Below, one piece after another: positions 1-26,311 of a stretch of 26,311 nt of DNA; position 1 is the stretch's first letter, and each line of letters starts with the position of its first letter. The notes under the pieces were generated by a model. That model was not told the DNA's origin. It saw nothing but the letters and a program-made list of their open reading frames with translations, and did no database searches. The stretch is from the NCBI GenBank assembly GCA_048938005.1, contig JBHLMQ010000038.1, forward strand, positions 3,697-30,007. The letters run 5' to 3'. The DNA comes from Promethearchaeota archaeon. GTDB lineage: Archaea > Asgardarchaeota > Lokiarchaeia > Sigyniarchaeales > SOKP01. Both the position numbers and the translations under genes were made by a program.

Positions 1-3000
1 AGACAGAATAGTTTTGTGCGTTTGCGGATATTGTCCAATTTAAATTGAAATTTCCATCTGTATCAGGTGTTCCAGCACCTGTTGTTAAGTTAAAATTACC
101 TGGGGGGATTGGTTTCCATAAGCACGTATGGAAATTTAGCTTATTAAATGCGTTTTGCTGGAATCCTGTTAAATCACTATGATGAGCACAAACTAATTTT
201 TGAACATGTGTGTATGCATAATTCACAAGATCCTCAATTATAATTTGTTGTATATCATCATATTTTGCTTCTCTTGCTTTTGGATCTGTTATTTTAAGAG
301 CCTCATCCATCCATTGATTATAAAGAGGTTCGTCCACTTCTCCATAATTACTCGCAGATCCTGGCGTGAATAATGGGTTGATAAAATCACTTGGATCATT
401 ATAGTCGGGCCACCATCCCATATTTGCTAGATGAAACTCATATGTTGTATAGCCAGGAATCCTGTATAGACGATAAAGAAACTCATAAAAAGACATTCCA
501 GTAAGAGTGACATTAATTCCTATTAACATCAAATTTTCCATTAATAATATACCAAACTTGGCCCTTAATAGATTATCTGTATTATAAATATATTTCAATT
601 GCATAAAATTTGCGTTTATCCAATTATAATGATCAGGATTTGCATATGGATTATCTGGATTATAGGAGATATTCCAACCTACACCATAGCCCATCCATTG
701 CATTATCGTTCGTGCAAACGTAATGTTAAATGTAGGATAATCAAAAGTATCGTTTGCATAAATAATACCATTTGGAATGGCAGATTTTAACCGTTCAGCA
801 GTACCTTCCATGATTTCATCAATTATAAAATCATAGTCAATAGCATAAGCAATCGCTTTTCGTGTTATATTATCCAAAAAGTTATTATTCATACTAATGA
901 GGTTAATATCCGTGCTTGTTTTTTCAGATTCCAATACCGTTATACCGGGATCATTCTTTAGGATCGAAATCATATCAGGATCAATGGTATTAACATATAA
1001 AGATTCAATTCTATCAACCATACCAATATCTCCATTCAACAGTGCTAGAAATCTATCAAATGGATCAATAATAATTGAGAATACTAAAGATTTAATTTGA
1101 GCTGGTCCCTTTCGATAGTCTTCAAATGCATGAAATGTAACATTTACTAAAGGATTATAACCATCAAAAACAAAAGGACCAGTCCCAACTATATCTCCTG
1201 TCTCATCTGTTGGAATTCTTGTTGTAGCATGCGCAGCATGAGCCGTGGGTGATAATATGTACATGGAGGGGAAGCATAATAATGCTTCGAATGGTGCATA
1301 GTAGTGATTTAACACAAATCTTACGGTATAATCATCAATAACTTCAGTCCTATTAATAATTAGAGTTTGATTAGGCCACACATATAGCTGTGCTGTAGTA
1401 GGATAATACCAATCAGTTAATTCACCAGTAGCATTCATGAAATATTGATATCTATCAACACTAAATTTAACGGCTGTTGCATTAAATGGTGTGCCATCGT
1501 GAAATGTAATATTTGGTTTAAGAGTGACTGTGTAATTCTTATAATCAGCGGACCATGTACCCATATCAGCTGCTAGATTAGGGATAATTGCGTTTGAAGG
1601 GTCTGAATAGTTATAAGTAAATAGACCTTCAGCCACTTGATCTAAGACATTTATGGAAGCAATATCCCAAGCATCTACTGGATCAAGATCACGAACTCGA
1701 GATGAGAGTCCATAGATAAACGGAATATTGGATTCTATGTCTACAACTTTAACATCCACGATATCTTCTACAATTTTATCGCTATTGTGCACTTCTATTC
1801 GGTATTGATATGTACCAGTTGAAAGTTCATCAATATTTATATTCACTGGCACACCTGAATCCCACACATCACTTTGGACTAAATCCATACCTTTATAAAC
1901 ATAATATATTGGAGTAGAAACATTCATTGCCGTAATATTCCAGGTAATGCTATTTCCTATAGTTCCTTCAAAAAAAGTAAGATCATTGGGACGTGTTATT
2001 TCCATACTATATTGAGTACGGTTCCATTGGCATATATGAAAATTCAAATTATTAAAAGCATTTTGCTGAAATCCTGTTAAATCACGATGATGAGCACACG
2101 ATAAGTTTTGAACGTATAGATATGCCAAAGGCATGAGATCCTCAATTATATATTGTTGCATTTCATCGTATTTAGCTTCCCGCGCTTTAGGATCTGTTAT
2201 TTTAAGAGCCTCTTCCATCGCTGTATTCAAGTATAAATCGTCTACTTGTGCATAATCATAAATTTGCGAGGGATTTAATAATGTATTAATATAATTAATT
2301 GGATCATTATAATCCTCCACCCAACCTGCCATAGCAAGATGAAAATCATCTCTACTATAGGGGGGAAAACCAATCAGATAACTAATATATTTAGAAAAAC
2401 TCATTCCATTAAGAGTTAATTTTATCCCTAGATTTTCTAAATTATCCTTTAATAATATGCCAATTTTTCCTCGTAACAGATTATCTGCGTTATATATATA
2501 TGTATATTCCGCGATAGGTGGCATTGTTCCGTTTATGTGTTGGTGAAAATCATGATAGTCATTTACTCCGTCATTATAATAAGCAGGAACAATTCCACCA
2601 TCAACAAGGAACTGTCTTGCCTTAGTAATATTATAGACAGGATAATTAAAAGTATCGTTTGCATATAAAATACCATTCGGAATGGCTGATTTTAACCGTT
2701 CAGCGGTGCCTCCCATGATTTCATAAATTATATAATCATAGTCGATAACATAAGAAATCGCGTTTCGCATCGTCTTACTCAACAGGTTATTATTCATAAG
2801 AATGAAATATGTAATTAAGTTCGTCTTTTCTGATTCCAAGACGGTTATGTCAGGATCCTCTTTTAAAATGGAAATCATATCAGGATGAATACTATCGATC
2901 ATATCAATTTCTCCATTTAACAGTGCTAGAGCTCTATCAAGGGGATCTTCAATAATCGAGAATATTAGAGACTTAATTTGAGCTGGTCCCTTCCGATAGT

Positions 3001-3745
3001 TTTCAAATGCATGAAATGTTACATTCACACCAGAATTATAACCATCATAAACAAAAGGACCTGTGCCAAATATTTTTCCAGTATTAATATCAATTCTTTC
3101 TGTTAGCGGAGTTTTTGATGGAGCTAATATGTACATGGCGTTGAAGCATAATAACGATTCGAATGCCGCATAATAGTGATTTAACACAAATTTTATGGTA
3201 AAAACATCAACAAATTCAGTCCGGTTAATAATAAGCGTGCCATTAGGCCACCTATATAACTCTTGAGTAAGAGGAAAATCATTAGGATCAGTTATTACAC
3301 CAGTAGCGTTCATGAAATATTGATATCTTTCAACACAATATTGAACGGCTGAATAATTAAAGGGTGTGCCATCGTGAAATGTGATACCTTGTTTAAGGGA
3401 AACTGTGTAACTCTTATAATCAGCAGACCAGTTACCCATATCAGCTGCTAAGTTAGGGATAATAGCGTTTGAAGGATCTGAATAGTTATATGTAAATAAG
3501 CCTTCAGCCACTTGGTCTAGAACATTTAAAGAGTCCTGACCCCAGACATCTATTGGATCAATTTCTAGGGGTCCACGTGCGGCTCCATAAATAAATGAAG
3601 TGTTGTTTGCACCATTACTCAGCGTAGGACTTATATCATTGTTGGTTGCTTCATTTTGATAAAAATCAGTTAAGCCTGGTAAGTTAATGAAAATCGAAGT
3701 AAAAATTAGTAGTAATATACTAAGGGATTGAAAACTTTTTTTCAT
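1..3745 (-). CDS. Large secreted ABC-transporter substrate-binding protein (family 5, DppA/OppA-like) with two tandem SBP domains and Ig/FN3-like domains; 3' end outside the window
   Basis: Absent from the ORF track, consistent with no stop inside the window. ATG at 3745; hand translation gives signal peptide MKKSFQSLSILLLIFTSIFINLPG, then the family-5 signature DQVAEGLFTYNYSDPSNAIIPNLAADMG.WSADYK.YTV.LK..ITFHDGTPFN twice (about 3510-3360 and 1640-1485). Frame checked at 2050, 1510 and 139; about 1248 codons in window. Confidence 0.9.
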   Translation of the reverse strand, partial: MKKSFQSLSILLLIFTSIFINLPGLTDFYQNEATNNDISPTLSNGANNTSFIYGAARGPLEIDPIDVWGQDSLNVLDQVAEGLFTYNYSDPSNAIIPNLAADMGNWSADYKSYTVSLKQGITFHDGTPFNYSAVQYCVERYQYFMNATGVITDPNDFPLTQELYRWPNGTLIINRTEFVDVFTIKFVLNHYYAAFESLLCFNAMYILAPSKTPLTERIDINTGKIFGTGPFVYDGYNSGVNVTFHAFENYRKGPAQIKSLIFSIIEDPLDRALALLNGEIDMIDSIHPDMISILKEDPDITVLESEKTNLITYFILMNNNLLSKTMRNAISYVIDYDYIIYEIMGGTAERLKSAIPNGILYANDTFNYPVYNITKARQFLVDGGIVPAYYNDGVNDYHDFHQHINGTMPPIAEYTYIYNADNLLRGKIGILLKDNLENLGIKLTLNGMSFSKYISYLIGFPPYSRDDFHLAMAGWVEDYNDPINYINTLLNPSQIYDYAQVDDLYLNTAMEEALKITDPKAREAKYDEMQQYIIEDLMPLAYLYVQNLSCAHHRDLTGFQQNAFNNLNFHICQWNRTQYSMEITRPNDLTFFEGTIGNSITWNITAMNVSTPIYYVYKGMDLVQSDVWDSGVPVNINIDELSTGTYQYRIEVHNSDKIVEDIVDVKVVDIESNIPFIYGLSSRVRDLDPVDAWDIASINVLDQVAEGLFTYNYSDPSNAIIPNLAADMGTWSADYKNYTVTLKPNITFHDGTPFNATAVKFSVDRYQYFMNATGELTDWYYPTTAQLYVWPNQTLIINRTEVIDDYTVRFVLNHYYAPFEALLCFPSMYILSPTAHAAHATTRIPTDETGDIVGTGPFVFDGYNPLVNVTFHAFEDYRKGPAQIKSLVFSIIIDPFDRFLALLNGDIGMVDRIESLYVNTIDPDMISILKNDPGITVLESEKTSTDINLISMNNNFLDNITRKAIAYAIDYDFIIDEIMEGTAERLKSAIPNGIIYANDTFDYPTFNITFARTIMQWMGYGVGWNISYNPDNPYANPDHYNWINANFMQLKYIYNTDNLLRAKFGILLMENLMLIGINVTLTGMSFYEFLYRLYRIPGYTTYEFHLANMGWWPDYNDPSDFINPLFTPGSASNYGEVDEPLYNQWMDEALKITDPKAREAKYDDIQQIIIEDLVNYAYTHVQKLVCAHHSDLTGFQQNAFNKLNFHTCLWKPIPPGNFNLTTGAGTPDTDGNFNLNWTISANAQNYSV
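115..3600 (-). repeat. Intragenic duplication of an SBP family-5 domain (copy 1 about 3600-2025, copy 2 about 1720-115)
   Basis: Near-identical DNA blocks, e.g. cccatatcagctgcta..ttagggataat.gcgtttgaagg.tctgaatagttata at about 3435 and 1560, and atttgagctggtccctt.cgatagt at about 2975 and 1095. Confidence 0.9.
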
Positions 3746-3750
3746 TAGAT

Positions 3751-3756
3751 TCACCT
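3751..3756 (-). promoter_or_regulatory. Shine-Dalgarno-like site (AGGTGA) upstream of the SBP gene
   Basis: TCACCT on the + strand reads AGGTGA on the - strand, 5 nt before the ATG at 3745. Confidence 0.6.
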
Positions 3757-3942
3757 TAAGAATATTTGTCACATTATTATTTTTAACTTTTACGTATAAT
3801 TGGATTAAATTACTTTTTATGCAGTATATCAATCTTAAACCATTCTCCAATTAAAATAGTTTATATTCAAGATTCACATAAAAAGAGTATCATGGTTAAT
3901 TAAGAAATGAACAAAAAATCTCTGGTATGAATAATTAGTAGA

Positions 3943-6378
3943 TTAATTTTGGATAAATATTTCTTTCTTACCAGCTGTTTCAAATTTAAGATTTAAAATT
4001 ATTATTTGGGATGACTCTTTGTAATTCCATGAATCTATTATGTTTTTATCAACTTGAATAGAAGATGGTCTATTTTCTGAGTAAATCAATAAATTAACCA
4101 TTGCACCTTCTATATTTTCTACTGAAATACTTAATGAATCTTTAGTGGAATTCACATTGGTGAATAATTTTTTCGAACAAGTAACAAATTTATCAGGACA
4201 TCCAATTAAAGCCATATTATTTAGTGTGATTGGGCATAAGATATAATACTTATATCCATATTTTTGCAATTTCCCTATTTCTATATAATTATCAGATTTA
4301 ATTCTATTTAAGCCACCAGATAGATAATCATATACAATATATTCATTGCGATCAAATCCTAATTCTTTCAAAGTAAAATATGTTTCTTTCACTTTTTTAG
4401 GCCATATATTAGAAATTAAAATATATCGCCATGTCAAATTATCAATTTTTGAGTAAGTATCACATATATAGTATTTTCTATGTTTCCTAAACATAAGGTC
4501 ATTTGCAGTTAACAATTTATCTGGTTTTAACAAAAGACCATCATTTCTACACGTTTTTTGTAAAAGGGGCCAATTAATATTTTCTTTTTTATCTCCAGGA
4601 GCTACAACACCTGCATTTAAAATTTGATACAAACAATTGAAATCGGGAAATCTTTCACCAAATGGTCTAAATTTCACATTTTCCATTGTTCTTGAACGGA
4701 ATACGTCAGGATGTGAATTAATTCCTATAGCATGAAAAAGTATGTTTGTTTGAGTAGAATGAATAAATCTGTAAGACAATGGCCATCTATGGTTATAATC
4801 CCCTGAACACCTAGCAATGTTAACATTTGAATGTTTTATACTATGCAACAAAACCCCAGGGGTTTGCATGCAATAAAAAACGTCAATACCTTTTTCTCTC
4901 GCAGCAGTAGCCATGCTATTCAACCACTCTTCCTGAGCATTAAAATTTTTCCTCAAAATTGGCATACTTACAATTTGATTTTTCATCCAATCTTGTTCAT
5001 AAACTTCAATTCCACTTTCTTTAGCATGTGCCATTAACCAGTCCCAGAATTCTTTTTTTAGTGGTACAGCATGATTTTTATATATTTTAAACTCAAATTT
5101 TTCAACATAAGGAGATCTTGCATCCCATCGACGATTATGAGCTGTAATCGGTTTTTTAAAACGTTCTCGATAAAAAGTTTTCAAATCTGTACTAAAATGC
5201 TTAGGATCTACTTCCCAACGTATGGTATTTCCGAATAGTCCACCCCCCATTAATCTTATAAGAGGTTTTAAAATAGATGTTAAAAATTTTCTCGTGTGTT
5301 TTAAATACCACCAACTATCAAAATTGTAATACCCTATAGGAATAGTATTTTCTTCAAAATAATCTTTAATTGCCACCATTGTATCTTCATAATTCATTCC
5401 CTTTTCTGGTTTATAGTAATAATAGGCCCCGTTATCTGTCCAAAAACCAAGATGAGAGGTCACAATATTAGCATAAAGGCTTTTGCGCTTAGAATTATGA
5501 TATTTTAAGAGAATATCACCAAGATGCTCCATTGATTGGTTTATGCCTTTACTAAAAAGGAGTATGAATTTTTGTGAAAATCCTTGTGGTAATTTCTTGA
5601 TCCCTCCTTGTATTCCACAAGAGATCCTTTTATTTTTATCTTCAGAGATTACAGTGTTCAAAAAACCATCCAGAGGGGAAATAATGATACAATTAAGATC
5701 TTCATCATATAAAATTACCGGTGCAGATGTAGTGTCAATTGTTCTTGATGGAGGACAAAAAATTGTATTTCTAAAAGTAAATATATTTGTATTGGGACTT
5801 TTATTTATGAATGAAGGAAATGAAGTAATAAGTTCGGAATATTTACCTGAAGCTGTGCTTTCTAAACCAATTGGAATCGAAAGCTCAAAAATAAGGAAAT
5901 TTTGGTCATAATATTGTTTAATTGATGTATTTAAGTATCTTTCTTCATCTTCTAACCGATATTGTATATTGATTGATTTGAATGTCCCTAAGTTATCATC
6001 TCCGTGGCTTTCATTAATAGAAAATAATTCGAGATTTTTTAATTCGTTTTGAGAAGGATTGAAATTAATATAATCGGTAAATTTATGCCTAATTTTTATA
6101 ATACCATTGATTAATTCTCTCTTGGCACCAAATGAAATTGTATATGTTCCTAAGTTCCTATTAAAATCAACTTGAGCTGTATTATCTTGATCTGGAAGCG
6201 TTTCCAATACTTTCTTTTTCTTAAAATCTTTTGACTTATATACGTAACTAGCATTAAATTTTGGAGAAACAAAGCGATCAAAAATTAAAGGAACTAGTAA
6301 ATATAATATAAACAAAACTAAGATTATACTAACAATAATTAGTAGGATCAGAATCACAAGATAAATATCAAATGCCAA
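3943..6378 (-). CDS. Membrane-anchored glycoside-hydrolase-like protein (TIM-barrel, GH-D clan/raffinose-synthase-like; family uncertain)
   Basis: 811 aa, TTG start, N-terminal hydrophobic helix. Motifs FWTDNGAYYYY, FDSWWY, HNRRW, YEQDW, YCMQ, ARCSGDY, PDVF and C..DGLLLKPD resemble GH27/36-like barrels. Confidence 0.6.
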   Translation of the reverse strand: MAFDIYLVILILLIIVSIILVLFILYLLVPLIFDRFVSPKFNASYVYKSKDFKKKKVLETLPDQDNTAQVDFNRNLGTYTISFGAKRELINGIIKIRHKFTDYINFNPSQNELKNLELFSINESHGDDNLGTFKSINIQYRLEDEERYLNTSIKQYYDQNFLIFELSIPIGLESTASGKYSELITSFPSFINKSPNTNIFTFRNTIFCPPSRTIDTTSAPVILYDEDLNCIIISPLDGFLNTVISEDKNKRISCGIQGGIKKLPQGFSQKFILLFSKGINQSMEHLGDILLKYHNSKRKSLYANIVTSHLGFWTDNGAYYYYKPEKGMNYEDTMVAIKDYFEENTIPIGYYNFDSWWYLKHTRKFLTSILKPLIRLMGGGLFGNTIRWEVDPKHFSTDLKTFYRERFKKPITAHNRRWDARSPYVEKFEFKIYKNHAVPLKKEFWDWLMAHAKESGIEVYEQDWMKNQIVSMPILRKNFNAQEEWLNSMATAAREKGIDVFYCMQTPGVLLHSIKHSNVNIARCSGDYNHRWPLSYRFIHSTQTNILFHAIGINSHPDVFRSRTMENVKFRPFGERFPDFNCLYQILNAGVVAPGDKKENINWPLLQKTCRNDGLLLKPDKLLTANDLMFRKHRKYYICDTYSKIDNLTWRYILISNIWPKKVKETYFTLKELGFDRNEYIVYDYLSGGLNRIKSDNYIEIGKLQKYGYKYYILCPITLNNMALIGCPDKFVTCSKKLFTNVNSTKDSLSISVENIEGAMVNLLIYSENRPSSIQVDKNIIDSWNYKESSQIIILNLKFETAGKKEIFIQN

Positions 6379-6597
6379 TTAAAACACATAGATTTTATTT
6401 TTTAACCAAGTTATTCTAAAAGATGATTAAATAAATATTAAAGAATATAATAAATATGCTTCAACAAGTGTTATTTCTTCAATTTATAGCATTGATATTT
6501 AAGTCAAAATTATTTACTATTTTCATAAATGAATATACCGATTCAATTATTCATATTAAAATTATTTAAATATAATCATTTTATATAAGAAAATATC

Positions 6598-7692
6598 ATG
6601 GCGAATAAAATTATTAATGTTGCTATAATAGGTGTAGGTGATGTGGCATCGGCTCTCGTCCAAGGAGTTGAAAATTACAAAAAAAATCCTGAAAAAACAA
6701 TTGGGATACTTCCAGAAATCAACCAATATAGTATGAATGATATAAATTTTGTTCTGGGAATTGATGTTAATTCAAAGAAAATCGGAAAAGATCTAAGTCA
6801 AGCGATTTTTATTGAGCCAAATTGTAATATGAAACTATACGAACCTGATTTTATGAATACTCCTATTATTAAAGGACCAATCATGGATGGATTAGATAGT
6901 AATATTAAAGACATTATTCCAATTGATACAGATCAAAAACCTGTAGATGTCACACAAGAACTTAAAAATAAAAATGTTGATGTTGCAATAATCCTACTTC
7001 CAACAGGTTCACATAAAGCTGTAAAATTTTATGCCATGAGTGCACTTGAAGCTGGTGCATCTGTGATAAATGGAATGCCGTCACATGTTGTGAAAGATCC
7101 AGAAATAGTCGAAAAAGCAGAGCAGTTAAATCTTTCACTTATAGGAGACGATGTTAAATCACAAATAGGGGCAACTATTATTCATAGAACTTTAGCAAAT
7201 CTCTTTCCGATGCGGGGAGCAATTTTAGATAAAACAATCCAACTAGATTGGGGAGGTTCGAGCGATTTTTGCAATTTATTAACACCAATGCAAAATGGTT
7301 CATTAAGATACGAAGAAGGAAAACGTCAATCTAAAACTGAATCAGTTATTGCTAATCTCCAAAATAAGAATTCAGTGGATTGTAAAATTTCCGCTGTAGA
7401 TTATATACCATTCTTAAAAAATCAAAAAGAGGCTTATATGAGACTAGAGGGACGTATTTTTGGAGGTGCCCCGGTTAGAGTAGATATTACTATGTTTGTA
7501 GAAGATGGAAATAATTCAGCAGGAATTATTGCAGATTGTATTAGGATCAGTAAAATTGCAAAGGATAGAAAAATTGGAGGTATTCTACAATCAGCGTGCT
7601 CTTTTTTTGCTAAACATCCCCCAGAGCAACTAGATGATTATATTGCCAAAAAGAGACTTTTAGAATTTATAGAAAATAAAAGAGAGCGATAG
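6598..7692 (+). CDS. ino1: myo-inositol-1(3)-phosphate synthase (Ino1/MIPS), divergent
   Basis: NAD-binding AIIGVG..ASALVQG, LPTGS, GDDVKSQIGAT, SKT, K.AYMRLEG..FGG.P, NSAG and F.KHPP are characteristic of prokaryotic MIPS. Confidence 0.88.
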   Translation: MANKIINVAIIGVGDVASALVQGVENYKKNPEKTIGILPEINQYSMNDINFVLGIDVNSKKIGKDLSQAIFIEPNCNMKLYEPDFMNTPIIKGPIMDGLDSNIKDIIPIDTDQKPVDVTQELKNKNVDVAIILLPTGSHKAVKFYAMSALEAGASVINGMPSHVVKDPEIVEKAEQLNLSLIGDDVKSQIGATIIHRTLANLFPMRGAILDKTIQLDWGGSSDFCNLLTPMQNGSLRYEEGKRQSKTESVIANLQNKNSVDCKISAVDYIPFLKNQKEAYMRLEGRIFGGAPVRVDITMFVEDGNNSAGIIADCIRISKIAKDRKIGGILQSACSFFAKHPPEQLDDYIAKKRLLEFIENKRER

Positions 7693-7709
7693 ATAAATAA
7701 TTTTTATTT

Positions 7710-8624
7710 TTAACCTCTAACTTTTGCAGGAGTTTTAAATAGTTGTTGTTGCATAACAACTATATTATAGATATAATCTGATAACAAGCTAACTGCTTCA
7801 GGTATGCTTCTAAAACTTGGAAAATCATTGATATCTATAATGTAAGGTGTGCCATCTTCAGTTAATATATAATCAATACCAAAAATTGACATACCAATTT
7901 TTCTCCCAAGTCTTAAAATTCTTCTCTTTAATTGTTTGTCAATAGGTATACGAATATGGATTAATTCTAATGGAGTCAAATTATCATCTTCCTGTAATCT
8001 ATTATGAGATGTAATAGATACTGCCCAACGATCAATAACATATATTTTATAAATGATATCAAAATTTCCTAAGTATGATTGGAAAAATAATTCATCTTCT
8101 CGATAATTTTCAACTAATTTCTTGAATTGGGAAATATTTTGTGCTATCCCAATAATTCTATCGTTCTTTGGTAAATTTGGTACGTTATGGGTGTCTAATT
8201 TAATAATTACCTTTGTGCCATTGGAACATGCATTAAAAGCTTCTTTCATAGAAAAAAATGTTTTTGGGATGTTTAATTTTTTTACTCTTTGTTCAATGAA
8301 TTTAAAAGTTTCAGTCCTACTTTCACATATTTCAACTGCTTGTGTCCTATTTAATAGAGGAATATTCGGAGCAATTTCACGAATGGTTTTGTAGATTTCT
8401 TTATTTGATTCTTCAGAAAATATTTTTACAATTATTAATGAAATAGGGTACCTTTTTAATTGTTTTTTAAAATACTTAATGCTAAAAGAATTAGAACCTT
8501 TTTTTAAAAGGTTTATAATAGAGATATTGTAATTTTTGGAGCAGAATTTTTTGATCTTTTCGAAAACTTCAAGATCTCGATTACAAATAGAGCCTATGTA
8601 TATTCTACTAAGCTTATTTGACAC
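7710..8624 (-). CDS. ATP-grasp protein, inositol 1,3,4-trisphosphate 5/6-kinase (ITPK1)-like
   Basis: GTG start. FFQSYL....IYKIYVID and SIFGIDYI......YIIDINDFPSF closely parallel eukaryotic ITPK1 motifs (Q.F...LYKVFVVG; LFGIDII...VIDINAFPGY). Confidence 0.75.
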   Translation of the reverse strand: MSNKLSRIYIGSICNRDLEVFEKIKKFCSKNYNISIINLLKKGSNSFSIKYFKKQLKRYPISLIIVKIFSEESNKEIYKTIREIAPNIPLLNRTQAVEICESRTETFKFIEQRVKKLNIPKTFFSMKEAFNACSNGTKVIIKLDTHNVPNLPKNDRIIGIAQNISQFKKLVENYREDELFFQSYLGNFDIIYKIYVIDRWAVSITSHNRLQEDDNLTPLELIHIRIPIDKQLKRRILRLGRKIGMSIFGIDYILTEDGTPYIIDINDFPSFRSIPEAVSLLSDYIYNIVVMQQQLFKTPAKVRG

Positions 8625-8771
8625 CCAAAAAACCCTATTTATTTTGATGATTATGAATAAATTAAGATATATAAATATATTGATTATTAATTAAGTTTCA
8701 GATGTTTTAATCGTTAAAAACCTTAGTTTTTAAAATTAATTGTTGACTTTTATTTTAAACTCATCACATTT

Positions 8772-8799
8772 AATACGAGACTTTATTATTACTCGTATT
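8772..8799. promoter_or_regulatory. Inverted repeat (AATACGAG-N12-CTCGTATT) in the divergent intergenic region; possible operator
   Basis: Perfect 8-bp arms at 8772-8779 and 8792-8799, between the divergent ATP-grasp genes. Confidence 0.35.
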
Positions 8800-8874
8800 T
8801 AAATTATAGATTTTTTTATAAAATATTAAAAGGAAAAACCGTTTTTTTTAAAAAAGACTTTAAAGGTAAATTAT

Positions 8875-9690
8875 GTGAAAAAAGTAGGAATAATAATTGA
8901 TAAATATCATTTAAAGTATAAAGTTACTGAGTTCCTAAAATATTTAAAGTCTAAAGCGGATGTAAGGTTATATATTGAAGAATCTTTTCTTTTAGATAGC
9001 TCGAAACTAAATTTTGATGAAGATTTATTCTTTATTAAAGCGAAGGGGGATCTAGTCTTAGCATTTATAAAATTAATTGAAGAAAAGACTTCTATTCCAG
9101 TAATAAACTCTTTTAAAGGGACATGGTTAGCAATTAATAGATTTTTAAATAGTGTATTTTTAAAAAAAGCAGGAATTCCGATACCTGATTTTTCTTTAAA
9201 TCCTAAAGGGAGTAATTCCCCATTTAGGGACTATATTATAAAAAATATAATAGATCAAAAAAATTATAAATTTAAACCGATAGTCAATAAAGCAAATGGG
9301 CAATTGATGGTAGCTGATGAGAGAGCTTTAAATGAAGTTGATAAAATGGATCCAAAATACAATTACCTCTATTATCAAAAATTTATTAAAAGTAAGTGGG
9401 AATATAAGATCTATGGTATTGGAGAGGAGGTTTATTTCTATAAACAATTACCTATCTTAGTTAATCCTAATAAGACGGAATCGCGAAGAAAAATTGATGA
9501 GAATCCTGAACTAAAAGAATATTGTTATAAGGCAATGGAAATCATGGATTTAAAAATAACTTCGCTAGATTTTCTAAAGTCAAAAGATCAATTTTTCTTA
9601 ACGGATATTAATTGCACTCCAAATTTTAATTATATTGAGAAAGGCCCCAAAATAGTAGTAGATTTTTTATTAGAACAAGTAAAAAAATAA
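8875..9690 (+). CDS. ATP-grasp protein, ITPK1-like/RimK-superfamily
   Basis: GTG start. PVINS....NR....L.KAGIPIP, YYQKFI...WEYKIYGIG, SLDFL.....FLTDINCTPNF (D-I-N rather than RimK E-V-N). Confidence 0.7.
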   Translation: MKKVGIIIDKYHLKYKVTEFLKYLKSKADVRLYIEESFLLDSSKLNFDEDLFFIKAKGDLVLAFIKLIEEKTSIPVINSFKGTWLAINRFLNSVFLKKAGIPIPDFSLNPKGSNSPFRDYIIKNIIDQKNYKFKPIVNKANGQLMVADERALNEVDKMDPKYNYLYYQKFIKSKWEYKIYGIGEEVYFYKQLPILVNPNKTESRRKIDENPELKEYCYKAMEIMDLKITSLDFLKSKDQFFLTDINCTPNFNYIEKGPKIVVDFLLEQVKK

Positions 9691-9704
9691 GGTAAATAAG
9701 GAAA

Positions 9705-10496
9705 ATGAATATTGGAATATTATCGAAAAGAAAAACAATGATGGCAGCTAAATTGAAAGCTTGCCTGGAGATTAAAGGATTTACTGTTTCCATTTACACT
9801 TTAGAGAACTTAGTTATAAATGAATCTCTATTAAATCAAGATTTTTATATATTAAAATCAAAAAGTCTTTTTTTTCTATATGCTGGTTATTTTTTAGAAG
9901 CAAATAATATTCCTGTTATTCCAAATCCTCAAATATCTTTCATGCAGAAAAATAGAATACAGTCGCATTTTTTAATGAAAAAAATAGGATTAATGACCCC
10001 AGAAATTTATCTAGGTACCGCTGATACCTTTAGAAATCAATTAGATTTAAAAGATTTTCCATTTATTTTAAAACCAATAATGGGATCAGGAAGCAAAGGA
10101 GTAAGATTTATTAAATCATATAAAGATTTAAAAGGAAAAAACAACGGAATATTATACTTAGAAAAGTATATTAAAGGAGTTCATTATAATGTATATTTTA
10201 TTGATAATGTAATTTGTACTTTAATTAAACCCCCTTTGGCACATGAACATGTTGATATGAAAAAAATACAAACACCTAATGATGTGAGAGATCTAATTAA
10301 TAAATGGAAAGATTTTTTTAAGGGAGATCTTTTATTTGGACATTTAGATATTGTTAGGGAAGAATTTAGTGATAAATTATATGTGGTTGATCCTGGTTCA
10401 TTTCCAGAGTTTACAAATTGGAAATGTAATAATTCCCCTGTAGAAAGTATATGTAATCTAATTTTAAATAAATTTAAGAAATTAAAGAGAAATTAA
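9705..10496 (+). CDS. ATP-grasp protein with a divergent catalytic motif
   Basis: IPVIPNP...KNR, FPFILKPIMGSGSKGV, YLEKYI, GHLDIV......YVVDPGSFPEF. Starts 14 nt after the previous gene. Confidence 0.7.
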   Translation: MNIGILSKRKTMMAAKLKACLEIKGFTVSIYTLENLVINESLLNQDFYILKSKSLFFLYAGYFLEANNIPVIPNPQISFMQKNRIQSHFLMKKIGLMTPEIYLGTADTFRNQLDLKDFPFILKPIMGSGSKGVRFIKSYKDLKGKNNGILYLEKYIKGVHYNVYFIDNVICTLIKPPLAHEHVDMKKIQTPNDVRDLINKWKDFFKGDLLFGHLDIVREEFSDKLYVVDPGSFPEFTNWKCNNSPVESICNLILNKFKKLKRN

Positions 10497-10533
10497 AATA
10501 ATTCCTCATATAATTAATGGATATATATTATAA

Positions 10534-11502
10534 ATGAGTAAGCAAGAACAACTGGAAAAATCTAAAATCTACGGAGAGAAACAAAAGGTAAGATTATATA
10601 AGATAAAGCACTTCATTTTTGATTTTGGGGGGGTCTTGATTGAAAAAACTTTTGTATTAAAGAATTTACTCGATATCATTGAATCAGATTTAAATATTTC
10701 TATTCCCCGTGATGAGAATTCATACATAAGAAAAATTAGAAGAAGTTTAAGTTCTGGAAGAATTTCTTCTCACGAATTTTTAGAGAAGATTTTTGATAAA
10801 TATTATTATCCTTTTCAAAAAAAGAATGGAGCATTGCCTCCTAAAAAAGTGAATGTAGAATATTATATTGAGCTCTGGTTTGATTTATATTCTCAAGTAA
10901 CTAATATATCTTCAGAAATGGCAGAAATAATAGAGCGTCTGCATCAAGCGGATTACAGTGTAAGTTTAATGTCAAATACTCATGATATTCATGCTAAATC
11001 GAATTTATTAAGAGGATTTTATGATATTTTTGATAATATTTTCTTATCCAATGAGATTGGTTTCATTAAACCAGATATGGAAAAATATAAGTATGTTTTA
11101 AAAAAATTAGATACAAAACCAAAAAAATGTATTTTTATTGATGATAAAATCCAAAATTTAGTACCTGCTAGGGAATTGGGAATCATAGTTATCAGATTTG
11201 AATCATTTGAAAAGTTTAAAAATCAATTAAAGGAATTAGGAATTGGAAACATCCGTAAAAACCTTAGGCATGAAATAAAGAAGAAATATAAAAAATATGA
11301 AAAAACTAAGAAGGAATATAAAAAAGCTAAAAAGGAATATAAAAAAGCTAGAAAAGATTATTTAAAAAAAAAAAGTAAATCTCTTAAAAGAAGAATGGAA
11401 TATCAACGAAGACGCTCCCTCTATCGTAAGAAGAAAGCAGAATATAAGAAAGAGAAAGAAAAGAAAAAACAAGAACTTGAACCTAAACTAAAAATAACAT
11501 AA
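10534..11502 (+). CDS. HAD-family phosphatase (subfamily IA, YihX-like) with Lys/Arg-rich C-terminal helical tail
   Basis: Motif I FDFGGVL, motif II MSNT, motif III KP, motif IV FIDD...N. The last about 80 aa are extremely basic. Confidence 0.85.
   Translation: MSKQEQLEKSKIYGEKQKVRLYKIKHFIFDFGGVLIEKTFVLKNLLDIIESDLNISIPRDENSYIRKIRRSLSSGRISSHEFLEKIFDKYYYPFQKKNGALPPKKVNVEYYIELWFDLYSQVTNISSEMAEIIERLHQADYSVSLMSNTHDIHAKSNLLRGFYDIFDNIFLSNEIGFIKPDMEKYKYVLKKLDTKPKKCIFIDDKIQNLVPARELGIIVIRFESFEKFKNQLKELGIGNIRKNLRHEIKKKYKKYEKTKKEYKKAKKEYKKARKDYLKKKSKSLKRRMEYQRRRSLYRKKKAEYKKEKEKKKQELEPKLKIT
11311..11352 (+). repeat. 21-bp coding tandem repeat (KEYKKAK/KEYKKAR)
   Basis: aaggaatataaaaaagcta occurs at 11311 and 11332. 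Confidence 0.8.
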
Positions 11503-11523
11503 AATTTCCTGATTTTTTATGTA

Positions 11524-12615
11524 TTATTTTTGAGGTTTTTCTTTATCCTCTTGTTCTTTATTAAATTCCTCAACTTTTTTCATAACGGATTCAGATGGTG
11601 TTTCTGGTAAAGAGATTTTTTCATAAACCTCAATGAACTTTACATCATCAATTTCATTGGTCATGTGAGTTTGTAAATCCATTGCTAATCCGAATTTAAC
11701 ATACGTTAAATTTTGAAACAAAAACATTTTTGGAATAGTGATCTCAAGGGTCTTACTCTTAGGAATATAACTAATTTTAAAATCGGAAATATTATCTCTT
11801 GGAATTCCTTTGTTAATCATAAAATATTCTATCTTTTTATCGAAATCTTCGACTTTATCAATTATTTCTAAATTGTAATCTATGGATTGCCCTGCTAAAG
11901 GATGATTGTAATCAACAATAACTCTTCCTTGTAAAACATTTGTAACAGTACCTCGTTGTACTTGCCCTTGAGTTTGCTTAACAAATTCCTGTCCAATTTC
12001 AGGATTTTTACCTTCGTTTAATCTTCTAAATTTAGCTATTCCTATCCTCTCAATTTTCTGTGGATCACGTTTTCCAAAAGCTTTCGTAGGAGGGATTCTT
12101 ACCGATTTTTTCTCAAAATAATTCATTTCTTTAATAGTTTCAGTAAGACCTTCGTTTAGAAATCCAGGTTTTCCTACAATAATAAATTCTGGAGTATAAT
12201 ACCCTTGCTTAGCTTTTTTTTCATCGTATATCCCGGCTTTTTTAGCGTCTTCTTCTGATGATACTCTAAAAATCTGACCTCTTTGAGTTCTTCCTGTTAC
12301 TTTTATGAGGATAAAATCTCCTTCTTCAACTTTTTTCCCTAGCAATTTTGCTTTTTTTTCTTCTAATTTTTTGATTTCCTCTTGAATTTTCTTCTCTTCT
12401 TCTTCTTCTCGTTCCTCTGCTACTTCAGTTTTCTGATTTAATAATTCTTTGGCATTATCTATCATTTTTTGAGCAGTAGCTTTTCCGATACCCTTTAATT
12501 CAGTTAATTCTTCCACATTTGCTTCAGCTAATTTCTCGACCGAGTTTATTCCTGCTTCTTTTAATGAATCAATTTTTTTTCCAATCCCCTTTACATCTTC
12601 TAATTTAAGCGCCAT
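11524..12615 (-). CDS. slyD: Archaeal long-type FKBP peptidyl-prolyl isomerase (SlyD-like) with N-terminal helix-hairpin-helix domain
   Basis: GDFILI..TG, IPP.KAFGKRDP and VDYNHPLAGQ.I.Y are FKBP/SlyD motifs. N-terminal LEDVKGIGK...L.EAGI.SVE.LA and LKGIGKATA are HhH motifs. Confidence 0.85.
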   Translation of the reverse strand: MALKLEDVKGIGKKIDSLKEAGINSVEKLAEANVEELTELKGIGKATAQKMIDNAKELLNQKTEVAEEREEEEEKKIQEEIKKLEEKKAKLLGKKVEEGDFILIKVTGRTQRGQIFRVSSEEDAKKAGIYDEKKAKQGYYTPEFIIVGKPGFLNEGLTETIKEMNYFEKKSVRIPPTKAFGKRDPQKIERIGIAKFRRLNEGKNPEIGQEFVKQTQGQVQRGTVTNVLQGRVIVDYNHPLAGQSIDYNLEIIDKVEDFDKKIEYFMINKGIPRDNISDFKISYIPKSKTLEITIPKMFLFQNLTYVKFGLAMDLQTHMTNEIDDVKFIEVYEKISLPETPSESVMKKVEEFNKEQEDKEKPQK

Positions 12616-12711
12616 TACAAATCAATTATATTAATTTTTAAAGGTAGACTAATAAAAAGTTAAGTTTTAAAGTATTTGATTACTTATAGATTTTACTAAT
12701 AAAAGACGTCT

Positions 12712-13824
12712 TTATGAAACAGGCTCATATAATATACCTAACTTATCAGCATAACTCTTTACTTCTCTCATTTCTTGGGAGGTCGGTCTCCTATTGAGTT
12801 CTTCGTAATTGAATGCTTTCCACTGTGGTCTATACTGACCCATGATGTTCATAACCGCTTTTGGTAGTTCTTTAGCAACGTAATCTAAGATAGGTTTAGA
12901 ACAGCATTCAATATGGTTTGGCATGACTAAATGCCTAATACAAATTTCTCCACTTCCCTCATCATGGATTCTTTTATGATTTCTGGAAATAATATCAAAA
13001 TAATTGTCAATACCAGAATACTTCTTCGCACATTCATTATTACCATATTTAAAATCTGGTAGCCAAAAATCGATAAAGTCTATAATTAAAGATAGAGACT
13101 TATCAGTTAAGAAAAAGTTTGAATTCCATAATTGACAAATATTAGATTGCTGAAATTTTAAACTTCCAATGATTGTATGAATATTAGGAATCGGATCGCC
13201 TCCAACATAATTAATATTTATTGCTCCACGATCAACTAATTTTTCCGCTATTGCAGCCAACTGTTTTGTATTAACTTTTTGTGCTACATCTTCAATATCT
13301 TTTTTACCTTTCCATGCTTGAGAGATATCATAATTCTGGCAAAAAACACATCCAAAATTACATCCTTGAAAAAAAATTGTGCCAGATGGAATCAAAACAG
13401 GCTCTTCTCCCATATGAAGGAAAGCAGATGAGATATATGAATCTTTTGATATTAAACAGAATCCTTTTTTTCCATCGATTCTGTTAATTTCACATTGACG
13501 CTCACAAAAAATACATTTTTCAAGATATTTATTCGCTAGAGTCTCTGCTAAATGAATATATGAATTAGATGAAGTTTTGCGATTTTTAATTTCTTCGATA
13601 TCTTTTTCTAACAACTCATTGAATTCCGAAGATTTTTCTTTTAAAAGTCTTTCAAGATCTTCAACTGAGTCATTAGGATTATATGCACATTCTACCGTTT
13701 TAGCAATTAGATATCTTGCTACTTGAGTACCATCAATAATTCCTCGATATGTTGAAAATCTTTTAAGAATTTCTTCATTTTTCCAAACAGATACCGAATC
13801 CGGTCGAAGAATTCTAAAAACCAT
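12712..13824 (-). CDS. pflX: Radical SAM protein, PflX-like (pyruvate-formate-lyase-activating-enzyme-related)
   Basis: CIFCERQC.INR...KGFC, HMGEEP.L.PSGTIFF.GCNFGCVFCQNYDIS, LPDFKYGN, IRHLVMP.H, MGQYRP. Confidence 0.85.
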   Translation of the reverse strand: MVFRILRPDSVSVWKNEEILKRFSTYRGIIDGTQVARYLIAKTVECAYNPNDSVEDLERLLKEKSSEFNELLEKDIEEIKNRKTSSNSYIHLAETLANKYLEKCIFCERQCEINRIDGKKGFCLISKDSYISSAFLHMGEEPVLIPSGTIFFQGCNFGCVFCQNYDISQAWKGKKDIEDVAQKVNTKQLAAIAEKLVDRGAININYVGGDPIPNIHTIIGSLKFQQSNICQLWNSNFFLTDKSLSLIIDFIDFWLPDFKYGNNECAKKYSGIDNYFDIISRNHKRIHDEGSGEICIRHLVMPNHIECCSKPILDYVAKELPKAVMNIMGQYRPQWKAFNYEELNRRPTSQEMREVKSYADKLGILYEPVS

Positions 13825-13849
13825 AATAAAAAAGATTTTACTTTATTGG

Positions 13850-14590
13850 CTAAATCTCAAAAGATAGCCATTCAATAATATTCGATAGAAACTTAAGATT
13901 ATCTCCGGCATCGAGCCCAAAATCGCTATCTTCGACCATCCAATCAGAAGACCCAACAGTTACACATCTACCTTCATAAAATTCAGAAACAACACAAATA
14001 GGAACTACACCAATTGTATCAATATCATCATCAATAAAATATTTGAATTCTGCTTTTTCAGAAGTTACTATTATATCATCTACATCTTCTTCTGAAATTG
14101 TAAAGAATGTACAGTTAGGAAAGACAACTTCATTAATTCCTTCTGTAATAGGATGGTTAAATAATTCTGTCACCAAAAGATTTTTTTTTTTAACTAAAAA
14201 ATTTGATGGTGCTTCTTGAATAATCCCGTTCCAAAATCTCCGAACACCTGTCATTTTATATAATACTCTAATAGACCCCTTTTTCATTGAAATATCTCTA
14301 TCTCCTCCCTCTCCACTAGTTAAAAGTAGACCCCCACCTTCTCCAACAAATTTTTTAATATCTCTTAATTCCTCCTGTGTAAATTTATCTCCTTTTCCAT
14401 CTTTGGTATGTTGAATATTTCCAATGAATAAAATATCAAAATCTTCAAGCATATCAAATTCTATTGGCCCTTCATTTTTATCAATGTACTCTATTTCAAA
14501 ATCATCCTCGCCAAGACTGAATTCGGGAAAATCTTCTATTTTTTCTTTATGGGATAAATCAACTATGATACTATAAGGCATTGTAAACAC
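13850..14590 (-). CDS. GIFT-domain (IFT52/GldG-like, class I glutamine-amidotransferase-like fold) protein; start may be the ATG at 14581
   Basis: IIVDLSHKE, FTQEEL..IKKFV.EGGGLLL..GEGG, HPITEGI, GR...VGS..W, DN.KFL.NIIEWL. Acidic, no signal peptide. Confidence 0.65.
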   Translation of the reverse strand: MFTMPYSIIVDLSHKEKIEDFPEFSLGEDDFEIEYIDKNEGPIEFDMLEDFDILFIGNIQHTKDGKGDKFTQEELRDIKKFVGEGGGLLLTSGEGGDRDISMKKGSIRVLYKMTGVRRFWNGIIQEAPSNFLVKKKNLLVTELFNHPITEGINEVVFPNCTFFTISEEDVDDIIVTSEKAEFKYFIDDDIDTIGVVPICVVSEFYEGRCVTVGSSDWMVEDSDFGLDAGDNLKFLSNIIEWLSFEI

Positions 14591-14805
14591 ACTGAAGTAA
14601 TTGTAATATATTGTTAGTTATTTTTTGCTATATACTTAAGAGATAATCCTTCTAGCTTAAGAACAAATAATTTATTTTGATAAAATTATGCTATTACTAT
14701 TATTAAATATTTTCTTTTAAATTTTTTTTAAATGAAAATCACAATAGATAAAACTTAAATAGGAAGAGAAAAAAATATAGGAATAAAAATATAGGAGGAA
14801 TGGTT

Positions 14806-15498
14806 TTATATTGGGATAAATTCACGGTCAGCGGGACCTTCTTTTTTGATGACTACAATATCAATACCATTCCCGCTTGCCATATCTCGTATAATACTCG
14901 AGGTTACCGCTTTTTTTATAATTTCTTTACCCTCTTCAATTGTTAAATTGTCTTTATACCTAGCCTCTAAAACACCATAGGAAAAATTTTGACCACTTCC
15001 TACTGCACAGTACTTCTCTGGTAAAATAGAACCATAGGCACTAATATCTAAAAGAGTAGGTCCTTCTTCTTCTGTGACCCCTCCTAAAATAAGACCAACT
15101 TCAAAGGGGAACATTTTATTTTGATATAAGATATTTGATAATAATTTCCCAGCTGATTTTACCAACATGGGCTTATGATCATGAGCTAATTGATATATAT
15201 TAGTTTCAGCTCGTAGAACATCTACAAGATATTGGGCGTCTGCTACACCCCCAGCTGTCGTCATCCAAAGATGTTCTTGAATTTCATACAATTTCTCAGA
15301 AATCTTACTGGCTATAAAATATGCCATTGTGGCTCTTTTATCTGTTCCTAAAATGATAGCATCCTTACAGGTTAAACCAACTGTTGTAGTTCCTGTTTTG
15401 AAAGTTTTAGTAATAATATTTTGAGATTTTGATAAATTAATTTCAGAATTTTTTATAAATTCAGAATCAACTAGTTTTAATAAATCTTCTTTCCTCAT
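14806..15498 (-). CDS. psmB: Proteasome beta subunit
   Basis: KTG/TTTVG autocleavage site, DKRAT, AGGVADAQ, GSG, RDMASG.GID. Confidence 0.97.
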   Translation of the reverse strand: MRKEDLLKLVDSEFIKNSEINLSKSQNIITKTFKTGTTTVGLTCKDAIILGTDKRATMAYFIASKISEKLYEIQEHLWMTTAGGVADAQYLVDVLRAETNIYQLAHDHKPMLVKSAGKLLSNILYQNKMFPFEVGLILGGVTEEEGPTLLDISAYGSILPEKYCAVGSGQNFSYGVLEARYKDNLTIEEGKEIIKKAVTSSIIRDMASGNGIDIVVIKKEGPADREFIPI

Positions 15499-15760
15499 AA
15501 TTTCATTAAAGAACTTATAATATAATAAATTTCTTCTAATTTAATATAAATAAATTTTTATTGTTTCACCTTAATAAAAAGTAATTTATCAACTTGTATA
15601 ATGTAATAATATTAGTTCTAGGACCTACTGGCTCAAAATATGTAGAAATTATTGCAAAATGTTCTTAATTAGTTTAAAATTAGCAAAGAACTTCTATTAA
15701 GACTGATATCAATGAAGTAAAAACAATAATTTTAAAACTGATTTAAATAATATTTTCTAA

Positions 15761-16696
15761 ATGGCTGAATTAATAGGATATATTTTTACAATATTCACAA
15801 TATTTGTATGGGCAATAGCTTCACTTGTTTATAAAAAGGGATTGGAAAAAACACAACCAAAAGCTAATTTATTATTTAGGCTGTGCTGTACTAGTCTCGG
15901 AACCTTTATATTCTCTTTAATTTTAGGAAATTATTTATTTCTTAGTAATCTTAGTTCACAAAATCTAACTTATTACATAATAGCTTGCGTTATATCTGGC
16001 TTGAGTGTTACAATAGGTGATTTACTTTACTATATGTCATTAAAAAAGATCGAGGCTTCACGCACTTATCCTCTCGTTCAACTCTCACTTGTTTTTGTAA
16101 TTTTCTTTTTTGTAATTTTCTTTGGAGAAACAATCAAATTTTCTATTATAATAGGTGGAGCATTAATAATCTCAAGTGTTTTTATACTAAGTTCAAAAGA
16201 TAAATCTGAAAAAAATGATATAAAAAAATCATTAAAAGAAAGAATTTCGGAAGATTTGATTGTAGGCATATTTTTAGCTATTGGTACAGCATTTTTTTGG
16301 GCACTTGCATATGTTTCATTTTATCAAGCAAGAGAAATTGGTGGAGATGTTTTTGTGTCCAACTTCTTTAGAGTAGGTTTTGGCATGATTACGATAGCAA
16401 TATTAGGATTAGTTCAAAAGGATTATTATGCAGGCTTTAAAAAAACAAACAAGAATAACTTAAAATATTTTATATATATTGGAATCGCGGGAATATTATC
16501 TTTAGGTTTAGCAGATGCAATATATATTAAAGCTGCAGAAATTAATGGACCAGTTTTAACATCAGCATTCACAGCAAATACTCCTATGGTCCAACAGATT
16601 CTTTCAATTCTAATTTTAAAAGAAAACTTTCGCAGAAGGTTTTTATTTGCAGTGGTATTGATTATTATTGGTAATTATATCATTATATTCTTTTAA
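15761..16696 (+). CDS. DMT/EamA-family membrane transporter
   Basis: About 10 hydrophobic helices in two repeats; Y.SLK.IEASR..P, FFGE, G...A..AFFWA, ILKE. Confidence 0.88.
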   Translation: MAELIGYIFTIFTIFVWAIASLVYKKGLEKTQPKANLLFRLCCTSLGTFIFSLILGNYLFLSNLSSQNLTYYIIACVISGLSVTIGDLLYYMSLKKIEASRTYPLVQLSLVFVIFFFVIFFGETIKFSIIIGGALIISSVFILSSKDKSEKNDIKKSLKERISEDLIVGIFLAIGTAFFWALAYVSFYQAREIGGDVFVSNFFRVGFGMITIAILGLVQKDYYAGFKKTNKNNLKYFIYIGIAGILSLGLADAIYIKAAEINGPVLTSAFTANTPMVQQILSILILKENFRRRFLFAVVLIIIGNYIIIFF

Positions 16697-16848
16697 TATT
16701 TGAGTAAAATATAGAAAATTTCTTACCAAGCAGTGAAATTTTTGATTAATATATTAAATTATTAGAGGGAATAGTAAAGATAAATAAAAATAATCAAAAG
16801 TATTATATATGTTAAAGTATAAAAATTAAATTTTTTAAAAGACTAATT

Positions 16849-17508
16849 ATGAAGTTAGAATTACTCAATAAGAAAAAAATTCGAGCTGATGATTATATTA
16901 GTATATTAGCAATTTTGAATTTTTTTGTATTCTTTATTTTTTTTAGGCTCGAAGCAATTATAGCAATCGCCGTATATCCCCTTGCAGCTCTAACTATTTA
17001 TGGTCTTTTAAATATTATAAATGGTTTAAATAAAAAATTGAATAATGGTCATGTAAATGTTAACAAGATTTTACGTGGAATTTTTTACATTATATGTTCA
17101 ATTTCATTCTTGATCTATATAGTATTTCACCCCAACACTAAACTGTATATTATGATTTCTTTATTTGCTTTTATAATAATTAATGTAGGTATTGCTGGTA
17201 TTATAAAAGGATTAATGATTGATAGCTACTCTAAAAAAAATCGTGTAGTAAACATTATTCTTGGTATAATCACAATAATTATTTGTATTATTGTTTTCTC
17301 TTCTAGAATGAATAATTTTTTATATAACATTGTTGTTCTCTCTCTCACACTATTGCTCAATATTTTTAGTAGAGCAGCATTATACTTAAGTGAGTATGGT
17401 TTATCTCTTTTGCATATTAGGAATTTTGTACTTTTCTTATATATAATCTCTGATTATTTACTTTACGTAGCAAGAGATGGTAATGTTTTATTAGCTAAAA
17501 TAGAATAG
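16849..17508 (+). CDS. Integral membrane protein (HdeD/DUF308-like)
   Basis: About 6 hydrophobic segments with repeated G...II.G patterns. Confidence 0.5.
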   Translation: MKLELLNKKKIRADDYISILAILNFFVFFIFFRLEAIIAIAVYPLAALTIYGLLNIINGLNKKLNNGHVNVNKILRGIFYIICSISFLIYIVFHPNTKLYIMISLFAFIIINVGIAGIIKGLMIDSYSKKNRVVNIILGIITIIICIIVFSSRMNNFLYNIVVLSLTLLLNIFSRAALYLSEYGLSLLHIRNFVLFLYIISDYLLYVARDGNVLLAKIE

Positions 17509-17673
17509 AATAATTATTTTTCATTCATGTTGGAAAAACCTAGTCTTGTTATAAGTTTAAGAATTTGATTTATTGAAAATTACGAATAAAAAATAATAAA
17601 AATTATATCAAATCAAACTACTTAATTTCGTATTCCAAAAAAAAATTTAATTAATCTAAAAAGTGTTTCAATT

Positions 17674-18786
17674 ATGACTGATGTTCATTTCAATAAAGAG
17701 AAAGGTTCAAAGTTAAAATTGTTTACTCCAGGACCAGTTTATGTACCTGAAAGAGTTCTGAAAGAAATGGCAAAGCCAAACGATACTCATCGATCTAAAC
17801 CTTATTCAGAAATGCATCAAATAGCAACAGAAGGCCTTAAAAAGCTATTATACACTAAAAATGAATGTCTAATTTTTACTTCAAGTGCAACTGGTATAAT
17901 GGAAGCATGCGTGAGAAATTTAGTAAGGGATGATGAAAAAGCATTATTTCTTTCAATTGGCGCTTTTGGAGATCGATGGTATAATATAGGAGTTACTAAT
18001 GGAAAGAATTCTATTAAAGAGGGAGTTGAATGGGGTAATGCTATAACCCCTGAATTTGCTCAAAAAGCGTTGACTAAGGATGAATATGCTGTTGTTTTCA
18101 TTCAAGCTAATGAAACCTCTACCGGCGTCTATAATCCAATTTATGAAGTTGCTCCGATAATTAAAGATTCAGGAGCTTTATTATGTGTGGACGCTACCTC
18201 TTCAATGGCAGGTGTGAAAGTGGAAGTTGATAAATTAGGTATTGATGTATGCTTAGCCTCTGTTCAAAAATGTTTTGCATTGCCTCCAGGACTAGCAGTT
18301 TGTTCTGTTTCAGAAGCAGCGTTCGAAAAAGCAAGCCAAGTGAAAAATAGAGGATTATATTTTGACTTTATAGACCTTAAGAAAAGAAATGCAAAACACC
18401 AAACCCCAACCACTCCTCCAATTCCACAGATAAGAGGGTTAGCAACTCAGCTAGATTATATATTAAATGAAGAGGGTTTAGAAAAGAGATTTGAAAGACA
18501 TGAACAACTTGGGAAATATACCCGTGAGTGGGCAGAAACTGTTAATCTTGAAATGTTCCCTGAGAAAAGTTATGAATCAAATACAGTTTCAACCATAAAG
18601 AATTCACTAGATCTTGATATTCCAAAAATGGTTTCTATGCTTCTGGGAGAAGGTTATCGAATTGTTAATGGATATGGAGATCTCGCAAATATAACCTTTC
18701 GTATTGGGCATATGGGAGAAATTCAACTTAAAGATCTGGAAAAAATGTTAAAAGTCCTTAGAGATATTATTAACAGCATAAAATAA
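17674..18786 (+). CDS. Class V PLP aminotransferase (serine-pyruvate/archaeal phosphoserine aminotransferase-like)
   Basis: LFTPGP, HRS, SATG.MEA, NETSTGV, VDATSS, SVQKCFALPPGL (PLP lysine), TP.TP, FRIGHMG. Confidence 0.92.
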   Translation: MTDVHFNKEKGSKLKLFTPGPVYVPERVLKEMAKPNDTHRSKPYSEMHQIATEGLKKLLYTKNECLIFTSSATGIMEACVRNLVRDDEKALFLSIGAFGDRWYNIGVTNGKNSIKEGVEWGNAITPEFAQKALTKDEYAVVFIQANETSTGVYNPIYEVAPIIKDSGALLCVDATSSMAGVKVEVDKLGIDVCLASVQKCFALPPGLAVCSVSEAAFEKASQVKNRGLYFDFIDLKKRNAKHQTPTTPPIPQIRGLATQLDYILNEEGLEKRFERHEQLGKYTREWAETVNLEMFPEKSYESNTVSTIKNSLDLDIPKMVSMLLGEGYRIVNGYGDLANITFRIGHMGEIQLKDLEKMLKVLRDIINSIK

Positions 18787-18926
18787 AAACAATTTACTTA
18801 ATTTTTATTTTTCAATTTTATTTTTTTTTCTTGAAACTAAATTAAAATAATCGAACAAAAAACCTTTAAAGATTTATAAACTAAAAAAAATATCCAATTT
18901 AATTAAAATTACTTTGTGTGATATGA

Positions 18927-19856
18927 ATGAAAATATTAATTAGCGATAAACTTCAAGATGAAGGTATCAAAATATTTGAAGAAAATGGATTTGAAGTTAT
19001 AAAAAAATTCACGATTACTAATGAGGAACTAAAAGAGGAAATAAGAGACTATGATGGTATTGTTGTTCGGTCAAGAACAAAATTAACTGCGGAGATATTA
19101 GAAAACGCCAAGAACTTAAAAGTAATTGGGAGAGCAGGAGTTGGTTTAGATAATATAGATAGAAAAAAAGCTGCTGAAATGAATATAGAGGTTCTAAATA
19201 CTCCTGAAGCTCCTGCTGTGTCAGTTGCTGAATTTGCTTTGGGATTAATGCTAACACTTGCAAGAAAAATATCCTATGCTGATCGTACAACCCACGAAGC
19301 TCAATGGAATAAAAATGAATGCTTAGGATATACTTTAAATGGAAGAAAACTGGGATTATTAGGTTTTGGAAATATAGCAAAACATTTAGCAAAAATAGCG
19401 ATTGTTATGGGAATGGATGTAGGAGTATATTCTAGATTTAGTAAGGGACAAGTAGCGATTGATGAGGCTAAAGAAATTGGATGTTCAATTTATCCTTCAG
19501 TTGAAGATTTATTAAAAGAAGCCCAAATTATTTCATTACATCTTCCTTCTTCGCCCCAAACTGAAAATATCATTAATGAGGAGCGTATAAACTTAATGAG
19601 AAAAGATTCATTACTTATCAATACCGCAAGGGGTGATTTACTTGATGAAAAAGCTTTATTAAAAGCTTTAAAAAACAAAAATATTGCTGGTGCGGCCCTT
19701 GATGTTTATCGGGAAGAACCCTTAAAAAATCAAAACTTAATTAATTGGAATGAAAATCTCATTCTCACACCTCATATTGCGAGTCAAAGCCTTGAAAATC
19801 AAACTGCTGCGGCGACCATGATTGCAGAAAAAATGTCAAATTTTCTAAAAAAATAG
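18927..19856 (+). CDS. serA: D-3-phosphoglycerate dehydrogenase-like D-2-hydroxyacid dehydrogenase (no ACT domain)
   Basis: VRSRTK, GRAGVGLDNID, NTP, SVAE, G.LGFGNI, INTARG, AALDVY.EEP, LTPHIAS. Confidence 0.85.
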   Translation: MKILISDKLQDEGIKIFEENGFEVIKKFTITNEELKEEIRDYDGIVVRSRTKLTAEILENAKNLKVIGRAGVGLDNIDRKKAAEMNIEVLNTPEAPAVSVAEFALGLMLTLARKISYADRTTHEAQWNKNECLGYTLNGRKLGLLGFGNIAKHLAKIAIVMGMDVGVYSRFSKGQVAIDEAKEIGCSIYPSVEDLLKEAQIISLHLPSSPQTENIINEERINLMRKDSLLINTARGDLLDEKALLKALKNKNIAGAALDVYREEPLKNQNLINWNENLILTPHIASQSLENQTAAATMIAEKMSNFLKK

Positions 19857-19873
19857 ATAAATTTTTATTTTTT

Positions 19874-21076
19874 TTAATTTCCTCCTAAATCATGTAAAAT
19901 TAATCCCGAGAGAACTTTTGGATCAAACCAAGTGCTTTTTGGAGGCATTACTCCACCTTCATCTGCGATTAATTCTAAATCTCTAATATCTACTGGATAT
20001 AAATTAACAAACAAATCATTTCCTTTTTCTGTAATGTATTTTTCCATTTCCTTTGGATCCTGTATACCACCTATAAAGAAAAGATTTTCATCAGAACGAG
20101 GATCAGTAATGCCTAATATTGATTCTAAAACTCTATCTTGAAGAATGGCAACGTCTAAGCTATCTCGCTTAGTTTTGAATTTTATATTTCTAGGTGTTAG
20201 TTTATACCATTTACCTTTTAAACAAATTGCTATATCATTTTTCTTCTTTGGATTAAATGCCGCCTCCATAGAAATGATTTCAAAATTATCTTCTAGTCTT
20301 TTTAAAAAGTCATTCTCTGGGATGAGTAATTTTTTAATAACACGATTATATGGTAAAATACGAATTTGGTCATCAGATGCTACATAAGAAAGTAAATATT
20401 GCCAAGGAGCTTTCGATTCTTTATTTACATATTTTTTTTTCAATTGCATTTTTCGGTATTCTGCAGCACTTGCAGCTCTGTGGTGCCCATCAGCAATGTA
20501 GACTTTTTCATTCCGAAATAGTTTCTCTAATTTTTTGATTATTCTCAGATTTGTTTCTTGCCACAAGATATGTTTATATCCATATTTCATAAATTCAAAT
20601 TTGGGTTTATTAAGTTTGATTTGCTCAATTAATGTATTAATCTTTTTATTAGATTGAAATACTGTCCAAACTAAACCTGTAGCAACGTTTGATGTTATAA
20701 TATGATTCGTTCGGTCTTTAAGTGGTTTTTCTCGTGTGTGTTCATGCTTTACAATATTTCCATCTTCATAATCTTGAAGGGCAATCCCAACTATCAATCC
20801 CTGATGACTAAATTGATCAGATACTTGTTGATATACAAATATACTCGGATTTTTTTCCTGTTTAATAATTTTTTTCTCTTTAAAATTTTTATAGGCTTTA
20901 GCAGCATTTTGATAGACTTCAATACCCTCTCCATTAGGCAAAATAAGATGTATTAATGAGTTAGGATTTTTTTTTAGCTCTTGCTCTTCTTCCTTCCCGA
21001 TAATATCATATGGATTAGTACAGAATTCTTCTGGATTATTAGGAATAAAAGGTCTTAAAGGAGATATTAATACCAT
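19874..21076 (-). CDS. DUF1015 family protein
   Basis: PYD, HE.T, YIADGHHR..SA, ILPYNR, MPPKSTWFDPK..SGL. Confidence 0.9.
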   Translation of the reverse strand: MVLISPLRPFIPNNPEEFCTNPYDIIGKEEEQELKKNPNSLIHLILPNGEGIEVYQNAAKAYKNFKEKKIIKQEKNPSIFVYQQVSDQFSHQGLIVGIALQDYEDGNIVKHEHTREKPLKDRTNHIITSNVATGLVWTVFQSNKKINTLIEQIKLNKPKFEFMKYGYKHILWQETNLRIIKKLEKLFRNEKVYIADGHHRAASAAEYRKMQLKKKYVNKESKAPWQYLLSYVASDDQIRILPYNRVIKKLLIPENDFLKRLEDNFEIISMEAAFNPKKKNDIAICLKGKWYKLTPRNIKFKTKRDSLDVAILQDRVLESILGITDPRSDENLFFIGGIQDPKEMEKYITEKGNDLFVNLYPVDIRDLELIADEGGVMPPKSTWFDPKVLSGLILHDLGGN

Positions 21077-21390
21077 AATATTAATTAAAAATTCTAAGAA
21101 TATAAATTAGCTTCTTTTATATTTTCTTTACGCATTATAGCCAATAATTTGTAATAATTCTTTTTTATAACTAGTTATCCAATGTTGTTCTGGTTTAAAA
21201 TAAATAACAAAAAATAGGTTTCACCTCTTATTACCTGATAAAGAAATTTTTCTGATAATATTTAAAGCTAATTAATTCGAAAATTATTTAAAACTAATCT
21301 CTCATATTAGTTATAAGTTCTATTAAAAAAGTTATTTAATGTTTTATCTATATAAATATCAAATTATACTTACTTTAGAGTCAATTTATA

Positions 21391-22395
21391 ATGCCTAAAG
21401 ATTTAAGAGATAGATTGGATAGTATTGAATCTAATGAAAAAGAGAGGGCTACTTTAAAATCAAAAGCTGATAAATTAGCAGCATTGGTAGAGCGCCAGAA
21501 ACGTATTATCAGTGATCAAGAGGGGATTATTGAAGAACAAAAAGCAAAAATTTCAAGAATGACAGATATACCTGAAGATATACTTGAATTGAAAGAATTA
21601 ATCGGAGCACAAAGACAACTCATTAATGAAAAAGACCTTGAATTGGAATACGCAAAAGGTGAAGTTGCTCAATCTCAAAAGGAGCTAGAATTAGTGAAAA
21701 AACAAATTGTACCTACTCAAAAGAAATTAGAAGAAGCTTATGAAACAATGGGTAATTTGAGAACTGAATTAGCAGAAAAAAACTCAGAATTAATCTTAAA
21801 AAATGAAGCAATGAAGAACCTAGAAACTAAAATACAAGAATTAGAAGCTTTCACTGATAAATTTAAGGAAGAACAAGTTAAAATGATCGAACAATTAGAA
21901 GAAAAACATAGAAAAGAGACACAAGAATTAAAAGCAGAAATTAATAAGCTTGATTCTTTTTTGATGGATAGTAAACTAATCTCTACTGAGAAAACTTCCG
22001 AAGCTAAAGATTTCGCTTCAAGATTTGAAAGTATGAGAACAAAATATGATGAATTAATTAATAAAGTAGGAGAATTAAGCGATAAAAATAGGGAAGCCAA
22101 TGAAGAAATTGAGCGTTTGAATAAGAATCTTAATGAAATAAAAACTCTCCAAAAAGATAATATAGATAAAATACATTTTTATGATAAACTAAGACCCTTA
22201 ATGGAAAAAGAGCCACTCTTTAAAACTTTCTTAATTATAGAAGAAGTGGGAGGAATTACATTAGAAGATCTTAAAAATGCTCTTGGTACTCCTATTGTTA
22301 CAGTGAAAAAGAATATTCAAGAATTAGAAGGGATAGGTCTTATAGAAACTGATGATAGAGATAAAATTGTTGTTAGAAGAGAAAAAATAAGTTAA
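21391..22395 (+). CDS. Long coiled-coil protein with C-terminal winged-helix domain
   Basis: About 270 aa of E/K/L-rich heptads, then IIEEVGGITLEDLKNALG....TVKKNIQELEGIGLIE (wHTH pattern). Confidence 0.75.
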   Translation: MPKDLRDRLDSIESNEKERATLKSKADKLAALVERQKRIISDQEGIIEEQKAKISRMTDIPEDILELKELIGAQRQLINEKDLELEYAKGEVAQSQKELELVKKQIVPTQKKLEEAYETMGNLRTELAEKNSELILKNEAMKNLETKIQELEAFTDKFKEEQVKMIEQLEEKHRKETQELKAEINKLDSFLMDSKLISTEKTSEAKDFASRFESMRTKYDELINKVGELSDKNREANEEIERLNKNLNEIKTLQKDNIDKIHFYDKLRPLMEKEPLFKTFLIIEEVGGITLEDLKNALGTPIVTVKKNIQELEGIGLIETDDRDKIVVRREKIS

Positions 22396-22492
22396 AACTT
22401 CCTTATTTTATATTTGAGTACTGAATATCTGATTTTTAAAATTAAAAATCTTTAAAAAATCGACAAGAAGTAAAAAGTAGATTAAATTAGCT

Positions 22493-22870
22493 TTAAATTT
22501 TTGCCAATTGCTGATATAAATGTGGTAATACTTCTTTAAACGTATCATCTGGTATTTTTTCAAGGATTTCTGCTGCAATCGTCTTTAAAATCTCCCGATA
22601 TTTACCAGGCTTTTCATCTCGTCGAAGTAAAAGAGCAACTACATAATTTTCCACAGAGATAAAATCTTGTCCTACTCCAGAAAAGAAAGAAACTACTTTA
22701 TTGTTCTTCAAACTTATAGATGCAAAACCCGGGCGAAGAGATTGGTAACGATGGCTGGAATATACTTGCGTGAGCAGATTATTCGTTATTTTCAAAGTAT
22801 CGGGATAGAAGCCTTCATTAATAGGTCCAATCTCATTATCCCAGCGAATTACAAGAATACCAACAGGCAT
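22493..22870 (-). CDS. Stand-alone longin/uDENN-like domain protein
   Basis: N-terminal ILVIRWDNEIGP....YP, beta-rich core, C-terminal helix; 125 aa. Confidence 0.6.
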   Translation of the reverse strand: MPVGILVIRWDNEIGPINEGFYPDTLKITNNLLTQVYSSHRYQSLRPGFASISLKNNKVVSFFSGVGQDFISVENYVVALLLRRDEKPGKYREILKTIAAEILEKIPDDTFKEVLPHLYQQLAKI

Positions 22871-23113
22871 GATTTTTTACCGTTCAGTTTATCTATTTTA
22901 CAGTAATTACGTAGATTTATTTCTAGACTTAATTCAATAATAATTATGATATTATTTTAATATCTTACTTTTATTTATTTCTTTTTATTTTTATGTATAT
23001 CTTATCTAACCATTAATACAAGTTTAATCTCTAATATCATTTAAGCTAAGAAAAAATTTAAATTAAAATTATAACTTTGATTTATTGTTACCCTTAAAAG
23101 CTTAGAATTATAG

Positions 23114-23121
23114 TTTATAAA
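23114..23121 (+). promoter_or_regulatory. TATA box of the tRNA gene
   Basis: TTTATAAA about 30 nt upstream of the mature tRNA 5' end. Confidence 0.55.
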
Positions 23122-23149
23122 AAACGTTTTGACCAAAAATCCTAGCATT

Positions 23150-23347
23150 GGAGAGGTTACCGAGTTTGGTCAAATTGATCAAGGTAAAAAAGGCCGTTAC
23201 ATGTTCTTACAAGGGTCAAGACTATAGGTGCTGGACTTAAGATCCAGATACCAAGGTTAATGCTTTGGTAGGGTAATGGCAAAGGCCTTCGTGAGTTCGA
23301 ATTCTGTTTAACCGCATCGGTTACAGCAGAAAGTCTCACCCTCTCCA
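23150..23347 (+). tRNA. tRNA-Leu(UAA) with three introns (exons 23150-23173, 23226-23247, 23277-23301, 23334-23347)
   Basis: Spliced product is 85 nt: GGAGAGGTTACCGAGTTTGGTCAA-AGGTGCTGGACTTAAGATCCAG-TGGCAAAGGCCTTCGTGAGTTCGAA-TCTCACCCTCTCCA. Acceptor GGAGAGG/CCTCTCC with discriminator A, anticodon stem CTGGA/TCCAG around CT-TAA-GA, variable arm GGC-AAAG-GCC, T-stem GTGAG/CTCAC. CCA is not encoded. Confidence 0.93.
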
Positions 23348-23511
23348 TTTTATCTTTACTCTCTAAAAAAGATTATATTAGTTTAAAAGGTTTTATTAAA
23401 AATCTTAAGAAAATTCATGCCAAAAATATGAAAACTTAAATATTATACGTGGAGTTATAAAAATTACCAATTAAAAAGTTTTATAAAAAGCTAAAGAGGG
23501 AAGAAAAAGTA

Positions 23512-23817
23512 ATGATTTTTATGGTTACCCAATGGACCCCATATAATAAAATAGATGAATGGTTTGAAGTATTTCAAAAAGTTAGAGGTAAATTTCCATC
23601 CTTCATAAAGAAATGGCAAACCTTTGCAGCTGCTGATGAAGATCGTGGTGTAAAGGGTTACAATATTATTATTGTCGAAAGAGGAAAGGGTGATGATGCA
23701 ATGACAGCAATCGCTGAGGTCCTCGTTCCATTTTGGAAGATTGAAGGATTTTCGATGAAGATTGAACCTCTATATGGAATGCGAGATGCAATAAAAGCTT
23801 TAGGTAAAGCCTTATAA
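23512..23817 (+). CDS. Small ferredoxin-like-fold protein (DUF3303-like)
   Basis: M.FMVT.W.P start, about 100 aa, C-terminal IEPL....DAI pattern. Confidence 0.5.
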   Translation: MIFMVTQWTPYNKIDEWFEVFQKVRGKFPSFIKKWQTFAAADEDRGVKGYNIIIVERGKGDDAMTAIAEVLVPFWKIEGFSMKIEPLYGMRDAIKALGKAL

Positions 23818-23915
23818 ATTTAGTATTAATTATTTTTTTTTTATTTAAGAGAATCTGATTTTTTAAAGAAGTAATAAAAAAAAATTTTATTTAGATATTC
23901 AGTTTTAATATTTTA

Positions 23916-24230
23916 TTAATCTTCTAGTTCTTTTTTTAATTTCATCGCTATAGGGAGAATTTTAGTGGCCTCCATAGCGGGTGCAGTCTTCATAACCTTA
24001 ATAAAACCTGGTTTAGCAATTCTCCACATATTTGCACCACGTGCCAATTGTTCTTCATTTTCAGCTTCTTCTATAGTGATACCCCACATATCCGAAGTAC
24101 TAATATACCATCCTATTTGTTTTACTCCTTCAACGGGGTATAGTTTTTTACTAAGGAGCTTTTGCGCAACTTCAGCCATCTCTGAAGGATCAAAATCCGG
24201 ATTTAATTCCCAATATGTTATGAATAGCAT
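23916..24230 (-). CDS. DUF3303-like protein
   Basis: MLFITYWEL, P.EGVK.IGWY......GITI.EAENEE.L.....W, T.PAM. Confidence 0.65.
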   Translation of the reverse strand: MLFITYWELNPDFDPSEMAEVAQKLLSKKLYPVEGVKQIGWYISTSDMWGITIEEAENEEQLARGANMWRIAKPGFIKVMKTAPAMEATKILPIAMKLKKELED

Positions 24231-24444
24231 TTTTTTTTCCTTTCAATATTATTAATTTTGGATTTATATTTGTATAGATTTTCACCTACACAGCATTATT
24301 CAATAATTCGAATAATATATTTAAAAATTTCTAACTCCATAAGATTTCTTGAGGAAAATTATAAATAAATAACATACTATTCAATATACATAGAAATCAC
24401 AGTGATAGGTAAAGATTCCAATTTCTGAGTATCTTTCTTTAGCT

Positions 24445-25116
24445 TTGTCAATTGAGTATATTGTTGTAACTCATAAAGAATCACATGAGGTTATTTACTA
24501 TAAAACGGCTGGAGATTTTGATCCAGATTTCCTTGATATTTTTCGAAGTTCAATTCAATATGAAATCTTAGACTTGCCATTAGAAGAAGGAGCAATCGAA
24601 CAAGCAACTCTGGAAGGTAAATATTTAATTAGTCGCGCAGGGAAAATGATATGGATTACTTTAATAACGAAGCAAAAACCTATTCTAATTGCAAGGGAAG
24701 CCTTAAGCTCTTTTTGCATTAGATTCGAGAAATTATATAAACAAGAGCTTCTCGATTTGTATACTGAATTCAATGGAGATATTTCAATTTTTCGGAGTAA
24801 ATCTTTTTATAAAGTTAGTGTTGACATGATTATTGACGATGAGTTTCATATACGACTTACATTACCTTATAAATTGGGATCAACTAAAGGAAAAAAAATA
24901 TCTTCGAAAGGAAAAAAAATTTACCAATTTGCTAAGTCAATTGCTCATAAAAAAAAAGGACGTATATTACTCGAAACATTATTTTATGAATCAAGGAAAT
25001 CTTTAAAATTAGATAATATAGAAATTGCAGATTTGATTTATGATTTAGTTCAAAATGAAATCCTTATACCTATTCCACAAGAAAAATTAAAAAAGAAATT
25101 TCCAATTCATTATTGA
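24445..25116 (+). CDS. Longin-like domain protein with C-terminal helical/winged-helix-like extension
   Basis: TTG start. IEYIVVTHKES...IYYK....DPDF...F.S.I and L..F..RFE..Y...L...NGDISIF resemble Asgard longin domains. Confidence 0.6.
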   Translation: MSIEYIVVTHKESHEVIYYKTAGDFDPDFLDIFRSSIQYEILDLPLEEGAIEQATLEGKYLISRAGKMIWITLITKQKPILIAREALSSFCIRFEKLYKQELLDLYTEFNGDISIFRSKSFYKVSVDMIIDDEFHIRLTLPYKLGSTKGKKISSKGKKIYQFAKSIAHKKKGRILLETLFYESRKSLKLDNIEIADLIYDLVQNEILIPIPQEKLKKKFPIHY

Positions 25117-25219
25117 GATGTAGCTTTATTTTTTAAATATGGAAAAAATTGAATAAAAATTAATATTATCAAATTTAATTATTAAATATTCTCTTAGAAA
25201 AAATTAGGGAGATGTACGT

Positions 25220-26311
25220 ATGAAATTAACAGAAATTATCGGGCTTGATGAGAATCATGCAAAAAAATTAGAAAAGGAAGGAATTTCTAAAGTTGAAGAC
25301 CTTTTACCTCTTACTTATAACCAAATTAGACAATTAGCAAGAAAAATAGGGGTATCAGTTAAAATGCTTGACACATGGCAAGAACATGCAGATTTAATAC
25401 GTATTCAAGGTGTAGGTCCTGAAATGGCTAATGCATTAAATCTTATAGGAGTAGATTCAGTGAGGGAATTTGCCAATAGAAATCCTAAAAGTACTATAGA
25501 AAAATTAAAACAATTAAAAAAGAATAATCCTAAAGCTTTAACGAAAGTTCCATCCCTAAAAGAGGTTGAAAGTTGGATTAAAGATGCTAAAAACCTTTCA
25601 GGAGTTTCAGTGAAAAAAGAAGAACTAACTCCAAAACCGATCACGCCTATTGAGTATATACCTATCGAAGAATTTGTAGGTGATTATGGAGATTATGGTC
25701 CAGATTATTGGAATAATAAATGGGAAACTTCTCCGATAATCTACACTGGGAGGGCATTGAGAGCAGAAGTTTACAAGAAACAAATAGATGTAGATGTTAA
25801 AGCATTTATTAAGAAAAATGATGCAATTCTATGGCATGTGATAACCCAAGTTGGATTAAGAAGAGAAACACCCAATGAAACTGCTTTTGTAATACAAAAT
25901 TTCGTTTGTAATTTTCTAAAGTACAAATACGATGATATAACGGCTGACATACCCGAGTTTTGGTTGTTCCCGTTCGAAAGTATACAAGCAGAGATTGGAG
26001 ATTGTGAAGATGGAGCAATTCTGATTGCGGCTTTATTGATCAATGCTGGTATCCCCAGTTGGCGTGTAAAGGTGTGTGCAGCAGAAGTAATAGCAGATCC
26101 TATATTTGCCCCCTCAGAAACTGAAGTAGGAGGACATGCATACTGTATATATCTCGCAGATAGACCAGATTCGGAACGTAAATTGGAATGGGTTATTCTC
26201 GACTGGTGCTATTTACAAGATCCGGAGGTTCCAATCGAAGAAAAACCTTTAGCAAGGGACGGTGGAACAGAAGGGGCTTACAAAGATGTTCTCTTTACGT
26301 TTAATGATGAA
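25220..26311 (+). CDS. DUF4332 (HhH-like) domain fused to a transglutaminase-like cysteine protease domain; 3' end outside the window
   Basis: Not in the ORF track (no stop in window). ATG at 25220. MKLTEIIGL...AKKLEKEGI..VEDLL, W...ADLIRIQGVGPE.A..L...GVDSV.E.A.RNP and PSLKEVESWI..AK match DUF4332. Then EFWLFPFE......GDCEDGAIL, GGHAY and WVILDW give a Cys-His-Asp triad. Confidence 0.85.
   Translation, partial: MKLTEIIGLDENHAKKLEKEGISKVEDLLPLTYNQIRQLARKIGVSVKMLDTWQEHADLIRIQGVGPEMANALNLIGVDSVREFANRNPKSTIEKLKQLKKNNPKALTKVPSLKEVESWIKDAKNLSGVSVKKEELTPKPITPIEYIPIEEFVGDYGDYGPDYWNNKWETSPIIYTGRALRAEVYKKQIDVDVKAFIKKNDAILWHVITQVGLRRETPNETAFVIQNFVCNFLKYKYDDITADIPEFWLFPFESIQAEIGDCEDGAILIAALLINAGIPSWRVKVCAAEVIADPIFAPSETEVGGHAYCIYLADRPDSERKLEWVILDWCYLQDPEVPIEEKPLARDGGTEGAYKDVLFTFNDE

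Follow-up and report, generated by a model that had tools for sequence, protein, structure and literature searches.

Multiple and non-canonical bulge-helix-bulge (BHB) introns in the tRNAs of the Thermoproteales were reportedly described by Sugahara in 2008 and by Marck and Grosjean in 2003. The Asgard archaea form a second and closer precedent. They were found to carry an (alpha-beta)2 EndA with an L1 loop, and their incomplete tRNA sets were interpreted as a sign that disrupted genes had gone undetected (Kaneta et al. 2018, PMC5829648). In Atabeyarchaeia and Freyarchaeia, 92–95 % of the tRNA genes were then recorded as having introns, more than half of these genes with several (Valentin-Alvarado et al. 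2024, PMC11291895), and a preprint has since reported up to five intervening sequences per gene, repeated gains, D-arm introns that are preferentially missed by tRNAscan-SE, and an EndA made up of two paralogues in 44 of 60 genomes (Goswami et al. 2026, 10.64898/2026.10.13.758758). Our literature search for Loki-specific reports found only Kaneta 2018, Valentin-Alvarado 2024 and Goswami 2026, and names beginning Lokiarch or Prometh are absent from the main text of the last, though its supplements may list such genomes. Since multi-intron tRNAs and this type of EndA are already published for Asgard archaea (2018, 2024, 2026), the locus described here adds a further, well-supported example to a kind of element that was known before. 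Though an earlier reading of this DNA made from the letters alone (the sequence-only reading) described triple-intron tRNAs as best known from the Thermoproteales, these are no longer the only well-known case, as the Asgard archaea have been published as more intron-rich (PMC11291895; bioRxiv 10.64898/2026.10.13.758758).

The stretch of DNA analysed, referred to as the window, is 26,311 nt long and belongs to a Promethearchaeota (Lokiarchaeota-type Asgard) MAG, a draft of 101 contigs that is 95 % complete; the archaeal proteins encoded in the window include a proteasome subunit and an inositol-phosphate synthase. Positions 23150–23347 on the forward strand very probably constitute an intron-split tRNA-Leu(UAA) gene of this Lokiarchaeota-type archaeon, the sole detectable one in its genome, with three protein-spliced introns. 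The gene consists of four exons of 24, 22, 25 and 14 nt and three introns of 52, 29 and 32 nt, all read on the plus strand. Exon 1 (23150–23173) supplies the 5′ strand of the acceptor stem, U8, the 5′ strand of the D-stem and the D-loop through position 21, and exon 2 (23226–23247) the 3′ strand of the D-stem, position 26 and the entire anticodon arm with the anticodon UAA. Exon 3 (23277–23301) includes the class II variable arm, the 5′ strand of the T-stem and the T-loop through position 59, and exon 4 (23334–23347) includes T-loop position 60, the 3′ strands of the T-stem and acceptor stem, and the discriminator A; CCA is not encoded. The T-rich trailer that follows (23348–23360, plus strand) may, as read from the sequence, act as a transcription stop.

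Removal of 23174–23225, 23248–23276 and 23302–23333 leaves a product of 85 nt that ARAGORN calls as tRNA-Leu(taa) with a score of 111.4, which is the clean 85-nt class II tRNA-Leu that the sequence-only reading had predicted. The G+C content of the spliced product is 51.8 %, compared to 29.8 % for the genome. The ARAGORN drawing shows an acceptor stem of 7 bp, the discriminator A and a class II variable arm, the variable region being 14 nt long with a 3-bp stem. Leucine identity elements in archaea include A73 and a long variable arm, and both are present together with the other features of a class II tRNA-Leu (anticodon UAA, U8, A14, G18-G19, U33, T54-T55-C56 and A58). Removal of the introns restores a canonical cloverleaf tRNA, as it does for archaeal EndA/BHB introns.

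The locus resembles the Asgard multi-intron tRNA genes (PMC11291895; 10.64898/2026.10.13.758758) in having an Asgard host and several short introns at non-canonical sites that include the D-arm and the T-arm, and also in having D-arm introns missed by gene finders, intron sets that differ between relatives, and a two-paralogue EndA. It differs from the cases on which those papers are centred (Atabeyarchaeia, Freyr- and Jordiarchaeia) in that it belongs to a Loki-type genus and in that one essential gene was followed across 20 species. Features in common with the Thermoproteales are as many as three introns in a gene, relaxed motifs and a predicted dependence on an (alpha-beta)2 EndA that has the specificity loop. 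However, the phylum is different, the genome at 30 % G+C is mesophile-like, and a BLAST search of the locus revealed, among the own-genome matches listed, no copies of the introns elsewhere and no sign of the same intron having been copied between genes, unlike in the Thermoproteales.

The sequence-only reading had also suggested that standard tRNA finders may miss the gene, and neither ARAGORN nor the Rfam tRNA model detects the unspliced locus. ARAGORN found 0 genes in the unspliced window and 0 in 23100–23400 even with the intron option. The Rfam search of the unspliced locus gave nothing at gathering thresholds, and when E values up to 10 were allowed only three matches, each attributed to chance, were obtained (lncRNA, psbT-asRNA and histone stem-loop). 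Genome-wide, 25 matches to the Rfam tRNA model were above threshold, none of them here. Five orthologue loci, single-intron orthologues included, also gave no tRNA match in Rfam, the only scores being sub-threshold ones to the tmRNA clan (16–23.6 bits vs a cut-off of 47). Both tools thus overlook the one tRNA that the genome has for the leucine codon it uses most, and because both are blind to such genes, draft Loki-type genomes will look tRNA-poor unless intron-aware curation is applied.

The region 23050–23450 was also screened blind for strict and relaxed forms of the BHB motif. This produced 20 candidate introns that can be arranged in 74 non-overlapping combinations, and any ARAGORN tRNA was obtained from only four of the 74, among them the triple proposed in the sequence-only reading, which goes beyond a chance fit. 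An alternative second intron at 23262–23279 scored slightly better in ARAGORN (113.0 vs 111.4), giving a tRNA of 98 nt, and was rejected, because orthologues that have identical exons and lack the intron join 23247 to 23277. The precursor folds at −72.7 kcal/mol (z = −6.4) and none of 200 shuffled sequences folded as well.

A DNA search of 40 relatives yielded 30 loci, 20 of which were examined; L014, truncated at the end of its contig, and L022–L030, which are weak matches to the flanks or to another tRNA, were left out. Each gene was aligned to the mature sequence with insertions allowed freely and without the use of any splicing motif. After removal of the insertions, ARAGORN called an 85-nt tRNA-Leu(taa) from all 20. 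The number of introns varies from one (four loci) through two (seven loci) and three (eight loci) to four (one locus, L006), so that, though triple-intron tRNAs had been described as rare in the sequence-only reading, they are not rare in this lineage. The insertions occupy site 21/22 in 20/20 orthologues, site 43/44 in 6/20, the variable arm after mature base 50–52 in 6/20 and after base 57 in 1/20, and site 59/60 in 10/20, with further insertion sites in L018 and L019, which come from other families of the order. At least six sites are filled in differing combinations across the 20 species, and the mature sequence is nearly fixed. L006 (G021 contig 4, about 1500–1760) has one intron more than the gene in the window, its four lying at 21/22, 43/44, the variable arm and 59/60.

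Exon 1 is identical (24/24) in six of the 19 other orthologues, and exon 2 matches at 22/22 positions in the 17 same-genus orthologues other than L020, for which the match is 20/20. In L002, L003, L005, L013 and L017 the exons are identical throughout (85/85), with three, two, two, one and one introns, respectively. L002 has all three introns in common with the gene in the window, and when the two were compared the introns matched at 45/52, 24/29 and 27/32 positions and the 60-nt flanks at 43/60 and 40/60. Fixed exons with diverging introns and flanks are what a functional tRNA would be expected to show if its inserts can be removed. The species with identical exons and from one to four introns provide clean before-and-after pairs for studying the gain and loss of archaeal tRNA introns, a question that was left open in the preprint (Goswami et al. 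2026, 10.64898/2026.10.13.758758). In L014 (G001 contig 124, about 175–250) there is a partial second copy approximately 13 nt downstream of the Leu(UAA) gene, made up of the anticodon arm's 3′ half, a piece resembling a shortened intron 2, the 5′ half of the T-arm and sequence resembling intron 3. This copy has the appearance of a remnant left by duplication or recombination.

Introns 2 and 3 are absent, exactly, from several of the orthologues with identical exons. Exons 2, 3 and 4 are contiguous in L013 and L017, and L003 and L005 miss only intron 3; the junctions of both introns are therefore fixed to the base. The motif-free alignment to the intron-poor orthologues placed both introns at the same bases as the motif did. 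Intron 2 (23248–23276, plus strand, 29 nt) lies at position 43/44 and has a canonical BHB motif with a central helix ATCC/GGGT, bulges AGA and AAT, and an inner helix of 8 bp; this is itself the local minimum-energy fold of the segment. Among the six orthologues with this intron, 91.7 % of 72 pair cells were paired compared to 28–53 % when the partners were slid, a small sample of related sequences, and one compensatory pair (A-U to G-C) was found.

Intron 3 (23302–23333, plus strand, 32 nt) lies in the T-loop at 59/60, and the approximate limits given to it in the sequence-only reading proved to be exact. Its junctions can be slid by one base without altering the product. The motif is relaxed but of an accepted form: the outer helix is the 5-bp T-stem, the central helix has three of four pairs with a G-A mismatch, and the 3′ cut falls after the second base of a 3-nt bulge that lies beside a long intron hairpin. 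The same relaxed pattern is common to all 10 T-loop introns of the orthologues. Under the strict motif rule, a canonical motif was found in only 14 of the 46 insertions in the orthologues. The minimum-energy fold of intron 3 competes with the motif register, and the global fold of the precursor does not contain motifs 1 and 2; forcing both raises the energy to −62.4 kcal/mol, a cost of about 10.

Intron 1 (23174–23225, plus strand, 52 nt) lies at D-loop position 21/22 and has a canonical BHB motif, in which GGTC (23168–23171) pairs with GACT (23220–23223) to form the central helix, flanked by bulges AAA and ATA and a 6-bp inner stem TTGATC/GGTCAA. As for intron 2, the local minimum-energy fold of the segment is the BHB itself. 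The coordinates, helices and bulges that had been assigned to introns 1 and 2 in the sequence-only reading, and the inner stem of intron 1, are all present in the sequence, and the gene identity, the intron number, the positions (21/22, 43/44 and 59/60) and the cut sites were all borne out. Shifting the junctions of intron 1 by one base likewise leaves the product unchanged. Across the orthologues the length of the insertion ranges from 24 to 62 nt. The central helix at this site has 4/4 pairs in 18/20 orthologues, and its intron strand varies in other families (GACT, GATT or GGCT) with pairing kept. The 50–52-nt forms are canonical. In the 32–33-nt form (11 orthologues) the 5′ cut falls in a 5×5 internal loop rather than a 3-nt bulge and the 3′ cut in a bulge that separates the central helix from the D-stem, giving a bulge-helix-loop arrangement.

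None of the 20 orthologues is intron-less at 21/22 and, because every one of them carries intron 1, its splicing is predicted from the motif. The universal presence of the insert would also be consistent with introns 2 and 3 being spliced while the D-loop insert is not an intron, and either stays as an expanded D-loop or leaves by another route. The strong conservation of its last 13 bases, which repeat a hexamer of the exon D-loop, and the lack of a canonical 5′ bulge in the 32–33-nt inserts are further points in favour, and the possibility that certain D-arm insertions are not introns has been raised before (Goswami et al. 2026, 10.64898/2026.10.13.758758). Nevertheless, we consider this very unlikely. 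The 50–52-nt inserts are canonical BHBs, and the length and interior of the insert vary while the pairing of the central helix is kept. A retained 52-nt insert would, from established tRNA structure, be expected to break the contacts of G18/G19 with the T-loop, and in tRNA-Leu(GAG), which this genome also encodes, the D-loop is uninterrupted and normal in size. In addition, the Aeropyrum pernix EndA cuts both D-loop introns and bulge-helix-loop substrates (PMC3241643). Removal of intron 1 by the same splicing route as introns 2 and 3 is our preferred reading.

The last 13 bases of intron 1 (23213–23225) are nearly invariant across the order (20 loci), and the hexamer copy within them may mark an origin of the intron by local duplication. 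In the 32–33-nt introns the copy has no pairing partner, which suggests that the short forms derive from the long one by internal deletion or replacement. Treating the downstream GGTCAA copy as the exon was rejected by reasoning, as six extra bases would then stay in the D-loop. No box D of a box C/D guide RNA was seen in intron 1 when the sequence was inspected by eye.

The need for this gene is apparent from codon usage, TTA accounting for 357 of the 724 leucine codons (49 %) among the 7707 codons in the 22 open reading frames of the window. The sequence-only reading had advised a check for another Leu(UAA) gene in the genome, and none was found: 890 UAA anticodon-like stem-loops were examined as 66,691 spliced variants and only this locus was positive. 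ARAGORN with introns allowed (-i) found 30 tRNAs genome-wide and no Leu at all. A search with a D-arm pattern found a Leu(UAG) gene, with an insert of approximately 33 nt in the same region of the D-loop, and the Leu(GAG) gene, which has an intron at 31/32 and another in the variable arm. A genome-wide motif screen, in which 1509 G+C-rich regions were processed as 780,976 spliced variants, led to 25 clusters, recovered the Leu(UAA) gene and corrected several ARAGORN mis-calls.

It could be argued that the locus is a decaying pseudogene that retains its inserts, with UUA read by a gene that is unassembled or undetected. The genome is, after all, an incomplete draft, the screens miss genes with weak motifs and left approximately 13 expected anticodons unfound, and none of the 20 sequencing runs (nine studies) that contain the region is of RNA. 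Yet the exons are identical across species while the introns and flanks diverge, a foldable tRNA is kept in all 20 orthologues, and the motifs lie exactly at the junctions. Relatives represented by a single contig (G022, G006 and G033) were also searched, and the orthologues in G022 (L003) and G033 (L018) are intron-bearing. The chance that the locus is such a pseudogene is accordingly very slight, and a functional gene remains the preferred reading.

The genome-wide screen also bears on the other tRNA genes of this genome. The intron mode of ARAGORN mis-assigned the genes at C17:103079–103186, C24:133219–133320, C40:11825–11941, C41:35243–35349 and C57:72522–72665, as it requires the intron to lie in the anticodon loop. 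When these genes were spliced according to the motifs, ‘Tyr gta’ becomes Asp(GTC), ‘Tyr ata’ becomes Pro(TGG) at one locus and Cys(GCA) at another, ‘Gln ttg’ becomes Glu(TTC) and ‘Pro agg’ becomes Leu(GAG). The non-canonical introns from this screen cluster between 26 and 37 nt (31, 30, 28, 34, 30, 30, 26, 30, 30, 31, 37, 30, 29 and 32 nt) and the anticodon-loop introns between 17 and 29 nt; at 52 nt, intron 1 is an outlier. A tRNA-Sec gene (anticodon TCA) is present at C97:101872–101964, which fits with the selenocysteine system that has reportedly been found in Lokiarchaeota.

The arrangement of the gene was also examined in independent DNA data. Contigs from runs of three studies cover 23218–23500, which includes introns 2 and 3, with 0, 0 and 2 differences, and one run also covers 23000–23247 with 0 differences. 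In each of the three runs that contain the locus the Logan contigs break at 23218–23247, inside exon 2, which is common to many strains, so that the gene is nowhere spanned by one piece. Run X13 contributed no contig over the region. As exon 2 is shared by co-occurring strains, the three-intron layout could in principle be an assembly chimera, formed from the 5′ half of one strain and the 3′ half of another joined within this exon. This is extremely unlikely given that the flanking pieces in run X1 have 0 differences and similar depths (13.7 and 10.7), and that three introns are found in G019, which independently has the same layout, and in G024, G005 and others that were assembled independently, with four in G021. 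Moreover, each half of a chimera would still be an intron-bearing gene. We therefore continue to regard the three introns as belonging to one gene.

The sequence-only reading had held that the locus implies a broad-specificity splicing endonuclease in this lineage, and the genome encodes an EndA of that type. There are two EndA paralogues (two PF01974 hits), both with N- and C-terminal domains; they lie at L031:1453–2049 on the minus strand and at L032:1210–1827 on the plus strand. The alpha paralogue (198 aa) retains the Tyr/His/Lys triad, the His aligning with the residue that is Ala in 3ajv_B, and its best PDB match is the Aeropyrum pernix alpha subunit (3p1z_B, E 1.8e-35). In the alignment, K56 and R58 of this paralogue correspond to K44 and R46 of A. 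pernix (the K-P-R of 3p1z_B), which lie in the Crenarchaea-specific loop. The second paralogue (205 aa) best matches the M. jannaschii EndA and has Ser in place of the catalytic His, which fits a structural beta subunit. The pair is thus similar to the (alpha-beta)2 EndA of A. pernix (PDB 3P1Z/3AJV; PMC3241643) in the triad, the Lys/Arg of the loop and the lack of the catalytic His in one paralogue, and its assembly, activity and substrate range are predictions from the two protein sequences. In previous work, the specificity loop was shown to confer cleavage of D-loop and bulge-helix-loop introns (Hirata et al., PMC3241643), and deletion of the loop abolished activity (Yoshinari et al., PMC2724299). 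RtcB (a 509-aa frame) and archease are encoded next to one another on contig 57 (C57:59968–61731), on opposite strands with their 3′ ends facing.

The route that we infer, from transcription through cleavage, in whatever order the cuts are made, to ligation, is as follows. The gene would be transcribed as a precursor of approximately 200 nt with introns at 21/22, at 43/44 (the border of the anticodon stem and the variable region) and at 59/60. Local folding of the precursor would form a BHB at introns 1 and 2 and the relaxed version at intron 3, and a heterotetrameric (alpha-beta)2 EndA would cut after the second base of each bulge. The four exons would then be joined by the RtcB ligase, aided by archease, and a CCA-adding enzyme would complete the 85-nt class II tRNA. 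What is known of the splicing mechanism is unchanged by this finding.

Nearly all of the non-canonical introns here are 28–34 nt long. Together with the varied occupation of the insertion sites and the nearly fixed mature sequence, this would fit an insertion process that is still active and constrained by size, as opposed to the slow decay of old introns. The gene could then be a live record of intron turnover, an idea that we put forward tentatively and regard as rather unlikely. One conceivable route of insertion is that EndA and RtcB reverse the splicing reaction and the resulting RNA is copied into DNA.

Two features upstream of the gene were also seen. Most orthologues have in common a conserved block of approximately 50 nt (23057–23107), which here lies 43–93 nt upstream of the tRNA and elsewhere at a spacing that varies from about 10 to about 45 nt; in run X3 the contig depth over this block is approximately 30-fold that of the adjacent DNA. 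The block may serve as a promoter, either for the tRNA or for the divergent gene at 22493–22870; a promoter shared between tRNA genes was rejected, as no second copy of the block occurs in the genome even when up to 6 substitutions are allowed. Closer to the gene, a 9-mer at 23129–23137 is the exact reverse complement of D-loop exon bases 16–24, and the same complementarity is found in L018, from another family, near 1431–1439. This may be due to chance or may reflect pairing between the leader and the exon.
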